From: Clostridiaceae bacterium
Lineage (GTDB): Bacteria > Bacillota > Clostridia > Clostridiales > Clostridiaceae
DNA: 64,000 nt
Assembly: GCA_900759715.1 (NCBI GenBank)
Contig: CAAEXF010000039.1
Coordinates: 4,867 to 68,866, forward strand
Reading direction: 5' to 3'
A program made the translations under genes and the position numbers. The notes beneath the pieces were generated by a model. It worked only from the letters and a program-made list of their open reading frames with translations, was not told where the DNA came from and did no database searches. Below, one piece after another: positions 1 to 64,000 of the stretch. Position 1 is the first letter of the stretch. Every line of letters begins with the position of its first letter.

Positions 1-132
1 AGCTTCCATAACAGATTTACTTGCAAAGTTTTCTGAAGCAATAAGCTCTATTCCTTCCTCTTGTCTTGAGTTTTCTTGCGCAATAGCTGCAAATATTTTT
101 TCATCTGTATTTCTTAGATTTTCAAAATTCAC
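1..132 (-). CDS. glyA: Serine hydroxymethyltransferase, 5' part (runs off window start)
   Basis: Manual translation from GTG at 132: [51 protein letters not shown] is the SHMT motif; RBS AAAGGGGG. Confidence 0.95.
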
Positions 133-423
133 TTTTGTAGCCCCCTTTTATTTTTAGTGATACTGTTTATAAATTGCCCCATAGTAGGATTATAAAGTAA
201 TTTTTGAAAATTATCAAGTTAATTAAAAATAATAAGTTTTATTGTTAATGTTTTAAAAAAATACAATTTTATTTATGAAATTTTAAATGGTGATATTTTA
301 AATAACATAGATAAGTTTTTATAATCAGGTTTTATAACAAAATATTATAGATCATATAAAATATAGAATAAATACATTTAAACATAACCACAATAATATT
401 ATTTAAATGATTTCAGTGTACTG

Positions 424-1482
424 TTGGAGGGGATAAATATTATTAAGAATAGATTGATTACTACTCTTATAACTATAAACCTAATATTACTTTCGATTAT
501 ACTTTTAGGAAAGATTAATTTTATTCATAGACTTGCAGCTGCATTAACTAAAGCTTGTTTGATTCCATTATTTGTTTCTTCTCTTTTATTTTATATAATC
601 AGACCTCTTAATAATAACTTTATTAAGAAAGGTATTAGTAGAGGAAAATCAAGTTTAATTACTCTTAGTATATTTCTTTTTGCATTATGTGGAATTTTAT
701 CGCATTTTAGTAAATATGCTTACTATCAATTCAATCAGATAGTTAAGCAACTTATGACTATTATTAACGATAGAAATCAAATTGATGGTTTTGTAAATTT
801 GATTAATCAATTTATTAATATTAATGAGATATATACTCTATTAGCAGGTGTAGTTAAAATATATATTATTAAAATAGGTAAAAGTTTTAAAACTATTTTA
901 GGTTATTTTATGAACACCTTCTCGGTGGTATTTCTTATATTAGTTATACTATTTTATATGTTGAAAGATGGAGATAAGTTTAAAAATAAAATAGTTTCTC
1001 TTGTACCTAAAAAATATAAAAAACTCTCGGATGAAATACTATCTGAGAGCGATTCTATACTTAGTCATTATGTCAGTGGTCAGGCAAAAGTGGCACTTGC
1101 TCTAAGTTTGATGATATTTTTAGGATACAAGATTATTGGAATGCCAAGTGCGCTACTACTCTCTACGATAACTTTTATTCTTGCGTTTATACCTTTTGTA
1201 GGCTTTTTTATTTCAATGATAATTCCTGTAGTTATTGCTCTCAGTATAGGGTGGAGGCTGGTTTTGAAGCTTGTATTGGTATTCATTATTGTACAGACTT
1301 TGAAGGGAAGGGTTGTAGTACCAACAATAATGGCTAAAAGTATGAATATACATCCTCTAACAGATATCTTTCTAGTAATAGTAGCAATAGCTGTAGGAGG
1401 ACCCTTTACAGCCTTTGCTGTAGTACCTGTATATGCGATTTTAAAAAATCTATGTATAACACTAAAATTATTTGATAGGTAA
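424..1482 (+). CDS. AI-2E (PerM/UPF0118) family transporter
   Basis: 352 aa multi-TM; FYMLKDG, FIPFVG and P..M.K.MNIHP motifs. Start codon uncertain. Confidence 0.85.
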   Translation: MEGINIIKNRLITTLITINLILLSIILLGKINFIHRLAAALTKACLIPLFVSSLLFYIIRPLNNNFIKKGISRGKSSLITLSIFLFALCGILSHFSKYAYYQFNQIVKQLMTIINDRNQIDGFVNLINQFININEIYTLLAGVVKIYIIKIGKSFKTILGYFMNTFSVVFLILVILFYMLKDGDKFKNKIVSLVPKKYKKLSDEILSESDSILSHYVSGQAKVALALSLMIFLGYKIIGMPSALLLSTITFILAFIPFVGFFISMIIPVVIALSIGWRLVLKLVLVFIIVQTLKGRVVVPTIMAKSMNIHPLTDIFLVIVAIAVGGPFTAFAVVPVYAILKNLCITLKLFDR

Positions 1483-1597
1483 TACATAAATAATGTGTTA
1501 ATAGTTAACTTAAATATTCTTTAAATGTAAAAAATGGTGTATAATCACATTGGGCTTTAATATAGACAAGCAGCTTTGAAAAAGAGTTGACATTATT

Positions 1598-2179
1598 ATG
1601 AAAGAGAGAAAAATTATGAGCTGGATTGATTTAATAAAAACATATAAACCCTGTAATGAACAAGAGGAAAAAGATAAAAGAATAATTTTGCATTGCATAA
1701 ATACATTTGATGATGTATTAACTAGAACTAATGAGATTATGCATATAACAAGTTCTACATTTATACTAAACAAAGCAAAAGATAAAACATTGATGATACA
1801 CCATAATATATATAATTCATGGTCATGGACAGGCGGGCATGCAGATGGAGAAGAAAACTTATTAGCTATTGCCATTAAAGAGGCTAGGGAAGAAACAGGA
1901 GTGAAAAATGTTAAACCTATTGTTTCAGACATATTCTCATTGGATATTTTGCCTGTGTTGGGCCATATGAAAAATGGGAAATATGTATCTGCCCATTTAC
2001 ATTTGTCCGTTGCTTACCTAGTTGAGGTCAATGAAGATGAATTACTTGTTGTTAAATCAGATGAAAATAGTGATGTTAAATGGATTCCAATAGAAAAAGT
2101 AAATGAATATAGCAATGAACCTCATATGCAGAAGTTATATGATAAATTAATATTAAAAATTAAGGAATCAAATATTTAA
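1598..2179 (+). CDS. NUDIX hydrolase
   Basis: Nudix box GGHADGEENLLAIAIKEAREETG; true start may be ATG 1616. Confidence 0.9.
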   Translation: MKERKIMSWIDLIKTYKPCNEQEEKDKRIILHCINTFDDVLTRTNEIMHITSSTFILNKAKDKTLMIHHNIYNSWSWTGGHADGEENLLAIAIKEAREETGVKNVKPIVSDIFSLDILPVLGHMKNGKYVSAHLHLSVAYLVEVNEDELLVVKSDENSDVKWIPIEKVNEYSNEPHMQKLYDKLILKIKESNI

Positions 2180-2274
2180 GAGAAACTAACCAGAAAGTTA
2201 CCTTTCGGTCTAGTACTTTTATATTATCAAAAACAACTACAATATATTTAGACTTACAAAAAGGAGCGACATTT

Positions 2275-3393
2275 ATGAATAAAACAAGACTAAAGGAAAT
2301 TGATATTTTAAGAGCTATTGCATTTATTTTTGTTGTGGCACAACATACGGTGGGTGGCTTTTCTAATGTTGAAGGTATTAATTTTTTTGATTACACGATA
2401 TTAAAGTTTTTGTATGTTATGGCTAAAACAGCAGTTCCAATCTTTCTTTTTATAAGTGGACTATCTCTTTTTTATGTTTACTCAGATAAATTTGATTGGA
2501 AAAAGTACTATATTAAGAGAGTTAAATATATTTTTATACCTTATATAATATGGTCAGCAATTAATATGATTAAACTTGGTAATACAGAGAGATTTAGAGA
2601 TTTTATAGTACAAGTTATAGCAGGTAATGGAGGATTTCACTTATGGTATATGGGGATGATCGTGAGATTATACTTATTTTTCCCAATAATACTTTTTGTA
2701 GCAAAAAAAGTTCATTTAATGGGCACTAAAGTTAGAAAAGCAGTTTTTATAGGATTAGTTGTTTTATATTATTTTATATCAAAGTATCAAAATAGTATAT
2801 CCGACAATATTAGTTTTCTTATATTCAGGAATCCATCTGAAATACAGCATAGAATTGTAAACATATCTATATTATTTTGGTTTTTATATTTTGTCTTAGG
2901 AATTTATTTTGCTTTAAATTATAGTTATTTTAAAAAGAAAGTTTTAGAGTATAAAGGTATAGTACTAGTAGGCTATTTTTTACTGTTTATATATGCCTAT
3001 TTAAATGAAGTAAACATTGTAGGATTTGTTAGGGTACTATCTTTATTATACCCAGTATTTTCGATATTGGTCTTTTATATAATATGTGTCTTTTTATCAG
3101 ATAAAAATAGAATTTATAATGTAATGAACTTTATAGGTAAATACTCCTTTGTATCTTATATGGCACATATTATAGTCATAAATTATGTTGTTAATGAAAT
3201 CAGAATCAACTTATATATCAAAGATTACTTAGTTTTAGGAGTTTTAGCGTGGATTATAACGGTAATAATAACACCAGTTTTATTCAGTATAGTTAGTTAT
3301 ATTCCATACTCACAATATATAACTGGCGTTAAGAGTAAAAATATATTGAATATAAGAACTTTATTTAGTAATGAATACAAGGAATCTGCTTAA
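2275..3393 (+). CDS. Acyltransferase-3 family membrane O-acyltransferase
   Basis: IDILRAIA..FVVAQH, VPIFLFISG and HLWY motifs; about 10 TM segments. Confidence 0.9.
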   Translation: MNKTRLKEIDILRAIAFIFVVAQHTVGGFSNVEGINFFDYTILKFLYVMAKTAVPIFLFISGLSLFYVYSDKFDWKKYYIKRVKYIFIPYIIWSAINMIKLGNTERFRDFIVQVIAGNGGFHLWYMGMIVRLYLFFPIILFVAKKVHLMGTKVRKAVFIGLVVLYYFISKYQNSISDNISFLIFRNPSEIQHRIVNISILFWFLYFVLGIYFALNYSYFKKKVLEYKGIVLVGYFLLFIYAYLNEVNIVGFVRVLSLLYPVFSILVFYIICVFLSDKNRIYNVMNFIGKYSFVSYMAHIIVINYVVNEIRINLYIKDYLVLGVLAWIITVIITPVLFSIVSYIPYSQYITGVKSKNILNIRTLFSNEYKESA

Positions 3394-3448
3394 TAATTTC
3401 GATTTCACCTCTTTACTATGAATGGTCACTAAACAAATTTTAAAAATA

Positions 3449-3492
3449 AAAAACTTTGAATACCGCCCTAACTTGGGATATTCAAAGTTTTT
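3449..3492. terminator. Bidirectional intrinsic terminator
   Basis: AAAAACTTTGAATA...TATTCAAAGTTTTT between convergent genes. Confidence 0.8.
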
Positions 3493-3498
3493 ACTTGA

Positions 3499-4923
3499 TT
3501 ATAATAGTGATGAAAACACTCTGCAAAAGGCCTCAAATGTCTTGACCAATGGTGAAAGATTATTAAAATAGTTTTCAGTAACCCGCTTACTTACTTTTAA
3601 ATCTTGAAAAAATAGATTTTCAAGCTGTTCAGTAATCTCTTCATCATAAATTACAGCATTTATTTCATAGTTTAATACATAGCTTCTAATATCCATATTT
3701 GCGGTGCCGATAGTGCATATTTTGCCGTCGACAGAGGTTGTTTTTGCGTGTATAAAACCCTTGGGGTTGTAGAAGTGAACCGCTACTCCAGTTTTGATTA
3801 AGTCTTCAAGATAAGTTCTTGAGGCAAAATAAACTAAAATATGATCATACCTTGCTGGAAAAAGTATATGAACATCAACTCCGCTTAGTACAGCAATTTT
3901 TAATGAATTAATTATACTTTCACTAGGAATAAAATAAGGAGTTGTTATATAAATGTGATCTTTTGCCATATTTATCATTTTTATAACAGCCTGCTCTATG
4001 GCAGGAAACTCTGAGTCAGGACCACTTTTTACAAGCTGCATTAACTTACCTTCTCCACCTTCTGTTTCAGGAAAAAACTCATCAAAGTCATCTCCGTAGT
4101 AAAAAAATTCTTCGTTAGCTTCTTTTATCGTAGCAAAGTCGTCTAAAAATACTGCTTGAAGACCATATACAAAGTCTCCTTTAACCATAATATGAGTGTC
4201 TCGCCAGTAACCGAATTTACTGCGACCTACATATTCATCACCTATATTTATTCCGCCTATAAATCCAACTTTCCCGTCAATTACAACTATTTTTCTATGA
4301 TTGCGATAATTAATTTGAGTATTAATTTTTCTAAGAATTGGAGCTAAAAAGTAAGAGTATTGTACTATGTCTACTCCTACAGCTTTTAATTCCTTAATAT
4401 AATTTTTACTTAGCTTTATACATCCGACTCTATCCAGTATTAATCTGATTTTAACTCCTTCTAGAGATTTTTTTATCAGTATGTCCTTTATTTCATTACC
4501 AATTTCATCACTTTTTACTATATAGTATTCCATATGAATATGACTTTTAGCTTTCAGTAATTCCTCTTTTAATGCTTCAAACTTTTCGATACCATCCTTA
4601 TAAATTTTAATGCTATTACTGTTAAAAAGAGGAGACTCACTATTTTTCGATAATAATTCTATTAAAGGAGCATAGGTATGGTCTTTTATACCTTTCATCG
4701 CTTCATATATTAATCTTTCAATATTTATTCTTGTTTCATCATGAAGCTTATGTTTTTTCCAGTTACGTCCCAAAAAAATATATAAAAATAATCCTACTGG
4801 TGGAACTAATATAAAAACTAGCAGCCAGGCTATAGTTTTTTCGGGATTTTTCCTTTCTAGCACTATTACAAATATAGATATAATGGCATTAAAGGCAATT
4901 ATCCAGTATAAAGCTGACCTCAT
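3499..4923 (-). CDS. cls: Cardiolipin synthase
   Basis: Two HKD motifs (NHRKIVVIDG, HAKTTSVDG) and an N-terminal TM hairpin. Confidence 0.95.
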   Translation of the reverse strand: MRSALYWIIAFNAIISIFVIVLERKNPEKTIAWLLVFILVPPVGLFLYIFLGRNWKKHKLHDETRINIERLIYEAMKGIKDHTYAPLIELLSKNSESPLFNSNSIKIYKDGIEKFEALKEELLKAKSHIHMEYYIVKSDEIGNEIKDILIKKSLEGVKIRLILDRVGCIKLSKNYIKELKAVGVDIVQYSYFLAPILRKINTQINYRNHRKIVVIDGKVGFIGGINIGDEYVGRSKFGYWRDTHIMVKGDFVYGLQAVFLDDFATIKEANEEFFYYGDDFDEFFPETEGGEGKLMQLVKSGPDSEFPAIEQAVIKMINMAKDHIYITTPYFIPSESIINSLKIAVLSGVDVHILFPARYDHILVYFASRTYLEDLIKTGVAVHFYNPKGFIHAKTTSVDGKICTIGTANMDIRSYVLNYEINAVIYDEEITEQLENLFFQDLKVSKRVTENYFNNLSPLVKTFEAFCRVFSSLL

Positions 4924-5120
4924 GTTGCATTACACCTCCCATTATAAGAATGTTTATAACTTACAGCTAAAAAATGTGCTTCATTAGGATATAATAAAAA
5001 TAATACTCTTATTATCGAAGGAAATAAAGGATTTTATAGTGAAACATAGAATATTTTATATTTATAGAATACACCTATGATAATAAATTTAAACATAATT
5101 ATTTGAGAGGATGAAGAATT

Positions 5121-5225
5121 ATGGAATTTGATAAAATAATATATTATGGCTCAACACCGTTTTTTGTACTATTATTTATATTTTTAGTTGTTCTTCTTGT
5201 TAAACAAATAAAGAAGAATAGATAA
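5121..5225 (+). CDS. 34-aa single-TM small protein (not in ORF track)
   Basis: MEFDKIIYYGSTPFFVLLFIFLVVLLVKQIKKNR; RBS GAGAGG upstream; own terminator at 5243-5273. Confidence 0.65.
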   Translation: MEFDKIIYYGSTPFFVLLFIFLVVLLVKQIKKNR

Positions 5226-5242
5226 GTTAGCCTAGTTTTTAT

Positions 5243-5273
5243 TAGCATCTTTTAATTTAAGATGCTATTTTTT
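5243..5273 (+). terminator. Intrinsic terminator
   Basis: TAGCATCTT-loop-AAGATGCTA followed by a T run. Confidence 0.75.
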
Positions 5274-5354
5274 ATTTTTGTTTCTTATTCTTTCAAAAGG
5301 AATAGACTATAACTTTAAAACACAAAATAACTTGTAATATAAAATATTAAGGAA

Positions 5355-5816
5355 GTGATTAATAGTATGTCAATGACAACTGTAAAAACAACAACTAGAA
5401 AATTTGAGCAAGGTAATGCTGTAAGATGTGAATGTAATGGATTTAGTATTATACTAGAACCAACTTCAACAACACAAGGCGCAAACGCTAATATGAATCC
5501 TATGGAAGCAGTTCTTTGCGCATTAGGTGGCTGTGAAGCACTTGTTTCGATGAATTATGCTAAAAGTAATAATATCAATTTAAAAGATGTTTATGTTGAG
5601 ATTGAAGGGAACTTAGATTCAGATGGTATGTCAGTACAAAATGTTAAGCCAGGTTTTAATGATATAAAATGTAATGTATATCTGGATACTGATGCAAACG
5701 ATGAGCAAGTCAAAGCATTAACAGATTTCATAAATAACAAGGGACCAGTAGTAGATACTATTAAAAATCCAGTTCAATTAGATATAAAAAGTGTGGTAAG
5801 AGCATCAGTGAAATAG
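5355..5816 (+). CDS. OsmC/Ohr family protein
   Basis: NPMEAVLCALGGC, VEIEGNLD and PGF.DI motifs; probable start ATG 5367. Confidence 0.85.
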   Translation: MINSMSMTTVKTTTRKFEQGNAVRCECNGFSIILEPTSTTQGANANMNPMEAVLCALGGCEALVSMNYAKSNNINLKDVYVEIEGNLDSDGMSVQNVKPGFNDIKCNVYLDTDANDEQVKALTDFINNKGPVVDTIKNPVQLDIKSVVRASVK

Positions 5817-5940
5817 GTTGAATATTATGATTTTATTGCAGGAAAGTACTAAATTTTAACACCTTCCTGCATTTTCATAATGTATATTTTAACTTTTTAT
5901 GGTACAATTCTATTAATAAGTTTACAAGGGGGATACACGA

Positions 5941-7494
5941 ATGAAAAAAATAGTTAGTTTAGTTGCAGCTGCTGCTATTACATTAGGAATTTCAAATGTA
6001 GCATTTGCAAAAGATGGGTTCAATGTTAGTAGATTGTATGGAGCTGATAGATATAAAACATCTATTAGTATTTCAAACAACTTCAACAGTGGAACAGTTC
6101 AAAATATTATAATTGCAAGTGGGAAGGATTTTCCGGATGCTTTAGCTGGAAGTGTACTTTCTAAAAAACTAAATGCGCCAATAGTGTTGGCTGGTGGAAC
6201 TGTAAATGATAGCGCAGATAGCATACAGTACATAAAAGACCATTTGGATAAGAATGGAACTATATATTTATTAGGTGGAACAGCATCTATTAGCAATGAA
6301 TTTGTGGACTATATGAAGAATCAAGGCTATAATAACTTTGTTAGATTAGGTGGAAAAGACAGATTTGATACTAATAAGTATATTGTAAACTCAATGAATG
6401 TAGAAAAGGGAACTCCTGTAGTTATAGCAAATGCTTATGGATTTGCTGATGCATTAAGTGTTTCAAGTATTGCAGCACAAAAAGGATATCCTATAATAAT
6501 GACTTCAACATCAAGCTTATCTGATGAAGCTAAAGATATGATTAAAAATATTGAGCCTAGCCAAGTATATATAATAGGTGGGTATGCTTCAGTTGGAGAT
6601 AATGTTGTAAATCAAATAAAAGGCATGCTTCCATCATTATCAAATGATAAGATAATAAAATTAGCAGGACAAGATAGATATGAGACTTCATTAAGTGTGT
6701 GTAAACACTTTAACTTAGATACTGATACAGCTGTAATTGCAAATGGAGAGAATTTCCCAGATGCATTATCAGGTAGTGCATTAGCATCAAAGCTTAATGC
6801 TCCAATAGTACTTGTTGATGGACAAGATATAACTAAACAAAAGGACTTTATATATGGAGGCAATTTTAAAAATATAGTTCTACTTGGAGGATATGGCTCA
6901 GTAGATTTTCCAGTTGAGTATTTATTAAAGGGTTCAGCATATATAACTCAAGAAGAAAGAGATTATGTAAATAAACTAACAGAATACTGTGACGGTTATA
7001 AGACTGAGAGTACAAAGGCTGAAAATTATTTTCAAGATGTTATGAATAAGGTTACATCAGAAGATATGTTAGCAGGTTTTGAAAATCCTGATACAATGAT
7101 GAGTACATTAGATAAGTTTATTGAACTATATAAAGGTTGTAGCTCTGCTATGGACACGTACAAGCAAAATTTAGTTAGTTTAAGAGATAAAGCTTCTAGT
7201 CTTCAAGCACCAAATGGAATTGAAGCTCTTAAACAATCCTATATAAACAATATAAACCTTGATATACAGTCTGCAGATAAAGCTAGTACTTTATTAAACT
7301 CTTATGTGAATGCCTTTAGTTCCTTTAGAGATGCTGTTAGTTCCGGTGACGAAAGCAAAATTGAAGAAGCTGTTAACAACTTACAAAGCGTTGGATCAAG
7401 CAGTCTTGAAGAACTTAACAGCTTAAAGGGTGGAGATCAAGGTATTAATGCATTGAAAGAAAAGTTAGTAAAGATAAAATCTAATATGGATTAA
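5941..7494 (+). CDS. Cell wall-binding repeat 2 (CWB2) surface protein with helical C-terminal domain
   Basis: Signal peptide; three repeats of RL.G.DRY.T / FPDAL / PI(V/I)L. Confidence 0.92.
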   Translation: MKKIVSLVAAAAITLGISNVAFAKDGFNVSRLYGADRYKTSISISNNFNSGTVQNIIIASGKDFPDALAGSVLSKKLNAPIVLAGGTVNDSADSIQYIKDHLDKNGTIYLLGGTASISNEFVDYMKNQGYNNFVRLGGKDRFDTNKYIVNSMNVEKGTPVVIANAYGFADALSVSSIAAQKGYPIIMTSTSSLSDEAKDMIKNIEPSQVYIIGGYASVGDNVVNQIKGMLPSLSNDKIIKLAGQDRYETSLSVCKHFNLDTDTAVIANGENFPDALSGSALASKLNAPIVLVDGQDITKQKDFIYGGNFKNIVLLGGYGSVDFPVEYLLKGSAYITQEERDYVNKLTEYCDGYKTESTKAENYFQDVMNKVTSEDMLAGFENPDTMMSTLDKFIELYKGCSSAMDTYKQNLVSLRDKASSLQAPNGIEALKQSYINNINLDIQSADKASTLLNSYVNAFSSFRDAVSSGDESKIEEAVNNLQSVGSSSLEELNSLKGGDQGINALKEKLVKIKSNMD

Positions 7495-7533
7495 TAATAA
7501 ATGACAGGTTTGCACAAACCTGTCATTTATTAT
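7494..7533. terminator. Bidirectional terminator
   Basis: 19-bp arms ATAATAAATGACAGGTTTG / CAAACCTGTCATTTATTAT. Confidence 0.85.
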
Positions 7534-7579
7534 AATTGTATAAAAGTTTTATTCTATGTATACCTAAAAATAATAGTTC

Positions 7580-8503
7580 TTAGACTTTATCTATTTCAGG
7601 CATAATTTCAACATCTTTCTTTTCTTTATTGCCAAAAAAGGTTGAGAGCAAAATAAATGCTCCTCCTATGATTTGAAGTAAGGTTAAGCTTTCGTTCAAA
7701 AATATAGTGCTAAAAATAACAGCAGAAATTGGATCTATATAGCTTACTACGGCTACTGTCTGAGCCTTTACATCTTTTATTGCAGAGAAGTACACAACAT
7801 AAGGTATTCCTGTATGAACTATTCCCACAATCAATATAAAAATTGCTGTTTTCATGCTAGATATATGAAGGTTATTTCTATAGAGTATAATAGGCAGAAG
7901 AAGTAATGCTGCAGTGGAAATTTGGATAACTGTCATTTCATATCCAGATAGACCTTTAATATATTTGTTCAGTAAAACTACTGAAGCATAGAATATAGCT
8001 GCAATAAGTCCAAATATAACACCTTTAGTATGGTTAAATGCAATATTTGCAGTTGTTGCTTGATTACTCATTATTAAAAAAAGACCAGCCATAGCGCCTA
8101 TAACAGCGAATAACTTTGACTTAGTGAACTTTTCTTTTAGTACAAAAGGAGATAGTAGTATTACAAATACAGGAGCACAATAATAGCTTAAAGTAGCATT
8201 AGAGACAGTAGTATACTTATAGGATTGAAAAAGAAATATCCAGTTTAATCCCATAGCTACGCCTGAAGCAATAAGAAAACAAATGTTTTTCTTTCTATTT
8301 TTTCTTTGGTTTTCATCTAATTCTATTTTTTTATTATTTTCTTTACCAAATTTAAGGACTGCACCATATAATATAAGTACAGCACTAGCTATAATTGCCC
8401 GTAAAAAAACTGTTTCCATTGAAGGTAAGTCGATGTTTTTTACAAAGAGACCTACACTTCCCCATATAACCATAGAAATAATAATTTTAAACAATGAATT
8501 CAA
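7580..8503 (-). CDS. DMT/EamA family transporter
   Basis: About 10 TM in two EamA repeats; IWGSVG and P.FVILLSPFVLKE motifs. Confidence 0.9.
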   Translation of the reverse strand: MNSLFKIIISMVIWGSVGLFVKNIDLPSMETVFLRAIIASAVLILYGAVLKFGKENNKKIELDENQRKNRKKNICFLIASGVAMGLNWIFLFQSYKYTTVSNATLSYYCAPVFVILLSPFVLKEKFTKSKLFAVIGAMAGLFLIMSNQATTANIAFNHTKGVIFGLIAAIFYASVVLLNKYIKGLSGYEMTVIQISTAALLLLPIILYRNNLHISSMKTAIFILIVGIVHTGIPYVVYFSAIKDVKAQTVAVVSYIDPISAVIFSTIFLNESLTLLQIIGGAFILLSTFFGNKEKKDVEIMPEIDKV

Positions 8504-8699
8504 GAATAAAACCCCCCATAGAACGTTAGTTAAACATACAATAATATTCGTTATAGAATATCATAGCAATAGTTGTAAGTTAATTCAATGACAATTTAAA
8601 ATATTATAAATTAAACAATTTTCATAATTTTTGACAAGTGTAATCATAATAAAGCTATGATATAATTATAATATAAATGTGAATTAATTTAATCTATTA

Positions 8700-9110
8700 G
8701 TGGGAGGGAAAAATTTGCTTAAATGTGAAGTATGTGGTAAGCAAGCGGATAAACACCATATAGTGTATAGAAGCCAAGGAGGCGTGGATTTCCCGCTTAA
8801 CTTTAAATATCTTTGTTCTGAACACCATAGGGGGAAGAACGGACCGCATAAAAGCAGAAGGCTTGATTTAGAATGCAAACTCGAATTGCAGCAAAGATTA
8901 AATGATTTATTATATAGAGACTACTATAAAATAGATGAGTTAGTATATCTTCTTCAAATAAATAAGGGTATGTTGAAGAGGCTTTTAAAAGATTATAGGG
9001 TATATAAAGAAGGGTATAAAAAGACAGATATAATATATAGACTAATGGGTAGAAAAGTATACACAGAAGACATGTTAGAAGAATATTATGATTTTATAGC
9101 AAACTTTTAA
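8700..9110 (+). CDS. HNH endonuclease-like protein
   Basis: CEVC...HHIVYRSQGG...N..YLCSEHH zinc-binding HNH pattern. Confidence 0.8.
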   Translation: MGGKNLLKCEVCGKQADKHHIVYRSQGGVDFPLNFKYLCSEHHRGKNGPHKSRRLDLECKLELQQRLNDLLYRDYYKIDELVYLLQINKGMLKRLLKDYRVYKEGYKKTDIIYRLMGRKVYTEDMLEEYYDFIANF

Positions 9111-9190
9111 ATTTTATCTATTAGTATTAAATTAAATATTATGAAACGAAATTGGCTATCTAGTATTTTAATGCATAAAATATACAGATG

Positions 9191-9234
9191 AAAAATGACA
9201 AGTGATAAAATTATAAAAGTCACTTGTCATTTTC
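9191..9234 (+). terminator. Intrinsic terminator
   Basis: AAAATGACAAGTGA...TCACTTGTCATTTT inverted repeat. Confidence 0.7.
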
Positions 9235-9426
9235 TATAATCTGTGGTAAATATAGATTATCAACAAATTAATTTTCTTAATAATTTGTAAATTGAAATAA
9301 AATGAAAATAAAATTTTATTTCGATTCACTATATCGTATATTTTTAGAATAACTAGGCGTATTAGGTCTCAAACTGAAAACTCTAGATATGTTTCTAAAA
9401 GTTTATGGGAGAAGGGGGCAACAAAA

Positions 9427-9615
9427 ATGAGAGAGGACATATTGATGCTTTTAAGTTTGGAAGAAATTGAAAACACGATTAAAGGTTTGAAAATAGCATT
9501 GGAACACGTTGATAAGAATAAAGTGGACATAGATGAAAATATGGAGGAACGTATAACTGACATGTTAAGAAAACTTCTATATGTTAAAACTGAATACTCA
9601 AATAAAGCTGACTAG
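9427..9615 (+). CDS. Small hypothetical protein
   Basis: 62 aa; RBS AAGGGGG; downstream hairpin AAATGCCTTACAG..TTGTAAGGCATTT. Confidence 0.7.
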   Translation: MREDILMLLSLEEIENTIKGLKIALEHVDKNKVDIDENMEERITDMLRKLLYVKTEYSNKAD

Positions 9616-9862
9616 AATTATTAATTAAATGCCTTACAGTATGTTAACTTCAATTGTAAGGCATTTAGCTTAAATTTTACAGTTGTATAGAAAGATTTAT
9701 ATGAGGCAAAATATATCTGTAGTACTTAAAAGGATTAGGAGGATTAAAATTAGATTATATAAAGGGTGTATATTAAAAGTTATAAATATGTAAAAAATGT
9801 AAATTTATTGACGCTATACATAAAATATTATTGTAAAATATACATATAATTAATAAAGGAAT

Positions 9863-10294
9863 GTGAAGAATATGAATATAGCATTTTTTCTTACACCAAA
9901 GAGTGACGTAGTTTATGCAACTTTAAGTACAACGATGGGACAAGTGCTAGAACTGATGGAAAAAGAAAGATATACGGCGATCCCAATTATTGATGATAAG
10001 GGTAAATATGTAGGGACTTTAACAGAAGGAGATTTACTTTGGAAGCTAAAAAATACTTCTGGATTAAATTTTAATAATGCATACGATGTGATGCTTAGGG
10101 AAGTACCAAGACGTAGGTGTAATAAGTCTGTTTTTATTGATTCAAACATAGAAGACCTATTAAGGCTTTCAGTAAATCAAAATTTTGTCCCAGTGGTGGA
10201 TGACAATAGAACTTTCATAGGGATAATAAAAAGAAGTGAGATCATTAATTATTTTTATGATACTTTATTTAGTAAAGATAAGAGTATAGTATAG
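9863..10294 (+). CDS. CBS-domain protein (YkuL/DarB-like)
   Basis: YTAIPIIDDKGKYVGTLTEGDL and NFVPVVDD..FIGII CBS pair; likely start ATG 9872. Confidence 0.88.
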   Translation: MKNMNIAFFLTPKSDVVYATLSTTMGQVLELMEKERYTAIPIIDDKGKYVGTLTEGDLLWKLKNTSGLNFNNAYDVMLREVPRRRCNKSVFIDSNIEDLLRLSVNQNFVPVVDDNRTFIGIIKRSEIINYFYDTLFSKDKSIV

Positions 10295-10307
10295 GTATGA
10301 ACTAAAG

Positions 10308-10357
10308 TCCCTCTAGTTTTGTCCAGAGGCAATATGCATAAGACAAAACTAGAGGGA
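10308..10357. terminator. Bidirectional terminator
   Basis: TCCCTCTAGTTTTGTC...GACAAAACTAGAGGGA. Confidence 0.8.
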
Positions 10358-10362
10358 TGTTT

Positions 10363-10551
10363 TTAAAAGTGTGAACCGTTATCATTATTACGCATAACTC
10401 TTCCCTTTGCCTGATAAATAGAGTCATTACCGTGGTCCATATATCCAGTTGTTGAACCTAAACTATTTTCATTATGATCTTTCATAGATTGTGCTACGGA
10501 ATTTAGGATGCTATTTGAACTATCTTTTTTAAATACCTTTTTCTTACTCAT
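10363..10551 (-). CDS. Small hydrophilic protein, possibly spore-associated
   Basis: 62 aa; RBS AAAGGTGAG; directly downstream of the 10613-10738 ORF. Confidence 0.6.
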   Translation of the reverse strand: MSKKKVFKKDSSNSILNSVAQSMKDHNENSLGSTTGYMDHGNDSIYQAKGRVMRNNDNGSHF

Positions 10552-10612
10552 AAATTCATCTCACCTTTATAATTTTATTTAATAAATAAATCTTTTAATT
10601 CATATTAAAAGA

Positions 10613-10738
10613 TTACTTTGCTGAAAATTTTCCTGATAGTCCAGGTGTTTCTTTAGCAGCTCTTCGTGTTTCTTGATTTTTATCTTTGTACTTATATTCC
10701 TTGTCTTTTGTAAATACCTCAACTTTTTTCTTAACCAT
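10613..10738 (-). CDS. 41-aa basic protein (not in ORF track), possibly spore-associated
   Basis: MVKKKVEVFTKDKEYKYKDKNQETRRAAKETPGLSGKFSAK; RBS AAAGGGGAG. Confidence 0.65.
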   Translation of the reverse strand: MVKKKVEVFTKDKEYKYKDKNQETRRAAKETPGLSGKFSAK

Positions 10739-10760
10739 TTATAACTCCCCTTTCAGAGTT

Positions 10761-10790
10761 TATTTTCTCCCTGTGCGACATGTTTTATTC
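10761..10790 (-). promoter_or_regulatory. SigF/SigG-type forespore promoter
   Basis: GAATA-N15-GGAGAAAATA resembles the SigF consensus GYWTA-N15-GGnrAnAnTw. Confidence 0.55.
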
Positions 10791-10911
10791 TATTATAACA
10801 ATTCATTGATTTAGGAAAAATTGAATTATTTGCAGCAAACGGAATGATTTAATAGAAAACTTTTGTTACAGATGGAACATAATAAGTATATATATAAGTT
10901 GACATCTGGAG

Positions 10912-11598
10912 GTGATTTTTTTGTATCCAAGTATAAAAGACATATTAAAAATAAATGACATAAGTATATTAATTTCAAAAATGAATTATCAATCGAATAT
11001 AGTAATAGGTGTGCCGCATCATACTCCAGTAGGGACTTTTATGATGCCCTGTGAGAATCACATATATGGAGATCAAAACACAGGGTATGTTGGATATAAC
11101 ATAGCAGATAGCTTAGATTGTAACTTTTTATGTGCATGTAATTATTTTATAGATTCAAATAAAAATAATAATAATAATTATAGTGATTATTATATGGCAT
11201 TAGAGAAATGCAATCCAAAGTATTTGATTGAAATTCATGGTCATGGAGTAGAACATTGTGGTAATGATATTGAAATATCTTCAGGAAGTAAAGAAGATGA
11301 GTTTCATGCAATAAAGTTAAAAGATGAAATGAGAAGAATTATTGGTGCTCAATTAGAAGAAGATGATAATAATGAGGATTTACGAAATCTTGAAAAAATA
11401 AATATAAATGCAGACTTTAATAAAATATACTACAAGGCCAGTAAGTCAGCAACAATAGTTGATAAAAGATGGATTAGTTATCATATAGAGCTTCCACTTA
11501 TATTAAGGATAGAGGATAATAATGGGTATTTACCAAAGACAGGTTTGGAATTTGTTAACATATTATGCAAATCGATAAAAAATGTTTGTTTATATTGA
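10912..11598 (+). CDS. Hypothetical protein, possibly Zn-hydrolase (N-formylglutamate amidohydrolase-like) fold
   Basis: 228 aa; GVPHH, IEIHGHG and HIEL motifs suggest a Zn-carboxypeptidase-type fold (family inferred). Confidence 0.5.
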   Translation: MIFLYPSIKDILKINDISILISKMNYQSNIVIGVPHHTPVGTFMMPCENHIYGDQNTGYVGYNIADSLDCNFLCACNYFIDSNKNNNNNYSDYYMALEKCNPKYLIEIHGHGVEHCGNDIEISSGSKEDEFHAIKLKDEMRRIIGAQLEEDDNNEDLRNLEKININADFNKIYYKASKSATIVDKRWISYHIELPLILRIEDNNGYLPKTGLEFVNILCKSIKNVCLY

Positions 11599-11644
11599 CA
11601 ATAATAGATTAATAGTATTATAATGTTATTAAATTAATAAATGG

Positions 11645-11920
11645 CAATCCTTTGACGAGGAAGAGTAGCTATTATGTTTAATCACAGAGAGCTGAGGGTG
11701 GTGGGATCTCAGTATGAAAACAAATAGTGAATGGACCTTAGAGGAGTAAATCGAAATTCAAGATCCTTGAAGAGTAGTGGTTACCGTTAGCCGTACGTTA
11801 TAATGGCTAGAGCATGTTGGTGCTTGAAGATGAGAGGTGTTTAATTATTATTATTTTTAAATACAATTTAGGTGGTACCGCGGATAACTCCGTCCTAATT
11901 TTTAGGATGGGGTTTTTTTA
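11645..11920 (+). ncRNA. T-box riboswitch, Trp specifier
   Basis: AGTA and AGAGA/GGTG stem I motifs; specifier gaaTGGac at 11732-34; T-box AATTTAGGTGGTACCGCG; terminator 11886-11920; TTGACA..TATAAT promoter at 11595-11624. Confidence 0.95.
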
Positions 11921-12049
11921 TTTTGTATAAAAACTAAGCTTATTTAAATAAGCTATCTATTTGAGGTTTTAGTGAAAGTTTTAAGAGCGCTCATGAATTT
12001 TCATTAAATATAAATATATAAAAAATTATTATTTAAAGGAGAGATTTTT

Positions 12050-12574
12050 ATGAATTCAAGAATAAATTTAAAAAGAATTATTATAAATTCACTATTTTTA
12101 GGAATAGGTGCAGTTATTCACCAAATTGCTCCACCTATATTATTAGGAATGAAGCCAGATTTTTCTCTTGTGATGCTATTTATCATATTAATTTTGAATG
12201 ACGATTATAAAACTTGTTTAAGTGCTGGAATTGTAGCAGGTTTATTATCAGCTGCCACAACAACTTTTCCGGGAGGTCAGTTAGCCAATATAGTAGATAA
12301 ACTAATAACTATGAATGTAATATTCTTTTTATTGATACCTTTAAGAAATATATCAAATAATCAAGTGAAAATTATTTTAACTGCAGTAATAGGCACTATA
12401 GTAAGTGGATCATCATTTCTATTTACAGCTTTAATAACAGTAGGTTTGCCTGCAAGTTTTAAGGTATTATTTATATCAGTAGTGCTGCCTTCAACTTTAA
12501 TAAACACTATAGCTGCTTTTGTATTATTTAATGCTTTGAATGCTGCTACAAAAAGAACAGCTAGAGAAATATAA
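12050..12574 (+). CDS. trpP: Tryptophan transporter (TrpP, ECF S-component)
   Basis: GMKPDFSL.MLF and TTTFPGGQ.ANIVDK motifs; Trp T-box upstream. Confidence 0.92.
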   Translation: MNSRINLKRIIINSLFLGIGAVIHQIAPPILLGMKPDFSLVMLFIILILNDDYKTCLSAGIVAGLLSAATTTFPGGQLANIVDKLITMNVIFFLLIPLRNISNNQVKIILTAVIGTIVSGSSFLFTALITVGLPASFKVLFISVVLPSTLINTIAAFVLFNALNAATKRTAREI

Positions 12575-12653
12575 TTTATATATTAATACTATATTTAAAA
12601 TAATAACTACCTTAGATAGAATACAATTTTATCTAAGGTAGTTAATCAATGTT

Positions 12654-13055
12654 TTAGTCAAATCTTAATTGATCGTAAGCCTCTTCTCTATTTTCTTGTT
12701 TTTCTTTTATATTTCTAAGAGTTTGATCATCCATTTTTGAACCAAAATGGTCTACATATTCTTTTGTATCTTCTATATTTTCTTTAAGATTTTCAAGTGG
12801 ATGATCGTCATAAGTATCTCCATATATTATTGTATTTTTTAAATGTTGAATTTCAGCTTTTCTAGCTGCTTGAATATCTCTTGCATGAGCTTTTCCTTTA
12901 GGGTCACCTATTTCTGAATATTGCTCAAGATGTCTTTCTGTTCTAGTGTAATTTTCCACAGTAGTAATTAATTCATCTAAACGATGTTCAGTTTTTTCTG
13001 CAAGTCTTCTTTTTTCTATTAAGGAATTTTTTTCTCTGTCTTGTTCATTTCCCAT
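12654..13055 (-). CDS. Charged helical protein, possibly Tlp-like spore protein
   Basis: Start MGNEQ with RBS AGGAGGG; C-terminal L.NIKEKQENREEA resembles Tlp; SigG-like promoter upstream. Family call tentative. Confidence 0.5.
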   Translation of the reverse strand: MGNEQDREKNSLIEKRRLAEKTEHRLDELITTVENYTRTERHLEQYSEIGDPKGKAHARDIQAARKAEIQHLKNTIIYGDTYDDHPLENLKENIEDTKEYVDHFGSKMDDQTLRNIKEKQENREEAYDQLRFD

Positions 13056-13092
13056 TGTGAAAGCCCTCCTCATAAACTATCTATTACATACT

Positions 13093-13122
13093 TATTTTGA
13101 GTTTTACAAGAGGGTTTAATAC
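13093..13122 (-). promoter_or_regulatory. SigG-type promoter
   Basis: GTATT-N18-CAAAATA compared with consensus GHATA-N18-CAWWHTA. Confidence 0.5.
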
Positions 13123-13211
13123 TATAGAAAGTTTTCTAAAATTACAATATCTTATTAGAAAAAATATTAAAATTTAATATTATATTATTTAATATTACGA
13201 GTATATTGTTA

Positions 13212-14048
13212 TTATAGATATCTTAAGTTTTTCATGCTTATGTCTAATACTTTAAAAGAATGAGTAAGTGCTCCAGTAGATATAAAATTTACTCCAGTTT
13301 TAGCTATAGAATCTATTGTGTCTAATGTAACATTTCCTGAAGCTTCAATTTGAGCTTTTCCATTTATAATTTTTACTGAAGTTTTTAATGTTTCTATATC
13401 CATATTATCAAGCATAATTATATCAGCACCACACTCTAATGCTTCTTTCAGTTGAGCTAAAGTTTCAACCTCCACTTCTATTTTTCTAACAAAAGGAGCA
13501 TTTTTTCTTACTAAATCAATAGCATTTTTAATTCCACCAGCAGCATCTATATGATTATCTTTTATTAAAACTCCATCATTTAATCCAAATCTGTGATTAG
13601 TTCCGCCGCCAATTTTCACTGCATATTTTTCAAAAATTCTCATGTTAGGGGTAGTTTTTCTTGTATCTAGAAGCTTAATACCAGTTCCTTCTAGTTTGTT
13701 TACAAAGTTCCTTGTAAGAGTAGCTATTCCACTCATTCTTTGAAGAAAATTTAAAGCGACTCTTTCTCCACTAAGTAAGGTTTTTATATTTCCTGAGATT
13801 TCACCAAGCTTATCACCTTTTTTTATTTCATCTCCATCCTGTACATATAATAATGCTTCAGCATCTCCAAGAATGTAAAAAACTCTATTAAAGACTTCAA
13901 TACCAGCTATTATACCATTTTCTTTAGCAATTAAATCTACCACTGATTTTTGTCTGCTGTCTACTATAGATTCTGTTGTTATATCGCCATATTGTATATC
14001 TTCATTAAGAGCGCTTTTTATAATATCATCAGCAAGTAACCAATTCAT
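13212..14048 (-). CDS. nadC: Quinolinate phosphoribosyltransferase
   Basis: DTRKT, NHRFGL.D..LIKDNH, EVEVE, IMLDN and EASG motifs. Confidence 0.97.
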   Translation of the reverse strand: MNWLLADDIIKSALNEDIQYGDITTESIVDSRQKSVVDLIAKENGIIAGIEVFNRVFYILGDAEALLYVQDGDEIKKGDKLGEISGNIKTLLSGERVALNFLQRMSGIATLTRNFVNKLEGTGIKLLDTRKTTPNMRIFEKYAVKIGGGTNHRFGLNDGVLIKDNHIDAAGGIKNAIDLVRKNAPFVRKIEVEVETLAQLKEALECGADIIMLDNMDIETLKTSVKIINGKAQIEASGNVTLDTIDSIAKTGVNFISTGALTHSFKVLDISMKNLRYL

Positions 14049-15330
14049 TTCTTATGTCTCCTCTCAATTTACATAATGTATTAATTAAAACATCTCTATT
14101 TAAATTTTTATAATAGTCTAAGGTGCGTTGAATTTTTTCTGGTTTTGTTATTTTAACTTTTATATTTTTTATTTCCTTATTTATCTTCTTAGCACCTCTT
14201 CTTGAAAATACTAGACCTTCCAATAGAGAATTACTAGCTAGTCTATTTGTGCCATGAACACCTGTACAGCTAACTTCACCGAAGGCATATAGATTGCTCA
14301 TGGAGGTTTGTCCGTATAAATCTACATCTATTCCTCCCATAAAATAATGTTGTGCAGGAGAAACTGGAATTGGTTCCTTGCATATGTCTACACCATTTTT
14401 TAAACACTCTTCATATATATTGGGAAATCTTTTTAATAAAAAATCTTTACTCATAAAACTAACATCAAGATAAACATTTTTAGAATTAGTTCTTATCTTT
14501 TCCTCACATATATGCTTTGTAACTATGTCTCTTGAAAGTAATTCATCTACAAATCTTTCGCCTCTGTTATTTATAAGTTTTCCTCCTTCACCCCGTACTG
14601 ATTCTGAAATTAGAAATTTTCTACTATTTAAACTCTCATCAAAGAATGCTGTAGGATGAAATTGTATATAGTCTAGATTTTTAACTTTTATATTATTTCG
14701 TATAGCTATAGATATGCCATCACCTGTAATTATTCTTTGATTTGTAGAATTTTTAAAGATTCCTCCTATGCCACCTGTTGCTAATATACTAACCCTAGCA
14801 TGAATATCTATTTGTTCATTATCTTTTATACAAATTGCTCCAGTGCACGTATTACTATTTTTTAATATATCTACTAGCTCACAATTTTCATATATAGTAA
14901 TATTATTTTTTGACTTTACTTTATTTAAAAGAATTTCCTCAACTCTTTTTCCAGTTATGTCCTTATAATAAACAATTCTATTAATGCTGTGGGCACCTTC
15001 ACGTGTAAAACATAAACCTTCCATATCTTTTTCAAAATCTACTCCAAGTTTGCAAAGAGTACTTATATTATCTATGGATTCTTCTACTAGAACTTTAACA
15101 GCATCAATATCATTCTCATATTTCCCAGCTTTTAAGGTATCTTCTGTAAAAAGATCTATGTCTGTATGTCCTCTTGCTACAGATATTCCGCCTTGAGCTA
15201 AAGCAGTATTACATTCATCTTTTCTTCCTTTAGAAATCATAATTATATTCAAGTTATCACTTAGGTTTAGAGCAGAATATAGTCCAGCGACACCAGTACC
15301 AATAATCAAAACATCAGCAATTATGTCCAT
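14029..15330 (-). CDS. nadB: L-aspartate oxidase (short form)
   Basis: GTGVAG, AQGGI, TREGAHS, QFHPT and HGTNRLASNSLLEG motifs. Confidence 0.96.
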   Translation of the reverse strand: MDIIADVLIIGTGVAGLYSALNLSDNLNIIMISKGRKDECNTALAQGGISVARGHTDIDLFTEDTLKAGKYENDIDAVKVLVEESIDNISTLCKLGVDFEKDMEGLCFTREGAHSINRIVYYKDITGKRVEEILLNKVKSKNNITIYENCELVDILKNSNTCTGAICIKDNEQIDIHARVSILATGGIGGIFKNSTNQRIITGDGISIAIRNNIKVKNLDYIQFHPTAFFDESLNSRKFLISESVRGEGGKLINNRGERFVDELLSRDIVTKHICEEKIRTNSKNVYLDVSFMSKDFLLKRFPNIYEECLKNGVDICKEPIPVSPAQHYFMGGIDVDLYGQTSMSNLYAFGEVSCTGVHGTNRLASNSLLEGLVFSRRGAKKINKEIKNIKVKITKPEKIQRTLDYYKNLNRDVLINTLCKLRGDIRNELVTC

Positions 15331-15335
15331 ATATT

Positions 15336-16247
15336 TTAACCTCCAAGCTTATGCATGTTTGATAAAGCATTGTAGGCTTTTTGTCTTATATCTTCATCTA
15401 ATTCTATATTATATTCCATGTTTAAAAGACAATTATACACATCTTTTAAGTAGCTTTTTTTCATATTAATACAGCTCATTCCGCCGCCAGGAATATAAAA
15501 TTCCTTATTAGGGTCATTTAGCTTCATTTGATGAAGAACTCCTTCCTCAGTAACTATAAGAAATTTTTTATTAGAGCTTTTATTAACATAATTTATAATT
15601 TCTCCAGTACTCCCAATGAAATTAGCAGCATCTCTAACAGGCTTTTCACATTCAGGATGAGCTGCAATTAGTATGTCTGGATGTAAGTTTTTAGCTTTAA
15701 TCAATTCTTCAGGTTTAACTTTTTTGTGAGTTATACAGAACCCATTCCATAAAATAAACCTTTTTTCAGAAACCTGTTCTTGAATATATCCCCCTAGATT
15801 TTTATCAGGAAGGAATATTATTTCATCTTCTTCTAAATTTCTTATTATCTTTAGAGCATTGGAAGAAGTACAGCATACATCAGATATAGCTTTCACTTCT
15901 GCAGAAGAATTTATATAGCATACAACTTTTGCATTTGGGTGCTTTTTCTTTAATTCTTCAACACCCTCAGTATCGGCCATATCTGCCATAGGACACCCAG
16001 CATCTATTACTGGAAGTAATACAGTTTTTTCAGGAGAAAGTATTTTGGCACTTTCAGCCATAAATTTTACACCACAGAAGACTATTACTTTTTCCTTGCA
16101 ATCTTTGGCTATTTTACTTAGATAGTAAGAGTCGCCAACTGCGTCTGCGATATCCTGAATATCGGATCTTTGATAATAATGGGCTAAAATTATAGCATTT
16201 CTTTCTTTTTTTAATTTTAATATTTCATCTTTAAAATTAATCTCCAT
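15336..16247 (-). CDS. nadA: Quinolinate synthase A
   Basis: LAHYYQ, CGVKFMAE, AGCPMA and AHPEC motifs; start moved to MEINFK (RBS GGGGGA). Confidence 0.96.
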   Translation of the reverse strand: MEINFKDEILKLKKERNAIILAHYYQRSDIQDIADAVGDSYYLSKIAKDCKEKVIVFCGVKFMAESAKILSPEKTVLLPVIDAGCPMADMADTEGVEELKKKHPNAKVVCYINSSAEVKAISDVCCTSSNALKIIRNLEEDEIIFLPDKNLGGYIQEQVSEKRFILWNGFCITHKKVKPEELIKAKNLHPDILIAAHPECEKPVRDAANFIGSTGEIINYVNKSSNKKFLIVTEEGVLHQMKLNDPNKEFYIPGGGMSCINMKKSYLKDVYNCLLNMEYNIELDEDIRQKAYNALSNMHKLGG

Positions 16248-16268
16248 ACAAGTTCCCCCAGAATACAC

Positions 16269-16306
16269 ATTTATTTTACAGATGTATATACACCTGTAAA
16301 ATAAAT
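16269..16306 (-). promoter_or_regulatory. NiaR (YrxA)-type operator of nadABC
   Basis: 38-bp palindrome with one mismatch; core TACAGGTGTATATACATCTGTA just upstream of nadA. Confidence 0.8.
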
Positions 16307-16451
16307 ATACCACTAAAAGTATATTATATCAACTTGGTTGGTTAATATTTTAAGTTAGTAAATTAAAGTATTTGAAGAAATAAATATAAAATTCTTGTCA
16401 AATAATTTATAAATATGTCTTATGAAATTTTACAAAACTACATCACATAAT

Positions 16452-16496
16452 ATAGTAGTTTACATTATTATATAGTATAATAGTACTTAACATTAT
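16452..16496 (+). promoter_or_regulatory. Putative PadR autoregulatory operators
   Basis: Direct repeats ATAGTAGTTTACATTAT / ATAGTACTTAACATTAT upstream of the PadR gene. Confidence 0.45.
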
Positions 16497-16542
16497 AAAG
16501 TAGTTTATAAAATAAAATGAACTTATTAAGGAGGTTTACTAA

Positions 16543-16887
16543 TTGGAATTTGATAAAGAAATACTGAAAGGTTATATTGACACAATTATATTATGTGTTT
16601 TACAAGATAGTGATATGTACGGATATGAAATTGCTAAAAGAATAAAGGAAAAATCAAAAGAAAAATTTGAAATAAAGGAAGCTACTTTATATGTATCCTT
16701 AAAAAGGCTAGAAAAGAAGAATTATTTAGAAGGATACTGGAATGATGATGAAGGAACCGGAGGTGGAAGAAGAAGGTACTACAGAATTACTGAAGAAGGC
16801 AGGAAGTATTTTTCAGGAAAGGTAGAAGAATGGTCACTTTTAAAATCATTATTAAATAATTTTATGGAGGTTATATTAGATGAATAA
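16543..16887 (+). CDS. PadR family transcriptional regulator
   Basis: YGYEI, EATLY.SLKRLE and RRRYYRITEEG motifs; TTG start with AAGGAGG. Confidence 0.93.
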   Translation: MEFDKEILKGYIDTIILCVLQDSDMYGYEIAKRIKEKSKEKFEIKEATLYVSLKRLEKKNYLEGYWNDDEGTGGGRRRYYRITEEGRKYFSGKVEEWSLLKSLLNNFMEVILDE

Positions 16888-17500
16888 AATTGAGCGATAT
16901 ATCTATAAAATTTATGAGAATTTCGATAATGCAGATGAAGATACAAAAATATTGAAAGAGGAAATGAGAAATCATCTGTATGAAGAAGTAGAAGAATTAA
17001 AAAAGCAAGGACTAAGTGAAGAAGAGAGTATAGATAAGGCATTGGAGCGTTTTGGAAAAGAGAATTCTGTTGTGAAGGAAATGAACAATATATTGAGAAA
17101 TCGTAGTATATTTACAAAAATGCTTATTAAGACAGGTGTTATTGTCTTTATTATAGGATGCTTATTTCAAGTCATTAGTATATTTAATAACGGTGAAAAC
17201 ATCCAGTATTTTAGTGGAGACTTAATTAAAAATGGATTTAGAAGTATTTCATATCTATTATTTATGATTTCACTAGCCATTTGGGATATAGCTTTCTATT
17301 ATTATTACTATCTTAAAAATAACGATTTAGTTGTAATGGCGTTTTTACTTTGCGATTTTGTCATATGTGTACCTGTTTTGTTTATATGGATTTATTTTCC
17401 GAACCACAAGATGGCAAGTATGACTTTTATATTAGGGATTACTTTTGTAATAACTCTAATTCTAAGGATATATTATGTTAAAAGCAAAAAATGGAATTAG
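16880..17500 (+). CDS. Permease-prefix-1/HAAS-type membrane protein (PadR partner)
   Basis: E...HL....EEL.KQGLSEEE....ALERFG N-terminus plus about 4 TM; overlaps the PadR stop. Confidence 0.8.
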   Translation: MNKIERYIYKIYENFDNADEDTKILKEEMRNHLYEEVEELKKQGLSEEESIDKALERFGKENSVVKEMNNILRNRSIFTKMLIKTGVIVFIIGCLFQVISIFNNGENIQYFSGDLIKNGFRSISYLLFMISLAIWDIAFYYYYYLKNNDLVVMAFLLCDFVICVPVLFIWIYFPNHKMASMTFILGITFVITLILRIYYVKSKKWN

Positions 17501-17670
17501 AGTAAAGTGCAAAAAATAGATATAGCTTGTCAAAGCTTAGGTATAGGTAATATGTACAAGTATAATAGCTATTACTATAGGATATTATAAATAATAAGTT
17601 AATAAAAAAAGTGCAAAAACTAAGTAAAAACTTTTCTTATAAATTAGTAAATAATGGAGGGGGTTTATAT

Positions 17671-17817
17671 ATGAAGATAGGTGATAAAAGAAACTATAAA
17701 CAAAAAGGGTTTAGAGAAGGAACTAGGTTTTCAAAAAACCAGATAAAGCAAACTATTGAAAAGAGAGCTTATAATGAAAGTGGATGGAACAATAAAGATG
17801 GAGAACAATATGAATAA
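17671..17817 (+). CDS. Small hypothetical protein (48 aa)
   Basis: ATG 17671 preceded by GGAGGGGG. Confidence 0.55.
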   Translation: MKIGDKRNYKQKGFREGTRFSKNQIKQTIEKRAYNESGWNNKDGEQYE

Positions 17818-17849
17818 ATAATATTAAAGCAAATTTTAAATTATTACAT

Positions 17850-17878
17850 TTGATTATTAGCAAATATAGTGATAAAAT
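17850..17878 (+). promoter_or_regulatory. SigA promoter of the ABC-hydG operon
   Basis: TTGATT-N17-TAAAAT with extended -10 TG. Confidence 0.65.
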
Positions 17879-17884
17879 TATAAC

Positions 17885-18208
17885 TAACCAAGTTATTTAT
17901 GAATTCAGATAATTTTGGAAAGCTTCTGGAATATTTGATGCATAAATAACACTATCTATATTTTTAACCTAACAGAGAGGAATGTTCTGATCTGAAGGGA
18001 TTGTAGATTTATAAGTAGGTAGTCGGTATATATTTTATATATCTATAATTTGCGAATAATCTAACTTTCCCTAAAAATACAATGAATTTCCTATTTAAGA
18101 AAGAATTCTATTCTTAAAAGAAGAAATTCTAACTAGTCAATGGTTTAAATTTTTCAATTTAAGCTGATTTGATAGATAAAGTATTTTAGGGAAAGTTTTT
18201 GTTTTTTG
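17885..18208 (+). promoter_or_regulatory. Unassigned structured leader (candidate riboswitch/attenuator)
   Basis: Hairpins 17892-17950 and 17951-18023; closing stem 18063-18080/18181-18197 followed by a U tract; alternative pairing 17996-18009/18058-18072. Confidence 0.55.
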
Positions 18209-18233
18209 TAATAATTTTCGAGGAGAGAATTAC

Positions 18234-19025
18234 ATGAAGATAGTAAGGGGACTATTTATACCATTTATCATTATTACCATATGGTGTGTAGGATCTGCAT
18301 TACATATATTTAATGATTATATTATACCAAGCCCGCTATCAGTAGGGAGTGCTGCATATACGTTAATTAAAAGTGGAGTATTATTTAAGCATTTAACAGT
18401 AAGTTTTTATAGGGTATTTATAGGTTTTATTATAACTTTTGCAGTAGCTTTTCCTTTTGCAATTTTGGTAGGTATGAATGAAAAAGCAAGGCCATATTTA
18501 GAACCAATTTTAGAGTTTAACAGACATATTCCACCGATTGCACTGATTCCAATACTAATATTATGGTTTGGAATAGGAGAGCTTTCAAAGATATCAGTTA
18601 TATTTCTTGCAACCTTTTTCCCTATATTCTCAAGTACGTTAAATGGAATAACAAACTACGATAAAAAGCTTTTAGAAGTTGGAGAGGTTTTTCAATTTAG
18701 TAGTAAAGATAAATTTTTCAAGATAATATTGCCTCAAGCGGTTCCATCAATATTAACAGGTGTACAGCTAGGATTAGGATATAGTTGGAGAGCTTTGATG
18801 GGAGCAGAATTAATTGCAGCATCATCTGGTATAGGCTATATGATAATGGATGCAGAACAGTTATCAAGGCCAGACATTATTATAGTGGGTATTTTTTCTA
18901 TAGGCATTTTAGGATATGTTATTGATTATATATTTCTTAAGTTAACAAATAAGTTTATGTGCTTCCATGGAGAAGAGGTGAAGTATGGCAGGACTTATAA
19001 TAAAGAATCTATGCAAGAATTTTAA
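18234..19025 (+). CDS. ABC transporter permease (SsuC/TauC-like)
   Basis: IPPIALIP...LWFGIGE, WRALMGAEL and GIGYMI motifs. Confidence 0.9.
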   Translation: MKIVRGLFIPFIIITIWCVGSALHIFNDYIIPSPLSVGSAAYTLIKSGVLFKHLTVSFYRVFIGFIITFAVAFPFAILVGMNEKARPYLEPILEFNRHIPPIALIPILILWFGIGELSKISVIFLATFFPIFSSTLNGITNYDKKLLEVGEVFQFSSKDKFFKIILPQAVPSILTGVQLGLGYSWRALMGAELIAASSGIGYMIMDAEQLSRPDIIIVGIFSIGILGYVIDYIFLKLTNKFMCFHGEEVKYGRTYNKESMQEF

Positions 19026-19722
19026 TATAAATAATAAAGAAATTCTAGCTCTTAATAATATAAATCTATACATAGAAGATGGAAGTTTTGTCACCATTGT
19101 TGGAAAAAGTGGATGTGGAAAAACTACTTTACTTAGAATAATATGTGCATTGGAAAAGCAAACCTATGGTGAAATAGAGTTTACTTCTGATAATAAAGAA
19201 GAAGATATATCAAAAAGAGTGGGAATAGTATTCCAAGAACCAAGACTTATGCCCTGGCTTACTGTAGAACAAAACATGGCATTTCCGCTTATGAAAAATA
19301 AAAATAAGGAAGAAACTTATTACATCGTTCACAAGTACCTTGAAATGCTTGGTTTAGAAAGCTTCAAAGATGCATATCCATCACAAATTTCAGGAGGTAT
19401 GGCTCAAAGAGTATCCTTAGGAAGAACACTTTGCTATGATCCAGAGATAATATTAATGGACGAGCCTTTAGGAGCGCTGGATGCTTTTAATAGAAGAAAG
19501 CTTCAAAATGAATTTATAAATATTTTTATAGAAAATAAAAAGACAGTTATATTTGTAACTCATGATGTTGAAGAAGCTATTTATTTAGGACAAAAGGTAG
19601 TAGTAATGGATGATGGAAAAGTATCAAGTGAGATATCAGTACCCCTAGAATATTATAGAAATACAACTGATTTACGATTTTTAAAACTAAGAGAAGATAT
19701 ACTTCACTTGTTTTTAAAATAA
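18985..19722 (+). CDS. ABC transporter ATPase (SsuB/TauB-like)
   Basis: GKSGCGKT, VFQEPRLMPW, SGGMAQR, MDEP and VTHD motifs. Confidence 0.93.
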   Translation: MAGLIIKNLCKNFNINNKEILALNNINLYIEDGSFVTIVGKSGCGKTTLLRIICALEKQTYGEIEFTSDNKEEDISKRVGIVFQEPRLMPWLTVEQNMAFPLMKNKNKEETYYIVHKYLEMLGLESFKDAYPSQISGGMAQRVSLGRTLCYDPEIILMDEPLGALDAFNRRKLQNEFINIFIENKKTVIFVTHDVEEAIYLGQKVVVMDDGKVSSEISVPLEYYRNTTDLRFLKLREDILHLFLK

Positions 19723-19793
19723 AATTACAATTTTTTATTGAAATATATCACTTTAAAAGAATAATATTTTGAAAAGTTATAGGAGGAATAAAA

Positions 19794-21209
19794 ATGAGAG
19801 AGTATTTAGCAGAGGAGTTTATTATAGACTCGGAGGTAAGAGAGTCTATAGAAGAGGGAAAGAAAAAGATCAATGACAAAGAGTATGTGATGAGTCTTAT
19901 TGAAAAGGCAAAAAGTTGTAAGGGACTTACACACAGGGAAGCGGCAGTATTATTAAATATTGAGGACAAAGAAATACTAGAGGAAATGTTTAGTGCTGCA
20001 AGAAAGATAAAAGAAACTATTTATGGTAATAGAATAGTGCTATTTGCGCCACTTTATGTAAGTGACTATTGTGTTAACGGATGTAAATATTGCGGATATA
20101 AGTGTTCAAATGAAGATTTCCCAAGAAGAAAATTAACTATGGATGAGATAAAAGAAGAAATAGAACATATTGAAGCTCTAGGTCACAAAAGAATTGTGCT
20201 TGAAGCAGGAGAAGATCCTAAAAATTGCTCTTTAGATTATATAATCGACTGTATTAAAACTATATATTCAATGAAATTTAAAAACGGAAGTATTAGACGT
20301 ATAAATATTAACATTGCAGCTACTACTGTAGAAGATTACAAAAGATTAAAAGATGCAGAAATAGGAACATATACACTTTTCCAAGAAACATACCATAAAC
20401 CAACTTATGAAAAATTGCATCCTACTGGACCAAAACATAATTATAATTGGCATACTACAGCTATGCATAGAGCAAGAGCTGCAGGTATTGACGACGTAGG
20501 AATAGGTGTACTTTATGGTTTATATGATCACCAATATGATACTGTGGCTATGCTTATGCATGCTGAACATCTTGAGGAAGCAACAGGGGTTGGTCCACAT
20601 ACTATATCTATGCCAAGATTAAGAGCTGCAGATGGAGTAGACATTAAAGAGTTTCCATATTTAATTACAGATGAACAGTTTATAAAAATAGTGGCAGTTT
20701 TAAGACTTGCGGTTCCATATACTGGAATGATTCTTTCAACTAGAGAAGAATCAAACTTTAGAGATAAGGTTATATCAGTTGGAATATCACAGATAAGTGC
20801 TGGTTCATGTGTAGGGGTTGGAAGCTATTCAGAGAAGAATGCACTTAAGCATTCTGATGAAAAACCTCAATTTGAAGTAGCTGATCATCGTACGCCATCT
20901 GAAATTCTTAAAAATCTTTGTAAATCCGGCTATATTCCAAGTTATTGTACTGCATGCTATAGAGCTGGAAGAACTGGCGATAGATTTATGGAGTTTGCAA
21001 AGAGTGGCACAATACACAATTTCTGTTTACCTAATGCAATATTAACATTTAAAGAATATTTAATAGATTATGCGGATGAGGAATTACGTGCTGTTGGAGT
21101 AGAAACTATAGAAAAGAATTTATTAGATATTCCAGATGAAAGGGTTCGCAGGGAAACAATAGAAAAGCTTGCAAGGATAGAAAAAGGTGAAAGAGATCTA
21201 AGATTCTAA
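19794..21209 (+). CDS. hydG: [FeFe]-hydrogenase maturase HydG-type radical SAM protein
   Basis: YCVNGCKYC radical SAM motif; FQETYH; GPHTIS.PR; C-terminal CTACYR-x19-NFC auxiliary-cluster region; GERDLRF end; 471 aa. Confidence 0.9.
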   Translation: MREYLAEEFIIDSEVRESIEEGKKKINDKEYVMSLIEKAKSCKGLTHREAAVLLNIEDKEILEEMFSAARKIKETIYGNRIVLFAPLYVSDYCVNGCKYCGYKCSNEDFPRRKLTMDEIKEEIEHIEALGHKRIVLEAGEDPKNCSLDYIIDCIKTIYSMKFKNGSIRRININIAATTVEDYKRLKDAEIGTYTLFQETYHKPTYEKLHPTGPKHNYNWHTTAMHRARAAGIDDVGIGVLYGLYDHQYDTVAMLMHAEHLEEATGVGPHTISMPRLRAADGVDIKEFPYLITDEQFIKIVAVLRLAVPYTGMILSTREESNFRDKVISVGISQISAGSCVGVGSYSEKNALKHSDEKPQFEVADHRTPSEILKNLCKSGYIPSYCTACYRAGRTGDRFMEFAKSGTIHNFCLPNAILTFKEYLIDYADEELRAVGVETIEKNLLDIPDERVRRETIEKLARIEKGERDLRF

Positions 21210-21227
21210 ACTGTAATATCAATATAG

Positions 21228-21297
21228 GAAGCTGTCTCAAAGTAGAAAAATAGTACAATATATTGTAGCTAAAATTCATTTTGAGACAGCTTCTTTT
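21228..21297 (+). repeat. Palindromic hairpin element (terminator or mRNA stabiliser) between hydG and the SBP gene
   Basis: GAAGCTGTCTCAAA...TTTGAGACAGCTTC with inner TACAATA/TATTGTA stem. Confidence 0.65.
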
Positions 21298-21317
21298 AAA
21301 TTAGGGGGATAATGTAG

Positions 21318-22313
21318 ATGAAAATTCTAAATAAGGCAGGTATTATATTTAGCTGCATGCTACTAATTATTGCATCATTAACAGGGTGTGCTTCAACTCA
21401 GGGTTCAAAGGATGATAAGAATAAAGAACAATCAGTAGAGAAGGTTAAAAATATAAATATTTCTTATGTAAAGGCTCCTTTGAATGTACCATCTATAATT
21501 GAAAAGAAGAAGAGCTTATTTGAAAATGAGTTTTCAAAGGACGACATAAAAGTAACTTTCCCTGAAATTACAGAGGGATCAAAAATGACAGAAGCAGTAG
21601 CAGCAGGATCTTTGGACTTTTGTAATGCAATAGGAGCAACCTCTGTCATTATGGCTGCTGCTAATGGAGTAAATATTAAAATAATAGGTATGTACAGCAG
21701 AGCACCAAAGGCATTTACAATAATGACTAAGAGCCCTTCAATAAAAACAGTATCGGATTTAAAAGGGAAAAAGATAGCAGGACCTAAAGGAACTATACTG
21801 CACCAACTTCTTCTTGGAGCATTACAGAAGGAAAATATGAAAATTGAAGACGTGCAGTTTGTAAATATGGGAATACCTCAAGGTGTTTCTGCTTTAATGT
21901 CTGGCAGTGTTGATGTGGCTCTTGTGGCGGGTCCAGCTGTTCCACAGGCTCTAGAAAAAGGAGCTAGAATAGTTACTACCGGTGAAGGGATATTAGATGC
22001 CAGTATAGTAATAGCTGCAAGAGGTGATTTTTTAGATAAACACTTAGATATAGCTAAAAGATATATGAATGTTCATGAAAAGAGCTTGGATTTTATGAAA
22101 AATAACCCAGAAGAAACATATAAATTAGCTTCAGAGGAAACTAATATATCAATAGATAAGGTTAAGGAAATGTATAACTGGTATGATTTTAATCCGCAAA
22201 TTACAGATAAGGACATACAAGAATTGGAGAAAACTCAAGATTTTCTAAAGGAAAATGGAATGCTAAAAAATACTGTGGGTATAAAAGCATTAATAAAGGA
22301 CGTAACGAAATAG
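21318..22313 (+). CDS. ABC substrate-binding lipoprotein (SsuA/NMT1-like)
   Basis: Lipobox LTGC; EAVAAGSLDF, DLKGKKIA.PKGT..H and GSVDVA motifs. Confidence 0.9.
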   Translation: MKILNKAGIIFSCMLLIIASLTGCASTQGSKDDKNKEQSVEKVKNINISYVKAPLNVPSIIEKKKSLFENEFSKDDIKVTFPEITEGSKMTEAVAAGSLDFCNAIGATSVIMAAANGVNIKIIGMYSRAPKAFTIMTKSPSIKTVSDLKGKKIAGPKGTILHQLLLGALQKENMKIEDVQFVNMGIPQGVSALMSGSVDVALVAGPAVPQALEKGARIVTTGEGILDASIVIAARGDFLDKHLDIAKRYMNVHEKSLDFMKNNPEETYKLASEETNISIDKVKEMYNWYDFNPQITDKDIQELEKTQDFLKENGMLKNTVGIKALIKDVTK

Positions 22314-22318
22314 GATAA

Positions 22319-22357
22319 AATAGTGATAGGTGAAGTTTTACCTGTCACTATTTTTTT
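22319..22357 (+). terminator. Intrinsic terminator
   Basis: AATAGTGATAGGTGAA..TTTACCTGTCACTATT followed by a T run. Confidence 0.8.
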
Positions 22358-22466
22358 ATTGATGAAATAAGTCTTAGTTTTAATAACATAATTTGTAATA
22401 AAATGATATAATGTAGATAGATAACATTTTCACAAATAGCATAATTTAATATCGAGGAGGAAGATC

Positions 22467-23072
22467 ATGTTTCTGATGATTGACAACTATGATTCATTTG
22501 TGTACAACTTGGTAAGATATTTAGAAGAACTAAAAGAAGACGTTAAAATCTGTAGAAACGATAAGTTAACTATAGAAGATATAGAGAGAATGCAGCCAGA
22601 AGGAATTATAATTTCACCAGGACCTAAATCACCTGAACAATCCGGTATTTGTGTAGACGTAATTAAAAAATTTAGTGGCAAAATTCCCATTCTAGGAATA
22701 TGTCTTGGACATCAAAGTATAGGATATGCCTTTAATGCAAATATAGTTAAAGGTGAGGAGCCTGTACATGGAAAGGTGTTTGAAGTTTATCATAAAAATA
22801 GTGGAGTATTTAAAAAAATTAAAAACCCAGTAAAAGTTACAAGATATCATTCCTTGATAATAGATAGAAAGACCATACCGGAATGCCTTGAAGTAACTTG
22901 CGAAACTTCTGATGGAGTGGTAATGGGAATTAGACATAAGGAATACCTTGTTGAAGGTGTGCAGTTTCATCCTGAAGCAGAACTTACAGAGTGCGGACAC
23001 CAGATGCTTAAAAGCTTTTTAGAAGAAGCAAGAGAATTTAATAAGTTTAGGTATCTTCAAAAAAATAAATAG
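22467..23072 (+). CDS. pabA: Aminodeoxychorismate synthase glutamine amidotransferase
   Basis: IDNYDSF, SPGP, GICLGHQ and QFHPE motifs; lies in the pab-folP cluster. Confidence 0.93.
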   Translation: MFLMIDNYDSFVYNLVRYLEELKEDVKICRNDKLTIEDIERMQPEGIIISPGPKSPEQSGICVDVIKKFSGKIPILGICLGHQSIGYAFNANIVKGEEPVHGKVFEVYHKNSGVFKKIKNPVKVTRYHSLIIDRKTIPECLEVTCETSDGVVMGIRHKEYLVEGVQFHPEAELTECGHQMLKSFLEEAREFNKFRYLQKNK

Positions 23073-23137
23073 TTAGTATGCTAGTATGTTTTTGGAGGAT
23101 ATCTTAGATAAAAATAAATGAACTGGGGGATAGCTAT

Positions 23138-24487
23138 ATGCAGGTTTTAGTTGAAGAAATAAAAACAGAGCTGGATGCTTTTGATATATATTCATTATTT
23201 AAAGAGGATAAAACAGCTGCAATTTTAGACAGTGCTATGTCATATGAAAATTTAGGAAGATACTCCTTTGTAGGGTTAAATCCTTTCACTACATTTAAAT
23301 ATGAAGAAAAAACATGCACTATAAATGGAGAAAAGGTTAGTGGAGAACCTTTTGAAGAACTTAAAAAGCTTATTAATACATATAAAGTAGAAAATAATAC
23401 GAAACTCCCATATATAGCAGGAGCTATTGGATACTTTTCATATGATTTAGGAAGAACTATAGAGGAGCTTCCTATTATGGCTTTAGAAGAGGTAAAAATA
23501 CCTGATTGCTATTTTTATTTCTATGATAATGCTATTGTAGTTGACAATCTAGAAAAGAAAACCTATATTACTGGTTTAGGGATATTAAAGTCAAGTGAAA
23601 ATAGTGTTGGAGAAATAAGGGGCAGAATATTAAAAGGGAATAGGGTTAAATATGATGAATTAAATAAAAGCTATACAGAATTTACATCAAACTTTGGCAA
23701 AGACGAGTACATAGATACTGTAGAAAAGGTTAGGCAGTATATAAGAACTGGAGATATATACATCACTAATTTAACTCAAAGATTTTGTTGTGATACAACA
23801 AAAGATCCTTATGAGGTTTATAAAAATTTAAGACACATAAATCCAGCACCTTTTGCAGGATTTATGAATATTGAGGACTTCAGCATTGTATCATCTTCAC
23901 CAGAGAGATTCTTAGAGATAAAAAATAATATTGTTGAGACAAGACCTATTAAGGGTACAAGGCCCAGAGGAAGAAATTGTGAAGAAGATTTGAAAAATAA
24001 GCTGGAGCTTATAAATAGTGAAAAGGATAAATCAGAGTTATTGATGATTGTAGACTTAGAGAGAAATGATTTGAGTAAAGTTTGTAAGCCTTTTTCCGTG
24101 AAAGTTACGGAATTATTTAAATTAGAAGAATACAGTACAGTATTTCATCTAGTGTCAACTGTAGTAGGAGAACTTAGAGATGAATATACTGCAGTAGATT
24201 GTCTAAAAGCTTGTTTTCCAGGAGGGTCTATAACTGGAGCACCTAAAGTTAGAGCTATGGAGGTTATAGAAGAATTAGAGCCTACAAGAAGAAACATATA
24301 TACAGGATGTATAGGATATTTCGGATTTGACGGAAATGCTGACTTCAACATAATTATAAGAACCATACTTATGAAAGACAAAAAAGCTTATCTTGGAGTT
24401 GGCGGAGGAATTACATGGGAGTCTCTAAAAGAAGCGGAATATCAAGAAACCCTAGATAAAGCTAAAGCTTTAATGAGAGTGCTATAG
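23138..24487 (+). CDS. pabB: Aminodeoxychorismate synthase component I
   Basis: SSSPERF, TRPIKGT, MIVDLERNDL and FPGGSITGAPK motifs. Confidence 0.95.
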   Translation: MQVLVEEIKTELDAFDIYSLFKEDKTAAILDSAMSYENLGRYSFVGLNPFTTFKYEEKTCTINGEKVSGEPFEELKKLINTYKVENNTKLPYIAGAIGYFSYDLGRTIEELPIMALEEVKIPDCYFYFYDNAIVVDNLEKKTYITGLGILKSSENSVGEIRGRILKGNRVKYDELNKSYTEFTSNFGKDEYIDTVEKVRQYIRTGDIYITNLTQRFCCDTTKDPYEVYKNLRHINPAPFAGFMNIEDFSIVSSSPERFLEIKNNIVETRPIKGTRPRGRNCEEDLKNKLELINSEKDKSELLMIVDLERNDLSKVCKPFSVKVTELFKLEEYSTVFHLVSTVVGELRDEYTAVDCLKACFPGGSITGAPKVRAMEVIEELEPTRRNIYTGCIGYFGFDGNADFNIIIRTILMKDKKAYLGVGGGITWESLKEAEYQETLDKAKALMRVL

Positions 24488-24503
24488 ATGCAATTCGTAA
24501 AAT

Positions 24504-24739
24504 AAAAAAATTACGACGTAATTTTTTTAGAGGACAATTGACAGAGGACAGAGGACAGTGAAGGAGAGTTTTCTTCCTTACGTCAGAAAACTATTATATT
24601 TTTAAGCTCGTTTCGCTAAGGCGAAACATCGATTCATAGTATAAATTAAAGATTTTTCGCAGCGCAAGGTCGAGAAATCCTCCTTCATTGTCCTCTGTCA
24701 ATTGTCCTCTGTCCTCTAAATTTTGCGTCGCAAAATTCT
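24504..24739. mobile_element. MITE-like palindromic element with heptamer-repeat arms
   Basis: Arms built from AGAGGAC/AATTGAC units (24529-24566 versus 24680-24717), internal hairpins, and small flanking palindromes. Confidence 0.65.
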
Positions 24740-24759
24740 TAAAAGGTGTGATAATACTT

Positions 24760-25518
24760 ATGATAGTTTTAAATGGAGAACTGATAGACGGACAAAAAGT
24801 TTTCTTAGATCAAGGTTTTTATTTTGGAAGAGGACTTTTTGAAACTATATTAGTTAAGAATAAGCCAGTGTTTCTTAAAGAGCATTTGAATAGAATAAAT
24901 AATGACCTTAAAGTTATAGGGATTAATAGATACATAGAAGAAGATGATGTAATAGATGCGATAGATAAATTAAAATCTACAGATCGTATTTTAAAATTAG
25001 TGGCCACAGAGAAAAATGTTATTTTCACTGATAGAAAAAACAGTTATTCAAAAGAACAATATGAAAAGGGCTTTAGTGTAAAAATAAGTTCTATAAGAAG
25101 AAATAAGTATTCAACAATGACTTATTTAAAGTCACTAAATTATCTTGAAAATATTTTGGAACACGATAAATGCATTGATGAAGGTTATAATGAAGTATTA
25201 TTTTTAAATACGGAAGATAATTTGGCAGAGGGTAGTATTTCAAATGTATATTTTATTAAAAACGACAAAATATATACGCCATCTATTGATTGTGGGTTGC
25301 TTAATGGGACAGTAAGAAAATTCATTATAAACAATTTTGAAGTAGTAGAAGGAAAATTTCAAAAAGAAGATTTAATAACTTCTGATGGTATTTTTTTAAC
25401 TAATAGCGTTATGGGGATTATGAAGGTATCAACTCTGTGTAATAAGGAGTTTCAAGATAATATTATTATAGAAAATTTAAGACAATATTATGAAAATTAT
25501 ATAAAAGAAAAATATTAA
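24760..25518 (+). CDS. pabC: 4-amino-4-deoxychorismate lyase (aminotransferase class IV)
   Basis: G.GLFET, YLKSLNYLEN, EGSISN and LLNGTVR motifs; start moved to ATG 24760 (RBS AAAGGTG). Confidence 0.88.
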   Translation: MIVLNGELIDGQKVFLDQGFYFGRGLFETILVKNKPVFLKEHLNRINNDLKVIGINRYIEEDDVIDAIDKLKSTDRILKLVATEKNVIFTDRKNSYSKEQYEKGFSVKISSIRRNKYSTMTYLKSLNYLENILEHDKCIDEGYNEVLFLNTEDNLAEGSISNVYFIKNDKIYTPSIDCGLLNGTVRKFIINNFEVVEGKFQKEDLITSDGIFLTNSVMGIMKVSTLCNKEFQDNIIIENLRQYYENYIKEKY

Positions 25519-25529
25519 CAAGGAGGGAA

Positions 25530-25623
25530 TCTGGAATATTAGTTGAGGATTATAGGGTCACTTGTCGGTAAGTCAACTTATACCTAATTTGTTTCCCTAT
25601 ATATAAAGCCACAGCTAGCCAGA
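25530..25623. mobile_element. 94-bp hairpin element between the folP SD and its start codon
   Basis: Nested pairings TCTGG/CCAGA, TAGTTG/CAGCTA and TATAGGG/CCCTATA. Confidence 0.55.
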
Positions 25624-25629
25624 AATACT

Positions 25630-26451
25630 ATGACAAAAATAATGAGAATAGGAAAAAAAGACTTTGAACTTGGTAAAAGAACGTACATAATGGGTATACT
25701 TAATGTTACCCCAGATTCATTTTCTGATGGTGGAAGATTTAATGATATAGAAATAGCAATAAATCACGCTAAGGAAATGGTAGCCGAAGGTGCAGATATA
25801 ATAGATATAGGAGGAGAGTCCACAAGACCTAATCATGATCCTGTATCAGAAGAAGAGGAATTAGAAAGAGTCATTCCTGTAATTAGAGCATTGTCTAAGG
25901 GAATAGATGTACCAATATCAATTGATACCTATAAAGGTAAAGTTGCAGAGATGGCAGTAAAAGAAGGAGCGGCACTAATAAATGATGTTTGGGGATTTAA
26001 GAAAGATCCATATATTGCAGAAGTAGCTGCGAAGTACAATGTGCCATGCTGCTTAATGCATAATAGAGACAATAGGAATTATATCAACCTTATGGAAGAT
26101 GTTTTAAAGGATTTGGAGGAAAGTGTAAACATAGCGTTAAAGGCTGGAGTAAAGCCAGAAAATATAATATTAGATCCAGGTATAGGCTTTGCAAAGGATT
26201 ATGAAGAAAATTTAATTGTAATGGATAATTTAGAAGAATTAAATAAATTGGGATATCCAGTGCTTTTGGCAACTTCCAGAAAATCGATGATTGGAAATGC
26301 TTTAAACTTACCATCGGACGAAAGAGTTGAAGGTACGGTTGCCACTACTGTTATAGGAATTATGAAGGGATATGATTTTGTTAGGGTACACGATATAAAA
26401 GCAAATAAGAGAGCTGCAGTTATGACTGATGCTATAGTTAGAAGAAAGTAG
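25630..26451 (+). CDS. folP: Dihydropteroate synthase
   Basis: MGILNVTPDSFSDGG, GGESTRP, DPGIGF, SRKS and RVHD motifs. Confidence 0.97.
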   Translation: MTKIMRIGKKDFELGKRTYIMGILNVTPDSFSDGGRFNDIEIAINHAKEMVAEGADIIDIGGESTRPNHDPVSEEEELERVIPVIRALSKGIDVPISIDTYKGKVAEMAVKEGAALINDVWGFKKDPYIAEVAAKYNVPCCLMHNRDNRNYINLMEDVLKDLEESVNIALKAGVKPENIILDPGIGFAKDYEENLIVMDNLEELNKLGYPVLLATSRKSMIGNALNLPSDERVEGTVATTVIGIMKGYDFVRVHDIKANKRAAVMTDAIVRRK

Positions 26452-26688
26452 TATTTAAACTAAGAAAAGGAGGGGACACCCTCCTTTTAAATTATAAAAT
26501 TTTAATACTGAAAATTAATTTATATACTTATAAATTAAAAGAATAAACAAGGCCTATTTTGAATATAAAATATTAATAACTATTTCCGTTATGAAAATTA
26601 GTACATAAATATCACAAATTAGCTGCATTATAAATAAATTAAATAATAATCTAAAATTATTTTATAATGGTAAAGGGGGTATTGATGT

Positions 26689-26961
26689 ATGGACATACTT
26701 CAAGAGATAAATGGGCAGGATCTTAGGAGAAAGGCTGTTGATGAATTAATTGAAGTTCAAAATAAAATAATAAATGACTGCTTAGATAGATATAATTTTT
26801 ATAAAGTTGAGCTTGAGAAAATAAATATACTGGAAAGTCTAGCAGGCAATATTATTGAAGGTGAAGAGAAAAGAAACAAATATACTTCGGAAATTGATGG
26901 TGCTCTAAAAGAGGCTAAACAAGCCATAAGTTTAAAAATGAAGCTTGAAAATCTTAAATAG
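26689..26961 (+). CDS. Hypothetical helical protein
   Basis: 90 aa; RBS AAAGGGGG. Confidence 0.65.
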   Translation: MDILQEINGQDLRRKAVDELIEVQNKIINDCLDRYNFYKVELEKINILESLAGNIIEGEEKRNKYTSEIDGALKEAKQAISLKMKLENLK

Positions 26962-26977
26962 GCAATGAAGCTTTTAT

Positions 26978-27085
26978 AAAAAACAAAACAACTCTTATTA
27001 GAGCTGTTTTGTATATGATATATTTAAATGGGGAGTCAAATAACTATAACAGTATTAAACTGTTATTTAAATTTTAACCAATTGA
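26978..27085 (-). ncRNA. Candidate small RNA
   Basis: Minus-strand TTACTT-N17-TATAAT promoter (27091-27120), C-rich CTCCCC core, terminator ACAAAACAGCTCT..AGAGTTGTTTTGT plus T run; no ORF. Confidence 0.4.
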
Positions 27086-27267
27086 TAAAATATTATACAT
27101 TATGCTATGTAATTAAGTAAAAAAGTCAGATAGAATAATACACTATCTGACTTTTTATTTTTAATTTTTCAATAAGTAGAGAGTTATACTCTTCAAAATT
27201 GTATGTTATAAGCGAAATAGATAATATATAATTTTAAATAATATGGAATAGTAATGGGAGGTACGTA

Positions 27268-27597
27268 ATGACACGTGAACAGTTAGAAGAAATTTTAAAT
27301 TCCTTTATAGGCAAAAAAATTGTAATTAAAATGAATTCAGATTATTGCAGTTGTATAACTTGTATGCAGCTAAACTCCATTGAATTCTCAGAAGGAGTTA
27401 AAGAGAGTAGGGTTAGCAGCAGTTTCATTAAATACAGCAATGTAAGTATATCAGATGAAAAGGGAAGGTTTGTAATTGAATATGAAGATGTTGAAAATAT
27501 TAAATATAAGGATACTGATAGAGGTCAATTATATGAATTTCAATTAATATATAGAGATGGAACAAAGATTCAATTTTATTCCGAGGAAGTATTCTAA
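27268..27597 (+). CDS. Hypothetical protein
   Basis: 109 aa; RBS GGGAGGT; downstream hairpin 27607-27638. Confidence 0.7.
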   Translation: MTREQLEEILNSFIGKKIVIKMNSDYCSCITCMQLNSIEFSEGVKESRVSSSFIKYSNVSISDEKGRFVIEYEDVENIKYKDTDRGQLYEFQLIYRDGTKIQFYSEEVF

Positions 27598-27764
27598 AAA
27601 TATTAAGAGATAATTGAGATATAAACTCAATTATCTCTATACTTCATAACATGAATATACCTCCAGATAAGTAAACTACATTACTATAATATTCAGGAGG
27701 TTTAAAAAAATTATGAAGGATTATCAATAAATCCTTCATAAAAGTATGTTTTGAGATGATTTTT

Positions 27765-28349
27765 TTAATAATTTTCTACAAACACTTCAAAATATCCTTG
27801 TGGATGTGCACAAGCAGGACATGCTAATGGAGCGCCTTCACCCTCATGGATGTATCCACAGTTATTACATTTCCATAAAACAGTTTCATTTTTTGTAAAT
27901 GCCATATTATTATTTAAATTATCAAGTAACTTTCTATATCTCGCTTCGTGGTGCTTTTCTACTTCAGCTATTTTATTAAAAACCGCTGATACAGCTGGAA
28001 AACCTTCTTCTTCAGCAGTCTTTGCAAATTCAGGGTAAAGGTCTGTCCATTCTTCATTCTCACCCTTTGCCGCTGCAAGAAGATTTGTTTTAGTATCTCC
28101 TAGAGAAACAGGGAATGCTGCATTTATTTCTACTGTTTCTCCTTTTAAGTCTTCATTTAGAAATTTAAAAAATCTTTTTGCGTGCTCTTTTTCATTTTCA
28201 GCTGTTTCTATAAACAAATTAGAAATTTGTATATATCCTTCTTTTTTTGCAGCAGAAGCATAATAGGAGTATCTGTTTCTTGCTTGTGATTCTCCTGCAA
28301 ATGCCTTCATTAAGTTTTCAGCAGTTTTTGTACCTTTCAATGATTTCAT
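27765..28349 (-). CDS. rbr: Rubrerythrin
   Basis: [14 protein letters not shown] diiron motifs, C-terminal CNNC...CPAC rubredoxin domain. Confidence 0.96.
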
Positions 28350-28591
28350 AAAAACTCCTCCTTAAAAGAATGTATATTTACTACATTCTACAAACATCTT
28401 ATTTATTCCTCTTGATTTTCAGAAAGTTAATAAAGTAGCTCATTGAAAAGTACATTATATACATCTTTTTCATAGTATTAATATGGAAGTAGGTGTTTAA
28501 TATTTTACAAAAAATAGTGAAAAAATTATAACTGCAGCTTAAACTGCAGTTATGTTCAGTTAATCTAGTACATACTAGATAGAGTTTTTTA

Positions 28592-29032
28592 TTAACGATG
28601 GTGATAGTGATAGTAGTTATATGGATAATATGGATAATAAGGATAATGATGATGATATTGTCTGAAATCCTCATCATCGTTATCATCCTCATCATCTCTA
28701 TATTTCATATGATCCATACATTTACATTTTTCTTTATGATCCATGCTATATGGCATTGTTTCAGTAGGCATCATTTGAGCAGGGGAAACCTGTGATGGCA
28801 TCATATGATGAGGCATCATATGATGAGGCATCATTTGAGCAGGGGAAACTTGTGATGGCATCATCTGCTGACCATACATCATTGGACAACAGCACATCAT
28901 AGGACAACACATTCCGAATTGATGATGTTTATGATGGCTATGGTGGTGATGATGACGACGAGTTTCATCAAGATTTGGACTAATTATTTCATCAAGATTT
29001 TGATTAGAATTTAAATTTTCGTCTTTGTACAT
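28592..29032 (-). CDS. His/Met/Cys/Tyr-rich low-complexity protein, probable spore coat/exosporium component
   Basis: Poly-His, CCPMMCCC, (MMPSQVSPAQ)x2, MMPHH and YPY repeats; RBS GGAGGT; SigK-like promoter. Confidence 0.7.
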   Translation of the reverse strand: MYKDENLNSNQNLDEIISPNLDETRRHHHHHSHHKHHQFGMCCPMMCCCPMMYGQQMMPSQVSPAQMMPHHMMPHHMMPSQVSPAQMMPTETMPYSMDHKEKCKCMDHMKYRDDEDDNDDEDFRQYHHHYPYYPYYPYNYYHYHHR

Positions 29033-29066
29033 TAATGTACCTCCATAAAATTCTTACACACAGTAT

Positions 29067-29094
29067 TATATTATGTATAGAGATGAAAAATGTT
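29067..29094 (-). promoter_or_regulatory. SigK-type promoter
   Basis: AC-N16-CATAATATA matches the SigK consensus. Confidence 0.6.
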
Positions 29095-29386
29095 ACGGGT
29101 TTATAAAAATTTTTTTGAGATAATCTATATAAAAATTTTGATAGCCTCTCTGAAAAAGTGTTTGTTAATTTCAGATGTTTATTTATTTTACAAAAGATTA
29201 ATAAAGTAAATAGTTATTTAACTTAGACGACACAAGAATGTAACAATTACCATTTATAATAGTAATTGTCCTAAGTTAATAAAGACTTAGAGGAAATAGC
29301 TGTCCCCTTATAATTAAATATATATTTCACAAAGGCACTAGTAGAAATACTTGTGCTTATTTTTTTCGAAGAAGAAGGAAGGCTAT

Positions 29387-29415
29387 TTGACAAACTTATG
29401 GAGGTATATTAAAAT
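29387..29415 (+). promoter_or_regulatory. SigA promoter of the preQ1 operon
   Basis: TTGACA-N17-TAAAAT. Confidence 0.8.
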
Positions 29416-29440
29416 GTACTAAGATTTATAAAACCGAATA

Positions 29441-29480
29441 AGACAGTTCGTAACCATCCTGTCTATAAGCAAAACTATGG
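29441..29480 (+). ncRNA. preQ1 class I riboswitch
   Basis: AGACAG-TTCGTAACCATC-CTGTCT stem with A-rich tail ATAAGCAAAACTA; terminator-like hairpins near 29516-29537 and 29577-29599; upstream of queC/queT. Confidence 0.88.
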
Positions 29481-29637
29481 AATTAACTATTAAGACTAGT
29501 AGATTGTTTGTATATGAGGGGCGGAGTGCCTCTTTTTATTTTTTGTTGGTCCCTTTAGTTTAATTTCGTATTTTTTAGGGCAGGCTAAGCCCTTTTTTTA
29601 TTGGTTAAATATGAACAATATCCCAACGAGGTGAACT

Positions 29638-30639
29638 ATGAAAAAGATTGGAGTAACGACTACAGTACCTATAGAAATCTTAATTGCTGCTGACTATGAA
29701 GTTATTGATCTTAATAATATTTTTGTTACATCAGAAAATTACTTTAAATACATTGATATAGCTGAAAGGGAAGGATTTCCCAAAAGCTGCTGTGCTTGGA
29801 AAAAAGGTATGTATGGAGTATGCGTTGAGCATGAAATAAAAGAACTGGTGGGAGTTACAGAAGGCGACTGCTCTAATACAAAGGCGCTGGAGGAAGTATT
29901 AGATATGCAGGGAGTTAAAATTTATCCTTTTGCATATCCACATGGACGTAAACTAGAGGATGTTAAAAGATCACTAGATAACTTCATGGATATGTTTGAT
30001 GTAAATTTAAGTGATGTTGAGAAGGTAAGAAAAAGGTTAAATAAAGCAAGAGCTAAGGCAAGAAAGTTTGATGAGCTTACCTTCATTAATAACAAGGTGT
30101 CTGGTTTTGAAAACCACTTATATCAGGTAAGCTGCAGTGATTTCAATAGCAATGTAGATAAATTTGAGGAAGAGCTTTGTGAAAAAATTGAAGAAATAGA
30201 AAAAAGAAGTCCTATTGATAAAAAAATAAGACTTGGATATATAGGTGTTCCACCAATGACCTGTGATATATATGATTATGTTGAAAATTTTGATGCTCAT
30301 TTTGTATACAATGAAGTTCAAAGGGAATTTGCTTTCCCAAGAGCTGATAAAGCGGAAAATATATATGAACAGTATTATGATTATACTTACCCTTATGATA
30401 TTAAATTTAGATTAAAGGACATAAAAAAGCAGATAGAAGAAAGAAAAATAGATGGAATAATACATTATACTCAGGCTTTTTGCTACAGACAGATAGAAGA
30501 CATAGTGATGAAAAAACAGCTAGATATTCCTGTACTTAATATAGAAGGAGATAAGTTAAATTTTTTGGATGCGAGAACAAAGCTTAGGCTCGAGGCATTT
30601 TTAGATATGTTGTTAGACTTGAAAAAATTTCAAAAATAG
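29638..30639 (+). CDS. 2-hydroxyacyl-CoA dehydratase family (HgdB/BcrC-like) Fe-S subunit
   Basis: FP..CC, GDCS, DGIIHY...FC and PVLNIEGD...TKLRLEAFL motifs. Confidence 0.85.
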   Translation: MKKIGVTTTVPIEILIAADYEVIDLNNIFVTSENYFKYIDIAEREGFPKSCCAWKKGMYGVCVEHEIKELVGVTEGDCSNTKALEEVLDMQGVKIYPFAYPHGRKLEDVKRSLDNFMDMFDVNLSDVEKVRKRLNKARAKARKFDELTFINNKVSGFENHLYQVSCSDFNSNVDKFEEELCEKIEEIEKRSPIDKKIRLGYIGVPPMTCDIYDYVENFDAHFVYNEVQREFAFPRADKAENIYEQYYDYTYPYDIKFRLKDIKKQIEERKIDGIIHYTQAFCYRQIEDIVMKKQLDIPVLNIEGDKLNFLDARTKLRLEAFLDMLLDLKKFQK

Positions 30640-30669
30640 CTTAATGCAGATAATAAAGAAGGTGAAGAT

Positions 30670-31431
30670 GTGAGAAGACTTGGTATAGATTTAGGAAGTA
30701 GAGAAGTAAAGCTTGTACTGTTAGAGGGTAAAAAAGTGGTAAAAAAGTTTAAGATAAGTACTATGTCTTTTTATAGAGATTACTGCAGTTTCGATGGAAA
30801 AATAATAGTTAATCTTGACAAACTAGATGTAGGACAAATAGATTCTGCAGTATCCACTGGTTATGGAAGAAATAATACAGATTTAAGTTTTTTTACTCCT
30901 ATAAATGAGATAAAAGCCCATGTTTATGGAGTACTATTTCAAACAGAGCTTAAAGATTTTATTCTTTTAGATGTGGGAGGACAGGACGTAAAGGTAGTTA
31001 AGGTTGAAAAAGGTATTATAACAGATTTAGAATTAAACGAAAAATGTGCTGCATCCTGTGGAAGATATTTAGAGAATATGGCAAACGTTCTTGAAATTCC
31101 TTTAGACAACATGTTTGAGTACTATGAAAACCCAGTAGAACTTAACTCAACTTGTGCAGTTTTTTCAGAATCAGAGCTTATAGGAAAGATTGCTGAAGGA
31201 ATTAGTATGGATAGACTTTGTGCAGGTGTAAATTATTCTTTATACAAAAGATTAGAACCTTTACTTAAAAAGTTTTATGGTAAGACTTTAGTTTTATCAG
31301 GTGGAGTAGCAAGAAATAATGCTTTAAAAACATATTTGCAAAAAGATTATGCTGAAATAATAAATTTACAAGATGCTCAATTTAATGGAGCTTTAGGATG
31401 TTGTTATTATGCTGAAAGGATGGGATTGTAA
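30670..31431 (+). CDS. ATP-dependent activase (HgdC/BadF-type ASKHA 'archerase')
   Basis: GIDLGS, TGYGR, DVGGQD.K, NEKCAA, STCAVF.ESE and SGGVA.N motifs. Confidence 0.92.
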
Positions 31432-32105
31432 TGAAAAAAGCAGTAGTTTTGTTGTCTGGAGGCTTGGATTCTAGTACGGCAGTTTATTTAGCTAAAAAAG
31501 AAGGCTTTGAAGTTTATGCGGTATCCTTTGATTATGGGCAAAGGCACGATAAAGAGCTTAATTGTGCTAAAAATGTAGCGGAAAAAGCAGGAGTTAAAGA
31601 ACATGTAATTGTTACTACTAACATGAATGTTTGGGGAGGCTCTGCTTTAACTGATAAAAATATAGAGGTTCCTGAAGGAAAAGAGGATAGTAAAGACATA
31701 CCAGTTACCTATGTTCCAGCAAGAAATATGATATTTTTAGCTTATGCTGCATCCTATGCAGAAGCTATAGGCGCTCAGGATATATTTATAGGTGTAAGCG
31801 AGGTTGACTACTCTGGGTATGTAGACTGTAGAGAAGAATTTATAAATGCTATGGAAAATGCAATAAATCATGGAACTGTTTGTGCGGTAGAACAGGGAAG
31901 AAAAATAAAAATACATGCTCCTTTTCTTAATATGACAAAGGCTGAAGAAATAAAGCTCGGTATGGAGCTTGGAGTAGATTATAGCTTAACATGGTCCTGC
32001 TACAAGGGAGAAGCTTTAGCTTGTGGAACTTGTGATAGCTGCATGTTAAGATTAAAGGCTTTTAAAGAAGCAGGATATAAAGATCCCGTAGAATATAATC
32101 TATAG
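31431..32105 (+). CDS. queC: 7-cyano-7-deazaguanine (preQ0) synthase
   Basis: SGGLDS, YGQRH, TYVPARN and SCY..CG.CDSC motifs; TAATG overlap with the activase gene. Confidence 0.96.
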
Positions 32106-32154
32106 GGTTGCTAGACGGTCAGTTAGTTTTTATATAATTAAAAGGAGAAAGAAT

Positions 32155-32646
32155 ATGCAAATTAATGTTACGAAAGATAAAAATATATCTTCTATAAAAA
32201 AATTAGTTATTTCTGGACTTGTTATCGGAATGTATGTAATAGTTATGTGCTTAACTCAAAGTTTTGCTTTTGGACAGTATCAAATTAGAATTGCCACTTC
32301 ATTATATGCATTAGGTGGAATATTTCCATTTTTAATTGTACCAATGGGAATAGCAAACCTTATTAGCAACACACTAATGGGGGGACTTGGAATCTTTGAT
32401 ATGGTTGGTGGAGCTGCAGTTGGAATGATGGCTTCAGGACTTGCTTATTTAATTAAGAAACTTAATCTAAATGACTGGTTCGTAACACTTCCTATAGTTT
32501 TTATACCAGGGCTTGTAGTTCCAATTTGGCTATCACTTTTAATACATGTTCCATATAAAGTACTAGCTATAAGCATATGTATAGGACAAATTATTCCCGC
32601 AATAGTAGGGGTATTATTATTAAAACAATTAAGAAAAGTTTTATAA
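32155..32646 (+). CDS. queT: QueT family queuosine-precursor transporter (ECF S-component)
   Basis: FGQYQIRIA and G.AN.ISN...G.G.FD.VGG motifs; in the preQ1 operon. Confidence 0.88.
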   Translation: MQINVTKDKNISSIKKLVISGLVIGMYVIVMCLTQSFAFGQYQIRIATSLYALGGIFPFLIVPMGIANLISNTLMGGLGIFDMVGGAAVGMMASGLAYLIKKLNLNDWFVTLPIVFIPGLVVPIWLSLLIHVPYKVLAISICIGQIIPAIVGVLLLKQLRKVL

Positions 32647-32791
32647 GATGATAGGTAGTTAAAGTCTGTAGACAAGATTTGTTGTTTACAGGCTTTAATT
32701 ATTTGATAGTAAATTTATTCTTATGTTTGTTTACTACTTGGCACCAATTGGAATATAATTAACTTAAATATTATGCAAGGTAGGTGACAGG

Positions 32792-34546
32792 GTGGCAGGA
32801 AGAGTAAAAAATTTTATATTTAAAAATAGAATGAGATATGCAAAGGGAGCAATGGCTCTACTTTTAATAAATATTCTACAAGTTTCTATTCCAAGAATTA
32901 CCGGGGAAATTATAGACGGTATTCAAACTGGAAGTATAAATGCTAACAATGTTGGCATGTACTCATCTATTATAGTAATTATTGCAATATCTATTTTTGT
33001 ATTAAACTACTTAAGCAGGCTACAGATAACAGGTGCATCTATATTATTTCAATACGAAACTACAAATGCAATATTTAAACATTTAGAAAAGCTTTCTATG
33101 AGTTTCTTTAACAAAAACAGTGTTGGAGAACTGATGGCACTTTCAGTAAACGATGTTAATGCAGTACGTTTAGCTTTAGGCAGAGGTGTTAACTTAATTA
33201 TAGATACATTTTTCCTTATGCTTCTAAGTATAATAGCTATGGGAAAAACTATAAATATGAAACTCACGATCATGGCTTTTTTACCTATACCAATTTTAAT
33301 AGTTGTAGTAGCAAAGTTTGGGAGTGTAATAAATAATAGATTTAAAAAAGTACAAGAATCCTTTGCTAGTTTAACTGAAAAAGTCCAGGAAAATATCGCA
33401 GGTATTAGAGTTATAAAAACCTTTGTACAGGAAAAAGAGGAAATTGAGAATTTCAAGATAATAAATGTAAGAAATTATGAGACAAACATACAACTGGTTA
33501 AGGTTTGGGGAGTATTTTATCCTTTAATTGAATTTTTAAGTGCTGTTTCTTATTTAATTGTATTGGTTTATGGATCTTCTTTAGTATTAAAAAAGCAGAT
33601 AACTATAGGAGATTTTATTGCGGTAAACAGCTATATAGGAGTTTTAATAAGACCTATAAAATTTATAGGAAGGATTGTTAATATAGTTCAAAGAGGAGAG
33701 GCATCAAAAGGTAGAATAGAGAAATTGTTTAATGAAAAACCTGAAGTACATGATAAATCAGATTTTAAAAGTAAGTTTGATAACCTTAAACTTAGCGGAA
33801 AAGTAGTTTTTAAAAACTTAACTTTTTCATATAGTAAGGAAGCTAAACCTGTACTAAAAAATATAGATTTAACTTTAGAGCCTGGAAAAACTGTAGCCAT
33901 TGTCGGAAAGGTTGGAAGTGGGAAGTCCACCTTGGCAAATTTAATTTTAAGATTGTACAATCCCCAAGAGAAAGGACAGCTTATAATAGACAATATGGAC
34001 ATTACAGAAATACCTGTTAAGGTTCTCCGTGATAACATAGGATATGTACCGCAGGATAATTTCTTATTCTCTGAGTCAATAAAATATAATATAGCTTTTT
34101 CTCAAAGAGATTATACTATAAAACAAATAGAGGATGCAGCAAAGATAAGTCAGGTATATGATAATATAATGGACTTTTCAGATAAATTTGATACTATGCT
34201 TGGTGAAAGAGGTGTGAATATATCTGGTGGTCAAAAACAGAGGATATCCATTGCTAGGGCTATAATAAAAAAACCTTCTATACTTGTATTAGATGATTGT
34301 TTATCAGCAGTTGATACAGAGACAGAAAAAAATATATTGGATGGATTAAAATATATTATAAAAGATTGTTCATGCCTGATTATATCTCACAGAGTTTCCA
34401 GTATAAAACATGCAGATGAGATTATTGTACTAGACAAAGGAAGCATAGTAGAAAGAGGTGCTCATGCAGATCTTATGAAAATAGGCGGTTTATATTACAG
34501 AATGTATGAAAAACAGATATTACAGGAGAGATCTGAAAATTACTAA
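32792..34546 (+). CDS. Heterodimeric ABC exporter, subunit 1 (TMD+NBD)
   Basis: GKVGSGKS, SGGQKQR and LDDCLSAVD (degenerate Walker B) motifs. Confidence 0.92.
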   Translation: MAGRVKNFIFKNRMRYAKGAMALLLINILQVSIPRITGEIIDGIQTGSINANNVGMYSSIIVIIAISIFVLNYLSRLQITGASILFQYETTNAIFKHLEKLSMSFFNKNSVGELMALSVNDVNAVRLALGRGVNLIIDTFFLMLLSIIAMGKTINMKLTIMAFLPIPILIVVVAKFGSVINNRFKKVQESFASLTEKVQENIAGIRVIKTFVQEKEEIENFKIINVRNYETNIQLVKVWGVFYPLIEFLSAVSYLIVLVYGSSLVLKKQITIGDFIAVNSYIGVLIRPIKFIGRIVNIVQRGEASKGRIEKLFNEKPEVHDKSDFKSKFDNLKLSGKVVFKNLTFSYSKEAKPVLKNIDLTLEPGKTVAIVGKVGSGKSTLANLILRLYNPQEKGQLIIDNMDITEIPVKVLRDNIGYVPQDNFLFSESIKYNIAFSQRDYTIKQIEDAAKISQVYDNIMDFSDKFDTMLGERGVNISGGQKQRISIARAIIKKPSILVLDDCLSAVDTETEKNILDGLKYIIKDCSCLIISHRVSSIKHADEIIVLDKGSIVERGAHADLMKIGGLYYRMYEKQILQERSENY

Positions 34547-34551
34547 GGAGG

Positions 34552-36396
34552 ATGTTTATGCCTAGAGGTTTTGGCGGCGGGGGATTTTCACAAGGTTCTT
34601 CGGGAAAAAGATTTAGAACTGATGAAAAAAATCATAAAAAAGGTGATAGAGAAGCAACAAAAAAGCTAATAAAATATGTAGGTCCTTATTGGAAGTATTT
34701 TTTGCTGTCGCTTACTTTAATTCTTGTAGTATCAGCTGCTCAGTTAGCAAGACCTTATATTGTAAAAATAGTAATTGATGATTATATAAGAAAAGGCTTA
34801 TCAGGTGATTTAGCAGTAAATCAATGTGAAGCAGGAATAAAATTCTTAGGTTTAATTTATCTTGTACTTATGCTTATAGAATTTATTTTAAGTTACTTTC
34901 AAACTTATATTTTAGAGCGTACAGCTAAAAAAATAATTATGAATTTGAGGCAGCAAGTTTTTAGTCATATACAAAAGCTTCCCATAGCCTATTTCGATAA
35001 AAACCCGATTGGGAAAATAGTGACAAGAGTTACCAATGATACAGATTCTTTAAATGACATGTTTACAGATGTAGTAATAGGTTTTTTGCAGAATGTATTT
35101 ATTATGATAGGAATAGTATTAGTTATGATAAGTTTGGACTTAAAGCTTACTGTAATATGTCTTTTAGTTACGCCGTTAATGTTTGGAGTTACACTTTTAT
35201 TTAAAAAAAGGGCAAGAAGAATTTTTGGTGAAATAAGAAATAAATTATCCTCCATAAATGCCTTTTTATCAGAGCATATATCTGGTATGAAAATTATTCA
35301 GATATTTAACATGGAGGACAAAAAATACAATGAGTTTCAAAATATAAATGAAGAATATTACAATGCAAACTTAAAACAAATCATACTTTTTGGTGTCTTT
35401 AGACCCTTCATGGATGTAGTAAAAACCTTATCATTAGCACTTATATTATTTTATGGAGGTACAAGGCTCATTAAGGGAACCATAGAAGTAGGAACTCTTT
35501 ATGCTTTCATTAATTACATAAATAGATTGTTTCAGCCTATTATTGAGCTTACGGACCAATATAACACATATCAAAGCTCCATGGTTTCTTCTGAAAGAAT
35601 ATTTGGTATACTAGATGAGAAAATTGAGGACCAGCATAGTGATGGATGTAATTTAAATAAGGAAGAAGGAGAAATTGAATTTAAAAATGTGTGGTTTGCT
35701 TATGAATCTGAAAACTGGATTTTAAAGAATCTTTCTTTTAAAATATTACCTGGACAATCTGTTTCTTTTGTAGGGGCTACAGGAGCGGGGAAAACAAGTA
35801 TTATAAATTTGCTTTGCGGTTTTTATGAAAATCAGAAAGGTGAAATACTTATTGATGGCATAAATATAAAAGATATAAAAACTGAGGAACTGAGAAGAAA
35901 TATAGGATTAGTACTTCAAGATGTATTTTTATTTGCAGGAGATATTGAAACTAATATAAAGTTATTTAATAAAGAAATATCATTAGAAAATGTGAAAAAA
36001 GCTGCCCAACATGTAAATGCAGATTATTTTATAGAAAACTTTGATGATGGATATAAGCATAAGATTAATGAAAAAGGAACAACTCTTTCGATGGGACAAA
36101 GACAGCTTATTTCTTTTGCTAGAGCATTGGTTTTTAATCCGTCAATTTTAGTTATGGATGAGGCTACATCAAATATTGATACAGAAACAGAGGCAATAAT
36201 TCAAGAGGCTTTAGAAAAGCTTATGAAAAACAGAACTACTATTGCAGTAGCGCACAGACTATCAACTATAAAGAAGTCTGATAATGTTATTGTTTTGCAT
36301 AAGGGAGAAATAAAAGAAATAGGAAATCATAAGGAACTTATGACCAAAAAAGGTTTTTATTATAGTCTTTACAAACTGCAGTATGAGAATTTATAA
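34552..36396 (+). CDS. Heterodimeric ABC exporter, subunit 2 (TMD+NBD)
   Basis: GATGAGKT, SMGQRQL, MDEATS and AHRLSTI motifs. Confidence 0.92.
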   Translation: MFMPRGFGGGGFSQGSSGKRFRTDEKNHKKGDREATKKLIKYVGPYWKYFLLSLTLILVVSAAQLARPYIVKIVIDDYIRKGLSGDLAVNQCEAGIKFLGLIYLVLMLIEFILSYFQTYILERTAKKIIMNLRQQVFSHIQKLPIAYFDKNPIGKIVTRVTNDTDSLNDMFTDVVIGFLQNVFIMIGIVLVMISLDLKLTVICLLVTPLMFGVTLLFKKRARRIFGEIRNKLSSINAFLSEHISGMKIIQIFNMEDKKYNEFQNINEEYYNANLKQIILFGVFRPFMDVVKTLSLALILFYGGTRLIKGTIEVGTLYAFINYINRLFQPIIELTDQYNTYQSSMVSSERIFGILDEKIEDQHSDGCNLNKEEGEIEFKNVWFAYESENWILKNLSFKILPGQSVSFVGATGAGKTSIINLLCGFYENQKGEILIDGINIKDIKTEELRRNIGLVLQDVFLFAGDIETNIKLFNKEISLENVKKAAQHVNADYFIENFDDGYKHKINEKGTTLSMGQRQLISFARALVFNPSILVMDEATSNIDTETEAIIQEALEKLMKNRTTIAVAHRLSTIKKSDNVIVLHKGEIKEIGNHKELMTKKGFYYSLYKLQYENL

Positions 36397-36523
36397 TAAA
36401 CCAGGTGTTAATTTAAATATATTTAATCTTTTATTCTTGCACTTACTTTCTAGTAGGTGTATTTTTTTATATATAAGATACTTACCAAGTTTTAGCATAT
36501 TCGACTTAAAGGAGGAATAAGGT

Positions 36524-38383
36524 TTGATATCATCACTAAAAAAATATAAAAAGAGAAAAGCTCAGTATGATCTATTGCTTAAAAAGCAACAGAAATGTAT
36601 AGATAAGATAAGCACCTTACGATTAGTTATTTTTGTACTAGGGCTTGCAATTTTAATAGGAGCGTATATCTTGAGAAGGTATTACCTATTTGATTTATTG
36701 GTTCTAGTAGTAATTGTTCTATTTTGTTATTTAGCCTATTTACATAAAAGTATAGAAAATAAAAATAAGTATATAGCTGCATTATATGAAGTAAATGAAA
36801 GCTCCATAAAACGATTAAAGGGAGATTGGAAACTCTTTGAGGATACCGGTGGAGAGTTTATAGATGAAAATCATAATTACTCATATGATCTTGATATTTT
36901 TGGTAGAGGCTCTTTATTTCAATGGATAAATGTAGCCCATACTTATCTGGGAAGACAAAAGCTTAAAGATATGTTAACAGAAAAACCTCAAAATGAACAG
37001 AACATATATTATAGGCAATCTGCAGTTAAAGAACTTGAGAAAAAAATATATTTTAGGCAGAGACTTGAGGCAGAAGGAAAAATAATCAACAACAGTCAGA
37101 ATCTCAAAGAGCTTTTTCTATGGATAAAAGAAAGAAGTAACTATATATTAAAAAGACAAGTAATTTGGAGCTTAAGAATTTTTTCAATGGTGACTGCGAT
37201 AGCTACCTTAACCTTGGTGGTTAGAATAATTGATTATGTACTGGCTGTTTTATTAGACATTGATAGAAGTGCTCCAAAAATATTTTATTTAATTCCTTAT
37301 TATATTCCTATTCTTCTCATTTTGATTCAAAGCTTTATTTTAAGAATAAAAAGAGAAGATAGAATAAAAAATTTAATTATTGCTGAAAAATATAACGATA
37401 ACATAAAAACATATAGAAATATGCTTAGACATATAGAAAAGCATAAATTTAAATCAGAGTATATTGTAAATTTATGTGAAAAACTTTACGATAATGATGG
37501 CCTAAGTGCATCTAAACAGATAGATGTTTTTTCTAAAATTTGTGAATCAATAGCTAACAGACGTAATATGCTATATCCTATTTTAAATTCCATTCTCATG
37601 ATAGAATATCACTGGGCTATTTCTATTGAAGAATGGAAGATAAAATCAGGAAATAATTTTGAAAATTGGATTAATACAATAGCTGAATTAGAAGCTTTAT
37701 GTAGTATTGCGGTTATCAAATACGATAATCCCAATTGGAGTATGCCTAAGATTGTAACTGGACCCTCAAAGATTATAGCTAAAAATATGGGACATCCACT
37801 TCTGGGAGAAGAACGGGTATGCAATAACTTAAAGCTAGAGGAGCCCTATCAAGTTATGCTTATAACAGGCTCCAATATGTCTGGGAAGAGTACATTTATG
37901 AGAACTGTGGGAATTAATATTGTATTAGCATATGCAGGAGCTCCTGTATGTGCAGATGAATTTTATTGTACTATTATGGATCTATACAGTTGTATGAAGG
38001 TAAGTGATAATTTAGGTGAAAGTATATCTTCCTTTTATGCAGAGATATTAAAAATTAAAAATATTGTTAAGGCTTCAAAAGAAGGAAAGCAAGTACTATT
38101 TTTATTAGATGAAATTTTTAAAGGAACTAATTCAAGAGATAGACACACTGGAGCTATGATTTTGGTAAAACAATTAAGTAAAATTGGAAATCTAGGCTTT
38201 GTATCCACTCATGATTTAGAGTTAGGTGAGCTGGAAAATCATAAAAATTCAAAAGTTAAGAACTATCATTTTTCCGAATACTATAGAGAGAATAAAATTT
38301 ATTTTGATTATAAATTGAAAGCCGGAGTTTCACCTACAAGAAATGCTGTATATTTAATGAAGTTAGCTGGCATTGAAATATAA
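36524..38383 (+). CDS. Membrane-anchored MutS-related ATPase
   Basis: N-terminal and central TM segments; ITGSNMSGKST, SSFYAE, LLDEIFKGTNS and STHD motifs; no recognisable mismatch-binding domain. Confidence 0.88.
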   Translation: MISSLKKYKKRKAQYDLLLKKQQKCIDKISTLRLVIFVLGLAILIGAYILRRYYLFDLLVLVVIVLFCYLAYLHKSIENKNKYIAALYEVNESSIKRLKGDWKLFEDTGGEFIDENHNYSYDLDIFGRGSLFQWINVAHTYLGRQKLKDMLTEKPQNEQNIYYRQSAVKELEKKIYFRQRLEAEGKIINNSQNLKELFLWIKERSNYILKRQVIWSLRIFSMVTAIATLTLVVRIIDYVLAVLLDIDRSAPKIFYLIPYYIPILLILIQSFILRIKREDRIKNLIIAEKYNDNIKTYRNMLRHIEKHKFKSEYIVNLCEKLYDNDGLSASKQIDVFSKICESIANRRNMLYPILNSILMIEYHWAISIEEWKIKSGNNFENWINTIAELEALCSIAVIKYDNPNWSMPKIVTGPSKIIAKNMGHPLLGEERVCNNLKLEEPYQVMLITGSNMSGKSTFMRTVGINIVLAYAGAPVCADEFYCTIMDLYSCMKVSDNLGESISSFYAEILKIKNIVKASKEGKQVLFLLDEIFKGTNSRDRHTGAMILVKQLSKIGNLGFVSTHDLELGELENHKNSKVKNYHFSEYYRENKIYFDYKLKAGVSPTRNAVYLMKLAGIEI

Positions 38384-38479
38384 TAAAACAATGAGGCGAA
38401 GTAATATTTTTTATTAAGATTAATGAAGAACAGAAGTCTGTCAATAGAGTTTTTACAAACTTGTTGACAGACTCCTGTT

Positions 38480-39829
38480 TTATGCTCTATTAAAATACTC
38501 ATCTATACTCTTAAAGCAAGTATCCACCATAAATTCTATGTCCTTTTCCTCTACCACATAAGGTGGAAGAAAATAAAGTACATTTCCTATTGGTCTGAGC
38601 AGAAGGCCATTTTTTAATGCTATTTTGTAAATTTCATATCCTACCCTTTGCTGCCATGGGAAAGGCTCCTTAAATTCTTTGTTCCTAACTAACTCTATTG
38701 CTGTAATCATGCCTAAAGTTCTTACATCTCCTATATAAGGGTTGTTTTCTGCCTTCTCTAATGTGAGTTTATTTATTAACTTTGATTTTTTCTCATTTTT
38801 TTCTAATATATTCTCCTCTTTGAAGATTTTTATATTTTCAAGAGCAATAGCACAGGCCATGGCATTTCCTGCATAGGTATGGCTATGTATGAAAGCCTTA
38901 AAATCACTATATTTTCCGTAAAAGCAATTATATATTTTTTCACTGGTCATTACTATGGACATAGGCATATACCCGGCGGAAAGTCCTTTAGAAAGACACA
39001 TGAGGTCCGGACTTACCTCTGCATGTTCACAGGCAAACATTTTTCCGGTTCTTCCAAAGCCCATAGCTATTTCATCTGCTATAAAGTGTATGTTGTATTT
39101 ATCGCAGACTTCTCTAAGCTTTTTCAAATATATTGGAGAATACATCCTCATACCTGCAGCTCCTTGAACCATAGGCTCTATGATGACACCACATAATTCT
39201 TCATTATACTGCTCTAGTGCTTTTTCCATAGAGTCAAAACATTCTGCACTGCAGCTTTCTCTATTTTTTCCGTACTTACATCTATAGCAGTCAGGTCCTT
39301 CGATTCTGATCGTGTTTAAAAGCAGCGGTTTGTATATCTTGCTGTATAAATCTAAATCTCCTACAGATAGCGCTCCTAAAGTTTCACCATGGTAAGCACC
39401 AGTTATAGCTGCAAATCTAGTCTTTTGGGCATTCCCGCTCTGTTGATGATATTGAAAGCTCATTTTTAAAGCAATTTCCACTGCTGAGGAGCCGTTATCT
39501 GAGAAATATACCTTTTTTAATCTGTCTGGTGTTAGTTTTACTAATTCCTCTGATAAATCTATTGCAGCTTTATTTGAAAAGTTAGCAAAAATAACATGCT
39601 CTATTTGCTCTACCTGTTTTTTTAGAGCATTGTTTATTCTATCATTACTATGTCCAAAAGTAGTTGTCCACCATGATGATATACAATCCATGTAGCTTTT
39701 TCCCTCTACATCATACAGGTAGCAGCCCTTTCCTTTTTCTATTACTATAGGAGGCAGATCCTCATAATCCTTCATCTGAGAACAAGGATGCCATATATAA
39801 TTTAAGTCTCTTTTCGTATATTCATTCAT
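38480..39829 (-). CDS. bioA: DAPA aminotransferase
   Basis: IWHPCSQM, SSWW, AYHGET, ADEIAMGFGRTG and LSKGL motifs. Confidence 0.96.
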   Translation of the reverse strand: MNEYTKRDLNYIWHPCSQMKDYEDLPPIVIEKGKGCYLYDVEGKSYMDCISSWWTTTFGHSNDRINNALKKQVEQIEHVIFANFSNKAAIDLSEELVKLTPDRLKKVYFSDNGSSAVEIALKMSFQYHQQSGNAQKTRFAAITGAYHGETLGALSVGDLDLYSKIYKPLLLNTIRIEGPDCYRCKYGKNRESCSAECFDSMEKALEQYNEELCGVIIEPMVQGAAGMRMYSPIYLKKLREVCDKYNIHFIADEIAMGFGRTGKMFACEHAEVSPDLMCLSKGLSAGYMPMSIVMTSEKIYNCFYGKYSDFKAFIHSHTYAGNAMACAIALENIKIFKEENILEKNEKKSKLINKLTLEKAENNPYIGDVRTLGMITAIELVRNKEFKEPFPWQQRVGYEIYKIALKNGLLLRPIGNVLYFLPPYVVEEKDIEFMVDTCFKSIDEYFNRA

Positions 39830-39855
39830 TCCTATACACCTCTGTAATAATTTGA

Positions 39856-40590
39856 TTATCTATAGATTTCATCCATACAATTTATTAAATCCTCTACCTT
39901 TAGAGACTTCTCTATTTCTTCTCTCAACTTCTCTATTCCTAATGGGCTTTCCACAGAATCTATTTTTGGCAGTACAGCTAAAATAGGCACCTCTGTGAGT
40001 TTTTTAATGATTTTTATGTTATCATCACATAGAGAATTTTTTTCATATCCATTAATCATGACACCTTTAACTTTTATGCCCAAGCTTTCTATATACTTAA
40101 TGGTTATAACAGAATGGTTTATTGTTCCTAGTGAAGCTCTAGCTACCACTATTACGCTCATATTGAGTTCTTTAATTAAATCCTCTAAAAGATATACTCC
40201 ATTTTCCTTATCTATTAAAGGACAAACTATTCCTCCGCTTCCCTCCATTACTATGTAGTCATATTTTTTCTTAAGATTATTAAATTTTTCTTTTATTATA
40301 TCTATATTAATTATGTTATTTTCTAATTTAGAAGCTAGATGAGGGGAAACTGCATTTTTATATACATAGGGAACTATATTTTCGTAAGGCTCCTGCAGTC
40401 CACTTACTTCTTTTACAAACTTAGCATCTCCAGGAATAAGAGTGTTATTACATTCTACAGCACCACTTAAGGCCCCTTTAAAATAGCAACTATTATATTC
40501 TTTTTTTCGTAAAAGGTACATAAGTGCTGCGGTAACTACCGTTTTACCTACATCAGTGTCTGTACCAGTTATAAATATTCCTTTACTCAT
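39856..40590 (-). CDS. bioD: Dethiobiotin synthetase
   Basis: [16 protein letters not shown] and LGTINH motifs. Confidence 0.96.
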
Positions 40591-41557
40591 CTATAACAAC
40601 CTCCAATCCTAAATTCTCTATCATTTTTATATCCTCTACAATTTTATTTCCAGAAGTAGTTAGATAATTTCCAGTAATAGTGGCATTGGCACCTACTTTA
40701 AAGCAGTTTTCTCCAAAGCCCTCTAAAAGATTTCTTCCTCCAGCTAATCTAATATAGGCCTTAGGATTTATAAATCTAAAAATAGCTATGGTTATTAATA
40801 TTTCCTCTTGAGCTAAAGAAGGGGTATTTTCTAAAGGTGTGCCTTTTATAGGATTTAGCAGATTAACAGGAATAGATTGAATTTCTAAATTTTGAAGCTC
40901 TAAAGCTAGTTTTATTCTGTCCTCCATGGTTTCACCCATGCCTATAATTCCACCGGAACAGACCTTTAAGCCTGCTTTTTTTGCATTATTTATAGTCTTT
41001 ATCCTTTCGTCATAAGTATGGGTTGTACATATTTTTTCATAGTACTCCCTGCTGGTTTCTAGATTATGATGGTACATTGAGATCCCTGTCTTTTTTAATT
41101 CTACAAGTTCTTTATAACCTATTATTCCTAAAGAGGCACAAAGATTTATCTTCACATTTTTTCTAAGGCATTTATATATATCTAAGGCTTTTTTAAAGTC
41201 TTCCCCCTGTAGCCCTCTGCCGCTAGTTACAAGAGAAAATCTATTTACTCCTTCTTTTTCATTTTCCATTGCTAACTTTAAAGCCTCTTTTTTATCTACC
41301 AGGCTGTATTCTTCTACATTGGTATGGTAGTGGGCCGACTGAGCACAATACTTGCAATCCTCAGAACATCTTCCTGACTTTGCATTCATAATAGAGCATA
41401 AATCCACTTTTCTTCCATTAAATTTATTACGGATTCTGTTTGCTGCTCTAAATAGTTCTTCTATATCTTTTACTTTAGAAAGCAGAAGAGCTTCTTCAAA
41501 ATTAACCTTTCCTCCTTCATTTATCTTCTTTTCTAATTTTAAGATTATATTTTCCAT
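40583..41557 (-). CDS. bioB: Biotin synthase
   Basis: [25 protein letters not shown] and RLAGGR motifs. Confidence 0.97.
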
Positions 41558-41574
41558 TCTATTCTCTCCTATAT

Positions 41575-42135
41575 TTAATTTAATGTCAGTCTACTTTTTT
41601 TAGCAAAGGCTGCTACTTTTACAGCAGTTACTGCTACAACTAGGCTTAAGAATAAATCACCACCTATGCATACTGTGAATCCATAAAATATTGCCCATTC
41701 TACATTTTTGCTTTGTCCTAAGTATAAATTGTAGATTAAGTACAAATATGAAACGCCAAATAAGTATACGAAAAATAATCCTGATAGAGTAGCTAATAGT
41801 GCTTTTATTAAATTTAGTTCTTTTATTTTTTCTGTTATTTTTCCAATTACATAAGCCGCTGCAATAAAACCTATTAGATATCCAAAGGTTGGTTTAAAAA
41901 TATATCCCGGTCCGCCTCCCTCTGTAAATACAGGAACTCCTATTAGTCCAACCAAAACGTAGACTATCTGTGATATAGCTCCTAGTTTTGAACCTAAGAG
42001 TATTCCAGCAAAAGCACAAAACAAGAATTGAAGAGTAAATGGTACATAGGGAATTGGAATTCTAATAAAGGCGCCTACAGCTGTTAGAGCTGCGAACAGT
42101 GATACTAGAATTAATTCCCTAGTTTTCATTTTCAT
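41575..42135 (-). CDS. bioY: Biotin transporter BioY
   Basis: VPFTLQ, G.PVF and PTFGYL.GF motifs. Confidence 0.95.
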
Positions 42136-42150
42136 AGATAATACCTCCTA

Positions 42151-42198
42151 TCATTTAATTGTTAACTAATAAAAAATAAAAGGTTAACAATTAAATGA
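42151..42198 (-). promoter_or_regulatory. BirA operator
   Basis: AATTGTTAAC-N16-GTTAACAATT, with arms extending to 16 bp, upstream of bioY. Confidence 0.92.
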
Positions 42199-42456
42199 TA
42201 CAAAACCTAATAAATTTTGTCAATTAAATATTGGTCTAGTATAAATTTTAGTCAAGCCCTTAATTTAAAAAATAAAATTAGGATTTAAAGAAGCCCTTGC
42301 ATCAGTAAAAATGACAACATCAAGATAGGATAATTTTTAAAGTTATATTTGAAATAAGAAAGAATATGTAATAATTATTAAGAATTTAAGGAAAAATATA
42401 AGTAAGGTTGTGGAAAATATATACATATTACTTTGGTGATACATAAGGAGGAAAGC

Positions 42457-43461
42457 ATGAGGAAGAAAATTAGAAAACTATTGTGCATTTCTATTTGTTT
42501 TATAGTATTAGTAACTTTAGTTAGTTGTGCAATAAAACCAGATACCACAATAAATAATTTTTTTGATGCGCTTAAAAAATCTGATATTCAAACAGCCTCA
42601 AAGTACTTATCGAGAAATGATTCAGCAAGTGTAGGAGGACTAAAGTTTGATAGACCTGAATATGAGAGACTTGCTAAACTAATTTTTACAAAGCTAAATT
42701 ATCAAGTAATATCATCGAATACCTCAGAGGATACTGCCATAGCTAAGACAAAGATTACCTCACCAGATTTGAATAAAATCAGTGGAAAAATGGTAACAGA
42801 TATATTCCCAGGCTTGTATAGCAAAGCGTTAAATGGTGAGCAATTAACACAAGACAAGATAAATCAGTTAATAGAGCAGTACTACACTAAGAATCTCAAC
42901 GAATCTTCAGTTCCTACTGTTACCAACGAAGTGGATATAAAACTTGTTAAAAATAAAGATAAAAATATGTGGCTTATAGAACCAAATGAAAATTTAGCAA
43001 ATGCAATGACAGGAAATTTATTTAAAGCATTTAATCCTATGACAATAAATAATAGTACTAGTATCAGCAAGAATTCAGAAGGAAAAATATATGGAATTAA
43101 TGAAGAGGCTAGAATAGGCAGTACTTCTATTACAATAACTAACTTTCAAAAGTCTTTTGGAGATGATTATATAAAAGCAGGGCAGGGAAATGAATTTATA
43201 ATAGTTACCTTAAAGGAAAGAAACATTGGAAGTGGAAATATAGACTATAATGAAGCATTTTATCAGCTTCAAAATTCAAAAGGACAGATAAAAAGCCCAG
43301 CTCCAAAGGGTTTTAATAGAAGACTAGACTCAGGAAGTTTGGTGCCTGGAGGAGAGGTAGATGGTACAGTAACTTTTGAAGTGCCTAAAGATGATCCTCA
43401 ATTAACTCTTATATACAATCAAGCTTCAAAGCCTGTATTAAAATTTAGATTAAACTATTAA
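42457..43461 (+). CDS. Lipoprotein with C-terminal DUF4352-like Ig-fold domain
   Basis: Lipobox LVSC; L.PG.EV.G.V.FEVPK motif; start moved to ATG 42457 (AAGGAGG). Confidence 0.75.
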   Translation: MRKKIRKLLCISICFIVLVTLVSCAIKPDTTINNFFDALKKSDIQTASKYLSRNDSASVGGLKFDRPEYERLAKLIFTKLNYQVISSNTSEDTAIAKTKITSPDLNKISGKMVTDIFPGLYSKALNGEQLTQDKINQLIEQYYTKNLNESSVPTVTNEVDIKLVKNKDKNMWLIEPNENLANAMTGNLFKAFNPMTINNSTSISKNSEGKIYGINEEARIGSTSITITNFQKSFGDDYIKAGQGNEFIIVTLKERNIGSGNIDYNEAFYQLQNSKGQIKSPAPKGFNRRLDSGSLVPGGEVDGTVTFEVPKDDPQLTLIYNQASKPVLKFRLNY

Positions 43462-43531
43462 AAATAAAGATTTCTTCAGAATTGTATTCTGGAGAAATCT
43501 TATTCACTTAATATTTTGGAAGATAAAGACT

Positions 43532-43560
43532 TTGCAAAAATGCGATAATGATTATAAAAT
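43532..43560 (+). promoter_or_regulatory. SigA promoter overlapped by a Fur/PerR-like box
   Basis: TTGCAA-N17-TAAAAT; CGATAATGATTATAA at 43543-43557. Confidence 0.5.
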
Positions 43561-43601
43561 AATAATAAGTAAAAAATAATTTTATTTGGAGTTGAAGTAA
43601 T

Positions 43602-45101
43602 ATGGAAAATACTTTAAATGTAATAAAAGATAAAACGTTAACATACGAGCAAAAGGTTTTAACTCTTGCCCGAGAGGCTGAAGCCAGCCTAAATGTACTG
43701 AATATAAGTAAAGATGTACAGGGATTAAGAGATGAGGGTATAATTTGTGACTTAAATGAAGGAAATGCCCCATACAGACCAAGATATATAGTTCCTGATT
43801 ATGAAAAGTTTATGAAGCAGGGCAGTGAATTTCTAGGATTAGAACCTGCAAAAGATATATGGGAAGCAACTAATAATTTATTGATATTGTACAAGCATGT
43901 TCCTTCAATTACTGCTATGCCTGTATATATAGGAAATATCGATACATTACTTGATCCATTTATAGATAATGAAGAAGAAGCATATAAGGCAATAAAATTA
44001 TTTTTATTGCACATAGACAGAACTATAACTGATTCCTTTTGTCATGCTAATATCGGACCTATAGAAACTAAAGCTGGAAGAATAATATTAAAAGCTCAAA
44101 GAGAACTTCAGACAGCTATACCTAATATAACTTTAAAATACAGTAAAAATACTTCCGATGATTTTGCAGCAGATGCAGTAAGTACAGCATTAGTTACAGC
44201 AAAGCCAAGCTTTGCAAATCATGAGATGTTTTCTGAAGAATTTAATAAGCATGGTGATTACGGTATTGCAAGTTGTTACAATGGATTATATATAGGGGGA
44301 GGAAGTTATACATTAGTTAGATTAAATTTGGCTGGATTATCTAAAAAAGCTAACAGCGTAGAAGAATTTATAAATAATACACTTCCAGATGCTATGTCAA
44401 AGATGTCAGATTATATTGATGAGAGAATAAAGTTTATTGTAGAGGAAAGCTCATTTTTTGAAAGCAGCTTCTTGGTAAAGGAAGGCTTAATAAGTCAAGA
44501 TAGATTTTCAGCTATGTTTGGGATGTTTGGATTAGCTGAGTGTGTAAATACTTTACTAAAAGCAGAAGAAAAGAAGGATAGATTTGGACATAGCGAATGT
44601 GCTAATAAATTAGGAATTTCAATTATTGATAAAATGTATGAAATAGTGAACAACAGAATAAATCCATACTGTGGTGCAACTGATAATCACTTTTTATTAC
44701 ATGCTCAGGTAGGAATTGAAACAGATAAAGGCACAAGCCCAGGATGCAGAATACCTATTGGTGAGGAGCCAGAACTACCTGTTCATTTATTGCAAAGTGC
44801 TAAATTCCATAAATACTTCCCATCAGGCATAGGCGATATATTCCCTTTTGAAATAACAGCAAAAAATAATCCTAAAGCTGTATTGGATATAATAAAAGGT
44901 GCCTTTAGAGAAGGAATGAGATATTTCTCCTTATACTCATCAGATAGCGATGTAATAAGAATAACAGGATATCTAGTAAAAAAATCTGATATAGAAAAGT
45001 TAAATAGAGGAGAACAAGTACTTCAAGATACAGTAGCTCTTGGACTTGGAGCTGTTAAAAACTCAAGGATATTTGAAAGAAAGGTAAGAGATAATGTCTA
45101 A
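43602..45101 (+). CDS. yjjI: YjjI-family glycyl radical enzyme
   Basis: EGNAPYRPRY, HVPSIT..PVY.G, SCYNGL..GGGS, LHAQVG and C-terminal RITGY glycyl loop. Confidence 0.92.
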   Translation: MENTLNVIKDKTLTYEQKVLTLAREAEASLNVLNISKDVQGLRDEGIICDLNEGNAPYRPRYIVPDYEKFMKQGSEFLGLEPAKDIWEATNNLLILYKHVPSITAMPVYIGNIDTLLDPFIDNEEEAYKAIKLFLLHIDRTITDSFCHANIGPIETKAGRIILKAQRELQTAIPNITLKYSKNTSDDFAADAVSTALVTAKPSFANHEMFSEEFNKHGDYGIASCYNGLYIGGGSYTLVRLNLAGLSKKANSVEEFINNTLPDAMSKMSDYIDERIKFIVEESSFFESSFLVKEGLISQDRFSAMFGMFGLAECVNTLLKAEEKKDRFGHSECANKLGISIIDKMYEIVNNRINPYCGATDNHFLLHAQVGIETDKGTSPGCRIPIGEEPELPVHLLQSAKFHKYFPSGIGDIFPFEITAKNNPKAVLDIIKGAFREGMRYFSLYSSDSDVIRITGYLVKKSDIEKLNRGEQVLQDTVALGLGAVKNSRIFERKVRDNV

Positions 45102-45930
45102 AGGATTAGTAAATAAAATTATTCCTTTTAGCATGGTAGATGGACCAGCAAATAGGATGGCTATATTTTTTCAAGGATGTAATTTTGACTGCCTATATTG
45201 CCATAATCCTGAAACAATAAAAAGATGTGCGCAGTGTGGAACCTGCTTATTCAGCTGCAAATTTGACGCTATATCTATGGTAGGTGACTCAGTGATATGG
45301 CAGGAAGAAAAATGCAAGGATTGCGGAGAATGTATTAAGGTATGTAAGAATAGTTGCGGTCCTAGGACAAAAGCAATGAGTGTAGGAGAAATATTACAAG
45401 AAGTTATAAAAGTTAAGCCATTTATTTCAGGGATAACCGTATCAGGAGGAGAATGTACCCTTCAAAATAAATTCTTAGTAGATTTATTTGAAAAGGTAAA
45501 AAAGTTAGATCTTACAGTATTTGTGGATACAAATGGATCTACAGATTTTAGTAAGAATAAAGAGCTTGTAGATCTAATGGATATGGCAATGTTAGATATA
45601 AAATCCTTTGATAGGGATGAACACATAAAGCTAACAGGAAGAGACAATGATATAGTATTAAAAAATGCAGAGTATCTTGCTGGCGTAAATAAGTTATACG
45701 AGGTTAGAACTGTAATAGTGCCAGGTGTTTTAGATAATTTTAATAATGTAAATGAAATAAGCAAGCTTATAGCATCATTAAATCCTGAAATAAGGTATAA
45801 GATTATAAAATATAGACCTATTGGTGTACGTACGGATAAAATAGAGGCTGTTCAACCTAATGATGAAATGATGGAAGAACTTAAGGTTATAGCTAGCAAG
45901 AACGGATGTAAAAATATAATTATAGTATAA
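45094..45930 (+). CDS. yjjW: YjjW-family GRE activating enzyme
   Basis: QGCNFDCLYCHNPET, ferredoxin-like insert, SGGECT; overlaps yjjI. Confidence 0.92.
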   Translation: MSKGLVNKIIPFSMVDGPANRMAIFFQGCNFDCLYCHNPETIKRCAQCGTCLFSCKFDAISMVGDSVIWQEEKCKDCGECIKVCKNSCGPRTKAMSVGEILQEVIKVKPFISGITVSGGECTLQNKFLVDLFEKVKKLDLTVFVDTNGSTDFSKNKELVDLMDMAMLDIKSFDRDEHIKLTGRDNDIVLKNAEYLAGVNKLYEVRTVIVPGVLDNFNNVNEISKLIASLNPEIRYKIIKYRPIGVRTDKIEAVQPNDEMMEELKVIASKNGCKNIIIV

Positions 45931-45972
45931 ATAAGAGGCTGCTGGAAAAAGTAATCCAGTAGCCTCTTATTT
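45930..45972 (+). terminator. Intrinsic terminator
   Basis: AATAAGAGGCTGCTGGA...TCCAGTAGCCTCTTATT. Confidence 0.8.
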
Positions 45973-46055
45973 ATATTGAATGTAAGTAGTAAATAAAACA
46001 TTTAAGAGGTAAAATATATATAATAATAAAGTTATTTTGAAGCGGAGGAAAGAAA

Positions 46056-46550
46056 ATGATAAGTTTTGTCGTTGCAATATCAAGTAATAATGTTATAGGA
46101 TTAGATAACAAAATACCTTGGTATTTACCGGATGATCTAAAGAAATTTAAAGAAATTACAACTGGTAAAACTAAGACAATGATTATGGGAAGAAAAACCT
46201 TTGAATCTCTTCCGCAGATATTACCAGACAGACATCACGTGGTACTTACAAGAGATAAAAATTATAAAGTGGATGATAACAGAGTTATTATAGTCAATAA
46301 TGAAGAGAATTTAGAAAAATATATTAAGGATGAAAAAGAATATTTTGTAATAGGGGGAGAAGAAATTTTTTCATTATTATTTCCATATACAAATAAGATG
46401 TACATAACTGAAATAGATGCGGACATACAAGGAGATACCTTTTTCCCTAAATATGATGAAAAGGAATGGAATGTTATTGAACTGAAAGAAGGTAAAATTG
46501 ACGAAGACAATAAATATGTACACTTGTATAAAGTTTTAGAAAGAAAGTAG
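46056..46550 (+). CDS. folA: Dihydrofolate reductase
   Basis: IG...KIPW.LP.D, MGRKTFESL, LP.R, IGG and GDTFFP motifs. Confidence 0.96.
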   Translation: MISFVVAISSNNVIGLDNKIPWYLPDDLKKFKEITTGKTKTMIMGRKTFESLPQILPDRHHVVLTRDKNYKVDDNRVIIVNNEENLEKYIKDEKEYFVIGGEEIFSLLFPYTNKMYITEIDADIQGDTFFPKYDEKEWNVIELKEGKIDEDNKYVHLYKVLERK

Positions 46551-46592
46551 AAACTATAGGATTTCAACCTTGAAATCCTATGGTCTCGAGTT

Positions 46593-46811
46593 TTATTTTG
46601 TATTTTCAGAAGTTATATCATAACCAGTGTGTTTTATGCAGTGTTCTATTTGTCCAGGGTTAGCTGGCTCATTATATTGTATTTCAATAGTTCCCCTAGC
46701 AAGATCTACAGCCACATCTTGAACACCTTCAATTTCGTCCAAGGCATTTTTTACTTTAGTTTTACTTTGAGTTCCTGCTAAGCCAGATACATTATAATGT
46801 AGTGTTTTCAT
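46593..46811 (-). CDS. HMA/CopZ-fold protein lacking CxxC
   Basis: V.G......KVKNAL..IEGV..V.VDL...GY pattern; start ATG 46811 with GAAGGGAG. Confidence 0.7.
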   Translation of the reverse strand: MKTLHYNVSGLAGTQSKTKVKNALDEIEGVQDVAVDLARGTIEIQYNEPANPGQIEHCIKHTGYDITSENTK

Positions 46812-46970
46812 AAAGATTCTCCCTTCAAGCATAATAGTATATTTCAAATATAGTATTACAATAAAGAAAAATTTTATCCGGTGACTTACCCGCTCTAATA
46901 CTCAAAATGAAATTCAAATAAAAATTTTTGAATTCCAAATATAAATTATAGATAAAGGTTAATATACATT

Positions 46971-47195
46971 TAAGCAGGGAGCCAAAATCTTAAGCAGATA
47001 TCCCAAATCTGTGATTTGGAGATAGTCGCTTACACAGAGTGCTGATTTTGTGCGAATCGGTTAAGCAGACATACAAAATCTTAAGTAGATATCCCAAATC
47101 TATGATTTGGTGATAGTCACTTACACAGCGTGCCGATTTTGATATGGTCGCTTACTCAGTGAGTACTCCTCTGACACAAGGAAGAGGAGTTTCGT
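46971..47195. repeat. Two 91-bp tandem units of nested hairpin modules
   Basis: TAAG(C/T)AG starts at 46971, 46991, 47062 and 47082; module TAAGYAGA..CAAATC-x-GATTTG..GTCRCTTAC.CAG. Confidence 0.8.
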
Positions 47196-47227
47196 TTACT
47201 CTAATAAAGCTTAATAGGAGTGATAAA

Positions 47228-48748
47228 ATGCCGGAAAGATACTGGCCTGAAACAGTAATTTTATGGGGTGCGGGAGCTACTAAATCACTTGGATTATATG
47301 CAACAAAGGAATTAATACAGCTAGTAATAAAGATTAATAAAAATGACTTTTCATTCTTGGAAAATAAAAATGAAAAACTAAAAAATGCTTTTAAGAAACT
47401 GGTAATGGAGGATTTAACTAAAGACTCTAAGCTATCAAAAATATATGATTTAAAGGCATTAGCAACTATTATAAATACTAATACTAAACTAAACATGCAT
47501 GAGCTTTTTACAATGTTGGATCAGCTAATAGACAATGGTATGGGATTCAACGCATTTTGCAATGGCAAAACAGAATTTTTAAGAGTTGAGAGAATTATTG
47601 GTGCTAAAAGGTGCTTAATTCTGCTCATTGAAGAACTGGAAAGACTTAGTGTACAAAGTAGCCCAGGTTATATTGACGAAGAACTTGTAAATCCATACTA
47701 TCAATTTTCAAAAATTTTGACAGAACTTATGAAAGAAGAGGCTAAGTGTTTTGAAGATAGAGGGTATAAAAGAGATACAAGAAGATTCTATCTTTACTCC
47801 TATGCAATAGTATCCTTTAACTGGGATCCAATACTTCTCTGGAATATTTTTAATGCTCATAAAGAAGAAAACGACAATCCTATGCACATGAAGGATGGAT
47901 TAAAGCTTAGGCTATTTGATGACTTTGGTACTAGAATAGCATCAACAGAGATTGAAAAGGATGAATCGGGAATATGGTATACCTCTGATGAATCTCAATG
48001 TAAAAGGGTTAATGATTATAAATATCCATCTAGAATTGTAAGGATAGGAAAAATATTATTCCCTCATGGTGTATTTGGTTCAAGGATATGCCCTGAGTGT
48101 GGAAAATATATAACTACCTTTGGTGCTAAATGGGATAGGCTGTCTACTGAAGTTTTTGGGCCATCAGTATTTGGGGGACTTCAGAAAAACTGGAAGTATA
48201 AAACCAAGAAAGAGTGTGAATATAGAAGGGGAGCAATTGAATGTCCCTACTGCGGCCAAGTAACTTATCCATATGATATGCCTTTAATAATGCAGACTTT
48301 AGCTAAAAAAAGAAGTATACCTCCTTTAGAAGAAATAAAAACTGAAATGGGACTGTTGATGAAAAATGCAAAGCATATTATCTTTGCTGGATATAGTCTA
48401 CCCTTTGATGATATTATGGTAAAAACCTTTTTTATGTCTTCTATCTCGGGAAATGATAAAAGCAAATTAAAATGCACTGTGGTAAATTTCGATGAAAATT
48501 ATTCAAGCGACGTAGAATGGCTAAAAGATGAAGAAATAGAGAAGTATATAAAATCAAATAAAGATAAGTCAGTGGTGGAATGCATAGAAAATGTTTGTGA
48601 TATATTTAATATTCAAAATGTAAGAATATCTCTTAAGGGTATACCCAATGTATTTATGGAAAATGGAAAGTGTAGTAAAGATAAGATTATTGATTTATTA
48701 TATCCTAAAGAGTATTTTCAGGAAGGCTTTCCTGTTGAAAGGGATTAA
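47228..48748 (+). CDS. SIR2-like (SIR2_2-type) protein with zinc ribbon
   Basis: WGAGAT, SFNWD, PHG, CPEC...CPYC and FAGYSLP.DD motifs; start moved to ATG 47228 (AGGAG). Confidence 0.8.
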   Translation: MPERYWPETVILWGAGATKSLGLYATKELIQLVIKINKNDFSFLENKNEKLKNAFKKLVMEDLTKDSKLSKIYDLKALATIINTNTKLNMHELFTMLDQLIDNGMGFNAFCNGKTEFLRVERIIGAKRCLILLIEELERLSVQSSPGYIDEELVNPYYQFSKILTELMKEEAKCFEDRGYKRDTRRFYLYSYAIVSFNWDPILLWNIFNAHKEENDNPMHMKDGLKLRLFDDFGTRIASTEIEKDESGIWYTSDESQCKRVNDYKYPSRIVRIGKILFPHGVFGSRICPECGKYITTFGAKWDRLSTEVFGPSVFGGLQKNWKYKTKKECEYRRGAIECPYCGQVTYPYDMPLIMQTLAKKRSIPPLEEIKTEMGLLMKNAKHIIFAGYSLPFDDIMVKTFFMSSISGNDKSKLKCTVVNFDENYSSDVEWLKDEEIEKYIKSNKDKSVVECIENVCDIFNIQNVRISLKGIPNVFMENGKCSKDKIIDLLYPKEYFQEGFPVERD

Positions 48749-48862
48749 GAAGATAAATTTAGAAGTAACCTTAGGGAAACTATGAAACTAAAAAGTACTG
48801 TATTGAAAGGATTTTTTCACAGAAATATAATTAATATAACAAACAAAAGGAGGAATGTGAAA

Positions 48863-50038
48863 ATGTTAAACTTTAATTATGATATTCCAACAAAGGTTTT
48901 CTTCGGAAAAGACCAAATAAGTGTTTTAGGAGAGCAAGTAAAGAAATATGGCTCTAAAGTTTTATTGGTGTATGGAGGAGGAAGTATAAAAAAGAGCGGG
49001 CTATACGATAGAGTAGTAGAAATACTTAACAATGCAAATATACAATTTTTAGAGCTATCAGGGGTAGAGCCTAACCCTAGGATTACAAGTGTAAGAAAAG
49101 GAGCAGAGCTTTGTAAGGAAAATAACATAGATTTTATTTTAGCTGTAGGCGCAGGAAGTGTAATTGACTGTGCAAAGGTTATTGCTGCAGCTAATTACTA
49201 TGATGAAGATCCATGGAATTTCTTAACTAGGAAAGCGCCAGTACAGAAGGTGCTGCCTATTGGTACAATACTTACTCTTGCAGCAACAGGTTCAGAAATG
49301 GATCCATTTGCGGTAATAAGTAATTTAGATACAAATGAAAAACTATCAACAGCACATCCAGATATGTCACCAAAGTTTTCAATCTTAGATCCAACATATA
49401 CTTTCACTGTTCCAGCTAGTCAAACGGCAGCAGGAACAGCTGATATAATGAGTCATATTTATGAAAACTATTTTAGTAATACTAAATCTGCATATCTTCA
49501 AAGTAGAATGGCAGAAGCAATGCTTAAGACTTGTATAAAATATGGCCCTATAGCATATAAGGAACCTGAGAACTATGAGGCAAGAGCAAATTTAATGTGG
49601 ACTTCAAGTTTGGCAATTAACGGATTAATAAGTTATGGTAAGGAAACTGAATGGTCTGTGCATGCTATGGAGCATGAATTAAGTGCATTCTACGATATAA
49701 CTCATGGTGTTGGTTTGGCATTGTTAACTCCTCACTGGATGAAATACATCCTAAATGATGATACAGTAGATGGCTTTGTTGAGTATGGAGTTAACGTTTG
49801 GGGACTTGATCCAGAAGGAGATAAATTTGAACTAGCTAACAAGGCTATTGATAAGACAAAAGAGTTTTTTGTTTCCTTAGGTTTACCAACAAAGCTTCAA
49901 GAGATTGGGATAGATAGAGAAAATCTAGAAACAATGGCTAAAGGTGCAGTAAGATACGGTGAGATAGGTAACTTTAGAAAACTAAATGCTGAGGATGTTC
50001 TAAAAATCTTTGAATCAGCACTATCAAGTGATTCTTAG
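48863..50038 (+). CDS. Iron-containing alcohol (butanol) dehydrogenase, BdhA/B-like
   Basis: GGGS, GVEPNP, GAGSVID, ATGSE and H..EH..SA.YD.THG motifs; start ATG 48863 (AGGAGG). Confidence 0.92.
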   Translation: MLNFNYDIPTKVFFGKDQISVLGEQVKKYGSKVLLVYGGGSIKKSGLYDRVVEILNNANIQFLELSGVEPNPRITSVRKGAELCKENNIDFILAVGAGSVIDCAKVIAAANYYDEDPWNFLTRKAPVQKVLPIGTILTLAATGSEMDPFAVISNLDTNEKLSTAHPDMSPKFSILDPTYTFTVPASQTAAGTADIMSHIYENYFSNTKSAYLQSRMAEAMLKTCIKYGPIAYKEPENYEARANLMWTSSLAINGLISYGKETEWSVHAMEHELSAFYDITHGVGLALLTPHWMKYILNDDTVDGFVEYGVNVWGLDPEGDKFELANKAIDKTKEFFVSLGLPTKLQEIGIDRENLETMAKGAVRYGEIGNFRKLNAEDVLKIFESALSSDS

Positions 50039-50168
50039 GTTCGGATGGAATTTGCTTATAAGGATGACTTTCTTCATCTGAACCTTAGCAGAACTTATCC
50101 AGGCGCGTAGCAGTGCTTATCCCCCACTTTGATAGAAGATGGGGGTGTTAGCAATGGTAGCGATCGGA
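50024..50168. mobile_element. Two-module MITE-like hairpin element overlapping the dehydrogenase stop codon
   Basis: Stems AGGTTCGGATG/CATCTGAACCT, TTATCC...GGATAA and CCCCCA/TGGGGG; TC..GA ends flanked by TA; more GC-rich than surroundings. Confidence 0.7.
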
Positions 50169-50176
50169 TAAAAATA

Positions 50177-50273
50177 AAGCTGAAGAAACTTTAAAATTGA
50201 GTGATTGTATAACATAGCTGGCTTACAGGAAAACTAACTATGAAATTGCTCTAAAAAGTTTTTTCAGCTTTTT
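50177..50273 (+). terminator. Long hairpin terminator
   Basis: AAAGCTGAAGAAACTTT...AAAGTTTTTTCAGCTTT followed by T runs. Confidence 0.7.
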
Positions 50274-50376
50274 ATTTTTTATGGTTGCAAAATATATTAC
50301 ATTATGTTAATATAAACATAAGTTAAGTTAATAAGCAAAAGTTAAGAAAAAGATATTTAACATTGAGGGGAATTTT

Positions 50377-51471
50377 ATGACTAATAGAGAAGAAGAAATT
50401 TTAAGGCTAATTAAACAAAATCCAATGATAGCACAGAAAGAGCTTTCTGATGCTTTAGGTATTACCCGTTCTTCTGCTGCAGTGCATATAACAAACTTGA
50501 TGAAGAAGGGATATATCAAAGGCAAAGGTTATATATTGAATGAAGAACCCTATGTTTGTATTGTAGGTGGTGCGAACATTGATATTCAAGGATTTCCTAA
50601 TCAGAAGCTGATTACTAAGGATTCTAATCCTGGAGTAGTTAAAATATCTCTTGGTGGTGTAGGTAGGAATATAGGTGAAAATCTTAAAAAGCTTGGATCA
50701 GAAATTAAACTCATTACGGCTTTAGGAGATGATGTATACGGAAGTAAGATACTAGATGAAGCAAGAGCTATAGGAATGGATATGCAGCACTCTTTAATAC
50801 TTGAAGGACAATCTACTTCTACTTATCTATGCATACTTGATGAAGAAGGAGATATGCATGCAGCTATTGCATATATGGATATTTTTGAAGGCATGACGGC
50901 GGAGTTTATACAAAAGAAGAAACATGTAATAGAAAACTCCAGTATATGTGTTGTAGATACAAATATTCCTGAAGAAACTATAGAACATATTGTTACAAGC
51001 AATAGAGACACAGAATTTTTTCTAGATACAGTATCTACGTCAAAAGCAAAAAAGGTGAAAAATGTTATTGGTAATTTCCATACTATTAAGCCGAATAAAA
51101 TTGAAGCTGAAATTCTTTCAGGTATAGAAATAAGAAGTAACGATGATTTAAAAAGATGTGGAGAGTATTTTTTAAACCAAGGCATAAAAAGAGTATTCAT
51201 TACCTTAGGAGAAGAAGGGGTTTACTATAATGACGGCATAGATGAAAATATAGTAAAAACACCAAAAATTAAGGTAGTAAATGCAACAGGTGCAGGAGAT
51301 GCATTTGTAGCAGGACTTGTTTATGGTAAAACTAAAGACTTTACAATTGATTATTCAGTAAGATTTGCTATGAGCGCTTCTATATTAGCTCTGTCTCATA
51401 GTAATACAATAAATCCTAATATGTCACATGAAAATGTAATTAAAAAAATGGAGGAGTTAAAATTATGTTAG
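50377..51471 (+). CDS. psuK: HTH-fused PfkB kinase, probable pseudouridine kinase
   Basis: N-terminal wHTH; GGVGRN, KPN..E and NATGAGDAF motifs; overlaps psuG. Confidence 0.85.
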   Translation: MTNREEEILRLIKQNPMIAQKELSDALGITRSSAAVHITNLMKKGYIKGKGYILNEEPYVCIVGGANIDIQGFPNQKLITKDSNPGVVKISLGGVGRNIGENLKKLGSEIKLITALGDDVYGSKILDEARAIGMDMQHSLILEGQSTSTYLCILDEEGDMHAAIAYMDIFEGMTAEFIQKKKHVIENSSICVVDTNIPEETIEHIVTSNRDTEFFLDTVSTSKAKKVKNVIGNFHTIKPNKIEAEILSGIEIRSNDDLKRCGEYFLNQGIKRVFITLGEEGVYYNDGIDENIVKTPKIKVVNATGAGDAFVAGLVYGKTKDFTIDYSVRFAMSASILALSHSNTINPNMSHENVIKKMEELKLC

Positions 51472-52376
51472 AAAAATACTTAGATATAAAACCAGAGGTA
51501 AAAAAGGCATTGGAAGAAGGAAAGCCAGTAGTAGCATTAGAGTCTACTATAATATCACATGGTATGCCATATCCTAAAAATGTTGAAACAGCAAAAAAAG
51601 TTGAACAAATACTAAGAGATAAAGGCGTTACGCCAGCAACAATTGCTATACTAGATGGAAAATTAAAAGTAGGAATAAATGATGAAGAGCTTGAACACTT
51701 AGGAAAAAGCCAAAATGTGCTTAAGACAAGTAGAAGAGATATACCATTTATAGTTGCTAAGAAACTAGATGGAGCAACTACAGTAGCAACTACAATGATA
51801 ATAGCTGCACTTGCAGGCATAAAAGTGTTTGCTACAGGTGGTATTGGAGGAGTTCACAGAGGAGCGCAAGAAACTTTTGATATATCAGCTGACCTTCAAG
51901 AGTTAGCACATACAAATGTGGCAGTAGTTTGTGCTGGTGCAAAATCAATCTTAGATTTAGGTTTAACTTTAGAATATCTAGAAACTAACGGGGTACCTGT
52001 AATAGGATTCGGCACAGAAGAATTGCCAGCATTCTATACTAGAAAAAGCGGTTTTAAGGTAGACTATAGAGTTGATTCTGCAAAAGAGATAGCAGATACA
52101 ATAAAAGCAAAATGGGATTTAGGTCTAAATGGAGGACTTGTAATTACAAATCCAATTCCAGAAGAAGATGAAATGGACTATGATACAATAACTAAAGCAA
52201 TTGAAGATGCAGTAAAAGAAGCTGAAGAAAAAGGAATAAAAGGTAAGGAATCAACACCTTTCTTACTTGCTAAAATAAAAGAAATAACAGGCGGAGATAG
52301 CTTAGAATCAAATATTAAGCTTGTTTACAATAATACAAAACTTGCTGCTGATGTAGCTTTAGAATTGTCTAAATAA
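51465..52376 (+). CDS. psuG: Pseudouridine-5'-phosphate glycosidase
   Basis: VALESTIISHGMPYP, ATGGIGGVHRG, DISADL and GAKSILD motifs. Confidence 0.96.
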   Translation: MLEKYLDIKPEVKKALEEGKPVVALESTIISHGMPYPKNVETAKKVEQILRDKGVTPATIAILDGKLKVGINDEELEHLGKSQNVLKTSRRDIPFIVAKKLDGATTVATTMIIAALAGIKVFATGGIGGVHRGAQETFDISADLQELAHTNVAVVCAGAKSILDLGLTLEYLETNGVPVIGFGTEELPAFYTRKSGFKVDYRVDSAKEIADTIKAKWDLGLNGGLVITNPIPEEDEMDYDTITKAIEDAVKEAEEKGIKGKESTPFLLAKIKEITGGDSLESNIKLVYNNTKLAADVALELSK

Positions 52377-52382
52377 TGACGG

Positions 52383-52423
52383 TGATTGTGCTTTAAAATC
52401 AATTAAAGCACAATCATTTTTTT
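52383..52423 (+). terminator. Intrinsic terminator
   Basis: TGATTGTGCTTTAA..TTAAAGCACAATCA followed by a T run. Confidence 0.8.
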
Positions 52424-52524
52424 ATTTTTATAATTATTAAAATTGACGTTTAATTTAGTATTTTTATGTAATTTAGATTAATTGTTTACATATTGAAATT
52501 TTTATTTTAAGTGATAAAATTAAA

Positions 52525-52604
52525 ATGTCGGTATTCGTATGAAACTGAACATCTATTTTATTAAAACTATTCCGAATTATATCCAAAGTAGGAATAAGAA
52601 CGGA
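52525..52604 (+). promoter_or_regulatory. Structured leader of panT (bulged hairpin plus SD-occluding hairpin)
   Basis: ATGTCGGTATTC-GTAT-GAAACTGAACAT; TTCCG..ATCC/GGA..CGGAG covers part of the RBS; promoter TTGAAA..TAAAAT at 52493-52520. Confidence 0.5.
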
Positions 52605-52611
52605 GGAAACT

Positions 52612-53202
52612 ATGGAAAGAGGATTAAGAACGACAACAAGATTTAACACAAGACAAATCACTACAATTGGAATGCTATCAGCAATATCAATTGTACTAGG
52701 AGTAACTGGATTGGGATTTATACCTATTCCACCAGTAAAAGCTACTATAATGCATATTCCTGTTATTATAGGAGCTATTTTAGAGGGGCCTGTAGTAGGG
52801 GCTATGGTTGGCTTGATATTTGGTATTTTCAGTATTGTACAAGCTATAACTACTCCAACACCAGTATCATTTATATTTTTGAACCCTCTGGTATCAGTAC
52901 TTCCTAGAGTACTTATAGCATTAACGTCTTATTATACGTATAAGGCTATAAAAACTAACTTTAAGGTACTAAACATGTCTGTTGCAGCAGCAATAGGTTC
53001 ACTCACTAATACTTGCGGAGTTCTAGGAATGATTTACTTACTATACTTAGAACCATATGCAAAAGTACTGCATCTAAGTACTAGTGCTGCTCAGAAAGGA
53101 ATAATTACAATTGGTGCAACCAATGGTATTCCAGAAGCGATAATATCTACAATAATAACAGTTTCAGTCGTAACTGCTGTTAATAAAATAAGACGCAAAT
53201 AA
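52612..53202 (+). CDS. panT: ECF S-component, PanT (pantothenate) type
   Basis: LGFIP, TIMHIPVIIGAILEGP, NPLVSVLPR, TNT.GVL and NG.PEA motifs; adjacent to pan genes. Confidence 0.82.
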   Translation: MERGLRTTTRFNTRQITTIGMLSAISIVLGVTGLGFIPIPPVKATIMHIPVIIGAILEGPVVGAMVGLIFGIFSIVQAITTPTPVSFIFLNPLVSVLPRVLIALTSYYTYKAIKTNFKVLNMSVAAAIGSLTNTCGVLGMIYLLYLEPYAKVLHLSTSAAQKGIITIGATNGIPEAIISTIITVSVVTAVNKIRRK

Positions 53203-53209
53203 GAAAATT

Positions 53210-53250
53210 ACCCTATAAATTTAGCTTCAGTCTAAATTTATAGGGTTTTT
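53210..53250 (+). terminator. Intrinsic terminator
   Basis: ACCCTATAAATTTAG..CTAAATTTATAGGGT followed by a T run. Confidence 0.8.
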
Positions 53251-53371
53251 ATAATTGATTAGAAATATAAATACATTATTGGAATGGTTAAGATTCGTTT
53301 TCAAATTTATAATCAATTCTTATATGGAAAAATATGTATAAAACGTGATATAATTAATTAAAACTTGTGCT

Positions 53372-54175
53372 TTGGAGGACGCTGTAGTGGAAAGTATAGA
53401 AAATGATAATTCAAAACAGAACTATTATATAAACTCTTTAATTAAATCTTTCGGGGTGCTAGAAATTTTATCTGAATATGATGAGATGAGTATTTTAGAA
53501 TTAAGCAAGGCTTCGGGCTTAGGAAAGAGTTCGATTCACAGAATATTAGGCACCTTTAAACATATCGGATATGTGAATCAAAATAATATAAATGGGAAAT
53601 ATTATGCAACGATAAAGCTGTTTGAGCTGGGCAATAAAGTGGCAAATAGAATGCCTTTAAGAAAAGTAGCACGACCTTTTTTGGAAGAGTTATTCGAGTT
53701 GTGCCATGAGACTGTAAACATAGGAATATTAGATAAGTACGATGTTGTATATCTAGATAAAATAATTACAAAGGAGCCTCTAAGAATAGAGTTAGATATA
53801 GGTAGAAGAGTACCTGCCTTTTGTAGTGCTATGGGAAAAGCTATATTAGCTTTTAATGAGAATATTTCTATATCAGAACTACAATTTAGAAAGATTACAG
53901 ATACTACTATAGACACCTATGAGGAACTAGAAAATCAGTTAAAACAAATAAGAAATCAAGGTTATGCAATAGACAATGAAGAGTATATTAAAGGACTTAC
54001 ATGTATATCTGTGCCGTTGAAGGTTGATGACAATATGTCTTATGTTGCTTTAAGTATAGCATCGCCAAGTGCTAGAATAACTGAAGAAAAAAAACAGATA
54101 TATATACAGTTATTGCGAAATACCGCTGATAAAATAATAAATGCGCTAGGAGCTTGGGGTAAGCACTGTATTTAA
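53372..54175 (+). CDS. IclR family transcriptional regulator
   Basis: KSSIHRIL HTH; ETVN, SAMGKA and GYAIDNEE motifs. Confidence 0.93.
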   Translation: MEDAVVESIENDNSKQNYYINSLIKSFGVLEILSEYDEMSILELSKASGLGKSSIHRILGTFKHIGYVNQNNINGKYYATIKLFELGNKVANRMPLRKVARPFLEELFELCHETVNIGILDKYDVVYLDKIITKEPLRIELDIGRRVPAFCSAMGKAILAFNENISISELQFRKITDTTIDTYEELENQLKQIRNQGYAIDNEEYIKGLTCISVPLKVDDNMSYVALSIASPSARITEEKKQIYIQLLRNTADKIINALGAWGKHCI

Positions 54176-54374
54176 ATATAAAGCTTAAGAACTGTTGATA
54201 AATTATATATCAGCAGTTTTTTATTTTGTATTAATACATATCCATAGAAAAGAGATATTTAAATGTAAATAGACTTTATAAAATTTATTTAATTAATTTA
54301 AAGTTTTAAGAAAATGTAAATTAATTAGTAATTTTTGTATTATTAAAAGCATATTAATATACCAATGTGAGATT

Positions 54375-54412
54375 AATTCTGCTATACAGAATTTTATTCC
54401 ATAATATAGAAT
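54375..54412 (+). promoter_or_regulatory. Twin IclR-type operators before panB
   Basis: AATTCTG-CTATA-CAGAATT and ATTCCATAATATAGAAT, 20 bp apart (TTC-N9-GAA). Confidence 0.7.
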
Positions 54413-54428
54413 TCAGGGAGGGAAGAAA

Positions 54429-55265
54429 ATGACAAAACAAAAAGTAGCTATACCAAGCTTTAAGGATATGAAAAAAGAGGGGAAAAAGATAAGAATGGTT
54501 ACAGCCTATGACTACCATACTGCGGCACTAGTAGATCAAGCTGATATCGAAATGATACTTGTTGGAGATTCACTGGCTATGGTTATGCTTGGATACGATT
54601 CTACTGTTGGAGTTACAATGGAAGATATGATTCATCATATTAAGCCTGTAGTTAAAGGTGCACCAAATACCATAATAATTGGTGATATGCCATTTGGTTC
54701 ATATAACGTTAGTTGTGAACAAGCTGTTATAAATGCCACTCGTCTTATGAAAGAAGGAGGTTGTGATTGCATAAAATTAGAAGGTGGGTTAGCTGTAGCA
54801 GACAAGGTAGAAGCTATTGTTAAGGCTGGTATTCCAGTAATAGGTCATATAGGACTTACGCCTCAAACCAGTTCCCAGTTAGGTGGATTTAAGGTTCAAG
54901 GAAAAAATATTGAAGATGCTAAAAGAATAGTAGAAGAGGCAAAGGCATTAGAGAAAGCTGGAGCATTTATGGTAGTAATAGAATGTGTCCCATCTGCTAT
55001 AGGAAAGCTAATATCTGAAAGTATATATATACCAACAATTGGTATAGGCGCAGGACCAGACTGTGATGGTCAAGTGCTTGTAACTCATGACATGATGGGG
55101 ATGTACGGAAAGTTTACACCTAAATTTGTGAAAAAATATGCTAATTTAAGTGAAATAATTATTAATGCGTTTAATCAATATTCTGAAGAAGTACAGAGTG
55201 GAAGTTTTCCAGATGAAAAGTATAGTTTTGGAATGAAAGAAGAAGTTCTAAAGAAGTTATATTAA
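54429..55265 (+). CDS. panB: Ketopantoate hydroxymethyltransferase
   Basis: TAYD, LVGDSL, DMPF.SY, KLEGG, GHIGLTPQ and IGIGAG.DCDGQVLV motifs. Confidence 0.96.
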   Translation: MTKQKVAIPSFKDMKKEGKKIRMVTAYDYHTAALVDQADIEMILVGDSLAMVMLGYDSTVGVTMEDMIHHIKPVVKGAPNTIIIGDMPFGSYNVSCEQAVINATRLMKEGGCDCIKLEGGLAVADKVEAIVKAGIPVIGHIGLTPQTSSQLGGFKVQGKNIEDAKRIVEEAKALEKAGAFMVVIECVPSAIGKLISESIYIPTIGIGAGPDCDGQVLVTHDMMGMYGKFTPKFVKKYANLSEIIINAFNQYSEEVQSGSFPDEKYSFGMKEEVLKKLY

Positions 55266-55344
55266 ATAACACTTTAGCAATATAAAGCTAAATTATTGTG
55301 CTGATATATCAGCACAATAATTTAAAATCGGAGGGGTATCATTT

Positions 55345-56256
55345 ATGAAAATAGCGATAATAGGTGCTGGTGCTATGGGAAGTTTATATGGGGGATATCT
55401 TTCAAGAGCCGGGGAAGATGTATACTTAGTAGATATTTGGCAATCGCATATAGATGAAATAAATGGTAATGGCTTGATAATAAAAGAAAGAGAAGATGAA
55501 ATCGTAGTATATCCTAAAGCTTTTTCTAAGGCAGAAGAAATAGGATCTGTTGATTTGGCAATCATTTTTGTGAAATCTATATTAACAGAAAAGGCGCTAG
55601 CAAATAATAAAGCAATTTTGGGAAGTAACACTTTAGTGATGAGTTTACAAAATGGTTATGGCAATATTGAACAAATAGAAAAGTATGTTAAAAGTGAAAA
55701 TATAATAGCAGGAACTACTGCACATGGGGCTACTATGCTTGGACCTGGCAATATCAAGCATGCAGGAAGCGGAGTTACACATATAGGATGGTTGAAGAAT
55801 AATAAAAATAATAGCATAGAGCAAATTGCTGCAGCTTTAAAAAGAGCTGGTTTTGATACTAATATTTCAGATAATGTAATGGAGCTTATATGGTCAAAGC
55901 TTATAGTTAATGTAGGAATTAATGCCCTCACTGCCATACTAGAAGTAGAAAATGGGAAATTATTAGATGTTGATGAAACGAAATATCTTATGAAATTAGC
56001 TGTGGAAGAGGCAATAGATGTAGCAGAAGCTTTAGGGGTTAAGTTTAATAGAGATGAAACAATAGAGAAGGTTATGCAGGTTGCCTACAATACAACAGGA
56101 AATAAATCCTCAATGCTTCAGGATATTTTAAATAAAAGAAAGACTGAAATAGAAACGATAAATGGTGCGATCGTTAGGGAGGGAATGAAACATTTTGTAA
56201 AAACTCCAGTAAATACTGTACTACTTAATCTTATAAAAGCAAAAGAAGTTATTTAA
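55345..56256 (+). CDS. panE: Ketopantoate reductase
   Basis: GAGAMG, VKS, LQNG, W.KL..N..IN and SSMLQD...TEI..ING motifs. Confidence 0.94.
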   Translation: MKIAIIGAGAMGSLYGGYLSRAGEDVYLVDIWQSHIDEINGNGLIIKEREDEIVVYPKAFSKAEEIGSVDLAIIFVKSILTEKALANNKAILGSNTLVMSLQNGYGNIEQIEKYVKSENIIAGTTAHGATMLGPGNIKHAGSGVTHIGWLKNNKNNSIEQIAAALKRAGFDTNISDNVMELIWSKLIVNVGINALTAILEVENGKLLDVDETKYLMKLAVEEAIDVAEALGVKFNRDETIEKVMQVAYNTTGNKSSMLQDILNKRKTEIETINGAIVREGMKHFVKTPVNTVLLNLIKAKEVI

Positions 56257-56323
56257 ATTATGAAAATTCAAGGATAAATGAGCATACTAAAAAAATTAAA
56301 AGATTATAGAAAGGAGTTTTTGT

Positions 56324-57781
56324 ATGAACGGATATATTGTAGCAATTGCATTATATTGTATAGCACTGATATTAATAAGTATAGTTGTTTCTAAATATGT
56401 AAAGGGTGGAAATGATTTTATAGTAGCTGGAAGAAGGTTTAACTCTGGATTACTATTTGCTACATTAATAGGAGGGAATATTGGAGCAGGATCTACAGTT
56501 GGTATTACTGGATTAGCATATACATCAGGTATATCAGCAGTTTGGTGGATGATAATGTCAGCTTTAGGAAGTATGGTTCTTGCATTTATAGTTGGTCCTA
56601 AAATTTGGGAATTATCTATAAAATATAATTTGCTTACTGCTGGTGACTTTTTAGATAGAAGATATTCCAAAAAGTTTAAAGGTGTTTTTTCTACTATGAT
56701 GGCAATAGGAACTCTAGCTTTATTTGCTGGTCAACTTATGGGCGTTGCGTGGATATTAAATGTTACTGCTGGTGTACCTAAGATCACTGGAATAATTATT
56801 GGTGCAATAGTTGTTACTGTATATTTTGCATTCGGAGGAATAGTATCAGCTGCATATGTAGGGATATTGAAATTAGTAGTAGTTTTAACAGGATTTATAA
56901 TAGCTGTGCCTTTTGCACTAAGTCATGTCGGGGGATTAGGCGGATTACACACATTAGTGGCAGCAAACTTAGGAAGTGTGGCTAAAATAAATAGTTATTT
57001 CAGCTTCTTTGGATTAGGTGCAACTGTTATAATAGGATACTTTTTTATGTTAACTCCTTCATTTTTCATATCACCTGGCTTAATTGGAATAGTATTTGGA
57101 TCTAAAGACAAAGCAACTGTAAGAAAGGGGACAACATATAATGCAATAGTTCAATTCATTTTTGCTTTCATTCCTGCAATACTTGGTATGTGTACCTTTG
57201 CATTGTTTCCGCATTTAACTGTTCAGGATTTGGCATTACCTACAGCAATGAAGGAATTACTGCCTTTCTGGGTATCAGCAATAGCTTTAGCAGCGGTTTT
57301 TGCCGCTGAAATAAGTACGGCAGATACAGTTTTATATATGCTAACTACATCTTTTACAAATGATATATATAAGACCTTTATAAAACCTAAGACTACTGAT
57401 ACCGAATTATTAAGAATGAGCAGATACGTTACTTTTGTTTCTGGAATTCTCGGAGTTGGGATGGCATTATTACTGCCTAACATTATAACAGCACTTTCAA
57501 TTTTTTATACATTAATGTCTGTATCTCTTACTGCACCGTTACTTTTTGGAATATTTTCAAATCGCCCAACAGCAGCAGCAGCTTCGGTTTCAGCAATATC
57601 AGGCGTAGCGCTTACAATAATATTGACATTTGGATATAAGGTAAAACTTTTTGGAATTCTAAATGCCCAAAGTACCGGAATTCTTTTATCAATAATAATT
57701 ATGATTATAATTATGTACGCATTTCCTGCAAAAGCATTTAAAGATGGCAAAAAAGAAATAGAGATGAATGTATCAAAATAG
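56324..57781 (+). CDS. Sodium:solute symporter (PanF/PutP family)
   Basis: DF.VAGR, T..DFL.RRY and A..STAD motifs; about 13 TM. Confidence 0.9.
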   Translation: MNGYIVAIALYCIALILISIVVSKYVKGGNDFIVAGRRFNSGLLFATLIGGNIGAGSTVGITGLAYTSGISAVWWMIMSALGSMVLAFIVGPKIWELSIKYNLLTAGDFLDRRYSKKFKGVFSTMMAIGTLALFAGQLMGVAWILNVTAGVPKITGIIIGAIVVTVYFAFGGIVSAAYVGILKLVVVLTGFIIAVPFALSHVGGLGGLHTLVAANLGSVAKINSYFSFFGLGATVIIGYFFMLTPSFFISPGLIGIVFGSKDKATVRKGTTYNAIVQFIFAFIPAILGMCTFALFPHLTVQDLALPTAMKELLPFWVSAIALAAVFAAEISTADTVLYMLTTSFTNDIYKTFIKPKTTDTELLRMSRYVTFVSGILGVGMALLLPNIITALSIFYTLMSVSLTAPLLFGIFSNRPTAAAASVSAISGVALTIILTFGYKVKLFGILNAQSTGILLSIIIMIIIMYAFPAKAFKDGKKEIEMNVSK

Positions 57782-57803
57782 AAATATTTATGGAGGTTTA
57801 ATA

Positions 57804-59453
57804 ATGATTTTTGATTATTCGTATGCTGATTATGCTTTTAAAAATGGAAGAGTAATAACAGTGAACGAAAGAGATGAAATTGTTGAAGCAGTGGCTGTAA
57901 AAGGCAATAAAATAGTATATGTAGGAGATAACGAAGGATTAGAAAAAATTATTGATAATAATACCAAGGTTATTGACCTTAAAGGGCGCGCTTTGACTCC
58001 TGGATTTATTGATACACATTACCATCCTATTTTAAACGGATTCTTTGGAAATACAGAAGAGGCTGCAATTATAAATACAGGATATAACAACTGCAAATCA
58101 ATTAAGGATATTATTGAACTAATTAAAAAAGCTGCATCAAAGAGAAAGCCTGGTGAATGGATTTCCATGATGGGTTATGATCACAATAGAGTTGAAGAAA
58201 AGAGACACATTACAATAGAAGAAATGGATGAAGCTGCTCCAAATAATCCTGTACAGTGCATGAGGATGTGCGGACATATTTGTATGTATAACACACTTGC
58301 ACTTAATTCAGTCGGTATATTTACACCTGAAGATGCAAAAAAGTTTGCACAGGACGAGGTTGTAGTTGAAAATGGTAAACTAACTGGTATGGTTAAAGAT
58401 CATTCACACTTTTATATTTGGAGTAAGGTAGTGTACACTGATGAGCAACAAAGAGCCGCTGCAATGAAATCAAAGGATTTGCTCCTTAGAAATGGAATAA
58501 CTTCCGTGCATGATGCAGGGGAATGTGATAAGCCTTCTTATCATATAATGCAGAGTCTTTGTAGATCTGGAGAATTTAAGATTAGAGAATATATGATGCT
58601 TCATAGTATTTTTGGAAAACCTGTTTCTCTCGAGGATAATGAACATTTTCTTGCCCTTGGACTACAGAGTGGAATAGGAGATGAACACTTTAAAATTGGT
58701 ACTTGTAAATTCATGATAGACGGAGGGACAAGTGGACCTTCTTGCGCAACAAGAGAACCTTACTGTCATGATACTGATATGCCTGGCATACTTGGGTGGA
58801 AAAGAGAGGAAGTAGCTGAATATATAAAAAAGATTAATGAGGCTGAGTGCCAGGCATCAGCACATGCCGTTGGTGATTTGGCTATCGAATTTATGGTAGA
58901 AGGCTATGAAAAAGCCTTCAAAACAAATCCGAGGCCTGAAGCTAGACATAGAATTGAACACTGTGCTATTGTAGACCAGGATCTTATAGATAGAATGGCT
59001 AAGTTAAACATTTGTCCTAGTACAAACCCTGGAATGATAGCTTGGAATGGAAGAAATTATACTAGGTTCTACGGTGACAGAATGAAATATTTTATAGCAT
59101 TAAGGAGCATGATTGATGCAGGTGTTATGGTTTCAATCGGAAGCGATGCACCATCGGGGCCAGTAGAATCAATGTCTATATTAGATGCCTGTGTAAATAG
59201 AACTGACAGGGTAACAAATGAGCCAATAGATCAGGATCAGAAAATCACTATATTGGAAGCAATTAGACTGTATACTTACAATGGAGCTTACTCAAGCTAT
59301 GAAGAAAAGATTAAAGGCAGCATTGAAGTTGGTAAATTAGCCGATATGATTGTTCTCTCTGAGGATATTATATTATACCATCAGGATAAGATACTTGATA
59401 TTAAAGTTGATATGACTATTATTGACGGAAAAATTGAGTATGAAAGAAAATAG
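57804..59453 (+). CDS. Amidohydrolase-3 (YtcJ-like)
   Basis: DLKGR..TPGFIDTHYH, K...DG, HAVGD, RIEH, GSDAP and GSIEVGKLAD motifs; start ATG 57804 (GGAGG). Confidence 0.9.
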   Translation: MIFDYSYADYAFKNGRVITVNERDEIVEAVAVKGNKIVYVGDNEGLEKIIDNNTKVIDLKGRALTPGFIDTHYHPILNGFFGNTEEAAIINTGYNNCKSIKDIIELIKKAASKRKPGEWISMMGYDHNRVEEKRHITIEEMDEAAPNNPVQCMRMCGHICMYNTLALNSVGIFTPEDAKKFAQDEVVVENGKLTGMVKDHSHFYIWSKVVYTDEQQRAAAMKSKDLLLRNGITSVHDAGECDKPSYHIMQSLCRSGEFKIREYMMLHSIFGKPVSLEDNEHFLALGLQSGIGDEHFKIGTCKFMIDGGTSGPSCATREPYCHDTDMPGILGWKREEVAEYIKKINEAECQASAHAVGDLAIEFMVEGYEKAFKTNPRPEARHRIEHCAIVDQDLIDRMAKLNICPSTNPGMIAWNGRNYTRFYGDRMKYFIALRSMIDAGVMVSIGSDAPSGPVESMSILDACVNRTDRVTNEPIDQDQKITILEAIRLYTYNGAYSSYEEKIKGSIEVGKLADMIVLSEDIILYHQDKILDIKVDMTIIDGKIEYERK

Positions 59454-59467
59454 ATTTTACTAATAGA

Positions 59468-59495
59468 AACCTCGTAAATTTTTGCGAGGTTTTTT
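59468..59495 (+). terminator. Intrinsic terminator
   Basis: AAACCTCGTAA..TTGCGAGGTTT followed by a T run. Confidence 0.8.
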
Positions 59496-59587
59496 ATTTA
59501 TCCAATTTAGAAGCAAGTTATTGTATTTATTAGGCAAAAGGTAATATTTAAAATGCTCAAATCATATAAATATATAGGCATAAATAT

Positions 59588-59624
59588 ATTCTGCTATAGT
59601 AAATTAAGTTCTGACATACAGAAT
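59588..59624 (+). promoter_or_regulatory. Twin IclR-type operators before the OPT gene
   Basis: ATTCTGCTATAGTAAAT and GTTCTGACATACAGAAT, 20 bp apart, same motif and spacing as at panB. Confidence 0.68.
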
Positions 59625-59684
59625 GATTTAGGAGGTGTGTATAGGCATATAATTTACTTTATCAATTCTTATGGAGGGAGTAAT

Positions 59685-61316
59685 GTGAAAGAAAGTAAAG
59701 GCCAAAATATAGGATATGCACAGAGTTATAAAGAACAGCTTACAGTAAGAAGTTTAATAATTGGAGCACTAGGAGCATTTGTAATCACATTGAGTTCAAT
59801 GTATGTAGCATTGAGAATGGGAGCACTTCCTTGGCCTACTATTTTTGTTGCAATTCTATCTATGGCAGTTTTAAAAGGATTAGGTAAGACAAACTTAAAT
59901 GAAATAAATGTAGCAGCAACGGCTATGTCAGCAGGTGGCCTTGTTGCAGGTGGCTTAGCTTTTACAATTCCAGGTATATGGATGATAAATAAGAATGCGG
60001 CAGTAAGTGTTGTATCTCTATTAATGGTAACCTTGTCTGGAACAATATTAGCATTGATATTTACACTTCTTATAAGAAAATACTTTATAGAAAAAGAACA
60101 ACTTCCTTTTCCGATGGGAATAGCCGCTTCACAGACTTTAATTGCAGGAGATGAGGGTGGAAACAAAGCTAAAACTTTGTTTATAACCTTAGGAATCACT
60201 GCAATATTTACAGCTATAAGAGATTATTTTGGTAAAATTCCAGCAGCTATAACATCAACTTCTCTTGCAGCTAAGAATATATTTTTCGGAGTATGGGTGT
60301 CGCCGATGGCAGTAGGTATAGGATATATAATTGGGCCATTATACATGGGAACATGGTTTTTAGGAGCAATATTAAGTTATTTTGTTATAATTCCAGTAGG
60401 TGTTGCCCAGGGAATATTCAAAGATGTAGCCGCTGCTACTGCATTCAAAGATAGCCTAGGAATAGGTTTTATTGTAGGAGCAGGTATAGGTGTTCTGTTA
60501 AAAGGAATTCTTCCTAAGGCTAAAGAAATATTTGGACCAATGCTTAGAGGGAAAACTGGCGATAATAATATAAATCTAAAATGGGCTCCTATAGCTTTTG
60601 CTGTAATAGCATTTATGTTAACGGTATTTACTGAAATGAAGCTTGTTCCAAGTATTATAACTATATTTGGTGTATGGATTACTACATCTATGGCTGCAAC
60701 TATAACAGGTCAGACTGGTATTAATCCTATGGAGATATTTGGAATATTAATATTACTGTTGGTAAAAGCTATAGTAAATGTTGGTCCTATTGAAGCATTT
60801 TTAGTAGCTGGTGTTATAGCAGTGGCCTGCGGTCTTGCGGGAGATGCTCTTCAGGACTATAAAGCAGGATATATTTTAAAAACTGATCCAAAGGCACAGT
60901 TAATTGCTCAGACAGTAGGAGGTTTAGTTGGTGCTGTGGTGTCAGTTGCAGTTCTATTTGTTATGCATAGAGCTTATGGAAGTATGGGACCAGGAACGGA
61001 ATTAGTAGCACCTCAGGCTTATGCAGTTTCTACTATGGTTTCTGGATTACCAAATTTTAATGCATTTATTGCAGGTCTTATTATAGGGACAATACTATTT
61101 ATGTTAGGAGTTCCTGTAATGACTGTTGGGATAGGAATATATTTACCTATGTTTATATCAACAGCTGCCTTCATAGGCGGATTGTTAAAGTTTATCGTAC
61201 AAAAAGTAAAACCGGAGGCAGATAACAATGGACTCCTTATATCATCGGGGCTTCTTGGAGGAGAAGGAATTACGGGGGTAGTTATAGCATTAATTAAAGT
61301 ATTTACTTTAGGATAG
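59685..61316 (+). CDS. OPT/YSL family oligopeptide transporter
   Basis: LTVRS.IIG, YVAL..G, E.LPFP.G.A, QD.KAG and APQA motifs; start GTG 59685 (GGAGGGAG). Confidence 0.88.
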   Translation: MKESKGQNIGYAQSYKEQLTVRSLIIGALGAFVITLSSMYVALRMGALPWPTIFVAILSMAVLKGLGKTNLNEINVAATAMSAGGLVAGGLAFTIPGIWMINKNAAVSVVSLLMVTLSGTILALIFTLLIRKYFIEKEQLPFPMGIAASQTLIAGDEGGNKAKTLFITLGITAIFTAIRDYFGKIPAAITSTSLAAKNIFFGVWVSPMAVGIGYIIGPLYMGTWFLGAILSYFVIIPVGVAQGIFKDVAAATAFKDSLGIGFIVGAGIGVLLKGILPKAKEIFGPMLRGKTGDNNINLKWAPIAFAVIAFMLTVFTEMKLVPSIITIFGVWITTSMAATITGQTGINPMEIFGILILLLVKAIVNVGPIEAFLVAGVIAVACGLAGDALQDYKAGYILKTDPKAQLIAQTVGGLVGAVVSVAVLFVMHRAYGSMGPGTELVAPQAYAVSTMVSGLPNFNAFIAGLIIGTILFMLGVPVMTVGIGIYLPMFISTAAFIGGLLKFIVQKVKPEADNNGLLISSGLLGGEGITGVVIALIKVFTLG

Positions 61317-61373
61317 CACTAAGCGTAAAATATTAGTTAACAGAGTTTGTGGTATTTACAATAGGAGGTAAAA

Positions 61374-62336
61374 ATGCAAGAAATATTATTTAATCAAATA
61401 GAAGGAATAAAGATTGGAAATGCTCAAAACTTAAATGGCCCTACTGGATGTACTGTAGTAATATGTGAAGAAGGAGCTTCTGCTGGTGTAGATGTAAGGG
61501 GTGGATCACCAGGTACTAGAGAAACAGATTTACTTGATCCAGTAAATTTAGTAGATAAAATTCACGCTGTAGTTTTATCTGGAGGGAGTGCCTTTGGTCT
61601 GGATGCTGCCAGTGGTGCAATGCAGTATTTAGAAGAAAGAAATATAGGGTTTGATGTTAGTGTTACAAAGGTTCCTATAGTGTGTTCAGCAGTACTCTTT
61701 GATTTAGTTATAGGAGATCATAAAATAAGGCCAGACAAAAGCATGGGATATGAAGCCTGTGTAAATGCAGAGTTAAATCAGTGCAAGGAAGGAAACATAG
61801 GAGCCGGAACAGGAGCGACGGTAGGCAAGATACTTGGTCCTGAGTATTCAATGAAAGGTGGACTTGGATGTTATGCCCTTCAGGTTGGAGATCTTAAAGT
61901 AGGTGCAGTTATTGCAGTTAACTGTCTCGGAGATGTAATTGATCCAGCTACAGGGGAAATTATTGCAGGAGTTTTAGATAAAGATAAAAAGAACTTTGCA
62001 GGCACAGAGAAAATAATGATAAATAATTATAGCGAGAAGAAGAATTTATTTAGTGGAAACACTACTATAGGAGTAGTTGTAACAAACGCAAAGTTTTCAA
62101 AGTCAGAAATGAATAAAATAGCTTCTATGGCGCACAATGGCTATGGAAGATCCATGAGGCCAGCGCATTCTATATTTGACGGAGACACAATTTTCACTAT
62201 GGCAACTGGAAAAGTAGAGGCTGATATAAATGTTGTAGGACTTCTAGCTGCAAATGTTGTTGAGCAAGCTGTAGTAAGAGCGGTTAAAAATGCTGAAGGC
62301 ATTTTGGGATATAAGGCTTATAAAGATATGATTTAA
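61374..62336 (+). CDS. P1/S58 family self-cleaving hydrolase (DmpA/NylC/ThnT-like)
   Basis: GVDVRGG.PGTRETD, LSGGSAFGL, GAGTGA, GNTTIG autoproteolysis site and H..FDGD motifs. Confidence 0.9.
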   Translation: MQEILFNQIEGIKIGNAQNLNGPTGCTVVICEEGASAGVDVRGGSPGTRETDLLDPVNLVDKIHAVVLSGGSAFGLDAASGAMQYLEERNIGFDVSVTKVPIVCSAVLFDLVIGDHKIRPDKSMGYEACVNAELNQCKEGNIGAGTGATVGKILGPEYSMKGGLGCYALQVGDLKVGAVIAVNCLGDVIDPATGEIIAGVLDKDKKNFAGTEKIMINNYSEKKNLFSGNTTIGVVVTNAKFSKSEMNKIASMAHNGYGRSMRPAHSIFDGDTIFTMATGKVEADINVVGLLAANVVEQAVVRAVKNAEGILGYKAYKDMI

Positions 62337-62505
62337 GTATTAATGAAAAGCAGGCTTATGTAGGGAAAAGTGAGCTATTGTGCGATGAATGAAATTATCA
62401 TACAATAGCTTTTCTTTGTTATCCAAAAGTTATTATTTATGGTAGAATAAAAATAAATGAAGAGCAAATCTTATATATATATGAATGTGTAAGGAGATGA
62501 GTTAT

Positions 62506-63687
62506 ATGTCAGTTAATGATAATGAAATAAACTCAATGAATGAGATTATAAGCGACATTGAGTTTTCAATGAAAAAAGTGAGAAGTGGAGAGGTTATAAA
62601 AGGAAAGGTTATTTCAGTAACAGATAGTGAAGCTATAATAAATTTGGGCTATATGTCAGATGGAATATTACCTAGAAGTGAGATAAGTGAAGATTCAGAA
62701 ATAAATCCTAAAGACGTCTTAAAGGAAAATGATGAAATCTATGTTTATGTATCAAATATGAATGATGGAGATGGAAATATTCTTCTATCAAAAAAAGAAG
62801 CAGATAAAATAAAGGTATGGGATGAACTTGAAGATTCTCTTAAAAATAATAACACTTTTGAAGTGATAGTTAAGGAAGTTGTTAAAGGTGGAGTTGTTAC
62901 ATATGTAAAGGGAATCAGAGCCTTTATACCTGCTTCACAACTTTCAGTATCATATGTAAAGGATTTAAATGAGTTTATAGGAAAAACATTAAATATAAAG
63001 GTAATTGAGCTTGATAGATCCAAAGAAAGAATAGTTTTATCAAGAAGAGAAGTGGAAAGTGCTGAATTAGAAGTTAAAAAGAAAAGTTTATGGAGTGAAA
63101 TTAAACCTGGAGAGAAAAGAACTGGTGTAGTAAGCAGACTAACTAAATTTGGGGCATTTGTTGACTTAGGAGGAGTAGATGGATTAATTCACCTTTCCGA
63201 GTTATCATGGAAAAGAGTTAAGAATCCTTCTGAGGTAGTTTCAATTGGAGATAAAGTTGAAGTATATGTGCTAGATGTAGATAAAGAGAATAATAGAATT
63301 TCTTTAGCATTAAAAGATGTAAGTGAAGATCCTTGGAATAATATTCAAGATAAATATAAAGTTGGAAGTGTAGTGGATGGAACTGTATCTAAATTTTTAA
63401 ACTTTGGCGCTTTTGTAGAGATAGAACCAGGATTAGAAGGATTAGTACATCTTTCAGAAATATCTGAGGAACGTATCTTAAAGCCTTCGGATGTATTAAA
63501 TATAGGAAATAAAGTTAGAGTAAAAATATTAGACATTGATTCAAAGGCAAAGAGAATGAGCTTAAGCATTAAGGATTCTGCTGAAAAGTCAAAAGAGGAT
63601 TTTGAAAAATATGTTGATACACAGGAATCTGGAGTAAGTTTGGGAGAATTATTTGGAGATAAGTTCAAAGATTTGAAATTTGATTAA
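62506..63687 (+). CDS. rpsA: 30S ribosomal protein S1 homologue (four S1 domains)
   Basis: Repeated FGAFV.L.G..GL.H.SE motifs; probable start ATG 62506 (AAGGAG). Confidence 0.85.
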   Translation: MSVNDNEINSMNEIISDIEFSMKKVRSGEVIKGKVISVTDSEAIINLGYMSDGILPRSEISEDSEINPKDVLKENDEIYVYVSNMNDGDGNILLSKKEADKIKVWDELEDSLKNNNTFEVIVKEVVKGGVVTYVKGIRAFIPASQLSVSYVKDLNEFIGKTLNIKVIELDRSKERIVLSRREVESAELEVKKKSLWSEIKPGEKRTGVVSRLTKFGAFVDLGGVDGLIHLSELSWKRVKNPSEVVSIGDKVEVYVLDVDKENNRISLALKDVSEDPWNNIQDKYKVGSVVDGTVSKFLNFGAFVEIEPGLEGLVHLSEISEERILKPSDVLNIGNKVRVKILDIDSKAKRMSLSIKDSAEKSKEDFEKYVDTQESGVSLGELFGDKFKDLKFD

Positions 63688-63789
63688 TATATAGATATCC
63701 ATATACAAGGCTATTGATGCAATGGGTTACTTATAAGGATGGGTTTTTTATGCCCTTCTGTATAGGTAACCTTTTTATTTGGAATAATA

Positions 63790-63818
63790 TTTACATGAGA
63801 ACGTATGTTTGGTATAAT
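63790..63818 (+). promoter_or_regulatory. SigA promoter with LexA (SOS) box
   Basis: TTTACA-N17-TATAAT with GAAC-GTAT-GTTT (63799-63810) in the spacer. Confidence 0.8.
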
Positions 63819-63846
63819 TATGTTTATATGGTATGGAGGCGTGTAT

Positions 63847-64000
63847 ATGGACATATTGGAAAAATTAAGAATACTATCATCAGCTGCTAAATATGATGTA
63901 TCCTGTTCTTCAAGTGGAAGTAACAGAAAGAATACTAAAGGTGGATTGGGGAATGGGTATGAAAGTGGTATATGCCATAGTTTTACGGCAGATGGAAGGT
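63847..64000 (+). CDS. Putative DNA modification/repair radical SAM protein, 5' part (runs off window end)
   Basis: MDILEKLRILSSAAKYDVSCSSSG...GICHSFTADGR is the characteristic N-terminus of this family; LexA box upstream. Confidence 0.85.
   Translation, partial: MDILEKLRILSSAAKYDVSCSSSGSNRKNTKGGLGNGYESGICHSFTADGR

Follow-up and report, generated by a model that had tools for sequence, protein, structure and literature searches.

The stretch of Clostridiaceae bacterium DNA analysed here (64,000 nucleotides; the window) carries an operon in which a single-subunit Fe-S protein and an HgdC-type activase (together, the pair) probably replace QueF, the enzyme that reduces preQ0 to preQ1, as judged from gene content, genome distribution and operon context. 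We also lean towards a broader reading, in which the Fe-S protein would be the first Fe-S, ATP-driven nitrile reductase and the second family, unrelated to QueF, to convert a nitrile to a primary amine. The preQ0 nitrile would sit on a free iron and receive four ATP-energised electrons, preQ0 would be the first natural, non-CoA-ester substrate for the single-subunit, archerase-dependent branch, and many Clostridia would make queuosine in this way. A November 2026 review lists QueF as the sole known nitrile-to-amine enzyme family. Our full-text literature searches found no paper linking the Fe-S protein/activase pair to queuosine, and no report of a four-electron nitrile reduction in the HAD/BCR/DCCP superfamily. 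Relatives in this superfamily perform ATP-driven, low-potential reductions; one of them, the double-cubane cluster protein (DCCP), uses acetylene as a substrate and is sensitive to inhibition by cyanide, according to PMC7317905.

The first-pass annotation had described a promoter, a preQ1-I aptamer, a single HgdB-like subunit, an HgdC-type activase, queC and queT. The four genes were borne out by profile matches, with the queC start overlapping the activase stop codon (TAATG) (Table 1). The promoter was also recovered, as the best-scoring site of the region scan; a consensus match alone is nevertheless little proof, since 13 promoter-like sites were observed where shuffled sequences gave an expectation of 18. 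As had been claimed, neither a CoA-transferase nor an acyl-CoA dehydrogenase was seen among the ORFs of positions 26000-37000, of which those other than the ABC-type were compared with family libraries.

Table 1. Features of the operon and its leader, in window positions
Feature	Position	Strand	Basis
Sigma-70-type promoter, TTGACA-17-TAAAAT	29387..29415	+	Consensus match only, 11/12 positions
preQ1-I-like aptamer	29438-29484 (hairpin and tail 29441..29480)	+	RF00522 sub-threshold match; conserved in relatives
Expression platform (P1 3' strand and tail, variable hairpin, U-rich strand, first terminator)	29459..29545	+	
First terminator-like hairpin, then T run	stem 29516-29534	+	Hairpin scan and folds
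Second terminator-like hairpin and T run	29577..29600 (stem 29577-29593)	+	Hairpin scan; also in fold
Fe-S protein, single-subunit, HAD/BCR/DCCP superfamily, 333 aa	29638..30639	+	PF06050 HGD-D, E 5e-35
HgdC-type ATP-dependent activase (archerase), 253 aa, GTG start	30670..31431	+	TIGR00241
queC (7-cyano-7-deazaguanine synthase)	31431..32105	+	TIGR00364, 239 bits
queT, transporter for queuosine precursors	32155..32646	+	PF06177, 91 bits

We examined the queuosine genes of the window's genome (100% complete, 5.77% contamination), and folE, queD, a queE-like gene, queC, tgt, queA and queG were all present. The sole PTPS/queD match is on a different contig, where the queE-like radical-SAM ORF and folE come after it, and QueG reached 263 bits (cut-off 200). 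QueF (PF14489) had no match anywhere in this genome, while the same search matched 7 of 14 control genomes. QueF is the only queuosine step missing from the genome. These results agree with the earlier observation that queD, queE and queF are not near the operon.

The distribution of the pair was profiled in 300 genomes of the same class, a single sample being used for all families. Orthologues of the Fe-S protein occurred in 22 genomes with E ≤ 8e-69, and the next matches had E ≥ 1.7e-13, a gap that bounds the group clearly. Strong QueF (E ≤ 3.9e-18) was detected in 25 genomes and strong QueC (at least 189 bits) in 35; among the latter, 19 had only the Fe-S protein, 15 only QueF, one both and none neither. 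Fisher's exact test on this exclusion gave p = 5e-9, too favourable a value given that genomes sharing ancestry do not count as independent observations. The split spans about 12 taxonomic families, and one genus (g2) contains both solutions, with the pair in G036 and G149 and a queD-queE-folE-queC-queF operon in G175. QueA, the enzyme that works on tRNA-borne preQ1, was found in 296 of the 300 genomes and in all 22 pair holders, which indicates that the latter need preQ1. The Fe-S protein is therefore distributed as a preQ0 reductase would be, present where preQ0 is made and preQ1 used, and absent where QueF serves. Counting against replacement are G139, the sole genome with both the pair and a QueF-like gene, and two genomes in which weak QueC-like matches occur with neither the pair nor QueF (G212, 90.7 bits; G246, 43.3 bits). 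The first-pass annotation had named QueF, QueE and QueG/QueH as candidate replaced steps and had proposed phylogenetic profiling. The mutual exclusion among QueC holders, together with a genome that has a queE-like gene and QueG and no QueF, narrows the choice to QueF. In public sources, holders of the Fe-S protein include Clostridium, Tepidibacter, Oceanirhabdus, Caloranaerobacter, Orenia and others.

Gene context in the relatives was consistent with this assignment. In all 21 relatives from genomes the activase gene lies directly 3' of the Fe-S gene; in one metagenome locus (L117) the two are fused in one protein. The pair is inside a que operon in 15 of these 21 relatives, in orders such as pair-queD-queE-folE-queC and pair-queC-queD-queE, and 25 of the 38 metagenome loci with enough flank are que-linked. 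The remaining 6 genome relatives and 13 well-flanked metagenome loci have no que gene nearby, which counts against the assignment. Some distant members adjoin Asp/Glu racemase and fumarase genes, an observation that also counts against it. This linkage, found well beyond the window, and the phylogenetic profile support the earlier suggestion that the pair performs 7-deazaguanine chemistry rather than amino-acid fermentation. The refuting condition set earlier, orthologues elsewhere without links to que genes or preQ1 leaders, did not hold.

The leader contains a small aptamer hairpin whose P1 stem pairs GACAG (29442-29446) with CUGUC (29459-29463), with the loop UUCGUAACCAUC and the A-rich tail UAUAAGCAAAACUAUGG. 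It resembles the preQ1-I riboswitch (RF00522) in its UUCG..AAC..C loop, in the tail ending CUAGG and in its place upstream of que genes, followed by a terminator. The earlier assignment to this class is favoured by the conservation of the leader in relatives, but Rfam confirms it only in part: the window leader reached 19.9 bits (E 0.17, 701 nt searched), where the gathering score is 39. Three relatives' leaders gave a match, to RF00522 and no other family, with 31.3, 26.1 and 25.0 bits, and no gathering-level match was found in the window leader or in the 20 loci tested. The motif is kept in 31 loci, and P1 is identical across all 31 copies, unlike in the known class; an invariant stem gives no covariation support and speaks neither way. 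Pair-type operons and the canonical QueF-type operon of G175 begin with the same preQ1-type leader, which in G136 and G022 stands upstream of the pair alone, with unrelated neighbours.

The hairpin downstream of the aptamer varies in sequence yet remains a hairpin, and the U-rich strand of the expression platform is complementary to the A-rich tail. With the transcript cut before the 3' arm of the terminator, 7 of 9 leaders from pair-type operons had a long antiterminator helix as their minimum-energy fold; in the window's own leader this helix was only partial. The long antiterminator, which pairs the whole tail with the U-rich strand, is a further difference from the preQ1-I riboswitch. The second terminator-like hairpin sits just upstream of the ribosome-binding site. 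These folds suggest a switch in which preQ1, once bound, would keep the P1 stem and the A-rich tail fixed inside the aptamer, allowing the terminator to form, whereas without ligand the P1 3' strand and the tail would pair with the U-rich strand and the terminator 5' arm, giving read-through. The operon would make preQ1, and preQ1 would shut the operon off.

PF06050 (IPR010327) was the only Pfam domain of the Fe-S protein (122.1 bits against a cut-off of 28.4; residues 8-325), and the T-fold QueF domain was absent from it. The family has exactly three invariant cysteines, C52, C78 and C282, conserved in 20/20 and 77/77 sequences, que-linked or not, and these align with cysteines of HadC and DCCP. 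The remaining cysteines of DCCP map at or beside E226-R229 and T250-Y253, where the family has none. By its aligned cysteines, the family motif is of the HadBC three-cysteine [4Fe-4S] type, not the double-cubane type, with the cluster itself being putative. The protein was also compared with the DCCP equivalog model (NF040772); the score of 43.7 bits against a cut-off of 350, and the presence of three cysteines instead of the 7-Cys motif, ruled out this identity. The AF2 model (pLDDT 86.5) shows a two-domain Rossmann-like fold, for which Foldseek returned 6eno, 3o3n_B, 7yyl, 8s02 and 9g87 (E 3e-15 to 1e-11; TMq 0.70-0.79), so that the predicted fold resembles those of DCCP, HadBC, BzdNO and MbdON. 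The protein is probably a homodimer: the dimer model scored 0.73, the best of three controls scoring 0.00, although this score may merely reflect likeness to DCCP and HadBC, whose dimers are already solved. Of proteins with solved structures, 20 of 30 pairs and 1 of 23 single chains reach this mark. Three homodimer runs agreed in at least 95% of contacts, with pLDDT values of 90-91.

The activase matched TIGR00241 with 147.8 bits (cut-off 125.4); the HgdC-type family is also catalogued as PF01869. The variant motif CAASCG noted earlier is indeed found, at residues 126-131, but it is not a fixed feature, because 4 of 22 sequences have CAASSG and C130 is therefore variable. C126 and C162 are invariant in 22/22 sequences, and we take them, by analogy with HgdC, to be the cysteines that bridge a [4Fe-4S] cluster across the dimer.

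These features fit a mechanism in which each subunit of the Fe-S homodimer would hold one [4Fe-4S] cluster through its three cysteine ligands, leaving one iron free for substrate. The nitrile of preQ0, the QueC product, would be reduced to the aminomethyl group of preQ1 by the Fe-S protein with the ATP-hydrolysing activase, which would supply four electrons of very low potential in single-electron steps. Tgt, QueA and QueG would then carry preQ1 to queuosine in tRNA.

The reduction could instead take place on tRNA. Bacterial Tgt can accept preQ0, and the same profile and context data would fit a pair that converts preQ0-tRNA to preQ1-tRNA after Tgt has inserted preQ0. We regard this as unlikely: the leader type senses the free base and the operon contains queT, both of which point to a free-base pool; QueF, the enzyme replaced, works on the free base; and Pfam found no RNA-binding domain.

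It is slightly less likely still that the pair serves another queuosine enzyme, for example by delivering low-potential electrons to radical-SAM QueE or to QueG, or catalyses another step, with QueT importing preQ1. The pair often adjoins queD and queE, and queT is in the window's operon, as this explanation would have it. It leaves the exclusion between the pair and QueF unexplained, however, with 0 of the 35 QueC holders lacking both, and genomes with QueF share the same QueE and QueG-type needs. Import of preQ1 would moreover make queC, queD and queE pointless, and queT is found in the operons of only some relatives.

A salvage role, in which the pair converts an imported 7-deazaguanine compound (queuine or another precursor) to preQ1, appears very unlikely. 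It would account for queT beside the pair in the window and in five metagenome loci (L072, L082, L084, L085, L092), and for the two genomes that have the pair without QueC (G022, G061). Against it, QueC is present in 20 of the 22 holders and the whole de novo set in most operons, while the two exceptions mirror the 9 genomes with QueF and no QueC, a pattern consistent with salvaged preQ0 undergoing the same reduction. There is hardly any chance that the pair is a fermentation enzyme, a 2-hydroxyacyl-CoA dehydratase of the usual kind or something similar, whose que neighbours are coincidental. This reading would be suggested by the Pfam HGD-D match, by the public names of the family ('2-hydroxyacyl-CoA dehydratase family protein' or close variants, including benzoyl-CoA reductase/2-hydroxyglutaryl-CoA dehydratase subunit) and by L055, where a family III CoA-transferase gene closely precedes the pair in the same orientation, the only such case among the relatives scanned. 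Against it, the window and 21/21 relatives have one PF06050 gene per locus where dehydratases have two, no CoA-transferase was seen within 26000-37000 of the window, and the que linkage, the preQ1-type leader and the exclusion of QueF all point elsewhere.

If the pair does replace QueF, it would fill a hole in the queuosine pathway of many anaerobes that look complete except for QueF (19 of the 35 strong-QueC genomes sampled). It would provide a metal-based nitrile-to-amine family, of interest for nitrogenase-like reductions and for biocatalysis, and an uncharacterised branch of the HAD/BCR/DCCP superfamily would gain a natural substrate. The public annotation of the Fe-S family as 2-hydroxyacyl-CoA dehydratase would then be corrected.

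The proposed system can be compared with four known ones. With QueF (EC 1.7.1.13) it shares the proposed reaction, the type of position within que operons and the preQ1-type leader, and the two are mutually exclusive in distribution. The two are not homologous: QueF is a T-fold, NADPH-dependent, metal-free enzyme, whereas the system described here consists of a PF06050-superfamily Fe-S protein and an ATP-hydrolysing electron donor. Among solved structures, DCCP, with its reductase DCCP-R (PDB 6ENO, 7YYL), comes closest both by profile (E 3.7e-14) and by fold. Both Fe-S proteins are single-subunit, with a homodimer known for DCCP and predicted here, and both have an adjoining gene for an ATP-dependent reductase; DCCP also reduces a triple bond, that of acetylene. 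According to PMC7317905, DCCP has a 7-Cys motif with six cluster ligands and an [8Fe-9S] cluster, as opposed to the three cysteines found here, and its natural substrate is not known, whereas a substrate can be proposed for the present protein, which is also about 90 residues shorter.

The dehydratases HgdAB and HadBC, with their activators HgdC and HadI, share the fold, the three-cysteine [4Fe-4S] motif, in which the protein leaves one iron without a ligand, and the archerase-type activase. They are heterodimers of two paralogous subunits, with CoA esters as substrates and a single electron that is recycled, in contrast to the single subunit, the operon free of CoA-related genes and the net four-electron reduction proposed here. 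Class I benzoyl-CoA reductases (BcrABCD, BzdNOPQ, MbdONPQ) differ in having four subunits and an aromatic CoA-ester substrate, and their sequence similarity to the Fe-S protein is weak (BzdN, E 7e-4). The folds of BzdNO and MbdON nevertheless match, and stoichiometric ATP-driven electron transfer to a hard-to-reduce substrate would be common to both.

The genome from which the window derives is 100% complete by marker genes. On another of its contigs we located, in this order, a PTPS/queD gene, a queE-like radical-SAM ORF and folE; the middle ORF was called queE-like on the basis of its location and motif and because it resembles the ORFs that relatives carry between queD and folE. The tgt and queA genes lie side by side, and queG scored 263 bits (cut-off 200). 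QueF (PF14489) had no match in this genome, while the same search was positive in 7 of 14 control genomes. With queC, queD, the queE-like gene and folE, together with tgt, queA and queG, all present and QueF absent, the conversion of preQ0 to preQ1 is therefore the sole step without a gene. This gene content suggests that the cell can make preQ0 and use preQ1. Four stop codons interrupt a further match, to QueH (DUF208, 90 bits); it has the look of a degraded second epoxyqueuosine reductase, with QueG intact elsewhere in the genome.

The same 300 genomes of the class were searched for the Fe-S protein, QueF, QueC and QueA, with one genome (G096) unscored. Orthologues of the Fe-S protein occurred in 22 genomes at E ≤ 8e-69, the next matches lying at E ≥ 1.7e-13. 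QueF was strong in 25 genomes (E ≤ 3.9e-18; 28 over the cut-off in all) and QueC in 35 (≥ 189 bits). Among these 35 QueC holders, 19 carried the pair without QueF, 15 carried QueF without the pair, one (G139) carried both and none lacked both (Fisher's test, p = 5e-9, a value that exaggerates the significance, since related genomes are not independent samples). Two genomes with much weaker QueC-like matches (G212, 90.7 bits; G246, 43.3 bits) held neither. The split cuts across roughly twelve taxonomic families: the pair accompanied QueC in f1, f8, f19, f23, f28 and f44, QueF accompanied QueC in f1, f12, f17, f20, f24 and f64, and the two occurred together in f57. Both solutions are present within one genus, g2. 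The pair was also found without QueC in G022 and G061, which parallels the nine genomes with QueF and no QueC and fits preQ0 salvage. QueA, which requires preQ1 in tRNA, was present in 296 of the 300 genomes and in all 22 pair holders.

The QueF-like gene of G139, a 145-aa ORF that stands alone and does not adjoin que genes, scored 67 bits versus 108-121 for QueF elsewhere. Fourteen genomes gave weak PF14489 matches (E 4e-7 to 8e-4; ORFs of 184-225 aa), which we rejected as QueF, only model positions 1-59 being matched; they may come from a different T-fold protein, FolE for example. Three of these genomes, with matches at or just over the cut-off (G240, G191 and G230), hold neither the pair nor QueC; the weak match in one pair holder, G200, lies under it (26.1 bits).

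The activase gene was directly 3' of the Fe-S gene in all 21 genome relatives. The pair lay within a que operon in 15 of them, as pair-queD-queE-(folE)-queC (10), pair-queC-queD-queE (4) or pair-queC (1), and had no que gene nearby in the other 6. We also collected 80 metagenome loci at 43-74% identity, 38 of them with at least 2.5 kb of upstream and 3.5 kb of downstream sequence. Que linkage was found in 25 of the 38 well-flanked loci (17/18 at ≥ 55% identity, 8/20 below), and the activase adjoined the Fe-S gene in 33. The order queD-queE and then the Fe-S gene occurred in four loci, and in L117 the Fe-S protein and activase are naturally fused (608 aa). The Fe-S gene of G165, apparently split at first sight, proved to be one uninterrupted ORF into which ~38 residues are inserted behind the SDF motif (alignment columns 226-263); its locus retains the leader, activase and queC. 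A separate set of loci, L001-L007, served solely for names and identities.

The first-pass annotation had proposed 7-deazaguanine chemistry for the pair, replacing, for example, QueF, QueE or QueG/H. QueF as the sole missing step, the exclusion between the pair and QueF, and the que contexts support this interpretation and narrow it to QueF. Against this reading, some distant members adjoin racemase and fumarase genes, and locus L055 has a same-strand family III CoA-transferase gene upstream, with a hairpin and a promoter-like site between that gene and the pair. On balance, the pair probably replaces QueF, and we put our confidence no higher because all the evidence is comparative. Concerning the racemase itself, an Asp/Glu racemase-family gene lies upstream of the L117 fusion, and in L116 the same gene comes before a pair that is not fused and has a fumarase gene after it.

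The analysis bore out the noted anatomy of the operon, from the promoter and hairpin to the four genes, and the observation as a whole was confirmed, with the reservation that its leader is below the Rfam threshold. The activase stop codon overlaps the queC start codon as TAATG. In each of four metatranscriptome runs, drawn from four studies, only one to three short contigs of 151-227 nt matched the operon; they lie on the leader-to-gene junction, on queC and on the genes for the Fe-S protein and activase. Because RNA libraries can contain DNA, these contigs hint at transcription weakly at most, and stretches that lack coverage carry no meaning. A separate 146-aa ORF of the window has a very high His, Met and Pro content, carries MMPHH- and QVSPAQMMP-type repeats and lacks a Pfam match; it is located just upstream of a same-strand rubrerythrin gene and may bind metal.

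Features of the window, of its genome and of related loci (window positions unless a genome or locus is named)
Feature	Location	Strand	Evidence or remark
Promoter TTGACA-17-TAAAAT	29387-29415	+	near-consensus match
Small hairpin with A-rich tail	29441-29480	+	sequence
Two terminator-like hairpins	29516-29534 and 29577-29593	+	
Fe-S protein, 333 aa	first of four closely spaced genes	+	Pfam HGD-D PF06050, E 5e-35
HgdC-type activase, 253 aa	second gene	+	TIGR00241, 147.8 bits vs cut-off 125.4
queC	third gene	+	TIGR00364, 239 bits
queT	fourth gene	+	PF06177
T-box leader	11643-11900	+	124.2 bits, E 4.5e-27
His/Met/Pro-rich ORF	28592-29032	-	
Rubrerythrin gene	27765-28349	-	
Broken QueH match, window's genome	G000:C135:16182-16469 (L064)		
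QueF-like gene of G139	L062:3133-3570	+	
Fused Fe-S protein and activase	L117:6992-8815	+	
Fe-S orthologue of G165	L061:6004-7188	-	
preQ1-type leader of a folE-like gene	L124:2355-2399		

The claim of a preQ1-I riboswitch stands in part: the leader is conserved in relatives, but it scored 19.9 bits with the Rfam PreQ1 model (RF00522), under the gathering score of 39. At gathering level, the unrelated T-box leader was the sole Rfam match in the window, with no PreQ1, and the loci of 20 relatives had no match; in 11 more distant loci, no riboswitch emerged from a permissive scan. In the leaders of three relatives, PreQ1 was the sole Rfam family matched (31.3, 26.1 and 25.0 bits, all below the gathering score). 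Of the 20 genome relatives with upstream sequence, 13 have the leader sequence GACAGUUCG(U/A)AACCAUCCUGUCUAUAAACAAAACUAGG ahead of the Fe-S gene, and it is present in 31 fetched loci overall (34 pattern matches less L129, L141 and L146, which are not of the leader type). A similar leader heads a textbook queD-queE-folE-queC-queF operon in G175, and the other members of that genus carry the pair. In G136 and G022, a preQ1-type leader precedes the pair alone, with unrelated neighbouring genes; the tie between leader and pair is therefore independent of co-transcription with que genes. A preQ1-type leader also occurs in L124 ahead of a folE-like gene instead of the pair, ~4.6 kb upstream of a pair-queD-queE-queC cluster.

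The P1 stem was invariant across the leaders, which provided no covariation evidence. RNA folding of the full leader gave the P1 stem plus the terminator. With the transcript truncated just short of the terminator 3' arm, 7 of 9 leaders folded best into one long helix, with the P1 3' strand and the entire A-rich tail on one side and a complementary U-rich strand and the terminator 5' arm on the other; in the window's own leader this antiterminator helix was only partial. The predicted folds suggest the layout of an OFF switch, whose predicted ligand would keep P1 and the tail within the aptamer so that the terminator wins. The second terminator-like hairpin, after the first (29577-29600, + strand), is also visible in L040 and L048. 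The leader seems to be absent from distant operons (L052-L056, L058, L059 and the L099-L114 type). In L058 and L059, f28 loci without a preQ1-type leader, two AAAGGTCGTTTT copies 8-12 nt apart lie directly before a promoter-like TATAAT, ~150-250 nt to the 5' side of the Fe-S gene, and a LytTR response-regulator gene adjoins these loci. The copies may be operator sites, hence another mode of control.

We place the pair in the HAD/BCR/DCCP superfamily. In a profile search of solved structures with the Fe-S protein, ranked by E, the best match was the double-cubane protein (DCCP; 7yyl and 6eno, E about 4e-14), followed by HadC (3o3m_B, E 6e-6) and BzdN (8s02_B, E 7e-4). Exactly three cysteines of the Fe-S protein, C52, C78 and C282, are invariant in 20 relatives, remain so in 77 sequences, que-linked or not, and align with cysteines of DCCP and HadC. 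Many polar residues are likewise conserved, namely D24, N26, N27, E43, K56, H160, D168, E226-R229, Y251-Y253, R258, R269, Y277, Q279, D305 and R317, and from its sequences the family looks like one functional group. The other cluster cysteines of DCCP fall at the E226-R229 and T250-Y253 motifs of this family. We dropped a double-cubane assignment on the cysteine count and on the score with the NCBI double-cubane model (43.7 bits versus a cut-off of 350). Because only three cysteines are invariant and that model fails, the Fe-S protein is, as judged from sequence, a three-cysteine member of the superfamily. According to a review, HadBC has a three-cysteine [4Fe-4S] cluster with one iron free for substrate, and DCCP has a seven-cysteine motif (PMC7317905).

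An AF2 model of the Fe-S protein (pLDDT 86.5, pTM 0.85) gave TM-scores of 0.70-0.79 with DCCP, HadBC, BzdNO and MbdON. A homodimer model scored 0.73 versus 0.00 for the best of three controls; among proteins of known structure, 20 of 30 solved as pairs and 1 of 23 solved as single chains attained that mark. Since structures of related dimers exist, the result may show no more than likeness to them. The runs agreed in at least 95% of contacts (pLDDT 90-91), with the interface around the cysteine motifs. C126 and C162 of the activase are invariant; the CAASCG motif noted in the window is present there and reads CAASSG in 4 of 22 sequences.

The proposed substrate preQ0, made by QueC, is a nitrile. 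In the most likely mechanism, the nitrile would bind the free iron of the cluster, and the activase would take electrons from ferredoxin or flavodoxin and spend ATP to pass them into the cluster one by one, four electrons and four protons yielding the amine preQ1. A less favoured possibility is that the substrate is preQ0 already in tRNA; the base-sensing type of the leader and the presence of queT both favour free-base preQ0. The same review describes, for the superfamily, ATP-driven reductions of hard-to-reduce substrates, namely ketyl formation by dehydratases and ring reduction by benzoyl-CoA reductases, as well as acetylene reduction by DCCP and its inhibition by cyanide (PMC7317905). Because the superfamily performs such reductions, we infer that a nitrile would be a reasonable substrate for one of its members.

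A full-text literature search, with subscription-only papers outside its scope, found no paper linking the pair to queuosine. A survey of gut genomes counts QueF in the standard queuosine signature (PMC6593275). On the tests that define each known system, the pair falls outside the two-subunit 2-hydroxyacyl-CoA dehydratases and its Fe-S protein outside the double-cubane proteins. To QueF, the pair is alike in its proposed function and unrelated in ancestry.
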